NCBI GenBank assembly: GCA_964526965.1 | Contig: CAZGML010000007.1 | Span: 14,658-78,657 of the forward strand | From: an uncultured Sphaerobacteraceae bacterium | Lineage (GTDB): Bacteria > Chloroflexota > Chloroflexia > Thermomicrobiales > UBA6265 | Length of the DNA stretch: 64,000 nucleotides | Direction of reading: 5' to 3' | Part shown: positions 1-64,000 of the stretch, in pieces | Layout: the number at the start of each line of letters is the position of its first letter | Numbering within the stretch: position 1 is the stretch's first letter | Translations under genes and position numbers: made by a program | Notes under the pieces: generated by a model | Database searches by the model: none | What the model saw: only the letters and a program-made list of their open reading frames with translations | What the model was told of the DNA's origin: nothing

Positions 1-272
1 TTCAGCATTGATCCCATCACGCCACGAAGCATCAATTCGCTTTCGAACGTCAGCGCCATCACTAGCATGTAGTGAGGGGTCTCTTCGTTCGGTTCGATGG
101 GGAAATCACCCCAGTTCAAATCATCTGCCGGTGCGTATCGCCTGGCATACGCAGTTTCCAGACCGGGGATTTGATGCAGGAGTTCGTTAGAATCGGTTTG
201 TGCAGACGTGATCGTTGGCAACAAGGCAGCACCGAAAACACCGGTGATAAACGTTCTTCGGGATAGATACAT
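1..272 (-). CDS. Secreted hypothetical protein, N-terminal part only (gene runs off the left edge). Same family as the 15887-18182 array
   Basis: Open-ended, so absent from the ORF track. Reverse strand from ATG at 272 reads MYLSRRTFITGVFGAALLPTITSAQTDSNELLHQIPGLETAYARRYAPADDLNWGDF...HYMLVMALTFESE. The signal peptide ends in SAQ. The GLETAY.RRY and hhhhh-F-[ED]-S motifs match the N-terminal parts of the 15887, 16710 and 17562 genes. Confidence 0.55.
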   Translation of the reverse strand, partial: MYLSRRTFITGVFGAALLPTITSAQTDSNELLHQIPGLETAYARRYAPADDLNWGDFPIEPNEETPHYMLVMALTFESELMLRGVMGSML

Positions 273-296
273 ATGGCAGATATCGCCTCACGTAAG

Positions 297-330
297 AACC
301 CCCCGAATCGGCGAACCAATCCGGGGGGTT
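297..330 (-). terminator. Intrinsic terminator hairpin after the DUF2795-like gene
   Basis: CCCCCCG (299-305) pairs with CGGGGGG (322-328). On the minus strand it is followed by a TTCTTA tract, immediately downstream of the stop at 344. Confidence 0.6.
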
Positions 331-343
331 GCAATGATTTCGC

Positions 344-598
344 CTAGATTGGCAGTTTTGCTTTCAGGTCATTCAGGGAATCGAATGTGTCCTGGGGAAC
401 CTTCTCCACTGCCTGGATCAGCAGATCGGAAGAACCGTTGGTGCGGAGCGTTTCCAACACCTCTGCCTTGGTGATTGGGAAGGTAAGATCCTTCAGGTCA
501 TCCACGCCAAGGTCGCCGATTTGCGCCTTAATGTCGCTGGAATCCACCTTGCCGTCACCGCCGGTGAGGTCGTTGAACAAACCTTTGATCTTGTCCAT
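344..598 (-). CDS. DUF2795-like small protein
   Basis: Track ORF 344..838 trimmed to the internal ATG at 598, which is preceded by GGAAAGGAACGAG. The product MDKIKGLFNDLTGGDG...LTFPITKAEVLETLRTNGSSDLLIQAVEKVPQDTF has the DUF2795 layout as I remember it (FP.tK.el...a...Ga.d.v...le.lP). Confidence 0.7.
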   Translation of the reverse strand: MDKIKGLFNDLTGGDGKVDSSDIKAQIGDLGVDDLKDLTFPITKAEVLETLRTNGSSDLLIQAVEKVPQDTFDSLNDLKAKLPI

Positions 599-864
599 TT
601 TCTCGTTCCTTTCTCTGCCCAAATGTGTGTACTGGTGATCATTATAGCGTAAAGTATCGCAGTTCGGTCGAACAAAGGCAGAACGGAACACCAGGGAGCA
701 AACAACCTCTGTCGTTGGTGAGATCGGCAACCTGCTGCGGAGAACGACCGTCTTTTCCTTGATGCCCCTGGTTTCGGAGACTTTCTGGCCGGTGAGATTG
801 CTAAAGAATTGTTTGGCTCTATGCATGAATACAGCCATCCTGATTAAGGATGTGCCTGTGGGGC

Positions 865-2133
865 CTATGCCTCTCGCAAGGCGATATCACGTCGCATCCA
901 GGCTCCGTCGAAGCTGATCTTGCCGGCAGCAGCATAGGCTCGATCTCGCGCCGTGGCGATGGATTCACCTGTCCCTACCACGCAAAGCACCCGGCCACCC
1001 GCGGTAACCACATCCTCGCCCTGCCAATCGGTGCCGTTATGAAACACCACGGCAGCCTCAACACCATCGAGGCCGGTGATCACATTGCCCTTGCTGGAGC
1101 TTTCCGGATACCCCGCACTGGCAAGGATCACACCGACGGCTGCACCGGACGACGTTGGACGGCGAAGTTGCTTCAGCGTTCCAGTAGAGACTGCATGGAG
1201 GAGTACTCCCAGATCAGCATCCAAAGTGGGCAGTACTACCTGCGCCTCTGGATCGCCAAAGCGGCAATTGAATTCAATGACTTTTGGCTCACCGTCGCAG
1301 ATCATAAGTCCAGCAAAGAGAATGCCTTTCATCGGCGTGCCGCGCTTCGCCATCTCGGCGATGGTCGGTTGCAGGATTTCGTGTTCGATACGGGCAAGCA
1401 TGGCGTCATCAACGTATTGCGTTGGCGTGTAATTACCCATGCCACCTGTATTGGGGCCGAGATCGTCTTCCCACGCGCGCTTGTAATCGCAACTGGTTCG
1501 TAGGGGCCATATGGTGTTGCCATCGCTGAGGCAGAGAACAGAAACTTCGGGACCCACGAGCCGCTCTTCGATCACGATGGTGCGGCCGGCATCGCCGAAA
1601 CTGCCATCGATCATCATCGAATCCAGGGCTGCGATGGCGGACTGCTCGTCGTCGGCGACCGCTACGCCTTTGCCGCCGGCGAGTCCATCGGCCTTAACGA
1701 CGACTCCATGATCATTGAGCAGTTCGCGGATCGCGCCAACGCCCGCTTCTCGCGTGCTGACCGTGGCGCTGCGGGCAGTGGGCACGTTGGCGGCCGCCAT
1801 TACCTCATTGGCGAAACTCTTGCTGTATTCCAGCCTGGCAGCGGCGCGCGAGGGGCCAGCAACATGGAAGCCCTCAGCTTCCAGGGCATCGGTGAGCCCG
1901 GTTGCCAGTGGATCCTCCGGACCGACGACGACGAGATCGATGGCGTGCTCGTGCGCGATGCTGAGAATGCCAGCCGTATCCATGGGTTGCACGGGCAGGC
2001 ACTCGGCATGGGCGGATATACCGGGATTGCCCGGCGCGCAATAGAGCGCATCCACCACATCACTTTGTGCCAGCTTCCAGCAGACAGCGTGTTCGCGGCC
2101 GCCCTTGCCGATAACCAAAACCCGATACCCCAT
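865..2133 (-). CDS. purD: Phosphoribosylamine--glycine ligase
   Basis: 422 aa. MGYRVLVIGKGGREHAVCWKLAQS N-terminus, ATP-grasp core, C-terminal GGRVLCVVGTG. Full-length PurD pattern. RBS AAAGGAAG upstream. Confidence 0.95.
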   Translation of the reverse strand: MGYRVLVIGKGGREHAVCWKLAQSDVVDALYCAPGNPGISAHAECLPVQPMDTAGILSIAHEHAIDLVVVGPEDPLATGLTDALEAEGFHVAGPSRAAARLEYSKSFANEVMAAANVPTARSATVSTREAGVGAIRELLNDHGVVVKADGLAGGKGVAVADDEQSAIAALDSMMIDGSFGDAGRTIVIEERLVGPEVSVLCLSDGNTIWPLRTSCDYKRAWEDDLGPNTGGMGNYTPTQYVDDAMLARIEHEILQPTIAEMAKRGTPMKGILFAGLMICDGEPKVIEFNCRFGDPEAQVVLPTLDADLGVLLHAVSTGTLKQLRRPTSSGAAVGVILASAGYPESSSKGNVITGLDGVEAAVVFHNGTDWQGEDVVTAGGRVLCVVGTGESIATARDRAYAAAGKISFDGAWMRRDIALREA

Positions 2134-2280
2134 GTATATGCTTCCTTTCGGGAAGTTTGCGCCGTTGCCAGACGACAGGCCACTGTTACCCGTATACTGC
2201 TTTGTGGACTAGATCCGAACGCACCGATTTCACGCTACCGAATCGGAATGGTGCGCAGAACTGATTGAAAGGATACTGAA

Positions 2281-2547
2281 ATGTCGATGGAACTTTCGCC
2301 TGCAGATACCCGAGTTTTCCTCTTTCACAGCAAGAACGCCGCGGCCGATGCCAACGGCGCCATGGATGCGGTGAATACGTGGCTCGGTAAGGATCGCACC
2401 GGATCGCCATACAGCAACCTGAAAGTGCGGGATATCACCGTAACTCCAGACGGCCAGGGCGGAGTGTTCACCAAGGTAGTTTGCACCCTTGGCAAGCTGA
2501 GCGCCGGTAACGTGAGCGGCGGTCGCGATCGCATGGTTGAAGAATAG
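2281..2547 (+). CDS. Hypothetical small protein (88 aa)
   Basis: RBS GAAAGGA lies 7 nt before the ATG. Third codon positions are GC-biased. A 14-bp perfect hairpin terminator follows. No family recognised. Confidence 0.55.
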   Translation: MSMELSPADTRVFLFHSKNAAADANGAMDAVNTWLGKDRTGSPYSNLKVRDITVTPDGQGGVFTKVVCTLGKLSAGNVSGGRDRMVEE

Positions 2548-2568
2548 CCCTGCATTGAGCAAGCAAAA

Positions 2569-2600
2569 GCGGCCCGATCGAGATGACTCGATCGGGCCGC
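2569..2600. terminator. Bidirectional terminator hairpin between convergent genes
   Basis: GCGGCCCGATCGAG (2569-2582), loop atga, CTCGATCGGGCCGC (2587-2600). This is a 14-bp perfect stem. Confidence 0.75.
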
Positions 2601-2615
2601 CTTGTACGCCATCTA

Positions 2616-2894
2616 TTACTGCTGAACAGTATCTGGTGTCAGGCCTTCGGCCTCCAGGTTCTGCTCACCGAAGAAGAAGGATTCCATCTCCTTACGCAGC
2701 ATTTGGCGTGTTTCCAGATCGGCCGGATTCAGGCCATAGTGGTTGATGATGGTCGTCAAGTGGGGCTTCCACATGTCATAGGCTTCAGCTGAAACCTCGT
2801 CGTAAATGCGCTGGCCAAGCTCACCTGAGAACGGTACTGATTCCAGTCCGGGGAGCTCCTTGCCCAACTTGGCGCAATGAACAGTGCGGCTCAT
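2616..2894 (-). CDS. yggX: Fe(2+)-trafficking / oxidative-damage protection protein, YggX family
   Basis: Track ORF 2616..2960 trimmed to the ATG at 2894 (GGAG 6 nt upstream). MSRTVHCAKLGKELPGLESVPFSGELGQRIYDEVSAEAYDMWKPHLTTIINHYGLN aligns by eye with E. coli YggX ([39 protein letters not shown]). Confidence 0.85.
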   Translation of the reverse strand: MSRTVHCAKLGKELPGLESVPFSGELGQRIYDEVSAEAYDMWKPHLTTIINHYGLNPADLETRQMLRKEMESFFFGEQNLEAEGLTPDTVQQ

Positions 2895-3032
2895 GAGTAC
2901 TCCGTAGGGATGCAAACATTTGGCTGCGCGACTACGCAGCAGATACCTCGAGTGTACCAAATACCGGGCAAAATGCTCGGGATTGCACGATTACCAGCAA
3001 CCGGCATGTATTTCTGTAGATACGACATAGCC

Positions 3033-4259
3033 TTAATTCGGCAGAACGATGCTGTTTTCGATTTCGGTGCGGAAGCGACGCTCGGCGGTGAATTGATCGT
3101 ACTCCACATCCTGAATCAGGATAAGGTAGCCATCTGTTCCCGGAATCGCCCGACAATTGACGAAGTACATCATGGGTACCCCATCCTCTTCATACACGAA
3201 GTTCGCAAATGCCTCGTTGCGGTAGACGCCACGGAACGCCCTGCCACTGGAGTCCCGGTCCAGCACAAGATCCAGGCCGCTGGCGCTAGCGGCGAAATCA
3301 ACGCACCCGGCAAGATCGCCAGCATACTGGTTGGTCGCCCAGAGCGTAACGATACTGGTGCCATTACCAACTACGAGCCGTTCATCGCCACCCTCGACGG
3401 ATTCATCCAGGATCTGCCATTCGAGCGGAATCTGGGCGGTGTAGCCATAATTCGGGCTCTTGTAGAGGCTGCCCGAGAGCCCGGTGTCTATCTCGACTCC
3501 GGTGATTTCGGTAGCTTCGGCTGTTTCCTCAACAATTGCCGTTGGATCGGCTGACTGCCCTTCTGTTGATGCATCTTCTGTATCGCTGAATTCGAGCGTA
3601 TCCAGAACATCCAGCGCGTGATCAAGCTCGGTATTGTATGCTCCCGGATTCGATGAGAGCAGCACGATCAGTACAGCATCCTGGCCGGGAATGGGCTCGC
3701 AGCTAATGTAGTCGACCAGCGGACTGGTCTCACCAGAGGCATAGGTATAGTTCAGATTGAAGACGCCCCAGGCGAGATTGTCGCTTTCATAGCGGAGTGG
3801 TTCGCCGTCCTGGCCGATGGCAGGCTCCCAATCCGAGATTGCGGCGGTTTGCGTAGAGTAATATTCCGATTCCCCATCAAGGCAGGCAACGGGGTCACTT
3901 CCGTACGCATCCCATGCCCAGATCGTGAAGGTGCTATTGTCCCGAAAGAGACGAACACCATCCACCGTGCCTTCCTGGATTTCGGAGTCGAGGGCCCAGA
4001 CGTCAGGATCATACTCAACGGAATATCCGTAAACCGGCCCGGTATACGTACCTGCTGGCTGTGAAGCCGGTTCATCCTGCGGGTCCTCCGCGGTTTCATC
4101 AGTGGTGTTGCCAGTGCGCGGGGTGCGGGTGATCTCGGTATCATCCTCCTGCGCGAACCTGAGCGAATCGGCACCGTGAGCACCTGGTGCCACCAGCGCC
4201 AGCATCACCAGGGCAGTGATACATATTCTCAGCAATATGGAGTGGCGGATTCGCCGCAT
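3033..4259 (-). CDS. Secreted hypothetical protein with two copies of a ~150-aa two-Cys domain
   Basis: Signal peptide MRRIRHSILLRICITALVMLALVAPGAHG. Domain 1 is YTGPVYGYSVEYDPDVW...DPVACLDGE...VDYISCEPIPGQDAVLIV...LDVLDTLEF. Domain 2 is YKSPNYGYTAQIPLEW...LAGCVDF...YFVNCRAIPGTDGYLILI. Confidence 0.8.
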   Translation of the reverse strand: MRRIRHSILLRICITALVMLALVAPGAHGADSLRFAQEDDTEITRTPRTGNTTDETAEDPQDEPASQPAGTYTGPVYGYSVEYDPDVWALDSEIQEGTVDGVRLFRDNSTFTIWAWDAYGSDPVACLDGESEYYSTQTAAISDWEPAIGQDGEPLRYESDNLAWGVFNLNYTYASGETSPLVDYISCEPIPGQDAVLIVLLSSNPGAYNTELDHALDVLDTLEFSDTEDASTEGQSADPTAIVEETAEATEITGVEIDTGLSGSLYKSPNYGYTAQIPLEWQILDESVEGGDERLVVGNGTSIVTLWATNQYAGDLAGCVDFAASASGLDLVLDRDSSGRAFRGVYRNEAFANFVYEEDGVPMMYFVNCRAIPGTDGYLILIQDVEYDQFTAERRFRTEIENSIVLPN

Positions 4260-4289
4260 CTACGCTTTCCTTCCCCTCGATGTCCGTTC

Positions 4290-5585
4290 TTATGGTGCGA
4301 ACTCGAGTGTTTCCAGAATATCCAGCACGGCGTCGAGATTGTTGTTGTACTCATCGGGGAACGATGTCATCTGCACGATGAGCACAGCATCTTCACCGGG
4401 GATTGTTTCGCAACTGATGTAATCGACGAATTCCACGTCGGCGCCAGTGGATGAGTGGAACGTGTAACTAAATACTCCCCACGCGAGTTCGTCGCTCTCG
4501 TATTTGAGCGAGTCACCGTTGGCACCAATCGTCAATTCCCAATCACTGATATCTTCGATGTCGCTGCTAAAATAGGCATCCTCGCCTTCGAGGCAGGCAA
4601 CGGGATCGGCACCGTATTCATTTGTGCCGGTGAAGAAAACGGTCGTCGATTCGCCATCGATGCGAACAGAATCAACGGTCGGACTTTCAAACGTATCGAC
4701 CTGGTTCCAGAGTGTGGTGTCGTACGTAAATGTGTACCCCCATACCGGACTGGTGTAGGTTCCGGCGTCGCCTGGTACAGCAACATCCTCTGTTGGTTCG
4801 GTGGTCGGTTCTTCTGTCGGGATTTCCGTTGGCTCAGTAGTCGGCTCTTCCGTGGCCACCGGTGTTTCGGTAGCATCACTGCCCGTGCGTGATGTACGGG
4901 TGATTTCCTCCGTGGGTTCTACCGTGGCCGATCCGGTCAGGTCCTCCGGCTGCTCCGTTGCTTCCGATTCGGTTGTTGCTGCGGGAGTCGTGGACCGGTC
5001 CCGACTACTGCGAGAATCCCGACCAGATGTTTCCGCCGTTGCATCAGCATCGGTACTACCGGCATCATCAGTCAGCCCCGTCAGCACCGGGGATCCATTG
5101 ATGGTGATTTCTTCGCTCGTGATACCGATTGAAGCGGACTGCAGTACCGGTATCGTACTCACGCCGACAAATACTGTGGCGTCACCATTGTTTATCGAGT
5201 GTGCCTCCGAGATGAAGACATCTCCTGTATCTTGCCCCTGCGATATGATGTACGGTGGATTCTCGGAACTGCCATCTTCAATGAGCTCGTCGCCCTCCTG
5301 ATACAGGGACCAGACCACATCCTCCGGCGTTATCATCTGACCATCCTCGATCATAATGATCACCGTGATGCTGCTATCCCTTGTCAGGGCGAGAAATGGG
5401 GAATCTTCTGGCGACGCGTCTACCACCCACTGGTCTGTCCAGGAGATCGTAACTCCGTGTTCCTCATCGGTGTAGCTGGTTTCATCTACCTGGGCGGTAG
5501 CCATTGCAACTCCGGAGAACATGGAGAAAAGCAACGCTGTAACTGCGGTCAGCCTGGTGATGAGATTTCTTGACTGGGTACTCAT
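4290..5585 (-). CDS. Secreted hypothetical protein, paralog of 3033-4259, with a Thr/Glu/Pro-rich linker
   Basis: Track ORF trimmed to the ATG at 5585 (MSTQSRNLITRLTAVTALLFSMFSGVAMATAQ signal peptide). The C-terminal domain YTSPVWGYTFTYDTTLW...DPVACLEGE...VDYISCETIPGEDAVLIV...LDILETLEF is near-colinear with domain 1 of the neighbouring gene. Confidence 0.8.
   Translation of the reverse strand: MSTQSRNLITRLTAVTALLFSMFSGVAMATAQVDETSYTDEEHGVTISWTDQWVVDASPEDSPFLALTRDSSITVIIMIEDGQMITPEDVVWSLYQEGDELIEDGSSENPPYIISQGQDTGDVFISEAHSINNGDATVFVGVSTIPVLQSASIGITSEEITINGSPVLTGLTDDAGSTDADATAETSGRDSRSSRDRSTTPAATTESEATEQPEDLTGSATVEPTEEITRTSRTGSDATETPVATEEPTTEPTEIPTEEPTTEPTEDVAVPGDAGTYTSPVWGYTFTYDTTLWNQVDTFESPTVDSVRIDGESTTVFFTGTNEYGADPVACLEGEDAYFSSDIEDISDWELTIGANGDSLKYESDELAWGVFSYTFHSSTGADVEFVDYISCETIPGEDAVLIVQMTSFPDEYNNNLDAVLDILETLEFAP
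4782..4853 (-). repeat. Coding tandem repeat, 2 x 36 nt (TEEPTTEPTEIP / TEEPTTEPTEDV)
   Basis: Read directly. Units are 4818-4853 and 4782-4817. The amino-acid repeat is conserved while synonymous positions differ. Confidence 0.8.
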
Positions 5586-5879
5586 TATGGGTCGCCTCTC
5601 AGTTCCTGCGAACACTCCAGGGATGGTCTGAAGCGTAAAACGTTGTGGAAGCGGGTGTTGTTCCACTGCATACAGCACCGGCCGCCCAACTGGTCAATAT
5701 CAACTGAGTACTAACAAGGGTTCGGGCGCATTCAAAATCTGTAGCTGCCCCTACTCTATCGTATCCAGCGGCCTTTTCGATGAAAACAGATGCAAACGAC
5801 GCTACAGTATGTGGGAATTTTGTACAGTTCTGGTTATGGCGCACCGGATTCGGATATCCGGGCAGCAAGGAGCACGAGG

Positions 5880-7679
5880 ATGCGACGAGTTTTTCGGCCA
5901 CGGGCAGATAACCAGAACAACCCGGACCAGGTGATTCTCACAGAGCGGCACCAGCAACTGCTCGAACAGGAGCAGCTGATTCTCGAAAAGCTACGAGAAT
6001 CAATGGTTCGTTTCCCGGCAACAGAGGAAGATCTCGATTCGCTCGATTTCGCGACAGCGCAGTTGGGCGAACTGTTCATGCTGGTTATTGTGGGCGAGTT
6101 CAATGCCGGTAAGTCGGCGTTTATCAATGCCTTGGTGGGCGAATCCGTAATGCCGGAAGGGGTTACTCCCACCACAGCCGTTATCAACCTGCTCCGCTAT
6201 GGTGAGGAAGTTAGCGAAAAGCTCCTGCCAGATGGCGTTGTGCTGCGCACCTACCCTGCCGATTTCCTGCAAGAGATTACGGTTGTTGATACCCCCGGAA
6301 CCAACGCCATTATTCGCGAACACGAAGCGCTGACCCAGAGTTTCGTACCGCGCTCCGATATCGTGCTCTTCGTCACATCGGCGGATCGCCCGTTCACCGA
6401 GAGCGAACGCGAATTCATGAGCGCGATTCGGGAATGGGGCAAGAAGATCGTCATCATCCTGAACAAGATCGACCTCATGCGCGATGAGCAGAGTCGGGAT
6501 CAGGTGACGGAATTCGTGCGCGAACGGGTGCAGGAGTTCCTCGGGTTCAAGCCGGATGTCTTCCCGGTCAGTTCCCTGCTGGCGCAGCAGGCAAAGGCGC
6601 TGGAGGAGAGTAATCCGCCTGAGGGCGAGCGCCTTTGGCAAGCGAGCCAGTTCGAGGCGTTGGAAACATATGTTGTTGAAACACTGGATGAGGAGAGTCG
6701 CATTCGGCTCAAGCTGCTGAACCCGTTGGGCGTGGCGGATCATCTCAGCGATCGCTACCTGCACCTGACGCAGGATCGGCTTTCGGTGATTGCCGATGAC
6801 CTCAAAACCATCGACAACATCGAGCGCCAGCTCGCTCTCTATAAAGAAGATATGCGCAAGCAGTTCGAGTTTCATCTCACGCGTGTGGAAAACGTCATTC
6901 ATCGCATGAACCAGCGGGGCGATGAGTTCTTCGAAGAGACGATTCGCATCGGCCGCGTTTTCGACCTGATGAACTCGGACAGGATTAAGGCCGAGTTCGC
7001 GCAGAAGGTCATCGGCGATACCGAGCGCGCCATTGATGAAACGATCGATGAACTGATCGACTGGATGGTCGAACAGGATCTACGCGTATGGGAAGCCGTG
7101 AATGAGTATGTGGATCGCCGGCGACTGAACGAATACGCAGAGGAACTGATCGGCGATGTGGGCACGCAGTTCAAGTACGACCGCCGGTCCATGCTGGAGA
7201 GCGTGAGCAAACGCGCGCAGGAAGAGGTGGATCGCTACGATGCTGCCAAACACGCGCACGAGCTTAGCCTTGGCGTACGGAATGCGGTGGCCACGGTGGC
7301 CGTGGCAGAAGCGGGAGCAGTGGGCCTTGGCGCACTGGTGGTGACAGCAGCCAGCTCTGCAGCGGTGGATATCACCGGAATTCTGGCCGCAAGTATCCTG
7401 GCCGGTGTTGGCCTCTTCGTACTTCCGGTGAAGCGGCGCAACGCGCGCAAGGATTTCCATGAACGCAGCACCGAGCTTGAAAAGCGGCTGATGGATGTGA
7501 TGAGCGAACAGTTCGAAAACGAACTCAATCGGTCTGTCGCCCGGATCGCAGATGCGATTTCGCCCTATACCCGCTTTGTGCGCAGCAGCCAGGAAAAGTA
7601 TCAATCCCTGGAAGAGGAGCTGGAAACTGTACGCGGTGACCTGAGCGGAATTCGCCACGCAATTGGCGAAGAATCCTGA
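5880..7679 (+). CDS. Bacterial dynamin-like GTPase with C-terminal membrane hairpin
   Basis: Start at the ATG at 5880 after AAGGAGCACGAGG. G1 GEFNAGKS, G3 DTPG, G4 LNKIDL. Long helical stalk. Hydrophobic paddle VATVAVAEAGAVGLGALVVTAASSAAVDITGILAASILAGVGLFVLPV. Confidence 0.9.
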   Translation: MRRVFRPRADNQNNPDQVILTERHQQLLEQEQLILEKLRESMVRFPATEEDLDSLDFATAQLGELFMLVIVGEFNAGKSAFINALVGESVMPEGVTPTTAVINLLRYGEEVSEKLLPDGVVLRTYPADFLQEITVVDTPGTNAIIREHEALTQSFVPRSDIVLFVTSADRPFTESEREFMSAIREWGKKIVIILNKIDLMRDEQSRDQVTEFVRERVQEFLGFKPDVFPVSSLLAQQAKALEESNPPEGERLWQASQFEALETYVVETLDEESRIRLKLLNPLGVADHLSDRYLHLTQDRLSVIADDLKTIDNIERQLALYKEDMRKQFEFHLTRVENVIHRMNQRGDEFFEETIRIGRVFDLMNSDRIKAEFAQKVIGDTERAIDETIDELIDWMVEQDLRVWEAVNEYVDRRRLNEYAEELIGDVGTQFKYDRRSMLESVSKRAQEEVDRYDAAKHAHELSLGVRNAVATVAVAEAGAVGLGALVVTAASSAAVDITGILAASILAGVGLFVLPVKRRNARKDFHERSTELEKRLMDVMSEQFENELNRSVARIADAISPYTRFVRSSQEKYQSLEEELETVRGDLSGIRHAIGEES

Positions 7680-7752
7680 CCAGTCAATCGACGTATTTCC
7701 GCCGCATCCATGCCTAAGTTGTGGGTTTCTGCCTAAACAATGCCGATGGCCC

Positions 7753-7781
7753 TTGACATCTTGCGGAACAATACGTATAGT
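7753..7781 (+). promoter_or_regulatory. Sigma-70-type promoter candidate for the YceI gene
   Basis: TTGACA (7753-7758), 17-nt spacer, TATAGT (7776-7781). About 90 nt upstream of the ATG at 7876. Confidence 0.55.
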
Positions 7782-7875
7782 TACTTACGAAAGGTAACGG
7801 GGCGACGGGATGTTCCCGAGCTTCGGCCGAGAACAGTTTATTGCTCCGATTTTGGAAAGAGAAGGAACAAATTTC

Positions 7876-8403
7876 ATGGTAAAACTCAACATCGACAACA
7901 GTCACAGTAACGTCAACTTCGTTGTTCGCCACATGGGATTCGCCAAGGTTCGCGGAAGCTTCGACAAGTTCGAAGGAACGGTGAATTTCGACCAGGACAA
8001 CATCGCTAACAGCTCGGTGAATTTCACCGTCGACGCCAACAGCGTCAATACCGCTGACGAAAATCGTGACAATCACCTCCGCTCAAACGATTTCTTCGGC
8101 ACCGAAGAAAACCCAAACCTCACCTTTGTGAGCACCCAGGTAACTCCGGATGGTGATGACGAATTCAAGATCACCGGCGATCTCACCATGAACGGCGTAA
8201 CAAAGCCCGTGACATTCGACGCCGAGTTCAACGGCAGCGGCCAGAGCCCAATGGGTGTGGAAGTCTGGAGCTTCAGCGCTGATGCCACGGTGAACCGCAA
8301 GGACTTCAACATGAACTGGAACGCCGCTGTTGAAGCGGGTGGATTCCTGGTTTCGGACGAAGTCAAGATCGAAATCGAAATCGAAGCCAACCCGGCAGAA
8401 TAG
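7876..8403 (+). CDS. YceI family polyisoprenoid-binding protein
   Basis: Trimmed to the ATG at 7876 (AGAGAAGGAACA upstream). SHSNVNFVVRHMGFAKVRGSFDKFEGTVNFD...ANSVNTADENRDNHLRSNDFF...ITGDLTMNGVTKPV is the classic YceI pattern. No signal peptide. Confidence 0.9.
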   Translation: MVKLNIDNSHSNVNFVVRHMGFAKVRGSFDKFEGTVNFDQDNIANSSVNFTVDANSVNTADENRDNHLRSNDFFGTEENPNLTFVSTQVTPDGDDEFKITGDLTMNGVTKPVTFDAEFNGSGQSPMGVEVWSFSADATVNRKDFNMNWNAAVEAGGFLVSDEVKIEIEIEANPAE

Positions 8404-8426
8404 AACATTCCCCAAACCACTTTGGT

Positions 8427-8469
8427 TCGGCCCCGGACAGTATTGTCCGGGGCCGAGTTGATTTTTCAG
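8427..8469 (+). terminator. Intrinsic terminator after the YceI gene
   Basis: TCGGCCCCGGACA (8427-8439), loop gtat, TGTCCGGGGCCGA (8444-8456), then GTTGATTTTTCAG. Confidence 0.8.
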
Positions 8470-8558
8470 ATGGTTCCCACCACGGTTCTTGCCGGACGAT
8501 TAGACTGTTCTTACGCGAAACTCGCCAAATCTACCCCTGCAAACCGGAAGAGGCGCAT

Positions 8559-9518
8559 ATGTGTAGCTGCTGCACACCATCACGAAAATTGCCGGAATCA
8601 TCCCAACAGGATTCCCCTGGTCGTCATCAACCAGATGCATCGCAAACCACCACTCCGCCGGAAACCATGGTGCACATACCGGGCGGCACGTTTCTCATGG
8701 GCAATCCCCGAGGGGATGGCTACGAGGCAGATGGCGAGAGTCCGATCCATGAAGTGTCGCTCGATTCCTTCTGGATGGATGCAACGGCGGTCACCAATGC
8801 CCGGTTCGCGAACTTTACCGCGGCGACTGGTTATGTGACAGATGCCGAACGTTACGGTTGGTCATTTGTGTTCTGGAAGTTCCTGCCCCATGAGTTGCAA
8901 GCTGGTGCGGCACCGCCCGGCGCTCCATGGTGGCGGCAGGTTCAAGGGGCGAGCTGGCGACACCCGGAGGGTCCACAAAGCACCATCGAGCGGCGTATGG
9001 AGTATCCCGTAACGCATATCAGCTGGAACGATGCCCAGGCGTTTTGCACGTGGGCTGGAACGCGCCTGCCAACTGAGACGGAGTGGGAATATGCCGCCCG
9101 CGGCGGGCGAGAGGGCGATCCCTTCCCGTGGGGATCGGAGCTCGAACCGAATGGCGAGCAGCGGATGAACGTCTGGCAGGGATCGTTCTCTGGCCACAAC
9201 TCACAGGCAGACGGTTTCGCCGGCACCGCACCGGTAACCGCCTACCAGCCGAACGCCTACGGGCTCTACAACATGACTGGAAATGTGTGGGAATGGTGCG
9301 CCGATTGGTTCTCTCCGGAAACCTATCAACGGGAACCGGTTACCAATCCGACCGGACCTGGGCGAGGCGAGGCAAAAGTGCTGCGCGGAGGGTCGTATCT
9401 CTGCCACGCCTCGTACTGCAATCGCTACCGCGTTGATTCCCGCTCATCCAATACGCCCGATTCATCAACAGGGAACCTGGGATTCAGATGCGTCTGGGTG
9501 GAGCCGGCAACGGAATAA
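8559..9518 (+). CDS. Formylglycine-generating enzyme (FGE/SUMF1 family)
   Basis: MVHIPGGTFLMGNPRGDGYEADGESPIHEVSLDSFWMDATAVTNARFANFTAATGYVTDAERYGW...RGGSYLCHASYCNRYRVDSRSSNTPDSSTGNLGFRCV. RBS GGAAGAGG precedes the ATG at 8559, so the N-terminal MCSCCTPSRK is probably translated. Confidence 0.9.
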   Translation: MCSCCTPSRKLPESSQQDSPGRHQPDASQTTTPPETMVHIPGGTFLMGNPRGDGYEADGESPIHEVSLDSFWMDATAVTNARFANFTAATGYVTDAERYGWSFVFWKFLPHELQAGAAPPGAPWWRQVQGASWRHPEGPQSTIERRMEYPVTHISWNDAQAFCTWAGTRLPTETEWEYAARGGREGDPFPWGSELEPNGEQRMNVWQGSFSGHNSQADGFAGTAPVTAYQPNAYGLYNMTGNVWEWCADWFSPETYQREPVTNPTGPGRGEAKVLRGGSYLCHASYCNRYRVDSRSSNTPDSSTGNLGFRCVWVEPATE

Positions 9519-9641
9519 CCAGTCACGGTTTTAAGAGCAAGTAAAAGTGGCTCGCATGGCATGAGTTATGCACGTGCCTTGCCGGGCCACATAATCGGCT
9601 TTGGCACACTCCGGTGGGCTACGTGCTTGAAGGAATCGTGA

Positions 9642-10055
9642 ATGTATAAATTTCTCCAGGACATCACGAGCCACACGTTACCCGTTTCCGCCATCCCGTC
9701 TACGCTCGACGTCGGCCTCACCCGGAATCCGACGGCGATCCGAAAAAACATCCCCGACTGGCATTTCCTCGTTCGCGTACTTTTGGCGATCTTCACTATT
9801 GTGGCGTCGCTCATGGTCACGCTAGTCAATCTCGTCGGCAATTTCACACCAACCCACGCAGCCGGGCTGATGATTATGAGCGTCTGCGCGGACGCGTCCT
9901 TCCTGATTATCCTGACCCAAACCTCCGAAAACGATATGGCACGGGGTGATAACCGCCTCTTTGTTGATCCCCGATACATGCGGGCGTATCGCCCAACTGT
10001 CCCGGCTAGAAGAAAGGGAGAACATACCGGTACATCTCCTGCAGTTGATTCGTAA
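9642..10055 (+). CDS. Hypothetical small membrane protein (two predicted TM segments)
   Basis: AAGGA lies 8 nt before the ATG. GC3 bias holds over the first ~100 codons. Hydrophobic stretches FLVRVLLAIFTIVASLMVTLVNLV and AAGLMIMSVCADASFLIIL. Same strand as the flanking FGE and sulfatase genes. No family recognised. Confidence 0.4.
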   Translation: MYKFLQDITSHTLPVSAIPSTLDVGLTRNPTAIRKNIPDWHFLVRVLLAIFTIVASLMVTLVNLVGNFTPTHAAGLMIMSVCADASFLIILTQTSENDMARGDNRLFVDPRYMRAYRPTVPARRKGEHTGTSPAVDS

Positions 10056-10089
10056 ATCTGTACGCCAGTAAAAGAAAGGACAATCTTCA

Positions 10090-11751
10090 ATGGCTTCCAG
10101 CGATACCACCAAAAACCAGCAGCGTCCAAATATCCTCGTTCTTTGTATCGACCAGTGGGATACGCATATGAAACTGCCCGAAGGCGTGGAACTGCCGGCT
10201 CTTGAGCGGCTCCAGCAGCGAGGAGTTACTTTCGACAGGCAGTACTGCACCATTCCAATCTGCACACCTTCCCGTGCAACGATGTGGACCGGCCAGCACG
10301 CCAAGAAGATCGACATGTGGGATAACACCAACTTCGCCTGGCTGGTTGATGGCGGCCTCTCGCCCGACGTTCCAACACTGGGCACAATGCTGCGCGAACA
10401 GGGATATTACACGAGCTTTAAAGGCAAATGGCACCTGAGCCCCAACGAGGGCGGCGAAGACATGCTCGAGAAATACGGATTCTCTGACTACCAGCAGTGG
10501 GGCGATATGTTTGGCGAACCGCTGGAAGGTGAGAAGCTGGATGGTACCGTTGCCATGCATACGGTCGACTGGCTGGAGAACAAGGCACCGGATCTCAAGC
10601 AGCCATGGCTCCATGTAAGCAGCATGGTTAATCCGCACGACATCATGTACTTCTACTCAGATGCCGAGGCGGAGTGGGAGCGATTCTCCCCGAGCATGCA
10701 GGCAAAACTCACTACCGCGCAGGATCTTGGGTTCTTCAAGGATTGGGATCCAGACCTGCCGGAGAACTTCTACGATGACCTCTCCCAGCAGCCGTTGGGT
10801 GTGCACTCTTACAAGGAGAACATCAACCGGGTATACGGTGCGCCGCCAGATGACCGCGAAGACCTCTGGAAGGCCCGCCGGAACTATCTGATTAACTGCA
10901 TGCGCCTCGTTGATATGGAATTCCAAAAGATCCTGGATGCCCTGGACCGCCAGAACCTCTGGGAGAACACAATCGTCATCTACACCAGCGATCACGGCGA
11001 GATGAACGGCGCCCACCGCATGCACCAAAAGGGTGCCATTCACTACGACGAAGCAGCGGTGGTGAACTTCACGGCTGTGGTGCCTGGTGGTCCGCAGGGC
11101 GCACACACGAGCTCCATTGGTTCGCACCTCGACCTCGTGCCGACGTTGCTCGATTTTGCCGGTGTGGATGAAAATGAGATGCGAGAGCGCTATCCGCAAC
11201 TCCCCGGTCGATCGATGCGGGGTTCCATCATGAATCCATCCCAGCCAGGGCCACGCGGCTCGGTTGAGCAACCCGCCGATGGCGCACTCATATGTTGGGA
11301 TGGCCTCAATATGCTCGATCCGGAGTGGAACTCTTCCGGCGCCTTGGGCGGATTGATGGATCTGGGCCTTGATGCCGATGGAAACAGAAAAGCGCTGCAG
11401 GAGGCCGGCAAGGACTATGGTGCACCAGACTTCGGGCGCCGCACCTTCTACCGCGCCGTGGTCGATGGACATTACAAGTTGGTTCGCTGGTTCTCCCCAC
11501 GCGAGTATGACCTTCCCAAATCGCTGGATGAGCTCTATGCCCAAAGCGATGTTACGCTGCACGACCTCGTGAATGACCCGGGCGAAATGGAAAATCTCGG
11601 TAACAGGAACCACCCACAGCACAATCCGGAAATCGTGGAGCGCATGCTCACCAAGCTGAACGCACTCATCGAGCAGGAACTCGGCGACGACCAGTGCCCG
11701 TTCGATCTCAACATGTTCGGGACACAGGATGTTACGTACCAGACCGCGTAA
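10090..11751 (+). CDS. Sulfatase (type I, Cys-type, formylglycine-dependent)
   Basis: NILVLCIDQWD metal-binding start. Active-site motif C-T-P-S-R in IPICTPSRATMWTGQH (nt 10261-10275). ...IVIYTSDHGEMNGAHRMHQKG. No signal peptide seen. Confidence 0.92.
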   Translation: MASSDTTKNQQRPNILVLCIDQWDTHMKLPEGVELPALERLQQRGVTFDRQYCTIPICTPSRATMWTGQHAKKIDMWDNTNFAWLVDGGLSPDVPTLGTMLREQGYYTSFKGKWHLSPNEGGEDMLEKYGFSDYQQWGDMFGEPLEGEKLDGTVAMHTVDWLENKAPDLKQPWLHVSSMVNPHDIMYFYSDAEAEWERFSPSMQAKLTTAQDLGFFKDWDPDLPENFYDDLSQQPLGVHSYKENINRVYGAPPDDREDLWKARRNYLINCMRLVDMEFQKILDALDRQNLWENTIVIYTSDHGEMNGAHRMHQKGAIHYDEAAVVNFTAVVPGGPQGAHTSSIGSHLDLVPTLLDFAGVDENEMRERYPQLPGRSMRGSIMNPSQPGPRGSVEQPADGALICWDGLNMLDPEWNSSGALGGLMDLGLDADGNRKALQEAGKDYGAPDFGRRTFYRAVVDGHYKLVRWFSPREYDLPKSLDELYAQSDVTLHDLVNDPGEMENLGNRNHPQHNPEIVERMLTKLNALIEQELGDDQCPFDLNMFGTQDVTYQTA

Positions 11752-11945
11752 TGCTACACGCCTGGCGTAGTGGCCAGCCTGGTTTCCAGCCCCCATCGGG
11801 GGATCGGTGAGCCAAACCGCACTGAACGTGAGCGTTGGTGCCGGGTTTGGTGAGTATGGTTCCAATGTCTGTGCTGGCTACTGTGATGATCGTGGCCGGT
11901 TTGAGTGCAACAGCGATGAATAACCCAGTGATGAGGACGGCAGAC

Positions 11946-12518
11946 ATGTGGAATGAGCTAAACGAAGCGCTTGCGGCGGTATTCGGCGAAAACAACCTGA
12001 ACGCCCTCCAGACGGCACTGCGAGCGGTGATCACGTTCATCATCACTGTGGCTGCGATCCGCCTCGGCAACAAGCGACTCTTCGGGAAGGGCACCGCGTT
12101 CGACACCGTCGTCGCGATCATGATCGGTTCAGTTATGAGCCGGGCGATCACCGGATCGGGTTCCGGAACGATGCTGGCGGTCTGGGGAGCCGGCCTCACG
12201 CTTATTGGCATGCATTGGCTGGTATCGACGCTCTCGTTCCACAACTCCTGGTTCGGACCATTGGTTAAAGGCCATGAAGTGGAGTTGGTTCGGGATGGCC
12301 ATATCCTCGACGACAAGATGCAGAGAACGGGCACATCCCGGCGCGACCTGAAGCGGGCCATGCGCTCAAATGGGCATTATCCGGATTTTGAAACAATCCA
12401 AATGGCCCATATGGAGCGAGATGGCTCCATCAGTATCGTGACGAAATCCTCCGAACCGAGGATCGTCGATATCGACGTGAAAGATGGCGTCCAGACCGTG
12501 CGAATCGCGCTGGATTAG
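11946..12518 (+). CDS. DUF421 (YetF-like) membrane protein
   Basis: Start set at the ATG at 11946 (GAGGA 8 nt upstream). RAVITFIITVAAIRLGNKRLFGKGTAFDTVVAIMIGSVMSRAI followed by a soluble C-terminal domain is typical of DUF421. The start is uncertain (track ORF begins at 11835). Confidence 0.75.
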   Translation: MWNELNEALAAVFGENNLNALQTALRAVITFIITVAAIRLGNKRLFGKGTAFDTVVAIMIGSVMSRAITGSGSGTMLAVWGAGLTLIGMHWLVSTLSFHNSWFGPLVKGHEVELVRDGHILDDKMQRTGTSRRDLKRAMRSNGHYPDFETIQMAHMERDGSISIVTKSSEPRIVDIDVKDGVQTVRIALD

Positions 12519-12579
12519 CCTGACTGCGTTTGCCGCCAGTTCCCGGATATAGTTTCGAGTTGATGGCCGTCCCAAACAC

Positions 12580-13038
12580 TCAGTTCACGGTTTTCACCAT
12601 CAACAGGCATGGATTCGATATACCCCATAAATCGGGAAACGCCATCTGCTCCTCAAAACCAACTGCCCGGTAGAACGCGCGGGTAGCAGCGTACTCCGGC
12701 GAAGGGTGCGAGGCATCCAATGTCTTCACGCTCAGAAGGCTGTTGCCTGGTAAATGTTTTTCCAGTGCAGCAACCAGCGCGCGGCCGATGCCCTTGCGAT
12801 GTTGCGATTTTGCGACCGCCATCCAGCTTATTTCCGAACTCCCAGGAAATAGCCGTTGCCAGGTGAGGTAGCCAACAACAGCACCATTCTCCACCGCAAC
12901 GAGACCTGTGTGTTCGTGCAAATACCCTTCCGCTTCGGCGAGACCGTCTTCCTGACCGAACCATTTGGGTAAGGAACGATTAATAGCAATACAACCTGGG
13001 ATGTCCTCAAAAGAGAGGGGGCAAATAGTTACGTGCAT
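12580..13038 (-). CDS. GNAT family N-acetyltransferase
   Basis: Trimmed to MHVTICPLSFEDI. Acetyl-CoA motif A is present: MAVAKSQHRKGIGRALVAALEKHL, then ATRAFYRAVGFE. Confidence 0.85.
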   Translation of the reverse strand: MHVTICPLSFEDIPGCIAINRSLPKWFGQEDGLAEAEGYLHEHTGLVAVENGAVVGYLTWQRLFPGSSEISWMAVAKSQHRKGIGRALVAALEKHLPGNSLLSVKTLDASHPSPEYAATRAFYRAVGFEEQMAFPDLWGISNPCLLMVKTVN

Positions 13039-13146
13039 GACAAAACTCCGGATCGTTTTCCGCTTTGGACATGTGGGTTTAATATTTTTGTCATGCAATC
13101 ATGACCGGAGTATATCAGGTCATAAAAATCTCTGGAGATATCGCTC

Positions 13147-14226
13147 CTACAACGACTTTCCGGCTTCAGCCTGCTCTCGCTCCTCGTGCGATTTTTCCTC
13201 TTCCACAGAGAGTGCAAGGCGCAGCACACCGAGGATGATGAGGTTCAACACCAGCCCAATCATGGCGAGGAACTGCTGGGTGGCAAACGCGAAGAACTGA
13301 CCGAACAACAACGCCACAACTGTGGATGCAGCGAATGCCTGGAGTGCCCGCACTCGTTGTCGACGCAGGAGCATCACCAACCCGTATACGGCCAGGAATC
13401 CGGTGATAGCTCCGGCGGCAAATGAGAGGATCTCGCCAATAGAGAGACCGTCACTCAGGTCGTACTCTTCCGTCACGAAGAGTCCCATAAGAAGTGTGAT
13501 AATGATCTCCAGGGCGCGAATGATGAAAAGCCCGATCACCACTGGTTGCAGCCACTGCTGCCGAACGATTCGCTTGTACAGGTCTGCCGCCTTGTCACGC
13601 GTTGCCAGGATGCGCGACTTCTCCGCTTCTTCCTCTAACTCCGCGTTCTCCAGTAATTCACGCAGTCGGGTTGCCACCTCAGAGGTATTGCCGCTGGCGT
13701 CGAGATTTGCCAGTGCCTCTGCCTGCCGGCGCCGATCCAGCTTCCCGATTGCCTGCCAGGCGACTCCCTGCGCGGCGAGGTAGAGGTGATCCGCCTCGGT
13801 TGGTTCGCGTTTCCGATCGAAATAGCGGGCTGCGAAATAGAGGACGATAAAGACCGCGTACATGATCGCTGCCGTTGGCTGATAGAAGTAGTCGTTGTCC
13901 TGGGTGATGAACTTGCCAAGTTCATCAATAAACGTACCGAACCCGATGCCACCGAGCAGCGCCGCAATGGGCTTCCAGACCGGGCTGGCGAAGAGAAGCA
14001 GGACGCCAAACGCGATCACCATACCGAGTCCGCCCCACAACATGTGGGCGATATGCAGCTCACCGCCGCCGACCTGCGGATACCCGGTCAGGTAGAGGTA
14101 CAGCCGAATAATCAGAACGGTGGCTACGGCAGAGACCAGCCATATCTCCAGAAGGGCGGCGCTGCGCGGGTCTCGAATTCGATAAGGATTGCCATAGACA
14201 TCGTTATTCGTAAGCTTTTTGGACAT
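13147..14226 (-). CDS. Hypothetical polytopic membrane protein with a central coiled-coil
   Basis: Trimmed to MSKKLTNNDVYGNPY. There are about 4 N-terminal TM segments (HIAHMLWGGLGMVIAFGVLLLF, GIGFGTFIDELGKF), a charged helical middle and about 4 C-terminal TM segments. No family recognised. Confidence 0.75.
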   Translation of the reverse strand: MSKKLTNNDVYGNPYRIRDPRSAALLEIWLVSAVATVLIIRLYLYLTGYPQVGGGELHIAHMLWGGLGMVIAFGVLLLFASPVWKPIAALLGGIGFGTFIDELGKFITQDNDYFYQPTAAIMYAVFIVLYFAARYFDRKREPTEADHLYLAAQGVAWQAIGKLDRRRQAEALANLDASGNTSEVATRLRELLENAELEEEAEKSRILATRDKAADLYKRIVRQQWLQPVVIGLFIIRALEIIITLLMGLFVTEEYDLSDGLSIGEILSFAAGAITGFLAVYGLVMLLRRQRVRALQAFAASTVVALLFGQFFAFATQQFLAMIGLVLNLIILGVLRLALSVEEEKSHEEREQAEAGKSL

Positions 14227-14348
14227 CGGCGTTCTCCGAATCGTGCTGCGGGCGGTTCTTCGATGATCGTACTCGCTAACCGTGCTACCGGGCATATAGG
14301 AGTACAATTCAGCCCATCGCTGTTTGCGCCCATATGGAGGGGGTTACC

Positions 14349-15695
14349 ATGCTCAGATTCGTTTCAGTCGTTCTCCTCGCAGTCGCCTTGCTTATTCCTT
14401 CGAGCACCTACGCCCAAAGCGGCGATGCCACCTGGCTCAACAACATGGAGGGCCTGGAAACGGGCATTGGCAGGTCATGGGCCGCGCCTTTCACTGTTAG
14501 CGAATCATCCACCATAGCCGAGGTGAATGCAGAAGGCACAGTCACCGCCGAGCACACCACCTGGTCGACTCCTGAGGCATCGCCGGAGATCTCGGATGAG
14601 ATGCAGACCAGCATGCTAAGTGCGCTCATCTATCACTATGATTCCACGCAGAATGCCGCGCAGGGAATCGAACTCTTCCACGAAGCACAGCTCGATCAAA
14701 TCTCCCGCGATCCACGCAATCCGGCGACGAACGAGTTCGAGCCGGAAATCAAGGCAGATGTCGCCTTTGGCAACGAAGGCTCCTATGAAGTCCCGGATCT
14801 CCAGGGTAGAACCAGTGAGATGGCGGTGGTCTACATCCTCGCGCAGGATGGCGAGCTGATCTATCAGGTGTTCGGCGTTTTCCTGCCGGGCCAACACATT
14901 GAGATTGCGACCGGCGTTGCCGAGCAGATGATTGCGGCAGATATTGGCGACGCTGAGCCCATGCACGACATGAATGGCGACTCGACTGGCGGACTCTGGG
15001 AAAAGCTGAACGCCATCGATATCGCGATGCCGGAGGATTCGACGATCGCCGACCTGCAGGTGTATCCACCTGCAGACGATGCCGTAATGGGCGACTCGGT
15101 TGTTGTGCCGCAAATCGATCTTCATCAGCTGGGGACCGTTCCCGGTATGCAGGGAAGCTGGCACATTACCTACGCGCCCGCCGAAACTGGCGTGATGATG
15201 GCGACACCAGATGTGGTTCCGGAGGGCGTTTTCAATATCGAACTCTGGGTGTTGAATTTCGACGACGCTACGTACGCTACAGCGGCGGCAGTAGCGATGA
15301 GCAACGCGCTTATCGAACCGCTCGGTGTTACCGGCAATGAAAGCGGGAACCTCGGCAGTGGCGGCATTACGCTCGTGAACAGCGGCTTCGTGCGAGACCG
15401 ATCCATACCAGAAGGCGACGCAGCTACCGTAGTTGTTGCCGATGGAACGACTCTGTATGCGGCCCGTGTGTACTCAAACGGACCGGCGCCAACGCCACTC
15501 GCCCAGGATCTGATCGACGGCATGGTCGCCGCAGAAACCGGGGATGCAGCCGAATCGGTAGCCGGCAACGACGCCAGCGGCGGCATGTGGGATATCTTCC
15601 CCCAGCCTGGCGATGACCTGCTCTACGGCCTTGAGCCGGCGAATGTTCGATACGCAGAGCCGAGTGCCGAGCCGGATTCAACGCCGGTTGGATAA
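14349..15695 (+). CDS. Secreted acidic protein, two copies of the GG-[WF] domain (array member 1)
   Basis: Start at the ATG at 14349 (GGAGG 8 nt upstream). Signal peptide MLRFVSVVLLAVALLIPSSTYAQ. Domain ends are NGDSTGGLWEKL (nt 14976-15002) and NDASGGMWDIFPQPGDDLLYGLEP (nt 15570-15593). Confidence 0.8.
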   Translation: MLRFVSVVLLAVALLIPSSTYAQSGDATWLNNMEGLETGIGRSWAAPFTVSESSTIAEVNAEGTVTAEHTTWSTPEASPEISDEMQTSMLSALIYHYDSTQNAAQGIELFHEAQLDQISRDPRNPATNEFEPEIKADVAFGNEGSYEVPDLQGRTSEMAVVYILAQDGELIYQVFGVFLPGQHIEIATGVAEQMIAADIGDAEPMHDMNGDSTGGLWEKLNAIDIAMPEDSTIADLQVYPPADDAVMGDSVVVPQIDLHQLGTVPGMQGSWHITYAPAETGVMMATPDVVPEGVFNIELWVLNFDDATYATAAAVAMSNALIEPLGVTGNESGNLGSGGITLVNSGFVRDRSIPEGDAATVVVADGTTLYAARVYSNGPAPTPLAQDLIDGMVAAETGDAAESVAGNDASGGMWDIFPQPGDDLLYGLEPANVRYAEPSAEPDSTPVG

Positions 15696-15886
15696 GCCCG
15701 ACAGCTACTTGCAGACGTTACCTAACCCTCTGGCCTGGGGTGTGCGAGTTTCGGATTTGGAAAGCGCGGGAACCAAATGCGAACCTGTGACGTCAGAGGC
15801 AATGTAGGATATGGCACACAACGTGCGTATCCACATTGCGTACGAAAGGGTGTCGATCGATACTCTGCTACCCAAGGAGATGGAAC

Positions 15887-16633
15887 ATGGTGCGGAAATT
15901 TGCAGCGCTGTTTGCGCTGATTCTTACCTTCGGCCTGGCTGCTGTGCCAGTAGCCGCGCAGGACGTGGATCCGGGCGATCTTGATGCAGTTGGCATGGAA
16001 AGCGGATACCTCCGCATGTACCTGGCCGATCCGTCGGATCCGGCTAATACCGACCTGCTCGGTGTGATGGTCGTCGGTATCGAATTCCAGGATGCCGAAA
16101 GCCTTGACGAAGGCTTCGAAGACTTCACTTGTGGCTTTGCTGGCGGATTCCTCGGTACAGTGGATGCCGTTGATTGCGACGGCCTGGTTGATGCAGGGTT
16201 CGACGTTGCTGATGTCACCGGTATCGGCGATAAGGCAATCGAGGTTTCGGGCGAAGCCGATGTTAGTGGCCCAACCCCAACGACCATGCTTGCCCTGCAG
16301 TCTGAAAACCAGCTGTTTATCGTGATCTACCTCGGTGAGGCCAACCCGGGTGTTGCCGATGACTTCGGCACATACCTCGCAGATGCCGAGCCAGTAGACA
16401 CTGAGGTTCAGTTCAGTGAGGACGGCACCTCCACCGGCGGCTTCTTCGACATGCTGCCGCAGGAAGGCGATCCGCTGCTCGATGGCCTGATGCCGATGAT
16501 GGATGATGACCTGGTTGGCTCGGTAACCGGAACCCCGGAAACCGACATGGACAGCGATCTCGGCGACGATATGGATAGTGATCTCGGCGATGACATGGAC
16601 GATCTCGACGAAGAGAGCACTCCAGCCGCCTAG
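15887..16633 (+). CDS. Secreted acidic protein, one GG-[WF] domain plus poly-acidic tail (array member 2)
   Basis: AAGGAG RBS. Signal peptide MVRKFAALFALILTFGLAAVPVAAQ. Domain end is SEDGTSTGGFFDMLPQEGDPLLDGLMP (nt 16421-16450). Tail is DMDSDLGDDMDSDLGDDMDDLDEE. Confidence 0.8.
   Translation: MVRKFAALFALILTFGLAAVPVAAQDVDPGDLDAVGMESGYLRMYLADPSDPANTDLLGVMVVGIEFQDAESLDEGFEDFTCGFAGGFLGTVDAVDCDGLVDAGFDVADVTGIGDKAIEVSGEADVSGPTPTTMLALQSENQLFIVIYLGEANPGVADDFGTYLADAEPVDTEVQFSEDGTSTGGFFDMLPQEGDPLLDGLMPMMDDDLVGSVTGTPETDMDSDLGDDMDSDLGDDMDDLDEESTPAA
16544..16615 (+). repeat. Coding tandem repeat, 3 x 24 nt (DMDSDLGD, DMDSDLGD, DMDDLDEE)
   Basis: Read directly. Units are 16544-16567, 16568-16591 and 16592-16615 (the third is degenerate). 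Confidence 0.8.
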
Positions 16634-16709
16634 GCTCACAATTCAAACGCTCAGCAAGAGTCCGTCTGAAAGTTCAGACGGGCTCTTCTTTCAAATTCAG
16701 GGGATATAC

Positions 16710-17417
16710 ATGAAACGATTCTTTGTCACACTCTCCTTGCTCCTCTCCCTTGGCCTTACCACCGTGAGTGTTGCAGCGCAGACGGACCCAGGCGGTACAC
16801 CGGACCCGATGGCCGGCGTTGAAGACGCCTATCGCTCGATAGAAGGCGTGGAGTCGGCTTACGACCGCACTTTCTCCATCGACCCCATGGCGTTGACAAG
16901 CACACCAGAAGACGGTGACGCTGGCCAAATCGATATGTCCGCCATGATGTACGTTATCAGCATCCAGGGCATCACGTTTGATAGCGAAGAGAACGCCACT
17001 GCATATATTGATGACATGACGTCTGCCCTTGAGGAGGCCCAGGGAGATGCCGACGCCGGGTCGATGCTGGAGGATGTTGAGATTTCGAATCTTGATGACC
17101 TCGATGTCGATGGAACTCGCATCGAGACCACCGTGCCAGATGTCGACCTCGCCGCTTCCCAGATCGTATTTAGCGATGACAAGTACGTATTCCAAATCGT
17201 GGTTATTCAGCCAGATATGGAAACTGCAGGGTCCATCACCGATGACATTGCCAACTTCATGATCGATGCAGACACCGAAGCCGACGAAGTGACCTTCAGC
17301 GACGACGGCACATCCACTGGTGGCGTGTTTGACCGCATGCCCACTGGCGACGATGACGTGGTGGGTGAACTCACGTTCGTGACGGATACGGAAATCTTTA
17401 CCAACGAGGAAGACTAA
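16710..17417 (+). CDS. Secreted acidic protein, one GG-[WF] domain (array member 3)
   Basis: ATG at 16710. Signal peptide MKRFFVTLSLLLSLGLTTVSVAAQ. Domain end is SDDGTSTGGVFDRMPTGDDDVVGELTF (nt 17304-17333). Confidence 0.8.
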   Translation: MKRFFVTLSLLLSLGLTTVSVAAQTDPGGTPDPMAGVEDAYRSIEGVESAYDRTFSIDPMALTSTPEDGDAGQIDMSAMMYVISIQGITFDSEENATAYIDDMTSALEEAQGDADAGSMLEDVEISNLDDLDVDGTRIETTVPDVDLAASQIVFSDDKYVFQIVVIQPDMETAGSITDDIANFMIDADTEADEVTFSDDGTSTGGVFDRMPTGDDDVVGELTFVTDTEIFTNEED

Positions 17418-17561
17418 CCGCTTCCTGAATCGAGAGATTGAGTTACGAGGGAACTTGCCTGGTTTGAGGCAGGTTCCCGCTTTTTCACCGTAGGTGGCAC
17501 AGTGCAGTGCGTATACTTTCGGAAGTGCGATTCTGCACCCGTGTTCCAGAAAGGCACCACG

Positions 17562-18182
17562 TTGAAATTTCTTATCACCGTTGCATCCGTGCTTCTTCTT
17601 ACTCTGCCTCAGGTAGCCTCTGCCCAAACACCGGTAGCGGATGAAGGGCTACAGGTTATTGCCGAGCGTCAGTACGCGGCTGACCCCGAGGGCAATATCG
17701 ATACAGGTAGCGAGGGGATCTATCTCGCCAGCGTGCGGGTCTATCTCTTTGACAACGCGGATGGAGCCGAATCCACCTGGGAAACACTGGTAGCAGCGGA
17801 TTCAGTCGAGGCTGATCTTCCGGAGGACGATGATTCCTTCACCTACGAGAAAACCGAAATCGATGATATCGGCGACCGCGCCATGGTACTGAACCTGAGC
17901 GCAGAGATCCGCGAGGATGAAACAGCCACCTTCCGCACGATGATCATCCAGAAAGGCGCGATGATCGTGACCGTCAACGCTATCGCAGGGTCAGCGGATG
18001 ATGCCGAAGGAGCCGATGCTATTGCAATCGCGATGATCGAGCGCCAGCCCGGCGATGGTGAATCCGAATACGATGGCAATGGTGGTTCTACGGGTGGCGT
18101 ATGGGAGGTTTTCCTGCCCGCCGATGCCGAAGAACTCGGCGAACTCCAGGCCTATGCTGACAAGGAAACCCGACCGGCCTAG
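17562..18182 (+). CDS. Secreted acidic protein, one GG-[WF] domain (array member 4)
   Basis: Probable TTG start at 17562 (AGAAAGG upstream), giving the signal peptide (M)KFLITVASVLLLTLPQVASAQ. Domain end is DGNGGSTGGVWEVFLPADAEELGELQAY (nt 18081-18107). The track ORF begins at 17502. Confidence 0.7.
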   Translation: MKFLITVASVLLLTLPQVASAQTPVADEGLQVIAERQYAADPEGNIDTGSEGIYLASVRVYLFDNADGAESTWETLVAADSVEADLPEDDDSFTYEKTEIDDIGDRAMVLNLSAEIREDETATFRTMIIQKGAMIVTVNAIAGSADDAEGADAIAIAMIERQPGDGESEYDGNGGSTGGVWEVFLPADAEELGELQAYADKETRPA

Positions 18183-18324
18183 ATGCGAACGGGTACAATA
18201 CGAATTGTAAGGATGTTCGCTCGGCGCAGTGAACACGTTGAGTTGGGTTTTGCCCCACTCATAACACCCCGGCGCCTGATCACCCCGATCATTTCCCACT
18301 GCCGGGCACGAAAGGTTTTATCGA

Positions 18325-19425
18325 ATGACACAAGGCTCGAACGTGACCACCGAGCAGGTGCAGCAGGCGCTCGGCATGGTGAAAGAGCCAGCAACCGGCC
18401 GAACACTGGCCGATCTGCACCTGGTCACAGATGTGGCAGTAGAAGGTAACGGCGATGTTCGCATCAATATCGACTCGCTTAGCCCCATTGATAGCCACAA
18501 GCAAAAGCTGGAGCGCGATATCCGCGCCGCCCTCGATACCGTTGGAGGTATCGGGAACGTCGTGGTGGATATGCGCACCAAGGTGCGCGCAAGTGGCAGC
18601 GGTCGCTCCGATGCGCAGCCGATTCCCGGCGTGCGAAACGTTATCGCTGTGGCTTCCGGTAAGGGTGGCGTTGGCAAGAGCACCGTCGCCGTAAACATGG
18701 CCGTTAGCCTGGCCAAGGCCGGTGCCAAGGTCGGATTGCTGGACGCAGATGTCTACGGTCCCAGCACCCCGCTGATGATGGGCGTGAACGAGCGTCCGTT
18801 GATGCGCGATAACAAGATCGTTCCGTTGGAAGCACACGGCGTGAAGCTGATGAGCATCGGGTTCATTCTCGATCCGGAAAAGGCGCTCATTTGGCGCGGT
18901 CCGCTGGTAGCCCAACTCATCAACCAGTTCCTCAACGATGTGTTGTGGGAAGATCTCGATTACCTCGTACTGGACCTGCCCCCCGGAACCGGCGATGTGC
19001 AGCTGACGCTGGTACAGAAGATTCCGATTTCTGGCGCGATTATCGTCACAACCCCACAGGAAGTGGCGCTGGCCGACGCGGTGAAGGGCCTCAAGATGTT
19101 CCAGGAGGTGAAGACACCGATTCTGGGGATCGTAGAAAACATGAGCTGGTTCCAGCCGCCAGGACACGACGAGAAGTACCACATCTTCGGGCAAGGCGGT
19201 GGTGAATCGACCGCAACCGAGAACGATGTAGAACTACTGGCACAGATTCCGATTGAGATGGAACTGCGCGAGGGCGGCGACTCTGGCCGACCCATGAGCA
19301 TTAGTGAACCCAACAGCCTGACGGCCCGTGAGTTCATGCACCTCGGCGAGCGGGTGGCAGTTCAGTTGGCAAACCAGGCACTGGCGAAGCCGCGCAAGCC
19401 CACTATTATGCTGAAGAGCGTGTAG
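18325..19425 (+). CDS. mrp: Mrp/NBP35/ApbC family iron-sulfur cluster carrier ATPase
   Basis: N-terminal DUF59-like segment, deviant Walker A VASGKGGVGKSTVAVNMA, LLDADVYGPS, DYLVLDLPPGTGD. Confidence 0.93.
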   Translation: MTQGSNVTTEQVQQALGMVKEPATGRTLADLHLVTDVAVEGNGDVRINIDSLSPIDSHKQKLERDIRAALDTVGGIGNVVVDMRTKVRASGSGRSDAQPIPGVRNVIAVASGKGGVGKSTVAVNMAVSLAKAGAKVGLLDADVYGPSTPLMMGVNERPLMRDNKIVPLEAHGVKLMSIGFILDPEKALIWRGPLVAQLINQFLNDVLWEDLDYLVLDLPPGTGDVQLTLVQKIPISGAIIVTTPQEVALADAVKGLKMFQEVKTPILGIVENMSWFQPPGHDEKYHIFGQGGGESTATENDVELLAQIPIEMELREGGDSGRPMSISEPNSLTAREFMHLGERVAVQLANQALAKPRKPTIMLKSV

Positions 19426-19476
19426 CCGATCACAGCATTCTCATTGCGGCGCCATCTATAGTTACGACACAAGCGT

Positions 19477-19503
19477 AAACCCGGCTCATAGAGCCGGGTT
19501 TTG
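19477..19503 (+). terminator. Intrinsic terminator after mrp
   Basis: AAACCCGGCTC, loop ata, GAGCCGGGTTT, followed by TTG. Confidence 0.75.
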
Positions 19504-19683
19504 CCTTATCCGTTATGGTCACGGTGCATTAACAAGAGTTGTGGCAAATACAATTACCCTGGCCTTGGGTTGTCCTGTGCCGGGCACCCAGCGGGTATCC
19601 TGTTCGCGACTCTTGATATACGATGCCTTGGGGGAATTGAACCCGCAATTTCCCGATCGCGATTATTTAGTCGGAGTCATTCA

Positions 19684-20532
19684 ATGAACGTATATGTGTC
19701 GGTCGATATTGAAGGTGTGAGCGGACTGGTCCACGGGGATATGATGATGCCCTCGGGGCGCGAGTATGATCGTGGGCGCAAGCTCATGACCGCTGATGCA
19801 AACGCGGCAATTGCAGGGTTGGTTCGCGGCGGTGCGGATTATGTGCTCGTGAACGACTCTCATGGCCCCATGCGGAACCTGCTCGTGGAGGAGCTCCATG
19901 ATTCCGCTCACCTGATCACCGGCACCGGCGATGCAAAGGATCATTGCCAGCTGGAAGGCGCCAATAGCGAATCCTTCGATGCGGCGGTTTTTGTGGGGTA
20001 CCACGCCATGGCCAGAACGCTAAACGCAATCCACCCGCATACCATTGCGGGCGCAGTGGTTGGTGAGATTCGCCTCAACGGAAAGCCTCATGGTGAAACC
20101 GGTCTGAATGCGGCGGTATTGGCATCCCTGGGAATTCCGACCGTGATGGTAACCGGCGATCATACAACCATGGATGAGGCAACCAGCTTCCTCGGCACCG
20201 GAATCCAGACCGTAAATGTCAAAAAAGCGTGCGGGTACAACGCTGCGATCTGCCGCCCACTCTCCCAGTGCTATGCGGATATCACCGAAGCTGCCACCCG
20301 TGCGCTGAATTCAATCGGTGACGTTCCTCTTTACAAGCCAAATGAACCATGGGAGCTGGAAGTAGATTTCAACACGATGCAACAGGCAAACCGGGCAGCA
20401 CGCACCGCAGGCGTCACGAGAGTTTCCCCGATGACCATGCGGATCGAAGGCGATTCGCCGTGGGATCAGTATCAGAACCTCTGGGCTGCATTACGCTCTG
20501 CGCTATATGAACCCGCCGGCTGGCTGGCGTAA
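19684..20532 (+). CDS. dppA: D-aminopeptidase DppA (peptidase family M55)
   Basis: Trimmed to the ATG at 19684. MNVYVSVDIEGVSGLVH...ADANAAIAGL...VLVNDSHGPMRNL...VGYHAMA is the M55 pattern. Confidence 0.88.
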   Translation: MNVYVSVDIEGVSGLVHGDMMMPSGREYDRGRKLMTADANAAIAGLVRGGADYVLVNDSHGPMRNLLVEELHDSAHLITGTGDAKDHCQLEGANSESFDAAVFVGYHAMARTLNAIHPHTIAGAVVGEIRLNGKPHGETGLNAAVLASLGIPTVMVTGDHTTMDEATSFLGTGIQTVNVKKACGYNAAICRPLSQCYADITEAATRALNSIGDVPLYKPNEPWELEVDFNTMQQANRAARTAGVTRVSPMTMRIEGDSPWDQYQNLWAALRSALYEPAGWLA

Positions 20533-20564
20533 CACTCCACGAGGTAACCCGACAGACACGTGAA

Positions 20565-20593
20565 GAAGGGCCGTCCGAACTGGACGGCCCTTC
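20565..20593. terminator. Bidirectional terminator between dppA and the convergent permease gene
   Basis: GAAGGGCCGTCC, loop gaact, GGACGGCCCTTC (12-bp perfect stem). Confidence 0.75.
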
Positions 20594-20612
20594 GCGTTGC
20601 ACTCAATATCCT

Positions 20613-21494
20613 TTAGCTCTGGCGGATGCGTGGGTCGAGGAAATCGCGCACGGCGTCACCGAACATGTTGATGCACAACACGATAACAGCCAGGGCGATG
20701 CCAGGATAGAGCACCGTCCATGGTGCAATTTCCATGGCGGAGCGGTTTTCACTCAGCATTGAGCCCAGGCTCGGTGTTGGTGGCACGGCTCCGAGGCCGA
20801 GGAAGCTCAGCGCAGCTTCCATGGTGATCGCACCACTGGTACTCAATGCCAACTGCACCAGAATGGGCGCAGCCACGTTCGGCAGTACATGGCGGCGCAG
20901 GATTCTCCACGTTGTTGCGCCACCAGCCTGTGCGGCGTGGACGTACTCGATGTTCTTCACGGAAAGCGTCGATCCGCGCACCATACGCGCGAAGATCGGC
21001 GTCTGCACCAGGGTGATCGCCAGCACGATACTTGTGAACCCTGCCCCGATAATCGAGACGATGAGAATCGCCAGGATAATGCTGGGGAAGCTGAACAACA
21101 CGTCCATCAAACGCATGGTCCAGTACTCCTGCCACTTCCCGATGTAGCCAGCAACCAGGCCAATGAGCGTGCCGGCAACGGCGGCGCACATCACGGCGAC
21201 AACTCCTACCACCAGGGAGACGCGGGTGCCATAGAGAATGCGCGAGAGGATATCGCGACCGAACATATCGGTGCCCAACAGCCCACCTTCGCCCGGTGCC
21301 TTGAGCCGATCGGCCGGGGCCATTTCAACGGGATCGGAGAGACCCAGCACCGGCGAAAGCAACGCGAGCGTAAAGAGCACCAGCAACACGACGCCGGAAA
21401 GCGCTGCGATTTTGTTTCGGGAAACCACGCGCCGGAACGCGCGACCGCGACTTTTTTTGGCGGGAGCAAGTGCCAACGAAGCTGCCTGGCTCAT
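20613..21494 (-). CDS. ABC transporter permease, peptide/nickel (DppC/OppC-like)
   Basis: 293 aa, about 6 TM segments. Conserved loop EYVHAAQAGGATTWRILRRHVLPNVAAPILV. 4-nt overlap with the upstream permease gene. Confidence 0.93.
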   Translation of the reverse strand: MSQAASLALAPAKKSRGRAFRRVVSRNKIAALSGVVLLVLFTLALLSPVLGLSDPVEMAPADRLKAPGEGGLLGTDMFGRDILSRILYGTRVSLVVGVVAVMCAAVAGTLIGLVAGYIGKWQEYWTMRLMDVLFSFPSIILAILIVSIIGAGFTSIVLAITLVQTPIFARMVRGSTLSVKNIEYVHAAQAGGATTWRILRRHVLPNVAAPILVQLALSTSGAITMEAALSFLGLGAVPPTPSLGSMLSENRSAMEIAPWTVLYPGIALAVIVLCINMFGDAVRDFLDPRIRQS

Positions 21495-22456
21495 TGTTCG
21501 CTCCCTCCTACACGAATGCGCGGGTCAACCAGCCCATAAATAACGTCCGTAATCATGTTCATCAAAACGAAACCGGCAGCGATAAAGAGAACTGTTCCCT
21601 GTACGAGCGGATAATCGCGCTGGTTCACAGCATCGAGCGCCAGCCGACCGATACCAGGAATCGCGAAGACCTGCTCCACAATCACGGTGCCGCCGAGCAT
21701 ATAGCCGGTTTGGATACCGACAATGGTGATTACGGGAATCAGCGAGTTGCGCAGGGCGTGACCAAGCACGATACGGCGCTGCTTCAGCCCTTTCGCACGC
21801 GCTACGGTGAGGTATTCCTTGCCGAGTTCCTCCAGCAGGGAACTCCGCATCATTCGCATAATTGCAGCAGCCAGCAGAGCCCCGAGCGAGATCGTGGGCA
21901 TGATCAATGACCGCAGGTTCGGCCAAAGTCCTTCGGATATCGAGACAAATCCGGTAGTGGGAAGAATCCTCCACTGGGTGCTGATGAAGAGCACCAGCAT
22001 GGTAGCAATGAGAAAGTTCGGCACGCTCAGGCCAACCAGGGCGAATACGCGCAGAACGGAATCTGGCCAGCGACCACGCGTCAGTGCCGCCACGATTCCG
22101 GCCGGAATCGCAAGGACAAGCGATGTGATGGTGGCAAGGGCAGCTAACTCCAGCGTGACCGGCAACCGGGAAGCGATTTCACTGGAAACCGGATTACCGG
22201 TGTTGAGCGAGGTGCCCATATCGCCGGTCAACACATTCCCAAGCCAAATGACATACTGCACGGGAACCGGTTTATCCAGCCCATAGTGGCGCACGATTTG
22301 TTGGCGTTGCTCCGGGGTAATATCCTGACCGACGCCGAGAAGAATATCGACGAAGTCACCCGGAATGAGATGCATGGCACCGAATACCAGAATAGACATG
22401 CCAAACAGCGTTGGCAGGAATACGGTGATCATGCGACGGGCAAGGTAGGCGAACAT
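21491..22456 (-). CDS. ABC transporter permease, peptide/nickel (DppB/OppB-like)
   Basis: 321 aa. MFAYLARRMITVFLPTLFGMSILVF N-terminus. EYLTVARAKGLKQRRIVLGHALRNSLIPVITI loop. Confidence 0.93.
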   Translation of the reverse strand: MFAYLARRMITVFLPTLFGMSILVFGAMHLIPGDFVDILLGVGQDITPEQRQQIVRHYGLDKPVPVQYVIWLGNVLTGDMGTSLNTGNPVSSEIASRLPVTLELAALATITSLVLAIPAGIVAALTRGRWPDSVLRVFALVGLSVPNFLIATMLVLFISTQWRILPTTGFVSISEGLWPNLRSLIMPTISLGALLAAAIMRMMRSSLLEELGKEYLTVARAKGLKQRRIVLGHALRNSLIPVITIVGIQTGYMLGGTVIVEQVFAIPGIGRLALDAVNQRDYPLVQGTVLFIAAGFVLMNMITDVIYGLVDPRIRVGGSEQ

Positions 22457-22493
22457 GGTGGAACTCTATCTTGATGACGATTAGGCAGGAAAC

Positions 22494-22514
22494 GGGAGCG
22501 CCAATGGCGCTCCC
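22494..22514 (-). other. Intercistronic hairpin between the binding-protein and permease genes
   Basis: GGGAGCGCC, loop aat, GGCGCTCCC. This position is typical of ABC operons, where such hairpins are thought to stabilise the binding-protein message. Confidence 0.5.
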
Positions 22515-22537
22515 GATCGTGCGTTGCTTTTTTGATT

Positions 22538-24073
22538 CTACTCGCCGACCGAGGTTTCTGGCAGCGTCATCCAGGTCTGGGCAGATGTTGGCTCAAAGCC
22601 ACTGACGTTCTGCGCGGTACCCCAGTGATTGTTCTTGGTAGCAATGAAGAGCAGCGGAGCTTCTTCCGCAATCAGCATCTCGGCTTCGTTGTAGACGGCG
22701 CGTCGCTCTTCGAAGTCGGTGAGCTGGCGGGCTTCTGTGAGCAGTTCGTCCAGCTCTTCGTTGCTGTATTCGAAGGCGTTGACGGATCCACCGGTAACGA
22801 GTGCCGGGTAGAGTGCGCGGTCCGGATCGTTCCCGGAGCCGTTGAAGCTGACGAAGCTCTCGAACTCACCGCTGTTCCAGCGCTCGATAAAGGTACCCCA
22901 CTCGACCTGGTCCATGATCACTTCCACGCCGATTTCGCGAAGCTGATCCTGAATCACAAGCGCGATGTTGACGAACTCGGTGCGGTTGGCACCAACGGTG
23001 ATGCTGAAAGAGAGGTCTGTGGCCCCGGCCTCTTCGAGCAGTGCCTGTGCTCCCTCGCGGTCGACCTCGTAGTTCGGGAGCTCTTCAATCGGCAGTGCCC
23101 AGTCGCCCAGGGTTGGAACGAGCGGACCAGATACCTGGCCAGCACCGAAGAAGACACTGTCGATAATCGCCTGGCGGTCGATAGCCATGCTCAGGGCCTG
23201 ACGGACCTTAACGTCGTCAAACGGTGGGTTTGAGGTGTTGAACCCAAGCAGGTAGTAGTCGGTGGTTTCCTGGTCGATCATCACCACGCTGTCATCACCG
23301 CGGGCGGTATCAATCGCAACCGGGTCGATCATTGAGGTGAGGTGGATTTCACCGGTTCGCACCGCAGCGAGGCGGGCGGTTTCTTCCGGCATGATGTTGT
23401 ACCGGAGGTTTGGTGTAACCGGCTGACCTTCGCGCCAGTAGCCGTCATGCGCTTCCATGATGGTGTGGGTATCCTGAACGTGATCCACCATCTTGTACGG
23501 GCCAGTGCCGATCATTTCTTGCTCGAAATCGATGCCCTCGCGACTCGGGAGAATGGATGCATAGGTGGCGGTAAGCACCGAAAGGAAGGGGCCGTAGCTC
23601 TGCTTCAGGTTGAAGGTAACCTCCAGGTCGCCAGTGGCCTCAACGGAGTCCAGCGGCTCGAACTGGCTCACCCAAACACTGCCACCGTCCGGATCCATCA
23701 GGCGCTCGAAGGTGAAGACCACGTCGTCGGCGGTCAGCGGATCGCCATTGTGGAAGGTAACGCCTTCGCGAAGCTTGAAGACGTAGGTCGTGTCGTCCGG
23801 CTGTTCCCAGCTTTCTGCCAGAATCGGCACGGGGTGGCCGTCTTCATCGAAGATGATGAGCGTATCGCACACTGCAGCGAGAAGTTCGAAGCTCGCCGAG
23901 GCGGTGACCATGGCCGGGTCCCACCCGACGGCCTCTTCGGCCTTGCCGATAATCAGGGTGTCGGAGCCATCCTGCGCGAACGCCCGGCCCGGAATCGTGC
24001 AAAAGCTACCAACGGCAGCTGCCGCAGCGGTGCCCTTAAGAAGCGTACGACGGTCAACTGAATGTGTGGTCAT
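22538..24073 (-). CDS. ABC transporter substrate-binding protein, family 5 (peptide/nickel), Tat-type signal
   Basis: Start at the ATG at 24073 (GGGAGA 7 nt upstream). MTTHSVDRRTLLKGTAAAAAVGS. Family-5 core is TFHNGDPLTADDVVFTFERL. The track ORF begins at 24088. Confidence 0.9.
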   Translation of the reverse strand: MTTHSVDRRTLLKGTAAAAAVGSFCTIPGRAFAQDGSDTLIIGKAEEAVGWDPAMVTASASFELLAAVCDTLIIFDEDGHPVPILAESWEQPDDTTYVFKLREGVTFHNGDPLTADDVVFTFERLMDPDGGSVWVSQFEPLDSVEATGDLEVTFNLKQSYGPFLSVLTATYASILPSREGIDFEQEMIGTGPYKMVDHVQDTHTIMEAHDGYWREGQPVTPNLRYNIMPEETARLAAVRTGEIHLTSMIDPVAIDTARGDDSVVMIDQETTDYYLLGFNTSNPPFDDVKVRQALSMAIDRQAIIDSVFFGAGQVSGPLVPTLGDWALPIEELPNYEVDREGAQALLEEAGATDLSFSITVGANRTEFVNIALVIQDQLREIGVEVIMDQVEWGTFIERWNSGEFESFVSFNGSGNDPDRALYPALVTGGSVNAFEYSNEELDELLTEARQLTDFEERRAVYNEAEMLIAEEAPLLFIATKNNHWGTAQNVSGFEPTSAQTWMTLPETSVGE

Positions 24074-24286
24074 TACCGAATCTCCCATTTAAACGAATAA
24101 AAATCGTCAGTACTGTAAAGTAACTGGATACCATATTGAAGGATATACCCGGCGTTGACAAGGCAAATCGGTAGGCCGGATCACAACCCTCCACGGGGTG
24201 TAGGGATTCTCCCGATGAAGTTGTATTCAGTACGCGATACGCTATGTGCAAGAAATGTTTGAGGCTGTTGCCGGAAAGGAGCCGAC

Positions 24287-24508
24287 ATGATCATTCAGGA
24301 TTCGATAGAGAAACGGCCTGCGGTAATGGAGGATTTGACGGAAACCCAGCTGAAGGAGTTGGAGTTTCAGGCATCAGAGTACGATGTGGAGGATTTCTTC
24401 CGCATTGGCGCCAACTATGGTTGGGACCGCGAAACGACCCGCGAGGTTTGGGCGTGGTTTGAGGTTCAGCACAAATATCCGCTGGAGGGAACGGTGACAG
24501 CGACGTAG
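24287..24508 (+). CDS. Hypothetical small acidic protein (73 aa)
   Basis: Strong RBS GGAAAGGAGCCGAC before the ATG. The product is rich in Trp and Glu (GANYGWDRETTREVWAWFEVQHKY). No family recognised. Confidence 0.55.
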   Translation: MIIQDSIEKRPAVMEDLTETQLKELEFQASEYDVEDFFRIGANYGWDRETTREVWAWFEVQHKYPLEGTVTAT

Positions 24509-24588
24509 CTGTCTGGTAGTTGAGGGAGTCATCCGCCATTGCGGGTGGCTCTCTTTTTGTGTTTGTAATGAACAAGCCTGACACGCAA

Positions 24589-24631
24589 TAGACCGGCGTT
24601 TTGTTGATGATTGCATCAATCCGCCGGTCTA
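24589..24631. other. 10-bp perfect inverted repeat in the non-coding gap
   Basis: TAGACCGGCG (24589-24598) and CGCCGGTCTA (24622-24631), 23-nt spacer. Confidence 0.5.
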
Positions 24632-25207
24632 CGCTCCGTCTTTTAGATTGTTTGCCACACGGCCTGTGGATGTGTGTAGCACTCCATCGAGATCGCTTGA
24701 GGCGATGCGATGGAAGCCAGGCCATTCGAGGGCGTCTATGACGCACTACTCCTTGTTTCGATTCCAACAACCCATGTACCTCTTCACGTGGTTCTTTGCG
24801 ATTCTGTGGCATCGTGTCAGGTGACAGTCTGAACATGCGCCTGTGAACCGACTTATGCTCCCACGGTTTGGGCTGTTACAACCTCAACTCGATGACGCCG
24901 TTTGCGTCCGCAATCTACCCGTCGGATCCGTATGTGGCTCGTGCCCGCTACAACCTCCGATGCTCCGGGGTGGTTAGCGCGGTGGCAATGGAGCTTTCGC
25001 CTGGCGAATCATGCAAATGAGGCTTGTACCTCGCGTTGATTCTCTATGGAATCAAACCGGTTCGTGCTGAAGCGCCGCTTGAAACCTCGCTGGTTCCGTG
25101 CTCACGAGAGTTTTCTATGACTCATCGTGCGGTAACCCATTACCGATGCCGCGGTGGAACATCCGCTGCGGCTGACACTGCCGGGCATATGACCCCCGAC
25201 GCGCCGA

Positions 25208-25232
25208 AATGGTGAATTCTCACCATTATTTG
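25208..25232 (+). terminator. Candidate plus-strand stem-loop with U-tract inside the non-coding gap
   Basis: AATGGTGA, loop attc, TCACCATT, followed by ATTTG. No annotated plus-strand gene ends here. Confidence 0.3.
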
Positions 25233-25428
25233 AAGAGCGTTTACCGAGCATCTGCCGAACTCCAATAGCCTTCAGTGTTGCTATGGCTTAGTTAGCTTTG
25301 CCCTTCCCGGGCGATGCAGCCTCGGTGCATCTCTTCGTAGCTACATCCTAGAGATGTATACAGAAAAAGTCAAGAGGCTGCATCACAATTGTGTACATTG
25401 CACATGCGGTCCGAATTGGCGGCAATTT

Positions 25429-26331
25429 CTACGCTTGTGCCGCGAACTGATCCCACACCCAGCGGCTGGCGCGAGCGATGGCATCGGTGGTTTCCACCGA
25501 TTCGTCCTGCTGCTTGCTCATGAACGAAATGATGTAGTTCAGGTTCGGCGAGTAGACGATTCCGGCATCGTTCACCACCCCGCGCAGTGATCCCGTTTTA
25601 TGAGCGGTTTCGATATCCGCATCTTTCGGCAGGCGCGCGGGGATTCGGGTTCCGAAGTTCTGGTCCTTCAGAATCTTGATCGCCCCTTCGCGACCGGCGT
25701 CGGAGAGGCCCGTACCCTCGTGGATAATGCGAAGAATTTTGGCCATTTCTCGAGGGGTACTGACGTCGTTGCGCGGATCGCCCTGGAAGGCGAGGTTGCC
25801 ATCGTTGCTGGTGTTTTTCTTGAGCGCTTCTTTCAGCATGTCATAGTCAACTGTTGGGTCGGTTGGATCGACCCCGGCGATGGTGCAGAACATTTCGCGG
25901 ATGTTCATGGGGATATACGTGTTGTTGAGGCCGAGATTCTTGAGGGTTGCGGCCATCGCATCCTTCCCGATCAGGTCATACACCAGATCGGTAGCCCAGT
26001 TATCCGAGACGATAATCATGAGCTCGGCGAGGTCGCGAATAGTGGGCTGGAGGCCCTCATCCAGATCCTGCAGCACACCGCTGCCCGGCACCCGATTCTC
26101 GTGGGACAGCGTCAGACGCGCGGTGAGGTCGATCTCGCCCTCTTCAGCCTGTCGGTAGAGCTCATAGAGCAACGGCGTTTTCATCATGGAAGCGGTTGGG
26201 TAGAGTTCATCGGCGTTATAGGTGAGTTGCAGATCCGTATCGAGGTGATCGACCATGACACCCACGGAACCACCAAGACCGTTGAACCGTGATTCCATTT
26301 CCTTTTCAAATTGTTGTTGAGAAATCGGCAC
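25429..26331 (-). CDS. Class-A beta-lactamase-like serine hydrolase, no signal peptide
   Basis: S-x-x-K (ASMMK, aa 48-51), S-D-N (VSDNWATD, aa 109-111) and K-T-G (HKTGSLRG) are present. The N-terminus MPISQQQFEKEMESRF is hydrophilic. It is the last gene of the permease operon. Confidence 0.85.
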   Translation of the reverse strand: MPISQQQFEKEMESRFNGLGGSVGVMVDHLDTDLQLTYNADELYPTASMMKTPLLYELYRQAEEGEIDLTARLTLSHENRVPGSGVLQDLDEGLQPTIRDLAELMIIVSDNWATDLVYDLIGKDAMAATLKNLGLNNTYIPMNIREMFCTIAGVDPTDPTVDYDMLKEALKKNTSNDGNLAFQGDPRNDVSTPREMAKILRIIHEGTGLSDAGREGAIKILKDQNFGTRIPARLPKDADIETAHKTGSLRGVVNDAGIVYSPNLNYIISFMSKQQDESVETTDAIARASRWVWDQFAAQA

Positions 26332-26346
26332 TGGGAACTCGTCTTT

Positions 26347-27255
26347 CTATCTGTTCATTCGCGGATCGAGCACGTCGCGCAATCCGTCTCCAAGCATGTT
26401 GACACCAAGCACGAATACGGCAATGGCCATTCCGGGGAAGATGGTGATCCACGGAGCCTGGTACATATACATGCGGCCTGTGGCGAGAATTGCGCCCCAC
26501 TCCGGGCTTGGCGGTTGGGCACCGAGGCCGATAAAGCTGAGACCAGCACCGGTGAGTAACGCACCGCCAAAGCGCATGCTGCTGAGGATAATGAGCGGCG
26601 CCACCACGTTCGGCAGAATGTGTCGGGACATGATTCGTCCGCTGCCGATACCTACTGAGCGGGCAGCCTCCACATACACCTCCTGCCTGGCAGAGAGCAC
26701 CGATCCGCGCACGATACGTGCATAGGCGGGAATGGAAAGGAAGCCGAGTGAGAGGATGACCGTGTTCAGGCTGGGGCCAAGAATGGCTACCACCGCGATC
26801 ACGAAGAGGATATCCGGGAAGCTCATCCATATTTCGATAATTCGGCTGAGTACCGTATCTACGATTCCTCCGTAATACCCGCTGACAAGCCCAAGAACGA
26901 TGCCCCCAACGAAGGCGACCGAGACGGAAACGATGCCGATTTGCACCGCGATTCGCCCGCCATGAATGATGCGGCTGAAGATATCGCGGCCGAACTCATC
27001 GGTACCGAACCAGTACGTGGAGTTCGGGGAGGTGAAACGGTCTGGCGTGTTGACCAGAATCGGATCATTCGGGGCGATATATGGCCCGAAGATGGCGAGG
27101 AGCAACAGCAACAGCACCAGCGAGCCGCCTGCAATACAGAGCTTGTTTGTTTTGAACCGGTGCCAGTACATCTGGCGCGGGGATCGAGCGTTTTTATTCA
27201 ATCCGGTTGCGGAAATTGCCTGACTCATCCGTATCGAATCCTTGGATCTACCCAT
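26347..27255 (-). CDS. ABC transporter permease, peptide/nickel (DppC/OppC-like)
   Basis: 302 aa. VYVEAARSVGIGSGRIMSRHILPNVVAPLII loop. 31-nt overlap with the upstream permease gene. Confidence 0.93.
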   Translation of the reverse strand: MGRSKDSIRMSQAISATGLNKNARSPRQMYWHRFKTNKLCIAGGSLVLLLLLLAIFGPYIAPNDPILVNTPDRFTSPNSTYWFGTDEFGRDIFSRIIHGGRIAVQIGIVSVSVAFVGGIVLGLVSGYYGGIVDTVLSRIIEIWMSFPDILFVIAVVAILGPSLNTVILSLGFLSIPAYARIVRGSVLSARQEVYVEAARSVGIGSGRIMSRHILPNVVAPLIILSSMRFGGALLTGAGLSFIGLGAQPPSPEWGAILATGRMYMYQAPWITIFPGMAIAVFVLGVNMLGDGLRDVLDPRMNR

Positions 27256-28148
27256 GCATACGCGATATCAACCAACAGGTTGGCAAACACAAAGGCAATG
27301 GTCACCAGCAACACTGTGCCCTGCACTACGGGGAAGTCGCGCTGAAGAATGGAGTTCACCGCCAACTGCCCTACCCCGGGCCAACTGAAGATCACTTCTG
27401 TAATAAATGCACCACCGAGCAACGCACCGAACTGCAAACCGATAATGGTGAGCACCGGCAGCAAGGCGTTACGCAGCGCGTGAATGAGAATCACCTGGCG
27501 CTCGCGCAGGCCCTTGGCCCGGCTGGTTCGGATGTAATCCTGCCCCAGGCTCTCCAGCATGGCACTGCGGGTAAGGCGGCTCTTGGTGGCCACACTCTGG
27601 ATGGATAACGAGAGGATCGGCATCACGGCGTGCTTCCACGATCCGTCTCCGCTCACGGGTAACCATCCGAGGTTCACCGCGAATAACATGATCATGAGCA
27701 GGGCGATCCAGAAGCTCGGCAGGCTCAGGCCGGTGGTGGTTGCCACCAGCACACCCGTATCAACCCAGGTGCCGCGCTTAATTGCTGCCAGCGTTCCAGA
27801 GGCGATTCCCACGATTGAACTTAGGATCACAGCGCCGAGCGTGAGGATGATGGTGTTTGGCAAGCGTTCACCAATTTCAACCAGCACTTCCCGGTTCGTG
27901 CGGATGCTGGTTCCCAGGCTACCTTCAGTAAAGAGGCGTTCCAGGAAATGCCAATATTGCACGAAGAACGGATCGTTAAGGCCCATTTCCTCTCGCAGCG
28001 CTTCGAGAGCTGCCGGTGAAGCGGTCTCGCCAAGGATGGCCACAGCCGGGTCACCGGGAACGAATTGTGTCATAGCGGCTACAGCAATCGAGACACCGAA
28101 CATAACGATGACCGATTGCAGAACACGCTGAACTATATACCTGAGCAT
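27225..28148 (-). CDS. ABC transporter permease, peptide/nickel (DppB/OppB-like)
   Basis: 307 aa. MLRYIVQRVLQSVIVMFGVSI N-terminus. DYIRTSRAKGLRERQVILIHALRNALLPVLTI loop. Confidence 0.93.
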   Translation of the reverse strand: MLRYIVQRVLQSVIVMFGVSIAVAAMTQFVPGDPAVAILGETASPAALEALREEMGLNDPFFVQYWHFLERLFTEGSLGTSIRTNREVLVEIGERLPNTIILTLGAVILSSIVGIASGTLAAIKRGTWVDTGVLVATTTGLSLPSFWIALLMIMLFAVNLGWLPVSGDGSWKHAVMPILSLSIQSVATKSRLTRSAMLESLGQDYIRTSRAKGLRERQVILIHALRNALLPVLTIIGLQFGALLGGAFITEVIFSWPGVGQLAVNSILQRDFPVVQGTVLLVTIAFVFANLLVDIAYAWVDPRIRYG

Positions 28149-28182
28149 GGGTCTCCCACCCGAGCAGGGCCTATCCGAAATG

Positions 28183-28213
28183 CATCGCCGGGAGCTACCT
28201 TCTCCCGACGATG
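28183..28213 (-). other. Intercistronic hairpin between the binding-protein and permease genes
   Basis: CATCGCCGGGAG, loop ctacctt, CTCCCGACGATG (one C/A mismatch). Confidence 0.45.
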
Positions 28214-28227
28214 ACTAACTGCATCTA

Positions 28228-29895
28228 CTAGTCTTCGATTGTTGCGTCGTTCACCAGGAACCCGCCGGTTGGGAACACCTGCAACCCCTGAACGCGCTTG
28301 TTAACTGCCGTCTTGGTGATGGGCATGTAGAGCGGAATCCACGGGAGATCCTCCAGCAGGATTTCCTGCGCACGGTAGTAGACCTCCATGCGCTCTTCCT
28401 GGTCCATGGTCTGCTGGCCCTCGAGCAGCAGTTCATCAAATTCCGGATTCGAGTAGTGCACGCGGTTGGATGACTCCAGCCGATCGGTGCTCAGGAAGAG
28501 ATGAAGCACGTCCGGGTCGCTCCAGCCCCAGGTCAGCAGCAGCATGTCGTGCTCGCCACGCGGGGTGAAATCCAGCAGTGCTGCCAACTCCAGGGCATTG
28601 ATCTGCACATCTACGCCAATAAGCCGGTACTGCGCCTGCAGCAGGGTGGCAAGCTGGCCGAGCGTGGCGGATGTGTTGGTGTACAGCTCGGGCGCGAGCT
28701 TCTGGCCGTCCTTCTCGCGGATACCATCGTCGCCTTCAACCCAGCCGGCTTCATCCAGCAGGGCCTTGGCCGCCTCGATGTCGAACGCTGGCGACAGTTC
28801 TTCCAACTCTTCGTTGTAACCCGGTACGGATGGTGGCAGCGGCGTGGAAACCGGTTCGGCCAGCCCACCCTCGAAGAGTGTGGAGACGATTTCGTCGCGG
28901 TTGGTAGCGTGGGCAAGCGCCTTTCGGACACGCGGATCTTCCATCATAGGGCGAGTTCGGGTGAGACCGAGGTAGCCCATGGTGGTGTTGCGCGCAGAGA
29001 ATATCTCGTAGTTGTCGTCGTTTTCGAACCGCGGCAGGTCGGTGGCGGTGAGGTCGACAGCGTCGACTTCGCCGGTCTCCAGCGATGCAACCTGTGCAAA
29101 CGGCTCGGCAATTACGCGCCACTGCAGTCCTTCGAGGTGCGGCGCACCCTGGTTTTCAAAGTACTCCTCAGGCGTGGTGAAATCCTCAAACTTCGAGAGG
29201 GTGACGCTGGAACCGGTCTGCCATTCGCTGAACTGGAAGGAATTGGTACCAACCGGCTGCCGACCATAATCCTCACCCGCGGCTTCTACGGCGCTCTCGC
29301 TGAGCATGGCTCCGTAGCCACCGGCGAAGGAGTTGAAGAAGCCGGCGTTGGGTGCATCAAAGACAAGCTTGACGGTGAGCGGATCGATCACTTCCACGTT
29401 GATTGCCAGCGCGGCGTCGTAGATCGGGCTCTTGGCGCCGATTTCTTTCAGTCGCTCAATGGTGAACTTCACCGAATCGGCGTTGAACTCACTGCCATCG
29501 TGGAACGTGACGCCTTCACGAAGGTTGAATGTGATTTCGGTGTTGTCGTCGTTGATCTCCCAGTCTTCGGCCAGCAGTCCCTTGAACGAAAGATCAAGGT
29601 CCTGATAGACGAGTGCGCTGTAGATCTCGGTGAAAACGGTCCACGAAACGCTGTTGGACGTGATGTGCGGATCAAGCGTTTCCGGATCGGAAGCCAGCAC
29701 TTCGGTAAACACGCCGCTCATATCCTGCGCAGCGGCGATACCAGCAGGAACAGCCACTCCTGCGGCACCGAGCACTGCAGACATCGCCTTGGGGGTCATG
29801 CCCAGGGCAATACCGCGTTGCATGAATGTTCGGCGATCGATTTTACGATCCTGAACATCATCCAACAGGCTGCGCAAAGAATCATTCTGTGACAT
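28228..29895 (-). CDS. ABC transporter substrate-binding protein, family 5, Tat-type signal
   Basis: RBS GAGGAGAG. MSQNDSLRSLLDDVQDRKIDRRTFMQRGIALGM. Family-5 core is TFHDGSEFNADSVKFTIERL. Confidence 0.92.
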   Translation of the reverse strand: MSQNDSLRSLLDDVQDRKIDRRTFMQRGIALGMTPKAMSAVLGAAGVAVPAGIAAAQDMSGVFTEVLASDPETLDPHITSNSVSWTVFTEIYSALVYQDLDLSFKGLLAEDWEINDDNTEITFNLREGVTFHDGSEFNADSVKFTIERLKEIGAKSPIYDAALAINVEVIDPLTVKLVFDAPNAGFFNSFAGGYGAMLSESAVEAAGEDYGRQPVGTNSFQFSEWQTGSSVTLSKFEDFTTPEEYFENQGAPHLEGLQWRVIAEPFAQVASLETGEVDAVDLTATDLPRFENDDNYEIFSARNTTMGYLGLTRTRPMMEDPRVRKALAHATNRDEIVSTLFEGGLAEPVSTPLPPSVPGYNEELEELSPAFDIEAAKALLDEAGWVEGDDGIREKDGQKLAPELYTNTSATLGQLATLLQAQYRLIGVDVQINALELAALLDFTPRGEHDMLLLTWGWSDPDVLHLFLSTDRLESSNRVHYSNPEFDELLLEGQQTMDQEERMEVYYRAQEILLEDLPWIPLYMPITKTAVNKRVQGLQVFPTGGFLVNDATIED

Positions 29896-29912
29896 TGAGT
29901 TCTCTCCTCAAA

Positions 29913-29932
29913 ATACACACGCTTGTGTGTAT
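29913..29932 (-). promoter_or_regulatory. Perfect 8-bp hairpin/palindrome abutting the RBS of the binding-protein operon
   Basis: ATACACAC, loop gctt, GTGTGTAT. It ends about 5 nt from the GAGGAGAG RBS and 18 nt from the start codon at 29895. Confidence 0.4.
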
Positions 29933-30216
29933 ACAAACACTACGACCACGAACCCGTGCCTTTCGGTGCAGGTGCATGTGAAAGAATACTAGCAGCGACG
30001 CCCATTTGGTCAAACTGACTATGGAACATACAACACTATCCCCTGTTATTAACCGTAGCGTCGTTTCTTTCATTCCGACTATCAAAGGCACTGGCGTGAT
30101 GCATGGTATCAGCGCAGTCGTATCAGTGAGAGTCCTCAAATCGAATGATCGCGTGTTCATTTTCTCGATAGTGGCTCAATGCATATTTGATCATTAAGTT
30201 GGGTTGGCGCCGCGAA

Positions 30217-30242
30217 AGAACGCCGCAGTGCAGCGGCGTTCT
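30217..30242 (-). terminator. Intrinsic terminator after the third binding-protein gene
   Basis: AGAACGCCGC, loop agtgca, GCGGCGTTCT. On the minus strand it is followed by TTTCGCGG. Confidence 0.65.
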
Positions 30243-30270
30243 CTCGCATTTTGCCAACATTGCCGGCTGG

Positions 30271-31950
30271 CTAATCGCTCGCCAACATTGCGTCGTTCAT
30301 CAGCAGGCCACCAGTTGGGAACACATCCACACCGGTGAAGCGTGCATTCACGGCCGTTTTGCTAATCGGCATGTACAGAGCGACCCATGGGGAGTCACGA
30401 ATGATCACTTCCTGGGCGCGGTAGTAGACCTCCATACGCGCGTCCTGATCCAGTGTTTGCTGGCCTTCCACCAGAAGGGCATCGAGCTCATCGCTTGCGT
30501 AGTGCATGTGATTGGAGGTGCCAACGCGATCTCCGCTCAGGAAAATGTAGAGTGCGTCCGGATCGCTCCAGCCCCAGCTGAGCAGGAAGAGATCGTGCTC
30601 ACCGGTTGGAGAGAAATCGAGCAGTGCAGCGAGTTCGAGCTGGTTGATATCCACTTCCACACCGATTTTTGCAAGCTGACTTTGCACGAGCGTGGCCAAC
30701 TGACCCTGGGTGGGAGTGGAGGTGGTGTAGAGGCCCAGCGTAAACCGCTCGCCATCCTTCTCGCGAATGCCATCATCACCGGTTACCCAGCCGGCTTCAT
30801 TCAGCAGCGCGTTGGCGGCGTCCAGGTCCAGCGCGGGGACCTGATCTTCCAACGACTTGTCGTAGCCAGGTATGGATGGTGGCAACGGTGTGGATACGAC
30901 CTCTGCGAGCCCGCCCTCATACAGGGTGTTTACGATTTCATCACGATCGATAGCGTGCGCAATAGCCGTGCGAACATTGACATCCTGCAGGAACGGACGT
31001 GTGACGTTCATCCCCATATACCCCAGGGTTGTGCGGTTGGCGGAGAATATCTCGAAGTTCTCATCATTCTCGAACCGTGGGAGATCGGTGGCGGTGAGAT
31101 CGACAGCGTCGATTTCACCGGTCTCAAGGGAGGCAGTTTGGGCAAATGTTTCGGCGATGACATTGAAGTGCCGTTCATCGATATGCGGACGCCCACTGTT
31201 TTCGTAATAGCCGGGGGCGGCAACAAAATCATCGAATGCTGATAGCGTGACCGAAGAACCAGACGACCAGTCCTTCAACATGTAGGGACCGGTTCCGACC
31301 GGTGAACGCCCGTACTGGTCTCCCCCGGCCTCAACAGCTGTGGGTGAAAGCATTCCGCCATAGCCACCGGTGAACGCGTTGAAGAACGCGGCGTTTGGCG
31401 CATCGAAGATGAGCTTTACGGTGTACTCGTCGATAACTTCTGGAGTGATAGCAAGCGCCATCTCGTAGTTCGGGCTCTTGGCACCCATTTCTGCCAGCCG
31501 CTCGAACGAGAACTTCACTGCTTCGGCGTTGAACGGACTGCCATCGTGGAAGGTCACATCCTGCCGAAGGTTGAAGACTATTTCTGTGTTGTCTTCACTC
31601 GGTTCCCAGCTTTCGGCCAGTAGTCCCTTGTAGGAGAGGTCGAGGTCTTTATAGATCAGGCAACTGTAAATTTCGTTGAACACGGTATATGCGGCACTGT
31701 TGGCCGTATCCTGTGGATCCAGCGTTTCCGGATCGGAGTTCACTGCCTGCACAAACGCGGTCAGCGCTTCGTCCTGCCGGGCGGCGGTAGCCACTCCGGC
31801 GGGGACCGCAACACCGGCCGCGCCGAGGACAGCAGCCATCGCCCTGGCACTCATGCCAAGTGCAGCAGCGCGCGTGAGAAACGAGCGCCGATCAATTCGA
31901 CGCGCCTCAACATCATCCAGTAGATTCCGCAAAGTGTCCTTCTCCGACAT
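30271..31950 (-). CDS. ABC transporter substrate-binding protein, family 5, paralog of 28228-29895
   Basis: Start at the ATG at 31950 (GGAGGAAGAG upstream). MSEKDTLRNLLDDVEARRIDRRSFLTRAAALGM...AVLGAAGVAVPAG is near-identical in layout to the neighbouring binding protein. Monocistronic, with its own terminator. Confidence 0.92.
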   Translation of the reverse strand: MSEKDTLRNLLDDVEARRIDRRSFLTRAAALGMSARAMAAVLGAAGVAVPAGVATAARQDEALTAFVQAVNSDPETLDPQDTANSAAYTVFNEIYSCLIYKDLDLSYKGLLAESWEPSEDNTEIVFNLRQDVTFHDGSPFNAEAVKFSFERLAEMGAKSPNYEMALAITPEVIDEYTVKLIFDAPNAAFFNAFTGGYGGMLSPTAVEAGGDQYGRSPVGTGPYMLKDWSSGSSVTLSAFDDFVAAPGYYENSGRPHIDERHFNVIAETFAQTASLETGEIDAVDLTATDLPRFENDENFEIFSANRTTLGYMGMNVTRPFLQDVNVRTAIAHAIDRDEIVNTLYEGGLAEVVSTPLPPSIPGYDKSLEDQVPALDLDAANALLNEAGWVTGDDGIREKDGERFTLGLYTTSTPTQGQLATLVQSQLAKIGVEVDINQLELAALLDFSPTGEHDLFLLSWGWSDPDALYIFLSGDRVGTSNHMHYASDELDALLVEGQQTLDQDARMEVYYRAQEVIIRDSPWVALYMPISKTAVNARFTGVDVFPTGGLLMNDAMLASD

Positions 31951-32266
31951 GGATCTCTTCCTCCGACTCGTGCCGCCAAGGCGCACGGAAATTGCTCCCG
32001 TTCACGAAGCACATGGAAAAAAGACACGAATGCTTGCCCATGAAGGGATTGCGTGAATTATCAGGAAATCTCGATGGATTACCTTCCGACTCGGACCGAG
32101 TCGCATTCTTCGTGTCTGCCCTATCCTCTTCGACAAGGTTTGTTGAACATAACCACTGTATCAAAGAATTGGCTTTTGTGGACCAATTCGGCGGGATTAA
32201 GGTTTAGATATGAGATATATGCGCTATTACTGGCCAATTTCGGGATGTTTGCCCCGAGCCAACACA

Positions 32267-32304
32267 AAACCGGCCCAGGTACGACACTGTACCTGAGCCG
32301 GTTT
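32267..32304 (-). terminator. Intrinsic terminator after the YihY-like gene
   Basis: AAACCGGCCCAGGTAC, loop gacact, GTACCTGAGCCGGTTT (one mismatch). The minus-strand side is followed by TTTTGTGTTGG. Confidence 0.7.
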
Positions 32305-32326
32305 GAATGTTAACTACAGAACCCGG

Positions 32327-33241
32327 TTAAACGCTCTTGGGCTGGCGAACTTCCTTCTTGGTTTCCTGCACTTCGCCCTGCTGCACGTTGTCTTGTTCAG
32401 TCTCCGGGTGCGCCTTGTAGATGACAGCGTTGATTTCTGCACCAACCAGAAGCACTGCCGACGAGATGAAGAAGTAAAGCAAGAGGATGATGACACCGGC
32501 CAATGAGCCGTAGGTAGCGTTGTAGTTCCCGAAATTACTGATGTAGAACGAGAAGCCGAGCGTGGCCACTATCCACCCGATGACAGCCAGAACAGAGCCG
32601 GGTGTGAGGACGACGAAAGGCTGGTCGACATTCGGGAAGAAATAGTAAATCAGCGCGATTGCCAGAATCATCAGCAATATCGCGACCGGGATGCGCAGCC
32701 ATGTCCAGAGCGTGACAACGATGGCTCCAAGCCCGATTTGATCGGCCAACCATTCGATAGTCTGTGGACCAAGGAACATAAGCGCCAGCGAGGCGAGGAC
32801 GATCACTGCAAGACCGATGGTATAGAGCACGGACATCAGGTACTTCTTCACGATGCCTCGTTCCTCTTCAACGTCATAGGCAACGTTAAGCGCGTGCATT
32901 ACTGACCGCACTCCGCCCGCCGCCGACCAGATGGCGAGGAGAAGACCAAAGGAGAGCAAGCCACCGTTGGCACCCGATTGCACCTGTTCGAGGATATTCT
33001 CGATCTGGGAATACAGGTCAGGCGAAACAGCGTTACGTGCTTCCTCCAACAAGGAATCGAAGAAATTCTGCATACCAAAGGCGCTCAACAGTGTGAGCAA
33101 GAAAATGAGGAATGGGAAAATGGCAAGCAGGATTCGATAGGTGAGTGCCGCGGCATGGGTGTTCATGTCATCCGCAATAAAATCCTTCACCGCCTGCTTT
33201 ATCACACCTACCGGGCTCATGCCCTTAAATCCTGAAATCAT
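32327..33241 (-). CDS. YihY/BrkB (ribonuclease BN-like) family membrane protein
   Basis: Start at the ATG at 33241 (GGAGACG upstream). DMNTHAAALTYRILLAIFPFLIFLLTLLSAFG, YGSLAGVIILLLYFFISSAVLLVGAEINA. Confidence 0.85.
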   Translation of the reverse strand: MISGFKGMSPVGVIKQAVKDFIADDMNTHAAALTYRILLAIFPFLIFLLTLLSAFGMQNFFDSLLEEARNAVSPDLYSQIENILEQVQSGANGGLLSFGLLLAIWSAAGGVRSVMHALNVAYDVEEERGIVKKYLMSVLYTIGLAVIVLASLALMFLGPQTIEWLADQIGLGAIVVTLWTWLRIPVAILLMILAIALIYYFFPNVDQPFVVLTPGSVLAVIGWIVATLGFSFYISNFGNYNATYGSLAGVIILLLYFFISSAVLLVGAEINAVIYKAHPETEQDNVQQGEVQETKKEVRQPKSV

Positions 33242-33406
33242 CGTCTCCTGTCCCTTCTGCTCCCCGATCTTTTCGTTGGCCTCACGCAATCGGCCGGTCA
33301 CATAGTGCTCTTCATCGTGTCCAAACGAAATGCGGGCGAAGCCAAATGCATTGCCCGCATTTCGAGGGCGTGTACCGCCCTGCAATCGGTAAGTCGTACC
33401 GATTGT

Positions 33407-34024
33407 CTATTCTTGCTGAGCATCTCGTTGGGCCTGGGCAGCTTTATCTTCAAACGATCCCTCGCGTTGCTGCGCGGTATCGAGCTTCTCCGAGAAGCCT
33501 GGAAAGTTTTGATCCATTTTCTGCTTGAGTTGCTCGGTCACGCTGCCCATCAGGGCTGCTCCGGCGTTGGAGATAGTCTCTTCCAGTCCAGACTGCCGGG
33601 CCGCGCTGCGAAGGCTGTTGCCGATGCTGGCCGCAGTCGATTGGCCTCCATCGTGGCCACTCGTTCCTGGGCTGCTGGCGTAACCGGTTGAATAGCCACC
33701 CTGGTGTTGTCGGGAGTCGCTGGAGCCACCCAGCAAACCGCCGAGTACGAACCCGCCGATCATCGCTACACCAACGGAGAGCAGCGGGCGCTCTTGCACC
33801 TGGCGCTCGAAATCGAAGTCCTCGACCGCGTGTTTCACGGTTTCGACTGAATCGTCCACCATGGCCTGCGCTTCACCCCGCACCTGCGATGCGGTGTCTG
33901 TTACCTGCTGGCGCGTATCATCGACCTGCTGTTGAACCTGATTCTGAAGTTCGTCGATTTTCGCCCCGGCGTCTGCGCGCTGGGCGTCTATTTCTTCACG
34001 GAGTTGATCTGATGACTTGCCCAT
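33407..34024 (-). CDS. DUF3618-like membrane-anchored stress-cluster protein
   Basis: AAGGAGG RBS. MGKSSDQLREEIDAQRADAGAKIDELQNQVQQQVDDTRQQV helical N-terminus. One central TM segment (LLSVGVAMIGGFVLGGLLGG). The start overlaps the upstream gene by 37 nt. Confidence 0.7.
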   Translation of the reverse strand: MGKSSDQLREEIDAQRADAGAKIDELQNQVQQQVDDTRQQVTDTASQVRGEAQAMVDDSVETVKHAVEDFDFERQVQERPLLSVGVAMIGGFVLGGLLGGSSDSRQHQGGYSTGYASSPGTSGHDGGQSTAASIGNSLRSAARQSGLEETISNAGAALMGSVTEQLKQKMDQNFPGFSEKLDTAQQREGSFEDKAAQAQRDAQQE

Positions 34025-34440
34025 TCCTTATCCTCCTTGAGGGATTCGATGGTTTTATCGGGAACCAGGTTGGCCTTCTGGATTTGGTTCTTGCCTATGA
34101 CGCCGACAATAGCACCAATAATCAGCAAGGCAAGGCCAACGATTCCGGCTGATAACCACATTTCCAGGGATTTGTTGAGCAGATACGTAACCCCGAGCAT
34201 CAGGAAGATGAACCCCACCAGTGCGAGGAATGCGGCGCCGCCAATCATTCCCGCTCCCTGGCCGAGCTTGCTGACGTCTTCCTTAATCTCGGTTTTGGCG
34301 AGTTGAACTTCGCCGCGAACGATGTTCTGCACGTCCTCGATGACGCCGGTTACGGTATCACCCAAGGTGTTTGACCCCTGTCTGGCAGTACCGCCGTGTT
34401 GATCTGGCCCGTCAGTGGGGGGTATGCGTTCCTGATCCAT
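33988..34440 (-). CDS. Phage-holin-family (Holin-X / YqjE-like) two-TM membrane protein
   Basis: IVRGEVQLAKTEIKEDVSKLGQGAGMIGGAAFLALVGFIFLMLGVTYLL...WLSAGIVGLALLIIGAIVGVIG matches the Holin-X/YqjE layout as I remember it. Confidence 0.7.
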   Translation of the reverse strand: MDQERIPPTDGPDQHGGTARQGSNTLGDTVTGVIEDVQNIVRGEVQLAKTEIKEDVSKLGQGAGMIGGAAFLALVGFIFLMLGVTYLLNKSLEMWLSAGIVGLALLIIGAIVGVIGKNQIQKANLVPDKTIESLKEDKEWASHQINSVKK

Positions 34441-34469
34441 AAGTACCTCTCCTCTGGCAAGAAGCGTTA

Positions 34470-34973
34470 CTACTTCATTGCCTTGGCAAGTACAAATCCG
34501 ACACCGGCAGCGATCAGGATTGACTGGGTTGGGTTCTTGCGAATGTAGGCTTCAACCTGGTCCATCATCTCGCCGGTACTGGTGTCATGGAGATAGGATC
34601 CAGCGGTTTCCATAGCATCGGCAGCGGTGCCCGCTGCTTGTCCCATGGTTCCGCCCTGCTGACCGCCACGCTCCCGGAGCATCTCGGCTCCGCGATCCAT
34701 GGCGTCGGCGGCCTTATCCATGCTTTCGTCAGTTCGCTGCTGGGCCTTATCGGTCATCTCTTCGGCGCGCTGCTTGCCCTTATCCATTTTGGATTGGGCC
34801 TGGTTGGCCATGTCGTCGGCTTTGTCGAGACCGTCGTACATCTTGTCCTTTGCCTTTTGTTGAGCCTGGCTTTGTTGAGCCTGGTCCTTTTCACTTTGCG
34901 TGTTGGCTTCGTGTGGCGGTACGCGGGAGCCGCCCAGGTTGGTCTTGCCGTGGTTCGGGTTGTAGTCGCTCAT
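34470..34973 (-). CDS. DUF883 (ElaB/YqjD-like) C-tail-anchored stress protein
   Basis: Gln/Lys/Asp-rich helical repeats. C-terminus VEAYIRKNPTQSILIAAGVGFVLAKAMK resembles the ElaB/YqjD tail anchor. Confidence 0.75.
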   Translation of the reverse strand: MSDYNPNHGKTNLGGSRVPPHEANTQSEKDQAQQSQAQQKAKDKMYDGLDKADDMANQAQSKMDKGKQRAEEMTDKAQQRTDESMDKAADAMDRGAEMLRERGGQQGGTMGQAAGTAADAMETAGSYLHDTSTGEMMDQVEAYIRKNPTQSILIAAGVGFVLAKAMK

Positions 34974-35160
34974 AGAAAGTACTCCTTTGCTCTAAACGCA
35001 ACGATCAAAAATCGAAACAGAGATAACGTCGCCGCGTTAAGTCTGGAAACACCTATGCAACCTGCATGCCACAACCACGAAAAGGGTGAGTTGAAGGGAA
35101 AATTCTATTTGGTTTAGGGAAATAGCCTTGCTTGTTTAAGTGAGCGTTGAAGGGGGCGAC

Positions 35161-36609
35161 TCAGACGGAGGGTTCGTTTTCCTCGACGAAGTGGATTTGA
35201 GGGATCGATTTGACCTCGAAGTCGGAGATGTTGCTCGCGCCGAGAGCGTCGATCTGCTCCAGGCAGGCGCGCGATTCTTCCACGAGGCGCCCGGTATCGA
35301 TGCTGAGTGCGCTCGGCACGAACTGCTCAACTTTCTCGATACCTGCAGTCAGGAGCGTCGTCGCTCCCTTGTGGTTGCCATTGAGGGCGTGGTGGAACCC
35401 AACGCCGATCTGCAAAATGCCCTGATACAGCGCGCGGATGGCGGTGCGCTCAGCGTGCCACTCGTGCTCTATAACCTCGTGCTGGTCGTAAAAGCGTCGT
35501 TCGTTAAAAAGGCGGATGCCCTCCAACACACCAGATGGTAGTTCCGTTGGTGGCGGCAAGCCTTCTTCCGATGTGCCGGCACGTGGTGGGAAGTTGAAAA
35601 CGGAGCGGATCAACGGCTCCATTGCATCGCGAACCCTTTGGGCGACCTCGGTACCGGTGCCGAGGGTTCCCTCAATCATGAGCGGACCTTCAAAGCCGCT
35701 GCCGGCGATCGCACGCATAAGCGCCGACCAGGGGAGATCGCCATCGCCGGGAGGGAGGTGCCGCTGGGAGGGATCATCTTCCAGCCAATCGCTGATATGG
35801 ACGTTTACCACCCTGTTTCCCATGGCGGCGAGCATCATAAACGGATTGGCGCCGGCTTCGGCTGCCTGGAATGGATCGAAGACGAACCCGAAGGCGTTCT
35901 CATCAAAATCTCCCAGGTGCTTGGCGAACGCGGTGATATCACGCACCTGACCAAGCGCCGAGCGCCCCACGTTCTCAATGGCGAGGGTGATGCCGGCATC
36001 TACACATTGATCCGTGATATCGAGCGTCTCCTCAATAAATCGGTTCCACGCCTCCTCGGTTTGGACCTCGGTTCGCCTCGGGCCGTGCCACACCAACACC
36101 TCGGCGCCGACAGTGGCTGCGAAGCAGATAGCGCGCGCCATCATCTCGCGTCCCTCCTGGGCGCGACGTTCGTATGGCGAGAGCACGTGATGATACGTCT
36201 CCAACGTGTGAACAGATCGGATGTTGACGCCAGCCTCTTTGGCATGCGCAGCAACGAGCTGGGCGAATGAAAGGTCGTATTCACCAGCCGTCTGCAGCAT
36301 GATCTCCATATCGGAGAAGCCAAGAGCCCGGGCGGCCTCCGGAGCATCTTCCGTGGCGATGTGCGGATAAAACGCACCAGAAGAAACCCCAAGGGAAAGC
36401 GACGCAACGTGGCGGACACCATCGTGCTCGCCTTCAATGGGAGGCATAGAGGCATCCATGCGGACGATACGATCGGCGCTCGCGTCGTCCAGCAACAATT
36501 CAGTCTGCGATTGGCGGTGAGGCTTCGCCGGGTTGTAGCGTTGGCGGCGGCGCAGGTGCGGCAACAACGGGATCACGCGTGGGTCAGCATATTCTGGTGA
36601 GTTAGACAC
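35161..36609 (-). CDS. Fusion protein: xylose-isomerase-like TIM-barrel (sugar phosphate isomerase/epimerase family) plus C-terminal DUF309
   Basis: GTG start at 36609 after AGAGGAG. The TIM-barrel part is LGVSSGAFYP...MEIMLQ...VWHGPR...LAIENV...VHISDW. The C-terminus GIRLFNERRFYDQHEVIEHEWHAERTAIRALYQGILQIGVGFHHALNGNHKGA is the DUF309 pattern. Confidence 0.8.
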   Translation of the reverse strand: MSNSPEYADPRVIPLLPHLRRRQRYNPAKPHRQSQTELLLDDASADRIVRMDASMPPIEGEHDGVRHVASLSLGVSSGAFYPHIATEDAPEAARALGFSDMEIMLQTAGEYDLSFAQLVAAHAKEAGVNIRSVHTLETYHHVLSPYERRAQEGREMMARAICFAATVGAEVLVWHGPRRTEVQTEEAWNRFIEETLDITDQCVDAGITLAIENVGRSALGQVRDITAFAKHLGDFDENAFGFVFDPFQAAEAGANPFMMLAAMGNRVVNVHISDWLEDDPSQRHLPPGDGDLPWSALMRAIAGSGFEGPLMIEGTLGTGTEVAQRVRDAMEPLIRSVFNFPPRAGTSEEGLPPPTELPSGVLEGIRLFNERRFYDQHEVIEHEWHAERTAIRALYQGILQIGVGFHHALNGNHKGATTLLTAGIEKVEQFVPSALSIDTGRLVEESRACLEQIDALGASNISDFEVKSIPQIHFVEENEPSV

Positions 36610-36725
36610 GCATGCTCCTCTCTGTCCGTTTCCGACGAATGTTTAATTCGTTTTCAGCGTCATTCCATACGAGCATATAGTCGTGGTGGTACGTTACTGC
36701 CGTATCACCCTGGCCGTCACGCTCT

Positions 36726-36807
36726 CGTGTGCGGCAAGAACGGGCGCTTCCAGACTGGAATCAGCCTGGTTCAGCCAAGCGACTCCAATTCTTTCGTTCC
36801 GCACACG
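36726..36807. other. Long-range inverted repeat (candidate structured RNA or operator) in the divergent region upstream of smc
   Basis: CGTGTGCGG(caa)GAACG at 36726-36742 pairs with CGTTCCGCACACG at 36795-36807. The interior holds the palindrome TTCCAGACTGGAA and a TCAGCC direct repeat. Confidence 0.35.
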
Positions 36808-37070
36808 ATAACGTGCTCCCCCGAATCCTCCGGGTGTGCGAACCTAACTGTGGTTCAATGTCGATGCTACCATCTGTTGCAGCAAATGCGCAGATGTTCC
36901 AAAAGGTCACAATCTTACGGTTCTTCCGTTTCGCCATAACCGTGACTGACGGTGTATGCTGAAACACTGCAATGGCGCGAATTATCGCCGATTGCCATTA
37001 AGAATTGTTCGTTGAGAAACCGGCTTTGCACCGGACGTGCTCAACGTACCGCATTGACAGAATTTCGGAT

Positions 37071-40000
37071 ATGGCTGAACAGGAATCCCAATTTAAACCA
37101 AAGCTCTCCCGGCTGGATTTGCACGGGTTTAAGAGTTTTGCCACCAAAACCACGTTCCAGTTCGAACCAGGGATCACCGCGATTGTCGGGCCAAACGGAT
37201 CCGGCAAGAGCAACATCGCCGATGCCGTGCGCTGGGTGCTGGGTGAAACCAGCCATTCGGCGCTGCGCAGCAAGAAGACCGAGGATGTGATTTTCGCGGG
37301 TGGCCGTGGCAAGCCCCCCAGCGGTATGGCCGAGGTAACGGTCACTTTTGATAACGAAGACCACTGGCTGCCGAGCGAGTTCGCCGAAGTAACAGTCACC
37401 CGGAGGGCATTCCGCGGTGGCGGAGGCGAATACCTTATTAATGGACGCAAGGTACGGTTGAAAGATGTTGCCCGGCTCGTCGCCTCGCTTGGGCAAAGCT
37501 ACACAGTGGTCGGGCAGGGACTCGTCGATGCCGCGCTGAGTCAGCGGGCAGAGGATCGGCGCGGGCTCTTCGAGCACGCTGCTGATCTCACTGGCCTGCG
37601 GCTGCGGGTGGCAGAAGGCGAGCGCAACCTCGCCGAGACGGATACAAACGTCACCCGGCTCACCGACCTGCTTTCACAGGTGGAGCCCAACCTGAAGCGC
37701 CTCGAACGGGCAGCGAAACAGCAGCGCGAATGGAAGGAGTTGCGCGAGCACCAACTCTTCCTGCAGCGCGGGCACTACCGGCGCCTGTTGGAAACCGCCA
37801 GGGCGAATATGACGGAAGCGGAGACGAATGCCGCCTACGATCAAAACGCTATGGCCGAGGCACAATCCGAGCTTGATCAACTGATCGCGGCGCGCCCTGG
37901 CCTGGAGCAGGCACTCCAGCAAGCAACGAACGAACTGGAACGGCATGATGCTCGCCTTGGTGAGCTTCGCGAGCAACTCAACGACGTCTCGCACCGCAAG
38001 GAACTGGTTGAAGAACGGCTTGCTGCGCTTGATCGCCGCTCGACGGACGCCGAGGCAACTCGCGCCGCCCTGCTGGAACAGATCGAATCCACAGAAAAAC
38101 GCATCGGCACGAGCGACGCAGCACTGAGTGAACTCACGGCAGAGATCGAGACCGCGCGTGAAGCCGTGCAGCAGCAGGAATCCACAGCAAACCTGGCTCG
38201 TAGCGAGCGGCAGGAAGCCGAGCAGGCGCTGGCCAAATGCAGTCATGAAGCACTGCAGCTGGAACGCAAGGTGGCCGATGCGCAGCAGAAGCGGGCGTTG
38301 CTGATTCAGCGCAAGGAGACCTCGGCTGCGGATACCGAACGTTTGACCGCGGAATCGAAAGAACGTGAGAACCGGTTACAAACGCTATCTGCTGAACTTG
38401 CAGAACATGAGCATACGGATAAATCGCTTACGGATCAGATTGCGGCCTTAGACGCGAACCTCGCGGAGTTACAGCAGGAAATCGAAGCCGCCACTGAATC
38501 GTCTCGCGCCTCCCTGGAAGAGCAGGCACAAGTTGAGCGCGATCTTGCCCAGGCCAGCCATCGCATGGAAATCCTGCAGCGCATGCACGAATCCGGCGAA
38601 GGGCTCTTTCAGGGTCCACGCAATGTAGTGCAGTGGCACTCGGCTGGCAAACTCTCAGGCATCCGCGGCACGCTTGCGGAACTGATTGAGGTCGACAAGA
38701 AATACGATCGTGCACTCGAGACCGCCCTCGGCGGCCACCTGCAGGATATCGTGGTCGATGCGTGGAAGGATGCCGAAGCTGCCATTCAGATGCTGAAGCA
38801 ATCCCGCGCCGGGCGAGCGACCTTCCAGCCCATCGAAACCGTACGTCGCCGGGGTGGTCATCGTTCACCACCACGAGAGATCGAGGGTGCGGCAGGTGTT
38901 CATGGCATCGCCAGCGATCTCGTCGACAGCGATCCCGATGTCGCCGACGTTGTACGGGGACTGCTTGGCAGGTTTGTGGTTGTTGAAGACCTGGATACGA
39001 GCCGGCGATTGCTCGATTCGCTTCCGGGCGGCTGGAGCACGGTAACCCTCGCCGGGGAAATCACCCGCAGTGGTGGCTCGGTGACCGGTGGATCGCAAGG
39101 ACGCGACTCCGGCATGCTCAGCCGGGAGCGAGAGTTGCGGGAGCTGCCGGATCGAATTTCCGCGCTCGAACAAAAGCGAGAGGCAATCAACCAGGATGTA
39201 GCCGCCAAGAATCTTAAGGTGCAGGAACTGCAACAGCAGCGGAGCGATGTTGGCTCGCAGCGAGCGGATCTCTCCGCCCAGCTCAAGGCCCTCGTTCCAC
39301 AGCGGAACCGGTTGCAAGGCTGGATAGCCGATGTGCAGAAGCAGCAGGCGGCCGCAACACAGCAGCAGCAGGCGGCGGCGCTCACTTCAGATGACCGCGA
39401 GAAAGAAATCAGCTCGCTGGCCTCGGAGATCGATGCCGGTAAAGAGCGGATCGAATCTCTTCGCGACCAGGAAGCGGAGCTGACCGCCAGGCTCGCGACG
39501 CATCGGGATTCCGCCTCGGAGCAAAACGAATCGCTTTCGAACGCCAACTCGCAATTGGCGGCTCTGGAAGAACGGGTTCGTGCCGAAGAACGTCAGCGCA
39601 GTCAGTGGCAAAGTCAACTCCGCGCGCAACAAACCGAGTTGCAGAACCGGCAGAACGACGAAGCCGAGATGGAAGGTCGACGCCTGGCGCTGGCCGATGA
39701 GCTCGAACGCCTGAAGGCGGAAGAGCAGCGACTTGGAGAATCCGTGGAAAGCGGCGACACCGCTCGCAAGCCACTGGCAGATGCAATGGGGGACGCCGCC
39801 AACAAACTGCAGGCACAGCAAAAGCAAATCGAGACGTCGCGCCAAACGACGATGGAGCGAGAGCGAAGCTTCGGCCAGAAAGAACTCCAGCTGGAACGTG
39901 TTCGGGCCGAACTGTCGTCCGTGCACCAACGCATTGTTGACGATCTTAACTATGAAGATCCGGATGATCTGCTTGCGGACACTGAGGAGCACGACTTCTC

Positions 40001-40730
40001 CGAACTCCCCGACGATTACGACGCTGTTGAGCGAGAGCTCACGCGTTTGCGTAATCGCCTTCATCGAGTTGGATACGTTGGCGACAACGTTGTAGAGGAA
40101 TACGAGCAGGAAGCCGAACGGTATGCCTTCCTGACGGAACAATTGGCCGATGTGCAGCAGGCTGCAGCGCGATTGCGGGAGATGCTGGCAGAGCTCCACG
40201 ATACGATGCAAACCCGCTTCGAAGAGACATTCGAGCAAGTGAGCCTCGCCTTCAGCGAGGCGTTTACGGTGCTGTTCGGTGGCGGGCAGGCACGCCTGGT
40301 ACTCACCGCTGATGAAGATGGCACACCGGGCGGTGTGGACATCGTGGCGCAGCCTCCGGGCAAGCGGCTCCAGGGACTCGCGTTGCTGAGTGGTGGCGAG
40401 CGGTCGCTTACCGGTGTGGCACTGCTCTTCGCGATCCTGCGGGTGAACCCGTCTCCTTTCGTGCTTCTGGACGAAGTCGACGCCGCGCTGGACGAAGCAA
40501 ACGTGGTGCGCTTCCGCGACGAATTACGCAAGCTTGCGAATGAGACACAGGCGATTGTCGTCACCCACAACCGCGGCACGGTTGAAATTGCCGATACGCT
40601 CTACGGCATCACCATGGGCGGAGATGGCGTAAGCCAGACGCTAAGTCTGCGCATGGACGATCTGCCGATTGATGAAGAGTTCGACGTACGCGACCTCCCT
40701 GCCGTTTCAACCGGGATTCCGGTGCGATAG
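37071..40730 (+). CDS. smc: Chromosome segregation protein SMC
   Basis: Start at the ATG at 37071. LHGFKSFATKTTFQFEPGITAIVGPNGSGKSNIADA Walker A. Long coiled coils. Hinge GIRGTLAELIEVDKKYDRALETALGGHLQDIVV. Signature LSGGERSLTGVALLFA. Walker B FVLLDEVDAALD. Confidence 0.97.
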   Translation: MAEQESQFKPKLSRLDLHGFKSFATKTTFQFEPGITAIVGPNGSGKSNIADAVRWVLGETSHSALRSKKTEDVIFAGGRGKPPSGMAEVTVTFDNEDHWLPSEFAEVTVTRRAFRGGGGEYLINGRKVRLKDVARLVASLGQSYTVVGQGLVDAALSQRAEDRRGLFEHAADLTGLRLRVAEGERNLAETDTNVTRLTDLLSQVEPNLKRLERAAKQQREWKELREHQLFLQRGHYRRLLETARANMTEAETNAAYDQNAMAEAQSELDQLIAARPGLEQALQQATNELERHDARLGELREQLNDVSHRKELVEERLAALDRRSTDAEATRAALLEQIESTEKRIGTSDAALSELTAEIETAREAVQQQESTANLARSERQEAEQALAKCSHEALQLERKVADAQQKRALLIQRKETSAADTERLTAESKERENRLQTLSAELAEHEHTDKSLTDQIAALDANLAELQQEIEAATESSRASLEEQAQVERDLAQASHRMEILQRMHESGEGLFQGPRNVVQWHSAGKLSGIRGTLAELIEVDKKYDRALETALGGHLQDIVVDAWKDAEAAIQMLKQSRAGRATFQPIETVRRRGGHRSPPREIEGAAGVHGIASDLVDSDPDVADVVRGLLGRFVVVEDLDTSRRLLDSLPGGWSTVTLAGEITRSGGSVTGGSQGRDSGMLSRERELRELPDRISALEQKREAINQDVAAKNLKVQELQQQRSDVGSQRADLSAQLKALVPQRNRLQGWIADVQKQQAAATQQQQAAALTSDDREKEISSLASEIDAGKERIESLRDQEAELTARLATHRDSASEQNESLSNANSQLAALEERVRAEERQRSQWQSQLRAQQTELQNRQNDEAEMEGRRLALADELERLKAEEQRLGESVESGDTARKPLADAMGDAANKLQAQQKQIETSRQTTMERERSFGQKELQLERVRAELSSVHQRIVDDLNYEDPDDLLADTEEHDFSELPDDYDAVERELTRLRNRLHRVGYVGDNVVEEYEQEAERYAFLTEQLADVQQAAARLREMLAELHDTMQTRFEETFEQVSLAFSEAFTVLFGGGQARLVLTADEDGTPGGVDIVAQPPGKRLQGLALLSGGERSLTGVALLFAILRVNPSPFVLLDEVDAALDEANVVRFRDELRKLANETQAIVVTHNRGTVEIADTLYGITMGGDGVSQTLSLRMDDLPIDEEFDVRDLPAVSTGIPVR

Positions 40731-40752
40731 TCGGCTCTGACCCGAGAGGACG

Positions 40753-41226
40753 CTAGCGGTTCGCCCGCCATCGGTTGGTGGTTTCGGCGTGGTGGCGATA
40801 ATGGTTGAGCGACGCCTCGCGCACCCAGCCGCGCACATAATCATCCCAGGCCTCGTCTGGCATAAGGGTCAGGGTGCGGACGATGGCTTCGTGGGCGCTG
40901 TGGTAACGCTGCCAGGCGGCCTCGAGCGTAATATCCGCATCGATCTCAGCCCAAACCAGGTTGAGGCTCTCGTAGTCGTCGTACTCATTGATTCCAGGCA
41001 GCACCCCGCGCCACCGACGAACGATCATCTCGGTGGTCACCTCATCCCATCGGGCGATATGCACCAGCGTGATGCGACCGTTCCACGAGCCGGTCATGCC
41101 GGGCTCTTCCAAATCCTCCGGGGAAAGCCCCTCAAACGCGGTGTCCAGTTCGGCGCGCGATCTGCGCCATTCCGCCAGGAACTCATCCCGGCTTGCAGTA
41201 AGTGCATCAAACTTCGCCTGCTCCAT
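40753..41226 (-). CDS. DinB/ClbS-like (DUF1706-like) four-helix-bundle protein
   Basis: 157 aa. Pattern ...FEGLSPEDLEEPGMTGSWNGRITLVHIARWDE...HYRHH is consistent with the DinB superfamily. Function not assignable. Confidence 0.6.
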   Translation of the reverse strand: MEQAKFDALTASRDEFLAEWRRSRAELDTAFEGLSPEDLEEPGMTGSWNGRITLVHIARWDEVTTEMIVRRWRGVLPGINEYDDYESLNLVWAEIDADITLEAAWQRYHSAHEAIVRTLTLMPDEAWDDYVRGWVREASLNHYRHHAETTNRWRANR

Positions 41227-41366
41227 TCGGGGTTAACTCCTACAAAAACACTCGGATATTGTCAAAGAGTTGCGGTCTTAATATTGCGGCGTACTTGCTA
41301 AGCTGTATATAACGATTTCTATCAGTTTCGGAAATCGCTACACCTCATAAAGAAGGAGAGGTATCA

Positions 41367-42425
41367 ATGTCCATTATCCGGCTTCCCGCAAACCTTGTAC
41401 TCCCGGAGCGTCCGGATCGGCGCCAACTGCTTCGTGCAGGCGCTGCCGGCCTCGGCGCTGCCACACTCCTCGGCAACGCGAGTGCCCAACATGATCACAG
41501 TACACCAGAAAGCTATGTAGGTTCTGACGCCAGTACGGAAGGTACCGGAGACGCCACTCCTGGACCGCAGGCGGAAACAACCCCGTTTGAGCGCTATGAT
41601 CCCTACCTTGAGCCAGTTGAACCCGGCGACAAGCATGTGACCATCAGTTTCGAAGACCGCATCGTGTGGCTTTCGAACGACGTGCAATACGCAGCATGGA
41701 CGTTGAACGGCACCGTTCCGGGACCACCGCTGCGCGCAGTGCAGGGCGATACGATTCACGTTCGGCTTGAAAACAACGCACCGATGACACACTCGATCGA
41801 CTTCCACGCGGCTCGGGTTTCACCGGAACACGGCTTCCGCAACATCCAGCCGGGCGAAGTATTCGAATGGGAATTCGTTGCCGAGCATCCGGGTGCATTC
41901 ATGGTGCACTGCGGAACGGCTCCAACCCTTATCCACATCGCTGCCGGTATGTACCTGCCGATCATCATTGATCCGGCGGAGGATATGTTTGAGCCGGCAA
42001 CCGAGCTCGTGATCTCGCAGTCGGACTTCTACACCACGCCCGGGCCGGACGGGATTCACGTCACTGATGGCGACAATCTCTTCAATCCGGCAGCGGCGCC
42101 GAACATCATGGCGTTCAATGGCCACCAGAGTCAGTACATCGACGATCCGATTGAAGTGCCGGTGGGCGAGTTGATTCGCATCTATTTCGTAAACCAGGGA
42201 CCCAATATCTGGAGTGCCTTCCACGTGGTAGGTGGCATCTTCCACAAGGCGTACTGGAACGCCAACCCGAGGAACATGCTCGAAGGCCTGCAAACCATGA
42301 CCGTTGGGCCTGGCGATGGCATTGCCACTGAGATCATCTTCGACGAACCAGGTGATTACATTGCGGTGAACCACAGCTTTGGTCACGCGGCTCACGGAGC
42401 CAGCGCCATTTTGCGGGCGTCCTAA
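41367..42425 (+). CDS. NirK-family two-domain copper protein (copper-containing nitrite reductase-like), Tat signal
   Basis: AAGGAGAGG RBS. Tat motif DRRQLLRAG. Cu-ligand pattern THSIDFH (H142, D145, H147), VHCGTAPTLIHIAAGM (H181, C182, H190, M195), AFHVVGG, AVNHS (H336). Confidence 0.75.
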   Translation: MSIIRLPANLVLPERPDRRQLLRAGAAGLGAATLLGNASAQHDHSTPESYVGSDASTEGTGDATPGPQAETTPFERYDPYLEPVEPGDKHVTISFEDRIVWLSNDVQYAAWTLNGTVPGPPLRAVQGDTIHVRLENNAPMTHSIDFHAARVSPEHGFRNIQPGEVFEWEFVAEHPGAFMVHCGTAPTLIHIAAGMYLPIIIDPAEDMFEPATELVISQSDFYTTPGPDGIHVTDGDNLFNPAAAPNIMAFNGHQSQYIDDPIEVPVGELIRIYFVNQGPNIWSAFHVVGGIFHKAYWNANPRNMLEGLQTMTVGPGDGIATEIIFDEPGDYIAVNHSFGHAAHGASAILRAS

Positions 42426-42463
42426 CGAATCGGCCTTTCAGAATAGTCAGCTCTCTCGAGAGG

Positions 42464-42485
42464 GCAGTCCGGAAATCCGGGCTGC
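42464..42485 (+). terminator. Terminator hairpin after the NirK-like gene
   Basis: GCAGTCCGG, loop aaat, CCGGGCTGC (one G-U pair), followed by TCTCTCATATTGTT. Confidence 0.55.
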
Positions 42486-42619
42486 TCTCTCATATTGTTC
42501 CTTAGCCGGGTCACACAGTTCCGCAATTATGTAGGACAATAGGTGACATATCAGGAACTCAAATACCGCACCCGCCGCCGGCTTTGCCGTACAAATTTTG
42601 GGAAGAGAGTTAATTCGCG

Positions 42620-45196
42620 ATGCAACTGGGGCACAAACCGGATCATTTTCAGCAACAGGCCATCGATTCCACGGCACAGGGTATTCGTATAGTGGCGCCG
42701 GCTGGCTCGGGCAAGAGCGAAACACTGGCCCGCCGCATAGCGAAACGCGTGCAGCACGACGGAATTGATCCGCAGCGGATTCTGGTACTTACCTTCGACA
42801 ACGCCGCCAAGAAGAGCCTCACGGGATTCTTCAATGGGCTGCTCGACCGCAAACAGATGCCCAAGATACGCACGTTTAACTCGCATGGCAATCAAATACT
42901 CAGACAGTACTTCCCCAGTGAGCGGGCTGAACTTCCCAACGCGCGCGGCTCGCATGAGGTACACGATCTTAGGCGGTCGTTCCTGAATATGGGACATGAT
43001 TTTCCCGTACTCTCCTGGGATGGTGTGCCCCGCACAATGATCGAGACATTCAGTTCGCTTAAGAACCAGGGATTCTATCCAGGCAGAAATGGTGAGCGTG
43101 AACGGCAAACAAAATGGCTGCGCGACGAATACCTGCAGCTGCCGCGCCAGGGCGAGAGCACATCCCTGGAAGAGTACTGGGGCATGCCTTCCGCAGTGCC
43201 ATCTGAGGATAATTACTCGATCCAGCTGAGCGGAATCCTCGATGCGTTCGAGCAGTTCGATGCGGGCATGCGAACGCTCGGACGTATGGACTACGAGGAT
43301 CAAAAATCTCGCGCTGTTGAGCAATTACGCCGCTCGCGATCCACATGTGAGCAGTTGCAGGCCGAGTTCGATGAAGTGGTGGTGGACGAGTGCCAGGACA
43401 TCAGTCGGCTTGATGCGATGCTGGTCTACTACTCTGCCGGACCGAAAACACTCGTTGTGCTGGCCGGAGATGATGACCAGACGCTGTACGAGTGGCGCAA
43501 TGCACATTCGCTGTACCTTCGGCATCCGGAGATCGTATTTAAGGGAATCGAGTTCGAGACCATTCACCTCAACCTGAACTACCGCTCTCCACAGGCCATT
43601 CTCGGGCCGGCGGTAAACCTGATTTCACACAACGTCGAGCGCATCGAGAAATCGCCATCCAGCGGTGTTCTTGAACCGGGCGAGATCGAAGTGCAGGCGA
43701 TGGGTTCACAACGACAGATGGACGAAGCGCTGGTCGCCAATATCAAACGCGAGCTGGAGGCCGGACGGCCGCCAGAGGAGATAGCGGTGTTATGCCACGC
43801 GCGACAAGACCGGGCGATGAAAATCCCGATTGAAAAGCGCTTGCGCGATGCCGGTATCCCGATTGTGGAGGCCAGCAGTGACGAGCGGATCAATAAACCC
43901 GGTGTTTGGGTGCGGAGCTTTCTCAAATCGAAGGGACGTCAGTGGCCGATTGTGTTTATCCCGGCGGTGAATGATCGAGAAGTTCCCGATACAGAAAGTA
44001 TCCGCAAAGGCAAGGTGGAATCAATTCGCCGACGATTCTACGTCGCCATGACCCGCGCCAGCGAGAAACTCGTGCTGAGTTACGTGCGCGGTGGAGACGG
44101 GGATCGCATCGATCTCACTGCCGAAGGCGAAGTGGTGGGCACGAATGGGGCGAGTCGGTTCCTGTTCGAAGCCGGTCTGGTTAACGCGGAAGAAGCACCT
44201 GCCGTTACTGAACCGGAGGATGCCCCAGCTCCGATTCCAGCAGTTGAAGAGCCGGTTCACTCCCCTACTCAGACGCAACCCCAGGCCAATCCAACAGCCG
44301 CACAACCGAAACCGGAGAAGCCAAAAAAGCGTGTGCGACCGAAGAAGTGGGAACCGTATGCTCCGGAGACGCGCAAGCTGGCAAAGGCGGTATCGGAATG
44401 GGAAGCCGGCGATTACGACAATGCGATTTTCTGTGCCTGGGCGCCCCTGGAAAGCGTGTTGCACCGACTGGTGAAGTTTCCGCCCGGCACAAAGAACACC
44501 GATCTGGTTTCGTTGATCGATGAGGCCGAAATGCAGGGTGTGATCAGTGAGGAGTGGAAAAATCGCCTTCACTTGTGGCGACGGATTCGGAACCAGGCGC
44601 TCCACAACAATCCGGCCAAACGCCAGTTCAAACCCGAGAAGTTTCACGACTATGGATTCCAACTCGTTGATGGTGCACCCGGGTTCTTCACACATCTCGC
44701 GGAACTGAACGCGCCGAAGCAAATGGTGCTGGAAACGCAGGATGAGTTCCTGAAGAAGCTGGGAAACCTGGTAACCCAGATTCAGCAGGGAAAACCATCT
44801 CCCCTGCTCGGTCGACCGCTCAAGGCGATCCGTTTCCATCCGGAGCAAGACACGTTTGATATCCTCGCGATGCAACTGATGATGGTGTTACGCGACGTGC
44901 GCTTTTACGTTCCGCCAGAGTTCCGCTGGAGCGCATCGCCCCTCATCAGCAAGTTCTCGGTGGACACGCTTGGTCATCTGCCCGAAGGGTTCCGTACTCA
45001 TCGTGCCAACAAGATGCGAATGGATGCGGGTGAAGAACAGAATCAGCTGATGGCGCGGTTCGACCGGATGCTGAAACAGGAGTGCGGCGAAACCGACCCG
45101 GGTTCGTTTCTGCGGGAGCGACTCAGTAACGGCATCGCGCTGGAGAACGGCAACTTCCACTCAGGGCTAAAGTTGAACCCGAAGGTGAAGGTCTAG
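42620..45196 (+). CDS. SF1 (UvrD/Rep-like) helicase fused to a DUF4145-like HEPN module and an unassigned C-terminal domain
   Basis: Walker A APAGSGKS (aa 26-33), VVDECQD (254-260), LAGDDDQTLYEWRNA (281-295), NYRS (320-323), RRRFYVAMTRA (470-480). Pro/Gln/Lys linker. Helical module aa ~578-668 ends in RNQALH (nt 44588-44605). The last ~190 aa are unrecognised. Confidence 0.9.
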   Translation: MQLGHKPDHFQQQAIDSTAQGIRIVAPAGSGKSETLARRIAKRVQHDGIDPQRILVLTFDNAAKKSLTGFFNGLLDRKQMPKIRTFNSHGNQILRQYFPSERAELPNARGSHEVHDLRRSFLNMGHDFPVLSWDGVPRTMIETFSSLKNQGFYPGRNGERERQTKWLRDEYLQLPRQGESTSLEEYWGMPSAVPSEDNYSIQLSGILDAFEQFDAGMRTLGRMDYEDQKSRAVEQLRRSRSTCEQLQAEFDEVVVDECQDISRLDAMLVYYSAGPKTLVVLAGDDDQTLYEWRNAHSLYLRHPEIVFKGIEFETIHLNLNYRSPQAILGPAVNLISHNVERIEKSPSSGVLEPGEIEVQAMGSQRQMDEALVANIKRELEAGRPPEEIAVLCHARQDRAMKIPIEKRLRDAGIPIVEASSDERINKPGVWVRSFLKSKGRQWPIVFIPAVNDREVPDTESIRKGKVESIRRRFYVAMTRASEKLVLSYVRGGDGDRIDLTAEGEVVGTNGASRFLFEAGLVNAEEAPAVTEPEDAPAPIPAVEEPVHSPTQTQPQANPTAAQPKPEKPKKRVRPKKWEPYAPETRKLAKAVSEWEAGDYDNAIFCAWAPLESVLHRLVKFPPGTKNTDLVSLIDEAEMQGVISEEWKNRLHLWRRIRNQALHNNPAKRQFKPEKFHDYGFQLVDGAPGFFTHLAELNAPKQMVLETQDEFLKKLGNLVTQIQQGKPSPLLGRPLKAIRFHPEQDTFDILAMQLMMVLRDVRFYVPPEFRWSASPLISKFSVDTLGHLPEGFRTHRANKMRMDAGEEQNQLMARFDRMLKQECGETDPGSFLRERLSNGIALENGNFHSGLKLNPKVKV

Positions 45197-45855
45197 GCTG
45201 GCGGACGAGCGATAACGAAACGCATGATGCCGAAGAGGCGCCGCCGGTGCTCCTGAATGGTGTAGCCATTCTGTTCCAACGTCTCGATAGTTGTGCGATC
45301 CAGATGGCAACCCATCGTCCGGATTTGGATCGGTGCGACGAGCTTTTGCATCCCGCCCACGAACCAGTTCGGCGAGAGAACATGCTCTATCACCACCAAC
45401 CGACCGTCTGGCCGTAAGACTCGGGCAATTTCCGCCAGTGCCTTGGGCACGTTAGGAATGGTACAGAATACCAGGCTGGCGGTAACCGTATTGAACGAGT
45501 TCGCCTCGTACCGGCTCAGGTCCTCGGCGTCGGCAATTTCCAATGTAGCGGGGATCGAAAGGCCCGCCGCTGCCGCTTTGGCTTGCGCGATCATGCCGGG
45601 GCTAATATCTATGCCAGTAAAAGATGTTACGGAATGATCATATTCTCTGAGACGGTTGAGGGTATCGCCGGCAGCGAGGCCGATTTCCAGCACATCGCCC
45701 CGCAGCTCGGACACAAGGTCATCTCGCCATTGCTCGCTGGTAAGGCGAGTTTCCGCCCTACTCTCCCGCTGCAACCAGGTGGGCGCATGGGAATCATAGA
45801 TCCTCGCAAGCCCGGTACGTTCCGGTGGTGTACGATCCGTGAAGAATTTCCGCAT
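45193..45855 (-). CDS. Class I SAM-dependent methyltransferase (Methyltransf_11-like)
   Basis: VLEIGLAAGD (motif I), GIDISPGMIAQAK, ADAEDL, VLRPDGRLVVIEHV. Convergent with the helicase gene, with a 4-nt overlap. Confidence 0.88.
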   Translation of the reverse strand: MRKFFTDRTPPERTGLARIYDSHAPTWLQRESRAETRLTSEQWRDDLVSELRGDVLEIGLAAGDTLNRLREYDHSVTSFTGIDISPGMIAQAKAAAAGLSIPATLEIADAEDLSRYEANSFNTVTASLVFCTIPNVPKALAEIARVLRPDGRLVVIEHVLSPNWFVGGMQKLVAPIQIRTMGCHLDRTTIETLEQNGYTIQEHRRRLFGIMRFVIARPPA

Positions 45856-46328
45856 TGCGGTACCTCCTGCTCCACATGGTACATCGGCCTCTACCTCAGA
45901 GGAACGTCATGGCGAATACCCGCAGACAATCGATTCAGGCAGACGGAAGGTTTATCCGTACGGCGCTTATACGGGCGTTACGACCTGTACGTGTGCCGGA
46001 GGATTAAACAGTGAGCCTGGGGAGCGGGCAGAAGCGATGTGATTGCCGAAGGTTTGCGCAGCCTCATTGAATTGCAGGATGACTTGATGCCTGTCCTGAT
46101 TGAACATTGGTTTCGCTCCGCAACGGTAATGGACCTGTACGGGATCGCCGCCATTCAAATAGTCGTTTTGCGTTCTGAGCCCCTGATCTGGATGTTATGG
46201 AATATACGTAATCAGGAGTTTGACCATATGCGTCAAGAGATGCTGGACCAGGCGCTGGCCCTCGCGTGACAAAAACGATAGCAAGCGCAGGCGGTTGGCG
46301 ATTCCTTTCAAACGGACTCTGTACATGC

Positions 46329-47111
46329 CTACTCGTGTTGACTCAACATTGACGGCAGTTCGGCAAGCGATTCGACTGTTATCCACGGCTCACCGCCATC
46401 TGGCTGTTGCCGGCCCATACTGATCCAGACTGCGCGAATGCCATACGCCTGCGCACCAAGAACATCGCGCGGGAAGCTGTCGCCGACCATGATGGTTTCC
46501 CCGGTTGTTGCTCCGAGCGTATCAAGCGCATGCTGATAAATGCCCGGCTCCGGCTTGCCAATAGCCAACTCACCACTGATGACAATGGCATCGAAATACT
46601 TCTCGAGACCGGTGTTATTGATCTTGGTGCGCTGTACGTCGGGGATTCCGTTGGTGACCATGCCTAAACGGTGTTTCGCTGCCAACTGTTTAAGCGCTTC
46701 TTTCGCGCCGGGGCACCAGGGGTTGGTGGCGGCCCGCTCCCGTTCGAACATGGCATCGAGTTCGGCAGCGAGATCACTATCCCCTACTCCCAGCGACTTC
46801 AGCGCATTGGTCCAGCTTTGGAGACGGAAACCAGGCCCCCATTCCCGCATGGTTTCCCAGTGATGATCGTCACCTTCGAAGCGGGCGCGGAGTCCCTCGA
46901 TTTCGCTGGTACCGATGCCATCCAGCCAATCCGGGAATGGGCCTGCCTGCCAGATTTGACGGGATGCCGCGCGGACTGCAGAAATCAGCCCTTGTGGGTC
47001 GATATCAACCTTGCTGGCGGCATAGTTTGCCGTGGCCTCGAAGGCGATATCGGTAGCTGCATCATCCTCCAGAATTGTGTCGTCCAAATCGAGGAGTACG
47101 GTGGTAATCAC
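46329..47111 (-). CDS. HAD superfamily hydrolase
   Basis: MITTVLLDLDDTIL (DxDxT motif I), GMVTNG (motif II), GKPEPGIY, MVGDSFPRDVLGA (motif IV). Confidence 0.85.
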   Translation of the reverse strand: MITTVLLDLDDTILEDDAATDIAFEATANYAASKVDIDPQGLISAVRAASRQIWQAGPFPDWLDGIGTSEIEGLRARFEGDDHHWETMREWGPGFRLQSWTNALKSLGVGDSDLAAELDAMFERERAATNPWCPGAKEALKQLAAKHRLGMVTNGIPDVQRTKINNTGLEKYFDAIVISGELAIGKPEPGIYQHALDTLGATTGETIMVGDSFPRDVLGAQAYGIRAVWISMGRQQPDGGEPWITVESLAELPSMLSQHE

Positions 47112-47590
47112 AGCGTTGCCTTTCGAGAGAGTTTGTTGACAGCCGCGTCTATGGCAGACGCGAATTGCGATCGGTCCTTTTTGCTGAATGCGGGTGGTCC
47201 GCTGGTCATCTCGCCCATCTGCCTCAGCATGGCGTTGAGATCACGCGATGCGAGCGCATCGCCGATGCGATTTGGATTGAAGTGCTTGCCACGGAAATCG
47301 ATGCAGTCGGCGCCGACCTCCAGGGCCCGTGCCGCGAGGGGTATATCCGCGGTCAGCACCAGGTCATCGCTTGTGGCGTGCTCGGCGATCCAGTCGTCGG
47401 CGGCATCGGGTGATCCCGGCACCACCACTGCGCTGGCGACTTTGGCGGCATCGGCCGGGATTCGAATGGGGATATTGGCTACTACCTTGAGAGGAACGTT
47501 GTAGCGAGCAGCGGTGCGGAACACGAGGTCCTTCACCGGGCAAGCATCGGCATCGAGATAGATAGTTGGTGGTGTCGCTTCGTTATTCAT
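47108..47590 (-). CDS. YaiI/YqxD family protein (DUF188, UPF0178)
   Basis: IYLDADACPVKD...DAADDWIAEHATSDDLVLTADIPLAARALEVGA is the DUF188 pattern. 4-nt overlap with the HAD gene. Confidence 0.85.
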   Translation of the reverse strand: MNNEATPPTIYLDADACPVKDLVFRTAARYNVPLKVVANIPIRIPADAAKVASAVVVPGSPDAADDWIAEHATSDDLVLTADIPLAARALEVGADCIDFRGKHFNPNRIGDALASRDLNAMLRQMGEMTSGPPAFSKKDRSQFASAIDAAVNKLSRKATL

Positions 47591-47664
47591 ATGTGAAGCG
47601 TACCCAACAATCAGCTTCCCGGCACGGTCGTTATACCTGGGGCAGACACGGTTGAGATATTAAT

Positions 47665-48036
47665 ATGGCCATGCATCCTGCAGTTGAAAAGCATTTGGAC
47701 GACATCCGCGCCGCCGCAGAGCGTTACGGCGTGGAGAAGTTGGAGATATTCGGGTCGGCAATGACGCCGGAATTTGATCCGGAGCGGTCGGATGTCGATT
47801 TCATCGTGCACTACCCGCCCGGGTATGACTATGGAGTATTTCTCAAGCGGTACCTTGATCTCGAAGATGAACTGAAAGAGATTCTTGAGAGACCGGTGCA
47901 ACTTGTAATGACGAGTGCGCTCAAGAAGGAATCTTTTCGGCGCAATGCTGGAGCTACGAGGACACTCATCTATGTCGCAACACGACCTGATTCAGGAACT
48001 CCAGGACATCAGAAGATATTCCCAGCTCGTTCTTGA
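47665..48036 (+). CDS. Nucleotidyltransferase (MNT-type antitoxin of a HEPN/MNT pair) with a C-terminal read-through extension
   Basis: IFGSAMTPEFDPERSDVDFIVHY is the minimal-NTase GS...DxD motif. The frame runs ~20 codons past the usual ...LIYV end, into the remnant of the downstream HEPN gene. Confidence 0.8.
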   Translation: MAMHPAVEKHLDDIRAAAERYGVEKLEIFGSAMTPEFDPERSDVDFIVHYPPGYDYGVFLKRYLDLEDELKEILERPVQLVMTSALKKESFRRNAGATRTLIYVATRPDSGTPGHQKIFPARS

Positions 48037-48100
48037 GCACACGTCCAGCATGACCTTTGACGACTATACGGAGGATATGGTCACGCAATACGAAAAATAG
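47972..48100 (+). pseudogene. Truncated DUF86/HEPN toxin remnant (N-terminal ~42 codons only)
   Basis: The ATG at 47972 overlaps the MNT frame, as in intact MNT-HEPN pairs. MSQHDLIQELQDIRRYSQLVLEHTSSMTFDDYTEDMVTQYEK then stops. The R-x4-H catalytic motif expected further downstream is absent, and a terminator follows directly. Confidence 0.55.
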
Positions 48101-48102
48101 TT

Positions 48103-48122
48103 AAGGGGCCCTTGCGGGCCCC
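48103..48122. terminator. Bidirectional terminator shared by the HEPN remnant and hsp20
   Basis: AGGGGCCC, loop ttgc, GGGCCCCT. Confidence 0.7.
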
Positions 48123-48134
48123 TGTGTGCTGCCG

Positions 48135-48680
48135 TTAATCGGCGGGAACGGCGTCTTTTTCACTTTCCGCTGCGTCGGCGGTATCAGCGTTATCGGCGGC
48201 AAGTTCTGCAACCTGCTGCTCACTCGTAACGGTAACCGGGATTCGGCGGGGCTTGCTGACCTCAAGCTTCGGTAGCTTGATGCGGAGCAATCCGTTGGAG
48301 AACCCGGCCTCGACAGTCGACTCATCGATCTCGAATGGCAACCGGATGCGACGTTCGTATTCGCCGCGCGGAATCTCGGCCATGTACCAGGTGACGGGCT
48401 CGCCGTGCTCGTCTTCCTGCTTGCGGTCGGCGCTGAGGCTACCGGCAATGGTCAGGGTGTCTTTCTCGACAGAGACTTCGACGTTCTCCGGATGCATTCC
48501 GGGCATCGAGGCAAGGACCATAGCGTGGTCATTGGTCACGTAGAGATCAACTGGCATGCTCGACTGTGCTGTGTGGGTGTTACCAGCTTTGCGGCGAGAG
48601 CGTCTCGGCAACGAGGTTGCTTGATCCAGCGCATCGAATGCGGAAAGGATATCGTAGAACGGAGTGTTGCGAGTAATCAT
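48135..48680 (-). CDS. Hsp20/alpha-crystallin family small heat-shock protein
   Basis: PVDLYVTNDHAMVLASMPGMHPENVEVSVEKDTLTIAG...GEYERRIRLPFEIDESTVEAGFSNGLLRIKLPK is the alpha-crystallin domain. Confidence 0.93.
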   Translation of the reverse strand: MITRNTPFYDILSAFDALDQATSLPRRSRRKAGNTHTAQSSMPVDLYVTNDHAMVLASMPGMHPENVEVSVEKDTLTIAGSLSADRKQEDEHGEPVTWYMAEIPRGEYERRIRLPFEIDESTVEAGFSNGLLRIKLPKLEVSKPRRIPVTVTSEQQVAELAADNADTADAAESEKDAVPAD

Positions 48681-48742
48681 GTAAGACCTCCTCTCATGAA
48701 ACCAAGCGTGTTGTGGATGGCATCACCCATCTCACTACCTTC

Positions 48743-48771
48743 AGTATAAGATATCTGACACTAATTGTCAA
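48743..48771 (-). promoter_or_regulatory. Near-consensus sigma-70-type promoter for hsp20
   Basis: On the minus strand: TTGACA (48771-48766), 17-nt spacer, TATACT (48748-48743). About 60 nt upstream of the start at 48680. Confidence 0.6.
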
Positions 48772-48830
48772 CACACCTGATATACATCGACTCATCTTTG
48801 TGATCATGATACTCATGACCTGGTCGTGAG

Positions 48831-50150
48831 TCAATCTGGCCATGTCCATGGTTCTGCTGGTATCTCCCCCACGGCCAGCACGTCCAACAGATCCCCAAGC
48901 CCGAGCGGGTAGACGGTTTCATGGCTTACGCGGATTTCCGCAGATGAAAACCATGCTCCGGCATCGTAGTGGGACTGCTCATGCTCGGTCATCTGATCAT
49001 TGCGCGGGCGCTGACCATTCAACTTCACGACGAAGTAGCGCTCTTTTGCCATGTACGGTTTTGACTTGTGTTGCTCCAGTCGTTCCCGCATTGCAACCAT
49101 GGGGCCAAGCTCTGCATCGTTAATCGCACACTCTTCCCACAACTCGCGGCAGGCCGCATCTTCCCATGTTTCGCCCTCTTCTACTCCACCGCCGGGAAGG
49201 ATCCAGCGTGGCCGCAGCGGATCATTGATGCGCAACATCCACACCCGATATTCGGTATCCAGCAGTATGAGGCGCGAGCTTTTTCGCACAGGTAGGCCAG
49301 ATTCACGCTGGTCTCGTTCTTCAACAAGCTGCCGGATGTCCTCCAGATGCATGCTCCAGGCAAGGTCGGATTGGGCGCGTTCCTCGTTCAGATCATCGAG
49401 GATGCGCCGGCCGAGATCTTCAATCCCCTCCTCTGCTGGCGCTGACTTCACCGCTTGCTCCAGCGCTTCCAGATATCGCCGGTCGGCATCGAGGCGGCGC
49501 TGTGCCTCGGTACGATCAGCTGGTTTGCCGTGGCCAGGAACGATCCACTTGACCCGATCGATAATCCCCTGCAGGCGATTCAACGTTTGCAGGTAGAGCG
49601 CCACTGCCCGGCTGCCGCCCTCCAGGCTTGGAGTCTCGACATCACTCAGCGTGTCTGCGACGAATGCGACCCGCTGATCGGGCAAGAGCAACGCAGACTG
49701 TCCATCCGCATGGCCGGGTATGTGAATAATCTCCACTTGAACCCCGGCGATTGAGTTGGCTCCCCAGGCAATCGGCTCTTCCTGGAAAAGCAGGGAACGA
49801 TCCCACAACTCGGAGCCATCCGATTCTCCTTGCCCGGCGATCTCAGCCTCTGTCGAAGTGAGGATTTGGAGTATCCGGTCCCGGTCTTGTGCGATGTGGG
49901 CGATTGTGTCTGGTGTGGCGTAACGAGGAACATCCTCTCCCAACACTCGGTGCCACAGTACGTGATCCCAATGTGAATGCGTGCAGAACCCTGCGGCCAC
50001 CTTGCCAGCGACTGCAGCTATCGCCTTGAACTCAGGTTCGAATATGCCGGGATCAATCAGGATAGCGCCTTGTGGACCGTGGACGATACCGGTGTTGGTT
50101 TCCCACAGTCGAGAGGTGTTGACGCTAACCTCCGGGGTAAGTTGTTGCAT
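48831..50150 (-). CDS. Fusion protein: MBL-fold metallo-hydrolase plus NUDIX hydrolase
   Basis: N-terminal THSHWDH (HxHxDH) and IHIPGH. C-terminal Nudix box LPGGGVEEGETWEDAACRELWEECAI. Confidence 0.85.
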   Translation of the reverse strand: MQQLTPEVSVNTSRLWETNTGIVHGPQGAILIDPGIFEPEFKAIAAVAGKVAAGFCTHSHWDHVLWHRVLGEDVPRYATPDTIAHIAQDRDRILQILTSTEAEIAGQGESDGSELWDRSLLFQEEPIAWGANSIAGVQVEIIHIPGHADGQSALLLPDQRVAFVADTLSDVETPSLEGGSRAVALYLQTLNRLQGIIDRVKWIVPGHGKPADRTEAQRRLDADRRYLEALEQAVKSAPAEEGIEDLGRRILDDLNEERAQSDLAWSMHLEDIRQLVEERDQRESGLPVRKSSRLILLDTEYRVWMLRINDPLRPRWILPGGGVEEGETWEDAACRELWEECAINDAELGPMVAMRERLEQHKSKPYMAKERYFVVKLNGQRPRNDQMTEHEQSHYDAGAWFSSAEIRVSHETVYPLGLGDLLDVLAVGEIPAEPWTWPD

Positions 50151-50206
50151 GGCTTGTCCAGTCGCTATCAGGAAGAACCGCCTGGTCGCCGATGAGGGAG
50201 CGCCAG

Positions 50207-51964
50207 TTAGTTCCCGCCTATGGGTGTTGGGGTATGAACGGGACCCGGGTCCTCATCCTGCTGTTCGCGGGTGTAATCCTCGAGCGTCCAGGCATCGCCG
50301 GCCGGATCCCATGCATCGTTGCCCAGAGTTACGACAATATCGTAACCATGATAACCATTCTCCGCAGCGAGATCATCGGCGGAATCGCCCCAGGTGATCG
50401 AATCGGAACCAACGCTGATCAATTCAGACACTAATGCACTTGTACCGAGGTTGCCCTCGATATCGATTATGGAAGAACGATCGTAGTTGCCTACATCTTC
50501 CGCGAGATCAACCGAAATCCGCCAGAACCCATTGTATTCGAGCACTGTGCCAACACGACCGGCGAGCCCGGTATTACGGGTTCCATTGATAATCAGGACT
50601 CTTGCACCGTAATCCGGATTCATGAAGGCCGCGCCAGGAGAGGAAACCTGATGGCCGACGAACTCTGAAAGAATCCCTTCCATAATCGGCCAATTCACCT
50701 GAAGGTAATAGATCCCGTTGGCTCCGTATTCTTCGTAAAGCGCGCTGGTGACCGAGAGTTGCGAGATGTTTTCACGTGGAACATCGAGTCCGAGTTGGGC
50801 GAGCTTGATGGCATCCGTAACAGAGATATCTGTGCGCACAGCGTCGCCGAATTCGGTGATAAGTCGTGGCAACTGTGTGATCAGATCGGCGTTGAGGTGT
50901 TGGTCTCGCAATGCGAGGAGCACCTGCTGCTGCCGGGCGGCGCGACTGGTATCGCCATCCTGGTGCCGTGTGCGCGCGTAGACGAGCGCCTCCTCGCCAT
51001 CCAGATGTTGCCAGCCGGCAGGGAAATAAATGCGCTTGTAATTGAAATCTTCGGCCGGGTAGGCGTTGTCGATGATCGGGTAGGGGACATCGACGTGAAT
51101 ACCACCGACCGTGTTGATCATGCGCGTAAAGCCATTGAAATCGATTTGCACAAAGGCATGGATCGGCACACCAAAGTTCGCCTCGATCGTGCGCACCATT
51201 AACCCGGCACCGCCTCCCTGGACATCGTTGTAATCACCCAGGGCAAAAGCGGCGTTGATTTTATCGATACCATATCCGGGGATAACGACCTTAACATCCC
51301 GCGGAATGGAAAGGATATTGGCCTGGCGCGTCTTGGGGTCGATATTCACCAGCATGATCGTATCGGTGCGGCTTGAACCGTCGGTGGCGGTGAGATCGGC
51401 GCCGAGCAGGAGGATCGTTATGCGATCCTCTCCGTTCCAATTCGAGATTGCGGATTCGGTCGGCCGCTGCACCAGTTCGGGTGTGCCCTCCGGGTTGAGC
51501 TGCGCGATCAACGACGACTCGTTGTGCTGGATGTCATCTACCTGCACGTTCCTGAGTGCCTGGAACCCGGAGTAGATCACAGGAGAGAGGGCGAGGAGCG
51601 CGACCATCATAACGATGGCGGGTACTCCCAAGAACGGCCAAAACCACTTCTTACGCGTCAGTCGCTTCCAGCGACTCGCGGTGCCCAGCCGGGAACGCTG
51701 CTGCGCCCTGGCGCGCTTTAAATCACGCGCGAGAGGTGTGTCGGACATGGGAAGGGCAGCGGCTGCACTCGATGAACCGGCCGAGGCACTTGCGGTGCTA
51801 CCGGTGGTGTTTGAGGTGCTGCGCCAGAGCTGCTGATAGCGCTCAGTACGCGAACGAGGACGAGGGCGTGAAGATGTTTCACGTGGAACACGTGAGCGTC
51901 GCACTCGACGTCGGAGATAGTGCGGGGTGGAGTGGTCGTGATTGGACGGGTCGCTGTCTGGCAT
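50207..51964 (-). CDS. LCP (LytR-CpsA-Psr) family cell-envelope phosphotransferase with LytR_C domain
   Basis: Arg/Ser-rich cytoplasmic tail and one TM segment. ITILLLGADL...SRTDTIMLVNIDPKTRQANILSIPRDV...DKINAAFALG is the LCP core. The C-terminal region is LytR_C-like. Confidence 0.9.
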   Translation of the reverse strand: MPDSDPSNHDHSTPHYLRRRVRRSRVPRETSSRPRPRSRTERYQQLWRSTSNTTGSTASASAGSSSAAAALPMSDTPLARDLKRARAQQRSRLGTASRWKRLTRKKWFWPFLGVPAIVMMVALLALSPVIYSGFQALRNVQVDDIQHNESSLIAQLNPEGTPELVQRPTESAISNWNGEDRITILLLGADLTATDGSSRTDTIMLVNIDPKTRQANILSIPRDVKVVIPGYGIDKINAAFALGDYNDVQGGGAGLMVRTIEANFGVPIHAFVQIDFNGFTRMINTVGGIHVDVPYPIIDNAYPAEDFNYKRIYFPAGWQHLDGEEALVYARTRHQDGDTSRAARQQQVLLALRDQHLNADLITQLPRLITEFGDAVRTDISVTDAIKLAQLGLDVPRENISQLSVTSALYEEYGANGIYYLQVNWPIMEGILSEFVGHQVSSPGAAFMNPDYGARVLIINGTRNTGLAGRVGTVLEYNGFWRISVDLAEDVGNYDRSSIIDIEGNLGTSALVSELISVGSDSITWGDSADDLAAENGYHGYDIVVTLGNDAWDPAGDAWTLEDYTREQQDEDPGPVHTPTPIGGN

Positions 51965-52111
51965 AGGTGAACATTTGAGACGAAGGCGAATCGATTAGCT
52001 GGAAGTCAGTCTAACATCTCGTCGATTGTCATCGTCTCGGACGGAGGAGGGGATGATCGTCGGCAGCGACCTTACGGCAGAAGGACGTCACCGTCCGCTT
52101 GGTCCGCAAAC

Positions 52112-52151
52112 AAAGAGCGGTGGTGTTTCATGTGAAACACCACCGCTCTTT
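52112..52151 (-). terminator. Strong terminator hairpin after ndk
   Basis: AAAGAGCGGTGGTGTTTCA and TGAAACACCACCGCTCTTT form a 19-bp perfect palindrome with T-tracts on both sides. Confidence 0.85.
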
Positions 52152-52178
52152 TCAGTCACTATCTACAATTCAACCGCA

Positions 52179-52640
52179 TTAGTCCTCGATGATCCACTCA
52201 TCCATTGTGCGGTTCCACTCAACGATTCCACCATCACCGAAGAAGATGTCGACTTCGCGCGCCGCGCTTTCAACTGAATCGGAAGCGTGGACGAGGTTTC
52301 GACCAATCGTAAGACCGAAGTCAGCCCGGATCGTGCCAGGATCCGCTTCGGACGGCTTGGTCGCACCGTTCATGGTGCGGATGATTCCAACTGCATCTGG
52401 TCCTTCAACAACCATCAGCACGCTCGGAGCACTGGTGATGTAGCTCACCAGGCCCTCGTAAAACGGCTTACCCTCGTGCTCGCCATAATGCTTGCTGGCC
52501 GTTTCCCGGGAAACGGTCTCGAACTTCATTGCGACGATCTTCAAGCCCCGCTTCTCGTACCGACTAACGATCTCGCCGATCAGTCCGCGCTGTACCGCAT
52601 CCGGTTTTACGATTACCAGTGAACGCTCGATATTTGCCAT
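52179..52640 (-). CDS. ndk: Nucleoside-diphosphate kinase
   Basis: Trimmed to the ATG at 52640. MANIERSLVIVKPDAVQRGLIGEIVSRYEKRGLKIVAMK...NLVHASDS (active-site His). Confidence 0.95.
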   Translation of the reverse strand: MANIERSLVIVKPDAVQRGLIGEIVSRYEKRGLKIVAMKFETVSRETASKHYGEHEGKPFYEGLVSYITSAPSVLMVVEGPDAVGIIRTMNGATKPSEADPGTIRADFGLTIGRNLVHASDSVESAAREVDIFFGDGGIVEWNRTMDEWIIED

Positions 52641-52883
52641 TGGATTTGCTCTCCAGCTCAAGGATGTTGCGAACCACTTCGTCCGCACGTCAATCGCATA
52701 GATTGTAGCACCGCACGGAGCAGCGAATTCGGACAGAAATTCGGCTGCCCCCAGGTGCGAGCGCAGGGTTGAAAGGTCGACAAGCGACCTTTCTATCAAT
52801 TGGAGTAAACTACTCGGCAGACCGTCATCGGTACCGATGGCTTTGAAATTGTGCGTTGAATTCCGTAAGCGAGTGACCAATTC

Positions 52884-53468
52884 ATGGTGTTATCAGACCG
52901 CGATATCCGGATCGCCCTCGAAGAGGGTCGCATCAAAATCGATCCCGCGCCGGATCTCGACAAGCAACTCGGTTCAATCTCCGTCGACTTCCGACTGGGG
53001 AACACCTTCATGGTGTTCGAGCACAGCCGATACAGCTATATCGACCCTCGTACCCCCCATTCAATCGGCGACGCCATGCGCACGATTCACGTGGACGACG
53101 ACGAATCGTTCATGATGCAACCCGGCGATTTTGCACTGGCCTCCACGAAGGAGTCGCTCGAACTGCCGAACGACCTTCTCGGTCGGCTTGAAGGTCGAAG
53201 CAGCATCGCCCGCCTTGGTATCACCGTGCACAGCACCGCTGCAGTATTTGAGCCAGGCTGGATCGGCACGGCCACCATGGAACTGAGCAATCTCGGCCGC
53301 ATGCCGGTGGCGCTGTACCCGGGCATGCGTATTTGTGCCTTCTCATTCCAGCAGCTCACGAGTCCGGTCATCACCCAGTACCGTGACAAGCCGAATAACA
53401 AGTACGCAGGACAAATGGATCCTCGCGCCAGCCAGTTGGCGGAGGAAAACAAGGCAGGAAACCCATAG
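52884..53468 (+). CDS. dcd: dCTP deaminase
   Basis: MVLSDRDIRIALEEGRIKIDP...GRLEGRSSIARLGITVH...GWIGTATMELSN is the Dcd pattern. Confidence 0.93.
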   Translation: MVLSDRDIRIALEEGRIKIDPAPDLDKQLGSISVDFRLGNTFMVFEHSRYSYIDPRTPHSIGDAMRTIHVDDDESFMMQPGDFALASTKESLELPNDLLGRLEGRSSIARLGITVHSTAAVFEPGWIGTATMELSNLGRMPVALYPGMRICAFSFQQLTSPVITQYRDKPNNKYAGQMDPRASQLAEENKAGNP

Positions 53469-53491
53469 TCAGTAAAGGGAGTAGGTGAGCA

Positions 53492-53872
53492 ATGAGCAAC
53501 CTGGCAGAAATCCGCAATCGGTTCATCCCGATCCTCAATGTGACCGCAGATCAATACAAGGGCCGCGTTCCAGCCGGATACCCGAATCTTGTCGACGATG
53601 TGGAGGGCGGCACCCTGGGGCTGGAGCTCGATCCAAGTTACGGTGTTTACGTAACTCAGGATGAAGAGGGGCTGTTCGCGGAAATGTACAAGCGAAGCCC
53701 CCGAATCGATAACCGCGGCTACGCCAGCTACCAGAAGTATGCAGGCCAGCCAGTGCACGACCGGCGACCGCTGGAAAGTATCCCTACAGATCAGGAGCTC
53801 CGCAATCTGGTAGCAGAGTTGAAGCAGGCATTTAACACTCAGCCTGGCATCATCTACATCACAGACGACTAA
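53492..53872 (+). CDS. Hypothetical protein (126 aa), probably co-transcribed with dcd
   Basis: Begins 23 nt after dcd. GC3-biased. A 19-bp hairpin terminator follows. No family recognised. Confidence 0.6.
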   Translation: MSNLAEIRNRFIPILNVTADQYKGRVPAGYPNLVDDVEGGTLGLELDPSYGVYVTQDEEGLFAEMYKRSPRIDNRGYASYQKYAGQPVHDRRPLESIPTDQELRNLVAELKQAFNTQPGIIYITDD

Positions 53873-53911
53873 TAGCCCGAGCCTGACAAGAACGACAACG
53901 CTTCGTTAATC

Positions 53912-53955
53912 AGATGGAAACGCGCTCTCATTTTAGTGAGAGCGCGTTTCCATCT
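53912..53955. terminator. Bidirectional terminator between convergent genes
   Basis: AGATGGAAACGCGCTCTCA, loop ttttag, TGAGAGCGCGTTTCCATCT (19-bp perfect stem). Confidence 0.85.
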
Positions 53956-54005
53956 CATACGTCGGTTAAGCGTAGTTAGCCAATGATATTACGAGATAAT
54001 CGTAT

Positions 54006-54671
54006 CTATTCGGTCAGATCGGTATCCCTCGCACCCAGTAATGAGAGATGGTCAAGCCAGGGCGTTGGATCGGAAGACCAATCCAGGGAGAGGACCTGCG
54101 CCCGCGAGCGTCTGCCAGTGAGCAACCGGGTCGCCTCGAAGCTGCTCATTTCAACGGTTGCCTGCACAGGCATTTCACCCATAATCAAGGGTTTACTGTT
54201 TGTCCGTACCTGTATTGCGGGCAAACCAATATTTTTGAAATGAGAATCTCCCCAGGCTGCCATCACGTGCAACGTTGCCGCGACCCGACTATCATTTCGA
54301 GCACCCTGGTTACCCAGCGCGCCACGAGCATCGAACTCATGCGTCACGATGTCCGGCAGAAGTTGATCACCCATCCGGCGGAACACCGGACCGGCCTGGT
54401 CCAAAGATGCCCGCCATGCCGATTTGATCGCCTCGATATGACTATCGCGGAACCGCTCTACCTGGGCGTTGGTCCATTCTGGCCCCGGCGCACCAACCGT
54501 ATTTCCAGCGATGAAATCCTGCATCACCCCGGTGACATGCGCGAGCAAATCGTGCAGCGACCATCCGGGACATGCTGGAACGGTCAAATGCTCGTTCTCG
54601 GCGGTGATCAGATCACACATCGCCTCGTGCGATTCACGATAGTACCGTTCGGCTGTGGATGAATCCGTCAC
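54006..54671 (-). CDS. Maleylpyruvate-isomerase-N-terminal-domain / TIGR03083-type DinB-like protein
   Basis: Probable GTG start at 54671 (AAAGGA upstream). LTVPACPGWSLHDLLAHVTGVMQDF is the family signature. The track ORF begins at 54698. Confidence 0.72.
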   Translation of the reverse strand: MTDSSTAERYYRESHEAMCDLITAENEHLTVPACPGWSLHDLLAHVTGVMQDFIAGNTVGAPGPEWTNAQVERFRDSHIEAIKSAWRASLDQAGPVFRRMGDQLLPDIVTHEFDARGALGNQGARNDSRVAATLHVMAAWGDSHFKNIGLPAIQVRTNSKPLIMGEMPVQATVEMSSFEATRLLTGRRSRAQVLSLDWSSDPTPWLDHLSLLGARDTDLTE

Positions 54672-54891
54672 GCGACGTCCTTTCAAGCAGTGCTGCAATA
54701 ACAGCCATTATGGCTTATGAGCCGAGGTGTTCGCCGGCTACGTTATCATGTCCTTACTAAAAATAATGTCGATACAGCGATCAGCTCGATCGAGGACGAC
54801 CCGTGACCATGCACCGTTAGCGCACGCTTGCATCTCGCATTTCCTCCAGAAAGGATGAAAGAGAGCTCCGCGTCAGCAGACTGATCCAGGT

Positions 54892-56451
54892 TTAGTCCAC
54901 GATGAAAGAGGGCAGCTTTTCATTTTCAGGCAAGAGAGTGGAAATCGTTTCCAGTGTTGATTCGACGGACGGAAGATAGCCATGTTGTCGCAGCCAAATG
55001 GAATGGTTCCGTTCGGCCTGCTGCCAATATTGGATCCCCTCTCGCACACGTTCAATCATGTCTGGGATGAGCGCGTCGATAGACGGATCATCGACCTGCC
55101 GTTTGGCGATGAGCAAGCTGGCCAGAACACTCACATTATTTTGAAAGCGGACGTCAGCGTTGTTGTGAGCATCAGATGACGCTTCAGGCCTGGCCTCTTC
55201 CAGCCAGGTAAGAAATCCCGAAGTCAACAGGCTCGAGTCCGCGCTTTCCATCGCTTCACTAGCCAATAACAACCACCGCCATGTTTCCGCCCGCCAGGCG
55301 GACTGATCCACGCTCACTGGCCGAGGAGCAGGTCGAGTTCGACGATGCATCAGGAGTTCCGCATTTCCGGCGAGGAACCGTCCTTCATGTTCAGACACTT
55401 CCTCGTAACTAATGCTTGTCATGTCCTCAATCGCACGAGCCTTACTCAAGACCATACGGCGGGCGTTGGGCTGGATATTGTAAATCAGGCTAATAGACTG
55501 CAGGTTTGCACGAGATACCGCGTCATAAACTTCAGTGGATTGCCACGTGTAGTACTGACTTTCAGCACTTATGATGTCCGTTTTCTGAAGCGCTGCTCCC
55601 AGCACAATACGCATCAAATCCTGTGCTTTGGATCGCAACTCACGGTCACCTGTCTCCTTGGCAGCTCGTGCATATACCAATGCCATGGCGGCATTTTGCG
55701 GCATACATTTCTCGAAGTAGGGGATAACCCAGGTTTCATCACGGGTTTGCGGATGAAACGATGCCTCGAGCTGATCACGGATCCCTTTATCCCAAATGGT
55801 GGAGAGCGTGTGCAAAAGCCAAGAATCGTCTCCGCCTAATCGATCGCTCTCTTCCAATAGTCGGTATGGATGTAGGTGTCGTGGAAACTCTTTGAAACCG
55901 CCGGCCTCGAAATCCTTCTCAAGTTTGGCGGGGCCTGTTTCCAATTCACCTTTCACGCGTTTCCATTCATCGGCAAAAGACTGCGGATCTTCGCTCCACT
56001 GATCCGCGAGTGATTGCAGAAGTGACGCTGTGGTGGGCACCTCAGGCTGGCGATTTTCAGGTCCCATGAAGGTGATAGCAAACGCCGGGTGCAACTGTGG
56101 AGATAACGCAGCGAGTATCGGCAATCCACCATATCCGCCCTGGTATCGGGCCAGCGCAGCAAGCATGGCCGTCATAGAAGGTTCAGCAAGAGGGTCAATC
56201 AATACCGGCACGAAGTTGTCGGTTAAAAGCTGCCGCGTCGCTTCTTCCTCAAGCTCTCGCGATAGCAGGTGCGCACCTGTGGACCACGGCGCCACAACGA
56301 CTGCGAAGATCGGACGGTTCGATTCTGTAGCAACCGCCTCCGCTGCATTTAGCGTTTGCCAATTAAGCGCCTTATGGATGTCAGGCATTGCATCGGAGTA
56401 GTTGGTCGGGGCCGGTTCAAGACGGATGTGTGGCGAGTTTTTTGTGTGCAC
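54892..56451 (-). CDS. DUF255/YyaL-like thioredoxin-fold plus (alpha/alpha)6-like protein lacking the CxxC
   Basis: NRPIFAVVVAPWSTGAHLLSRELEEEATRQLLTDNFVPVLIDPLAEP...GGYGGLPILAALSP is colinear with the YyaL KPVLVSIGYSTCHWCHVM...FVAIKVDREERPD...GQGGWPLNVF. The start codon is uncertain (GTG at 56451 with a weak RBS). Confidence 0.65.
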   Translation of the reverse strand: MHTKNSPHIRLEPAPTNYSDAMPDIHKALNWQTLNAAEAVATESNRPIFAVVVAPWSTGAHLLSRELEEEATRQLLTDNFVPVLIDPLAEPSMTAMLAALARYQGGYGGLPILAALSPQLHPAFAITFMGPENRQPEVPTTASLLQSLADQWSEDPQSFADEWKRVKGELETGPAKLEKDFEAGGFKEFPRHLHPYRLLEESDRLGGDDSWLLHTLSTIWDKGIRDQLEASFHPQTRDETWVIPYFEKCMPQNAAMALVYARAAKETGDRELRSKAQDLMRIVLGAALQKTDIISAESQYYTWQSTEVYDAVSRANLQSISLIYNIQPNARRMVLSKARAIEDMTSISYEEVSEHEGRFLAGNAELLMHRRTRPAPRPVSVDQSAWRAETWRWLLLASEAMESADSSLLTSGFLTWLEEARPEASSDAHNNADVRFQNNVSVLASLLIAKRQVDDPSIDALIPDMIERVREGIQYWQQAERNHSIWLRQHGYLPSVESTLETISTLLPENEKLPSFIVD

Positions 56452-56530
56452 GCTCTTTTCCCGTTTACAAGCAAGACGCCCGGATTACGTTGCATCCGGG
56501 CGCCCGGCACTGTCATTCGTCTTCTCGGTT

Positions 56531-58282
56531 CTAGGTAAATGCCTCAGAATCCGAGAAGTCGATCTTGTTATTTATGACTGCATCTGCGGTCCAGTAAGCC
56601 AGCGTCCAGATGGTTTGAGTCGGGTTGTGACCAGACATGGTTGGCATGAGGCCACCGCCACCAACCAGGATATTCGGCACGCTCCACATTTGCCCGTACT
56701 TGTTCGTAACGGACATCGTTGGATCATCGCCCATGCGCAGCCCGCCAGTATCGTGCGTCATGGCACCGGTCGCAATAGCTGACGGTCGGCCCCACACCTC
56801 GGTGGCGCCAGCAGCCTGCATGATCTCGGTACCACGCTCATACATGAACTCAGCCATGCGCTGCTCGTTCTGTTTGGCCTGCCGCTGGATACGCAGGGCC
56901 GGAACTCCGTACTGGTCTACGTAGTTCGGATCCAGGTCCATGTAACTCGATTCGTAAGGCATTGGCTCAGAGAGAATCTGAAGCGTCATCATTCGGTTCA
57001 GGTTCTCGGAGAAGAACTCCTTGTATTGCCGTCCCCACGTTGGAACTTCGGGCGGTCGCAGGTGATAGCTCTCGAGCGGGTTACGCTGACTCGGTGAACC
57101 AATGAATGAACCTCGAATGAAGAATTTCTCCGGGTCCAGGTTCATTTTCATCTCGGCATGGTTCTCGCCATTGAAATCGTCGATTCCCTGGCGCTGAACC
57201 GCCGGAGCCGCATAGCCATTGAGGAAACGATCACCGAAGACAGCAGTGACCGAAGAGCCAGCGCGGTTCATAAAGTACTTACCGACCTGGCCATTTCCAT
57301 CGAGACCGGAGTGCAGCAGCAAACGAACGTTACCAAAGCTGTAGGAGCCAAGGTAGAAGAAATCCGCTGGCTGAGTGTGCAACTCACCAGTTACGAGATC
57401 AACGTAATCAACTGAAACAGCGCGTCCATTCTCGTGGTTAATCTTCAGCACGTGAGCCTGAGAACGCAGCTCGAAGTTGCCAGAATCCTCGGCGGTTGGC
57501 AGGTGTACTGCCAGGGAACTGCCCTTGGAGTGGTTCCAGCAACCATGCGAAGTACAGAACGGGCAGTAGCTGCACGCGGCACGTTCAACCCCATCCGGGT
57601 TGGTGTACGGCTCGGTTGTGATCGCTGTGGGGACGTGGAAAGGCTGCAGTCCGAGCTCAAGTGCGCCCTCTCGGAAGGTGAGGTCGACCGCATTATCGCG
57701 GAGCGGACGCATTGGGTAGTCCTTTTGGCGCGGGGCTTCGAAAGGATTGCCTTCATCCGGATTTACCGGGCGAATATCGCCCTGGATGTTCCCGGGGAAG
57801 CCACCAACACCAACGTACTCCTCGGTCTTCTCGTAGAACGGCTCAAGATCGTCGTACGTGATGGGCCAATCCTGGATGTTGGCGCCATCCTCTTCGAGGT
57901 GGGCGAGTTGCTCGGAATCGTACATTTCCTCGATGGTCGACTTTATGTGGAAATCATCCTCGTAGAATCGCCACGACTGACCCGACCAGTGGACTGAGGC
58001 ACCACCTACTGTGCTGGCACCGATATGACGTATTGGCTGGGCAACTTCATCTTCTGATCCCCGGAACGTCAACGGGAATTCACTGATGGTTGGCACCATC
58101 TCCGAACGGGTCGCATATCGCAGCGTATCAAACTGTGAAGGGGCAAAATCTGGTAGGTCGCGATATTCACCACGTTCCAGGGCGAGAACTGAATATCCCG
58201 CTTTGGCAAGCTCTGCAGACATTGGACCGGATGCAGCTCCGTAACCAATGAGAACCACATCCTTTTTGGGAAGCGTTGACAT
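56531..58282 (-). CDS. GMC family FAD-dependent oxidoreductase (dehydrogenase large subunit)
   Basis: Start at the ATG at 58282. KDVVLIGYGAASGPMSAELAKAGYSVLALERG is the FAD fold. C-terminal HDTGGLRMG...GGGLMPT is the GMC pattern. Confidence 0.9.
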   Translation of the reverse strand: MSTLPKKDVVLIGYGAASGPMSAELAKAGYSVLALERGEYRDLPDFAPSQFDTLRYATRSEMVPTISEFPLTFRGSEDEVAQPIRHIGASTVGGASVHWSGQSWRFYEDDFHIKSTIEEMYDSEQLAHLEEDGANIQDWPITYDDLEPFYEKTEEYVGVGGFPGNIQGDIRPVNPDEGNPFEAPRQKDYPMRPLRDNAVDLTFREGALELGLQPFHVPTAITTEPYTNPDGVERAACSYCPFCTSHGCWNHSKGSSLAVHLPTAEDSGNFELRSQAHVLKINHENGRAVSVDYVDLVTGELHTQPADFFYLGSYSFGNVRLLLHSGLDGNGQVGKYFMNRAGSSVTAVFGDRFLNGYAAPAVQRQGIDDFNGENHAEMKMNLDPEKFFIRGSFIGSPSQRNPLESYHLRPPEVPTWGRQYKEFFSENLNRMMTLQILSEPMPYESSYMDLDPNYVDQYGVPALRIQRQAKQNEQRMAEFMYERGTEIMQAAGATEVWGRPSAIATGAMTHDTGGLRMGDDPTMSVTNKYGQMWSVPNILVGGGGLMPTMSGHNPTQTIWTLAYWTADAVINNKIDFSDSEAFT

Positions 58283-58310
58283 GGAGTATCTCCAATCTAC
58301 GTGTTGAGGA

Positions 58311-59144
58311 CTAAAGGTCCGCAATACTCTGGAACGGAAGATTGAGCGGTTCGAAGGACTGCTGCTGCTCTTCCGTGTATACGACGTACGGGCCCGGATA
58401 TCCTACCGCTGCCCAGCCGGCGAAGTCGCGGTTGCCACCGTGGACAGGATCTGAGAAAAGGCCTTCCATAACGTGCACACGTACGATGTCGAGGAAGGCC
58501 TGGAGATTGGGCACATTGGAAGGTGACGTACCAGGTACCATCACGCCATCGATAAACCGCACGGATCCACCTGATCCATCGTCCTCATCGGCTACATCGG
58601 GAGTGGCGACAGCCTCGTCAGCAGGCGTTGCCTGCATGGGTGTAGCGGAACCTCCACCCGCGCTGGTGGCTTCCGGGCCACCAGTTGCTATGAGTGCATG
58701 ACCTGAGCGAGAGACGTCTGATCCGGAAATCATTCCCAGATCGCCATCAAACGCCCGGGTGACGATATCAACTTGCTGGTCGAACTCAAGCGCAGCAAAT
58801 GCGTCTCCATGGGCCTGCTGGGAAGCAAAATCGAGCCATTCGAGGCCCGAGGTGTAGACCTGCTGATAATCCCGATACGGACCAGCAACGGCCCGGTCGA
58901 TGTAATACATCACCCCGGCCTCGCGTCCGCCAGCAGAGTCTTCCGTCTCTGGCCACATTACCTCAGCCAGTGCAGCAATTGTTTCTGCCTGCCCCTGGTG
59001 AAAAAAAAGGCGGCCGGACGTCTGCTCCTGGGCAGAAACATCAAATGATGCTGCCCGGGACATGATTCCAGCCGCGAATGCGCTACTACTTCCAACTATA
59101 AGTTTTCTTCGATTCATCTCGAGGGATGTGAATCGTTTCGCCAC
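58311..59144 (-). CDS. Gluconate 2-dehydrogenase subunit 3 family protein (Tat-exported small subunit)
   Basis: GTG start at 59144 after GAGGAGG. Tat motif NRRKLIVGSSSAFAAGIMS. Lies directly upstream of the GMC gene. Confidence 0.78.
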   Translation of the reverse strand: MAKRFTSLEMNRRKLIVGSSSAFAAGIMSRAASFDVSAQEQTSGRLFFHQGQAETIAALAEVMWPETEDSAGGREAGVMYYIDRAVAGPYRDYQQVYTSGLEWLDFASQQAHGDAFAALEFDQQVDIVTRAFDGDLGMISGSDVSRSGHALIATGGPEATSAGGGSATPMQATPADEAVATPDVADEDDGSGGSVRFIDGVMVPGTSPSNVPNLQAFLDIVRVHVMEGLFSDPVHGGNRDFAGWAAVGYPGPYVVYTEEQQQSFEPLNLPFQSIADL

Positions 59145-59324
59145 GGCAATACCTCCTCGCTGTTGGCTTACAAGCTTGCCCTGCTCAAATTCCTGCCAGT
59201 AGTGCTAGCTGGCAAAGACCTAGACTGGGGTACTTGTTGTAAGCCCACATTAGCGAGAAGGGTTTTTCCTGTCAACACAGGCTATCTGCAAGGGTTACTG
59301 TATCTCAACAGCAAATAAAGGCAG

Positions 59325-59340
59325 TTCGTGCTTTCACGAA
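59325..59340 (-). terminator. Weak terminator candidate after ubiE
   Basis: On the minus strand: TTCGTG, loop aaag, CACGAA, followed by CTGCCTTTATTTG. Confidence 0.4.
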
Positions 59341-59420
59341 ATTGAAAGTGGCGACATTCGTCCCGCTATTACAAATTCCTGAAAATATACAGACATAACA
59401 GACACGTATAGCTCACGGGA

Positions 59421-60164
59421 TTAACATTTTTTTAACGGTTTCACGCCGATGTGCAGCGCGACGCTGCCGAATCCAAGCAGGCTGTACTTCACATCTACCA
59501 GGCCGGCTTCGCGGAAAATTTCTGCAAGTTCGTCGGCATCGGGGAAGTTCTTCACGCTCTCGGGAAGGTACTTGTATGCCTCATATTCGCCGGTAAGCAC
59601 CTTGCCGATCAGCGGCAATACGTTGATGAAGTAGAAGTTGAATGGAATCTTGAGGATCGGTCGATGATAGGGCGTTGCTTCCAGGCAGATGACCTTGCCG
59701 CCCGGCTTCACAATACGCGCCATTTCCTTCACGCCGTCAGTGTAGTTCGGCAGGTTACGCATACCAAAGCTGATCGTGGCTGCGCTGGCTTTTTCGTCGT
59801 CGAAGGGCATGTCCATCGCATCACCCTCTACAAAATTGACCTCGCTACTGCGCTTCTCTGCCTTGCGCCGGGCCTCGGCAATCATACCGCTGCTGTAATC
59901 GATTCCGGTTACCAGCGGAACACCAACGCGTTCGAGCTCAAAAGCGACATCCCCCGTACCACAGGCCACATCAACAACGAAGTCGCTCAGCTCGCCGTTC
60001 TGCAATGTGCGGGCCTGCTTCGCCATCATTCTCCGCCAGCGGAAATCCATGCCGAAGGTCATGATGTGGTTCATGAGGTCGTACCGGGGCACGATCGTAT
60101 CGAACATCTCCTGTACATCGTCCTTTTCGGAAATCGCGCCGGATTGTGGTTGCTGGGATGACAT
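59421..60164 (-). CDS. ubiE: Demethylmenaquinone/ubiquinone methyltransferase
   Basis: ATG at 60164 after GGAGGAACCC. VQEMFDTIVPRYDLMNHIMTFGMDFRWRR, VDVACGTGD, ISFGMRNLPN. Confidence 0.92.
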   Translation of the reverse strand: MSSQQPQSGAISEKDDVQEMFDTIVPRYDLMNHIMTFGMDFRWRRMMAKQARTLQNGELSDFVVDVACGTGDVAFELERVGVPLVTGIDYSSGMIAEARRKAEKRSSEVNFVEGDAMDMPFDDEKASAATISFGMRNLPNYTDGVKEMARIVKPGGKVICLEATPYHRPILKIPFNFYFINVLPLIGKVLTGEYEAYKYLPESVKNFPDADELAEIFREAGLVDVKYSLLGFGSVALHIGVKPLKKC

Positions 60165-60178
60165 GGGTTCCTCCGAAA

Positions 60179-61093
60179 TCACGCGGAAAGCACAAATGCG
60201 AGGCCAAGAAGCAGGCTATGGACGAGGGCTGTTTTGCCGGTGAGACCAAGCGTTTTGTTTAGCGCCGGCCCCTGCAGGGTCTCCACCTGCTGGATCAGTT
60301 GAAGGAACATGGGCCAACTGAGCACGGTGAGCACCGCCCATCCGTTTAGCCAGCCAACCATCCAAAAAACGAATGGACTGAAGGCTGTAAGCGCGAGCAT
60401 AATGTAATACTCGATCCGCGTCTTTTTTGGGCCAATGCGCACGGCTACGGTGCGCTTGTTGACTTTCTCATCCTGCTCGCGATCACGATAGTTATTAATA
60501 ATGAGGATACCGACAATCATGGCGCCTGGCGGAATCGCCGCCGCCAACGAGAGAGCGGTGAGTTCGCCGGTCTGCAGGTAGGCAGTGCCGCTAACAGCGA
60601 TCAGGCCAAAAAAGAGGAAGACGAAGATCTCCCCCAGGCCCAGGTAGCTGATCGGAAACGGACCACCCGTGTACGCAACCGCGCAAATGAGGCTGGCAAT
60701 GCCGAGGAATACAAACGGCCAGCCACCCCGCACCAGTAACGGTATTCCCGTAACCGCCGCCATGGCCAATGTGAGCCAGGTCGCATTCATTACCTGGTTG
60801 TAGGTAACATAGCCGGCCGAGGTGATACGGAGCGGGCCGGTGCGATCGGCGGTGTCACTTCCCTTTTTCGCATCAATGGCATCGTTGGCGAAGTTCGCTG
60901 CGATCTGCAACAACAGCGCAGTTACCAGCGCCAGCAGCGCAACCCACCAGACAAACGCTCCCTCTCGCACGGCGACGCCGGTGCCGACCACAATCGGAGC
61001 CACGGCGGCCGGCAGGGTGCGCGGACGTGCGGCGAGAAACCAAATCTGCAGTTTTGACGGATGATCGGCGGCGGAGCCGACGGGAATACTCAT
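60179..61093 (-). CDS. menA: 1,4-dihydroxy-2-naphthoate polyprenyltransferase
   Basis: UbiA-family membrane protein. WFLAARPRTLPAAVAPIVVGTG, NFANDAIDAKKG, NNYRDREQDEKVNKRT. Confidence 0.92.
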   Translation of the reverse strand: MSIPVGSAADHPSKLQIWFLAARPRTLPAAVAPIVVGTGVAVREGAFVWWVALLALVTALLLQIAANFANDAIDAKKGSDTADRTGPLRITSAGYVTYNQVMNATWLTLAMAAVTGIPLLVRGGWPFVFLGIASLICAVAYTGGPFPISYLGLGEIFVFLFFGLIAVSGTAYLQTGELTALSLAAAIPPGAMIVGILIINNYRDREQDEKVNKRTVAVRIGPKKTRIEYYIMLALTAFSPFVFWMVGWLNGWAVLTVLSWPMFLQLIQQVETLQGPALNKTLGLTGKTALVHSLLLGLAFVLSA

Positions 61094-61935
61094 GTATTGT
61101 GGGATCCTGTTTCGCCGGGGTCGAGGTACTGCGCATCCAGAATGCGCGTTGCACCAACGGTGCCGGCCACAATCGCGTAATTACCGGTGGAGATTTCATC
61201 GACGGATTCGAACGAATCCGCGTCAACCATCGCCAGATAGTCTACCCGCAGCAGTGGTTGGGCGTTGAGGATCTCCTCACCGATGGTGATAAGCTTCGCG
61301 GCATCTCGTTCTCCGTTGGTTACTGCCTGCTGCACGGCAAACAGTGCCCGCGGAATCGCCACCGCGGCTGCCCGTTCTTCGTCCGACAGCGACGCGTGGT
61401 CGGAACTCAGCGGCAGTCCGTCTGGATCCCGCACGGTTACACAGGGAACAATCTCGCCACTCAGGGCCAAATCTCCGTGCATCTGTTGGATGATACGAAG
61501 TTGCTGTAAGTGCTTCTCACCGACATAGGTTCGAGTCGGCTGAAGCTGGTTCAGCAGGATCGCGAAATAGGCGGTCACGCGATCGAAGTGGCCCTTGCGG
61601 GCCTCGCCCTCCCAGTGCCTCCCGATAGATGGCACCCGCACCGATGTGCGGAACGAAGGAGGAAAGATCACTTCAGGATCCGGCTGGTAGAAGAGATGCG
61701 CGCCCGCCTCGCGGGCAAGGTCGATTTCTATTTCTGAAAGGTGGATGGGTTCTCCGGACGGATCGAAGAGCGCGACCACTGTCTCGTCGTTTTCCAGGTC
61801 GGATCGACGGATCAGGGAAACGTGCCCCTCATGGATCGAGCCCATAATCGGCACGACTCCAGTGGTAATGGCGCCAATGGTGGCATCGAGCACCTCGTCC
61901 GGCGTGGTGAATGTGCGTAGGCGACGTGGCCGCAT
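61090..61935 (-). CDS. panC: Pantoate--beta-alanine ligase
   Basis: GVVPIMGSIHEGHVSLIRRS (HxGH motif). 4-nt overlap with menA. Confidence 0.9.
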   Translation of the reverse strand: MRPRRLRTFTTPDEVLDATIGAITTGVVPIMGSIHEGHVSLIRRSDLENDETVVALFDPSGEPIHLSEIEIDLAREAGAHLFYQPDPEVIFPPSFRTSVRVPSIGRHWEGEARKGHFDRVTAYFAILLNQLQPTRTYVGEKHLQQLRIIQQMHGDLALSGEIVPCVTVRDPDGLPLSSDHASLSDEERAAAVAIPRALFAVQQAVTNGERDAAKLITIGEEILNAQPLLRVDYLAMVDADSFESVDEISTGNYAIVAGTVGATRILDAQYLDPGETGSHNT

Positions 61936-61937
61936 GG

Positions 61938-62975
61938 CTATACCTGTGGAGCGGGGTGGAAGCTTGGCGTGTAGCTGGATGCTTCCTTGGATTCACCAGT
62001 TTCGGGTCGATGTCCGTGTTCGTGCGCAGAGATCAGCCGGAGCATCATCAGGTTGTTGGGTACCGGCACGTTATGACGTCGGGCATGCCGTACCACTGCG
62101 CCATTGATCGCATCGATTTCGGTGCGCAATCCTTGCTGCAGATCTACATACATACTGGTATACGGATTTGCCGTAGAGAGGGCAAAGTTCTCCATTGTCT
62201 CAACCAACGTCTCGGTATGGAGGCGAACGCCTTCACTGGCAGCAACTGCCACAACCTCTTCAATAATCACCCGTGCGGCCTGTAACAGATCGGGGTCAAG
62301 GGCGACCATGCGAGTGGGCACGGAAGCAAGAGCCGTTGTTGGGTTGAGTGCGCAATTAACTGCGAGTTTACGCCACACCCAGCGGTGAATATCGGCGACT
62401 GCGTTGGTACGCCAGCCGTTATCGCGCAGGGTGTTGGCGAGGGCGGAGAGCTTGTCGTTGATTGCCGGGGTGCGTCTGCCGATGGCGGTGAGGCCATCAG
62501 TCGTGTGAGTCACCTTGCCGGGCGAGGTGCGAACGGCCGCCTGGGTGGTCACGCCCATCCAGATATGCGGTCGTACTCCGTTGTGTACAAGAACCTCTCG
62601 CAAGGCTTTTGCGTTGCCAAGGCCATTCTGCAGGGTAAGCACAACAGCATGTCGATCCAGATAGGGCGCAAGGGGTGCACAGGCCTCGCCGGTGGCCCAG
62701 GCCTTCACCAGTACGATCACGACATCGCTACCGGTAACGTCAGCAGGGTCGCTGGAAACCTCGAGCCGGATGTTGTTGGTTTGGCCATCGCGCTCGGTGA
62801 GGTCAAGCCCATGCTCACGGATTCTTTCCAGATGCTCCGACTGGCGACCATAAAGGAGCACGCGCTCGAGTTCTGGCGTCGCTCCGGGCTCTTCAGCGTG
62901 GTAATTCATGGAAGCGGTGAGACGTGCGGCCACGAGCGAGCCCATAGCGCCAGCTCCGACAACAGTGATCTTCAC
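61938..62975 (-). CDS. panE: 2-dehydropantoate 2-reductase
   Basis: Probable GTG start at 62975 (GGAGA upstream). VKITVVGAGAMGSLVAARL Rossmann fold. ...LQNGLGN..., ...SMYVDLQQGLRTEIDAINGAVV. The stop lies 3 nt before the panC start. Confidence 0.85.
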   Translation of the reverse strand: MKITVVGAGAMGSLVAARLTASMNYHAEEPGATPELERVLLYGRQSEHLERIREHGLDLTERDGQTNNIRLEVSSDPADVTGSDVVIVLVKAWATGEACAPLAPYLDRHAVVLTLQNGLGNAKALREVLVHNGVRPHIWMGVTTQAAVRTSPGKVTHTTDGLTAIGRRTPAINDKLSALANTLRDNGWRTNAVADIHRWVWRKLAVNCALNPTTALASVPTRMVALDPDLLQAARVIIEEVVAVAASEGVRLHTETLVETMENFALSTANPYTSMYVDLQQGLRTEIDAINGAVVRHARRHNVPVPNNLMMLRLISAHEHGHRPETGESKEASSYTPSFHPAPQV

Positions 62976-63074
62976 AAGGGCATCTCCACGGTTCGGTGAA
63001 CGATAAACATGGCCATATTGTCGCATTAATCAGAAGGGGGTGTAGCGGGCGAAAGGCAGCCGCGTACCTCATGC

Positions 63075-63086
63075 TGACACGTGTCA
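63075..63086. promoter_or_regulatory. 12-bp perfect palindrome in the panE / MetE-like divergent region
   Basis: TGACACGTGTCA read directly. About 100 nt upstream of the panE start and about 210 nt upstream of the MetE-like start. Confidence 0.35.
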
Positions 63087-63159
63087 CGGGGAATCGCGTT
63101 AACATTGATGTGGCAAGTCTCACGCGGGAAACTGGCCCGTGAAAGAAACGATAATCAGA

Positions 63160-63186
63160 TTGTAACTCGCTTCGTTTTCCTATAAT
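63160..63186 (+). promoter_or_regulatory. Weak sigma-70-type promoter candidate for the MetE-like gene
   Basis: TTGTAA (63160-63165), 15-nt spacer (short), TATAAT (63181-63186). Confidence 0.3.
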
Positions 63187-63296
63187 TGTGACCTTCACCA
63201 TGCATCGTCTTTAACAATGAAGACAAACATTCCCTTGAAAGCAGGTAATATGCTAGGAGGCGACTATTCTGTCGTAAGTAGCAGGAGTGATTCACT

Positions 63297-64000
63297 GTGA
63301 AGAACAGCAGTTCAAAAATTGAGGTTTCTCACGTAGGCAGTTTGCCGCGTCCAGATAAACTGCGTGAGGCCAACAAGAAACGTCTTGAGAACAACGGAGA
63401 ACTGGAAGGATTCGATGAGATCCTGGCCCAGTCCGTGAAAGACGTTGTCAAGAAGCAAAAGGATATCGGCATCACCATCCCGAATGATGGTGAGTACGGT
63501 AAAAGCATGAGCGGCAAGGTCGATTACGGCGCCTGGTGGAGCTACAGCTTCCAGCGACTCGGCGGCCTGGAGCTGCGCAATGAAGGCGTCGCCACCGGTA
63601 CCGAGCATGTAGAATCCAGCCCCGGTAACGTGCGGCTCACCAACTTCGCCAACCGGCGAGACTGGGTGAAGTTCGCTGATGCATATCAGGATCCCACCAG
63701 CGGAATCACCCTGAGCGACAGCGCCGAGGGTCCCATGCCACAGTTCCCGGTTGCCACCGGCCCGGTTACCTTTATTGGCCAGGAAGCCGTGCAGAGTGAC
63801 ATTGCCAACATGAAAGCGGCAATGGAAGCTAACGGCATGGATGAAGGCTTCATCACCTCCGTTGCACCAGGATCCGCTGCCCGTATCGGGAACGAGTACT
63901 ACGATACCGAAGAAGAGTTCATTTACGCCTGCGCCGACGCCCTGCGCGAGGAGTACAAGGCGATTGTGGATGCCGGCCTGATCCTTCAGCTCGATGATCC
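63297..64000 (+). CDS. Cobalamin-independent methionine synthase II (MetE C-terminal-domain-like) family protein, partial (runs off the right edge)
   Basis: Open-ended, so absent from the track. GTG at 63297 (AGGAG upstream). KIEVSHVGSLPRPDKLREANKK...QKDIGITIPNDGEYGK...FITSVAPGS...EEYKAIVDAGLILQLDD matches the MetE-like/UROD superfamily pattern. Confidence 0.78.
   Translation, partial: MKNSSSKIEVSHVGSLPRPDKLREANKKRLENNGELEGFDEILAQSVKDVVKKQKDIGITIPNDGEYGKSMSGKVDYGAWWSYSFQRLGGLELRNEGVATGTEHVESSPGNVRLTNFANRRDWVKFADAYQDPTSGITLSDSAEGPMPQFPVATGPVTFIGQEAVQSDIANMKAAMEANGMDEGFITSVAPGSAARIGNEYYDTEEEFIYACADALREEYKAIVDAGLILQLDD

Follow-up and report, generated by a model that had tools for sequence, protein, structure and literature searches.

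The gene described here encodes a helicase and a HEPN-type module on a single polypeptide, and it raises the question of whether it serves defence, since a HEPN domain is usually taken for a suicide or defence RNase, or the routine nucleic-acid metabolism of its host. The window, i.e., the whole stretch of 64,000 nucleotides that was analysed, had previously been given a sequence-only reading, in which the gene was described as an 858-aa open reading frame with SF1/UvrD motifs, a Pro/Gln/Lys-rich linker, a DUF4145-like HEPN module and an unrecognised C-terminal part, and was proposed to act in defence on its own. The open reading frame is present and begins with ATG, the quoted motifs including R657-N-Q-A-L-H662 all lie at the residues given, and the linker is seen in the composition. 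The protein is divided here into four modules, namely a 2B-less UvrD-type helicase, the linker, a module with a predicted HEPN fold and a family-private C-terminal domain (CTD), which are listed with their coordinates in Table 1.

Table 1. Features of the helicase-HEPN gene and its upstream border, with positions in the window.
Feature	Position	Strand	Basis
Terminator-like stem-loop 3' of the Cu-oxidase (NirK-like) gene, upstream of the helicase gene	42458..42491	+	
Whole helicase-HEPN ORF, 858 aa, ATG start	42620..45196	+	ORF call
SF1A UvrD/PcrA-type helicase core, aa 1-524 (assigned by profile)	42620..44191	+	Pfam, NCBIfam
Pro/Gln/Lys-rich linker, aa 525-577	44192..44350	+	Composition, 13 Pro in 53 aa
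HEPN-fold module (predicted), aa 578-700, DUF4145-resembling five-helix bundle	44351..44719	+	AF2 + Foldseek
Conserved polar stripe, HEPN helix 4, H651-x-W-R654-x-x-R657-N658-x3-H662	44570..44605	+	
Family-private alpha/beta CTD (predicted), aa 701-858, pI 9.2	44720..45193	+	AF2, fold and profile searches

The borders of the gene agree with what had been read from the sequence. The upstream stem-loop comprises 15 bp, 10 of which are G-C pairs, and is followed by a weak T tail; as it ends the Cu-oxidase gene, the helicase gene forms a separate transcription unit. On the other side lies a convergent methyltransferase gene, which has 4 nt in common with the helicase gene (45193-45196) and resembles small-molecule enzymes of the UbiE/CpaM type. 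The neighbouring smc gene encodes a canonical chromosome-segregation Smc (TIGR02168, 906 bits vs. a cutoff of 567). The G+C content of the helicase gene (0.556-0.572 vs. 0.52-0.61 over the full window) equals that of its flanks, and an Rfam scan of positions 40000-48500 returned zero RNA families.

The core was matched by the Pfam models UvrD-helicase (PF00580; E 4e-32, 112.3 bits vs. a gathering score of 23) and UvrD_C (PF13361; E 1e-20, 74.9 bits vs. 25.6). It contains APAGSGKS (26-33, Walker A), VVDECQD (254-260), LAGDDDQTLYEWRNA (281-295), NYRS (320-323) and RRRFYVAMTRA (470-480); the Q motif, Walker A and motifs Ia, II (DExQD), III, IV, V and VI are all present, the TNGASRFLFEAG motif forms the terminus of the core, and every helicase motif is at least 90% conserved across 32 homologues. 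Judged by these profiles and motifs, the core is a member of the UvrD/PcrA/Rep-type SF1A helicase superfamily, in a variant that departs from the four-subdomain layout of UvrD: the 2B domain is absent, and 8 query residues (395-403) occupy the place of UvrD residues 357-530. The NCBIfam equivalogs for UvrD, PcrA and Rep scored 124-134 bits against cutoffs of 911-1144, which is below the level of an orthologue. The best sequence matches in the PDB were UvrD and PcrA (E ~1e-22) and the solved GajB matched weakly (E ~1e-3), while the best-scoring PADLOC models were GajB and DRT-helicase (E 4e-39).

The linker varies in length and sequence among the homologues, shares zero conserved alignment columns and is presumably disordered and flexible. 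For the module that follows, AF2 predicted five helices with a pLDDT of 92.5, and Foldseek matched this model to 2hsb, 1o3u, 6m6u, 1ufb and 5yep with a TM of ~0.6 and E-values of only 0.07-1. The best match was 2hsb (probability 1.00, TM 0.61), and almost every top structural match is a HEPN protein. A HEPN fold, as had been suggested from the sequence, is thus supported by the predicted model, whereas DUF4145 (PF13643) reached 20.1 bits (E 6.7e-4 with the isolated segment) and remained below its gathering score of 23.1, so the module is termed DUF4145-like and is not filed as a member of that family. Weak Pfam matches among the 32 members were to DUF4145 in 13 (best E 8e-4), to Hypoth_Ymh in 11 and to HEPN in one. 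Profile searches of the PDB with the HEPN alignment (A4) and the CTD alignment (A3) gave noise only (TT1696 HEPN, E 0.47), and A4 had zero matches in an index of 5.8 billion proteins, where its own family was likewise missed.

The polar stripe on helix 4 is, by its conservation, a candidate RNase or phosphate-binding site. In the window protein, the HEPN motif reads R657-N658-Q-A-L-H662 (nt 44588-44605), with the polar residue directly after the arginine. R654 and R657 are found in 32/32 members, N658 in 30/32 and H651 in 27/32. Of the two residues whose invariance the sequence-only reading had put up for testing, R657 is invariant but the histidine is not: the exact H662 column is occupied in 20/32 and Rx4-6H is complete in 22/32; the remaining ten have Lys in eight cases and otherwise Phe or Tyr. 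The complete motif is shared by the window protein and its 17 closest homologues (18/18, down to 45% identity), and this near clade also has H651 and R654. The upstream Ex3[KR] motif has E611 in 21/32, K or R at +4 in 22/32 and R616 in 26/32, and reads E611-SVL-H615-R616 in the window protein. Since the motif histidine is lost in 10/32, RNase chemistry may not be the function of the whole family.

The CTD was predicted with a pLDDT of 90.9 and a pTM of 0.87. These last ~158 aa of the protein, part of the ~190 aa earlier noted as unrecognised, have no match among the Pfam, NCBIfam and PADLOC models or the PDB sequences, and a fold search of the PDB and BFVD gave zero matches. In a search of 1.84e9 representative proteins, 29 matches were obtained, all of which belong to its own family or are fragments thereof. 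The domain carries the motifs MQLLMVLRDVRFYxPExYRWSxSP and NGNFHxGLKLNP, and Q752 and R769 are invariant. With a confident model and no detectable relatives in these searches, it is a candidate for a new fold and a new function.

Purifying selection acts on each of the three folded modules (dN/dS 0.13-0.29), of which the HEPN module evolves fastest. In P0021, it was swapped for a divergent allele, with a dS of 1.9 compared to ~0.5 in the flanks, so that at least one such replacement has occurred in the family. Fast evolution and allele replacement of this module are more typical of conflict genes.

The family comprises ~35 full-length homologues (31-80% identity, 97-100% coverage), and every named one belongs to Chloroflexota (Thermomicrobiales/Sphaerobacteraceae). 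It is rare, with 29 clusters at 50% identity, and was seen with the patterns used in only four species-representative genomes, a figure that comes from a tighter CTD alignment detecting near relatives only. The order smc, DinB-like, Cu-oxidase, helicase is kept in 8/8 loci that have this block (helicase identity 59-78%), and the methyltransferase gene lies 3' of the helicase gene in 7/7 such loci long enough to show it. The helicase diverges roughly in step with its neighbours (r 0.5-0.75), and faster than smc. At 38% identity, the synteny is partially retained with DinB, MTase, HAD, DUF188 and NUDIX, with NDK and DCD further along; the latter two are again nearby in the locus of a homologue with 33% identity, and more distant members are surrounded by other housekeeping genes. 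Toxin-antitoxin pairs (MazEF, PIN-Phd, MNT-HepT) are located near the gene in several loci. A metagenome scan anchored on the Cu-oxidase gene gave zero loci at first and then rearranged neighbourhoods without smc or MTase, which say nothing about loss of the helicase gene.

A conserved partner gene was also considered. Downstream, near relatives have a HEAT-like gene of 290-291 aa, of which the window retains a decayed remnant, and distant relatives have a HEGYPGHH protein of 412-423 aa; the two are unrelated and neither is universal, so there is no obligate partner and the gene is solitary, as had been read from the sequence. The same reading had proposed an abortive-infection or other defence function for this one gene, had asked whether its homologues sit in variable defence-island contexts, and had named fixed housekeeping synteny as one outcome that would speak against it. 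Fixed synteny beside a canonical smc is what was found, and no relatives were detected in viral contigs, phages and plasmids. The conserved gene order, the absence from phages and plasmids and the inconspicuous G+C content are not those of a defence island or a mobile gene; the gene does not behave as a mobile defence gene, and the defence view is not supported.

Our tentative explanation, which we favour at somewhat less than even confidence, is an enzyme that processes nucleic acids, with a proposed RNA-linked role; its gene would be inherited vertically, fixed in the chromosome and confined to a few Chloroflexota lineages (Thermomicrobiales/Sphaerobacteraceae). The motor would translocate 3'-5' along single-stranded DNA, and the HEPN domains of two molecules would pair, like HEPN domains generally, which would create a composite RNA-binding and RNA-cleaving site and join two motors, while the private CTD may provide recognition of a substrate or partner. 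Its likeliest task would be to strip off or cut RNA encountered on DNA, for instance in RNA:DNA hybrids or as nascent transcripts at blocked complexes, which would make it a lineage-specific counterpart of PcrA and UvrD in their roles linked to RNA polymerase; both the RNase activity and its target are what we infer. The rarity of the family, its faster divergence compared to smc, the nearby toxin-antitoxin pairs, the fast evolution and allele replacement of the HEPN module, the loss of the motif histidine in 10/32 and the lack of an informative operon partner indicating a substrate all count against this explanation. A more far-reaching form of it, which we hold to be improbable, would be a fixed housekeeping helicase-RNase in which the 2B-less motor carries a dimeric HEPN nuclease along DNA and cuts RNA (R-loops, nascent transcripts) under the guidance of a new-fold CTD; the sister clades would have changed His to Lys (R-N-x3-K, a HEPN variant not described so far), and recombination would allow the HEPN cassette to be exchanged.

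Two other explanations have to be weighed against the fixed RNA-processing enzyme. In the UvrD family, a monomer usually unwinds DNA only after dimerising or with the help of partners, and the protein could be a DNA-repair or replication helicase in which a non-enzymatic HEPN module replaces 2B as a dimerisation and nucleic-acid-binding scaffold, its invariant arginines binding backbone phosphates. The absent 2B domain, the housekeeping context and the invariance of R654 and R657, whereas the catalytic histidine is dispensable (Lys, Phe or Tyr in 10/32), all point this way, as do the rule that HEPN domains dimerise (PMC13017515) and the account by Anantharaman et al. (PMC3710099) of HEPN versions that have lost their motifs and act as binding domains. 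However, R-N-x3-H with its polar residue is strictly kept in the clade of the window protein, which argues for selection on the histidine, the lost histidine gave way to a conserved Lys and not to a random residue, and H651 is a possible alternative catalytic histidine as proposed for AF0298 and AbiV (PMC3710099), so that we regard the scaffold as unlikely.

Rather unlikely, too, is a site-fixed anti-phage or abortive-infection gene whose helicase would sense or track foreign nucleic acid and then set the HEPN RNase free to attack RNA of the cell or of the phage. HEPN RNases are mainly conflict effectors and DUF4145-type HEPN-helicase fusions occur in restriction and defence contexts (PMC3710099), RAZR is a proven example of a DUF4145 RNase in defence (PMC13017515), and the best PADLOC models of the core, the fast evolution and single allele replacement of the HEPN module and the toxin-antitoxin pairs in some loci would all be in line with it. 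Against this stands the housekeeping synteny, conserved over 59-80% identity and partly to 33-38%, together with the lack of adjoining defence genes, the absence among viral contigs, phages and plasmids, a composition that is not anomalous, a likeness to GajB no better than that to UvrD/PcrA, and the missing catalytic histidine in one third of the family.

If the gene has been fixed beside smc over the long term, it would be an example of a HEPN module joined to a DNA-repair-type motor in routine nucleic-acid metabolism, and it offers a natural test of how a UvrD motor acts without the 2B regulatory domain. It also calls for caution in genome scans, as a helicase plus HEPN architecture and PADLOC matches to GajB, mad3 or mad2 do not by themselves make a defence system.

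In comparison with known systems, the protein has the Pfam domains of UvrD, PcrA and Rep and every motif conserved in them, the terminal SRFLxE motif included, but differs in its score (~130 bits vs. equivalog cutoffs >900) and the deleted 2B domain. UvrD and PcrA carry a C-terminal Tudor-like tail that binds RNA polymerase, and in the window protein this tail is presumably replaced by the linker, the HEPN module and the private CTD. GajB of Gabija has a similarly compact UvrD-like core, but neither a HEPN module nor a CTD. Gabija was rejected since GajA (OLD-type ATPase-TOPRIM) is absent from the window and the homologous loci and the similarity to GajB does not exceed that to UvrD/PcrA; only generic GajB-type UvrD models of PADLOC match the core, and its GajA matches on a neighbour fall on the Walker-A region of the canonical Smc. 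MADS was likewise rejected, as mad3 matched the canonical Smc, mad2 weakly matched a generic MTase, and a dedicated mad gene set is not present; a further PADLOC cross-match among the neighbours came from an MNT antitoxin. In CoCoNuT types II and III, an SF1 helicase also works with a HEPN RNase effector, but there the helicase CnuH is UPF1-like, the wHTH-HEPN protein CnuE is separate, and McrBC homologues and defence superoperons are involved (PMC11090510); the window gene shows none of these traits.

The closest solved folds of the HEPN module are the minimal HepT/AF0298-type proteins (2hsb, 1o3u, 5yep, 6m6u), with which it has a sequence identity of only 9-16%. Unlike the window fusion, these are small proteins that act alone as toxins or pair with MNT. 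AF0298-type proteins often lack the motif histidine and have an upstream one (PMC3710099), which parallels H651. RAZR, a zinc-finger protein and the only experimentally characterised DUF4145 found in literature, likewise has a divergent DUF4145/HEPN domain, whose catalytic Arg and His build the RNase site in a dimer (PMC13017515); the likeness is one of domain type. RAZR differs in its N-terminal zinc ribbon, the lack of a helicase, its activation by phage ring proteins and its wide distribution across bacterial phyla (PMC13017515). The earlier reading knew of no named system with this exact architecture; as a class, fusions of DUF4145 to UvrD helicases are listed by Anantharaman et al. (2013, Table 1; PMC3710099), and they share with the window protein a DUF4145-flavour HEPN and a UvrD-type or other SF1/SF2 helicase on one polypeptide. 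The completeness of Rx4-6H in the window family is comparable to DUF4145, where it is "mostly conserved (80%)" (PMC3710099). However, those fusions are found in restriction-modification and conflict contexts (PMC3710099), whereas the window family has a stable housekeeping synteny, a sub-threshold PF13643 score and a private CTD absent from that description. The class of helicases with a DUF4145-type HEPN is thus already known, and what is previously unseen in this member is its private CTD.

The ORF encodes a protein of 858 aa, in whose translation and family alignment all motifs quoted in the sequence-only reading were recovered at their residues (see table). The query protein is matched by the Pfam models UvrD-helicase (E 4e-32) and UvrD_C (E 1e-20), every SF1A motif is at least 90% conserved among 32 aligned homologues, and an invariant TNGASRFLFEAG motif closes the helicase core. 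With the equivalog models for UvrD, PcrA and Rep, however, it scores about 130 bits as opposed to cutoffs above 900 and is therefore an orthologue of none of them. In the alignment with E. coli UvrD, residues 217-395 correspond to UvrD 181-357 and residues 403-489 to UvrD 530-615; since the stretch absent from the query, UvrD 357-530, is presumably most of the 2B domain, this domain appears from the alignment to be missing. The 2B domain is autoinhibitory in Rep, so that the predicted, intact UvrD motor, naturally 2B-less, is likely regulated in another way.

Location of the features in the query protein, in the window and at the loci of homologues (L numbers)
Feature	Location	Strand	Remarks
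Helicase gene	window 42620-45196	+	query protein
Walker A	aa 26-33		
DExQD	aa 254-260		
Motif III	aa 281-295		
NYRS	aa 320-323		
Motif VI	aa 470-480		
HEPN motif	R657-N-Q-A-L-H662		
smc gene	window 37005-40730	+	
Stem-loop	window 42458-42491		15 bp; downstream of NirK-like Cu-oxidase gene, upstream of helicase gene
Decayed 291-aa HEAT-like gene	window 45910-46270	+	start MANTRRQSIQ, then two-frame pieces, internal deletions
Intact 291-aa HEAT-like gene	L001 11349-12224; L003 11335-12210; L007 10614-11486		relatives
MNT nucleotidyltransferase antitoxin gene	window 47665-48036	+	intact
HepT toxin partner of MNT	window 47987-48088	+	truncated; match limited to aa 1-34 of 107
MazE/PemK and PIN/PhdYeFM pairs	L031 884-1461; L004 4850-5418; L001 12256-12971		near helicase
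HEGYPGHH neighbour	L002 10956-12227; L004 10852-12090; L005 10941-12206; L009 4067-5305		distant members; conserved, co-directional, 412-423 aa

The module following the core (aa 578-700) had been read as a DUF4145-like HEPN domain, of which the fold is retained and the family name is not. The sequence evidence is consistent, if weak: DUF4145 membership was not assigned, as the 20.1 bits obtained lie below the gathering score of 23.1, and the models DUF4145, Hypoth_Ymh and HEPN, all of which we take to belong to the Pfam HEPN clan, match 13, 11 and one of 32 family members. AlphaFold2 on the family alignment yields a five-helix bundle with a pLDDT of 92.5, for which Foldseek retrieves almost exclusively HEPN proteins from the PDB, including AF_0298 (2hsb), TM0613 (1o3u), TT1696 (1ufb) and the HepT toxins 6m6u, 5yep and 7bxo (TM ~0.6, probability up to 1.0, E-values of only 0.07-1). 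On the basis of this model, a HEPN fold is accepted.

In the census of 32 aligned family members, R654 and R657 are invariant, followed by W646 (31/32), N658 and W653 (30/32 each) and H651 (27/32). The invariance queried for R657 and H662 holds for the former, whereas H662 is present in only 20/32, with His one position further on in 2 more, and the complete Rx4-6H motif is found in 22/32. The 10 His-less members carry Lys (8) or else Phe or Tyr; the Lys, giving R-N-x3-K, is conserved in eight distant homologues (alignment A1 of the helicase family), and such a variant is not known to us from any HEPN family described so far. The full motif is kept in the query and its 17 nearest homologues, down to 45% identity, and E611-x3-[KR], upstream of it, in most family members. 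Judging from helical periodicity, H651, R654, N658 and H662 would share one face of helix 4, with W646 and W653 on the opposite one. In AF0298- and AbiV-type HEPNs the motif His is absent and an upstream His is possibly used instead (PMC3710099); H651 could be a candidate for such a residue.

Between the homologues P0021 and P0143, identity is 85% for the helicase part, 91% for the C-terminal domain (CTD) and only 41% for the HEPN module, and just one of them has the motif His. Their dS and dN are 0.64 and 0.09 in the helicase, 0.47 and 0.06 in the CTD, and 1.9 and 0.55 in the HEPN module, where dN/dS is still 0.29; dS in the cassette flanks is 0.26-0.64 (L030 410-3079 vs L031 1672-4338), and the 1B-domain region (aa ~81-200) of this locus pair is likewise unusually divergent. 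The dS jump and low identity in the HEPN module point to its replacement by a divergent allele. Since HEPN divergence otherwise tracks helicase divergence across the family (r 0.91), such replacement looks like an occasional event.

The CTD (aa 701-858), in which nothing had been recognised, indeed has no Pfam, NCBIfam, PADLOC or PDB sequence match. Its confident structure model shows a mixed alpha/beta fold (pLDDT 90.9, pTM 0.87) for which Foldseek found no relatives in the PDB and BFVD. Searched exhaustively with hmmsearch, 1.84 billion representative proteins gave 29 hits, all of them C-termini of the helicase family or fragments thereof, and this basic domain (pI 9.2) is private to the family. 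It is more conserved than the HEPN module, with Q752 and R769 invariant.

About 35 full-length homologues (31-80% identity) were found, the named ones without exception in Chloroflexia or Thermomicrobiales MAGs; among species-representative genomes, four Chloroflexota MAGs gave matches, one of them from Sphaerobacteraceae (80% identity), and IMG/VR viral contigs, GenBank phages and PLSDB plasmids gave none. Locus L001, from a relative with 75% identity and full synteny, belongs to an assembly (ENA ERZ4567617) whose label names a sample of a Hadza/Nepal human-gut study, an unexpected source for a Sphaerobacteraceae-like Chloroflexota genome.

The surroundings described earlier, with a stem-loop after the NirK-like gene, a downstream convergent SAM-methyltransferase (MTase) gene overlapping by 4 nt and G+C no different from the flanks, were borne out; Rfam families are absent from window 40000-48500. 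The helicase occupies the same slot in all 8 loci keeping the smc / DinB-like / Cu-oxidase block, the convergent MTase gene follows in 7/7 block loci reaching past the helicase, and HAD, DUF188 and MBL-NUDIX genes lie beyond wherever contigs extend far enough. Around the homologue P0026 (38% identity), the DinB, MTase, HAD, DUF188 and NUDIX genes remain direct neighbours and NDK and DCD lie further out; the latter two are nearby again in P0032 (33%). A separate clade has the order helicase, HEGYPGHH protein (weak DUF885 match, E 0.0024; no relationship to the 291-aa gene that near relatives carry), AhpC/thioredoxin-like gene and LplA. Pairwise identities of helicase and flanking genes correlate roughly (r 0.50 for Smc, 0.75 for DinB), the helicase evolving faster. 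The placement is thus of a housekeeping type, stable and vertically inherited.

The small toxin-antitoxin pairs MazE/PemK and PIN/PhdYeFM occur near the helicase in some relatives and not in the window; these small mobile modules are gained and lost around an otherwise stable block. In the window, the MNT gene, matching the PADLOC candidate PDC-S09, is intact and an HSP20 gene occupies the place of the HepT continuation in relatives. In the P0026 lineage, the 291-aa HEAT-like gene starts 4 nt beyond the helicase gene. PADLOC matched the Smc protein with the models mad3 (E 4e-64), LmuB, JetC and GajA, and the MTase with mad2. By its TIGR02168 score (906 bits vs a cutoff of 567), smc is the canonical chromosome-segregation gene, so the mad3 and GajA-type matches were rejected as cross-hits, as was mad2. 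Canonical Smc is a likely origin of false defence calls where single-gene matches are trusted.

The sequence-only reading proposed a single-gene defence system. Such a system, fixed in the lineage, is unlikely: synteny is conserved, which that reading itself had set against defence, the motif His is only partly conserved, and recognised defence partners, such as restriction, CRISPR or OLD/TOPRIM genes, are absent from the homologous loci inspected. Tentatively, we favour a chromosomally fixed helicase whose tail is a fully or partly active RNase; the HEPN-fold domain of the query clade has a complete catalytic-type motif. The same helicase with a purely structural HEPN domain, for which the His-less members could be cited, is improbable too and ranks just after defence, and other readings share a small remainder. 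In the favoured helicase with an RNase tail, the HEPN domains would mediate dimerisation, RNA binding or cleavage would be coupled to DNA translocation, and the CTD may provide targeting.

A 2013 catalogue already lists fusions of HEPN domains to helicases, DUF4145 with UvrD among them (PMC3710099), the DUF4145 HEPN of RAZR is capable of RNase activity (PMC13017515), and CoCoNuT combines an SF1 helicase and a HEPN effector as separate proteins (PMC11090510). The query family differs from all three in its 2B-less core, its private CTD, the His/Lys dimorphism at a catalytic position and its non-defence context.
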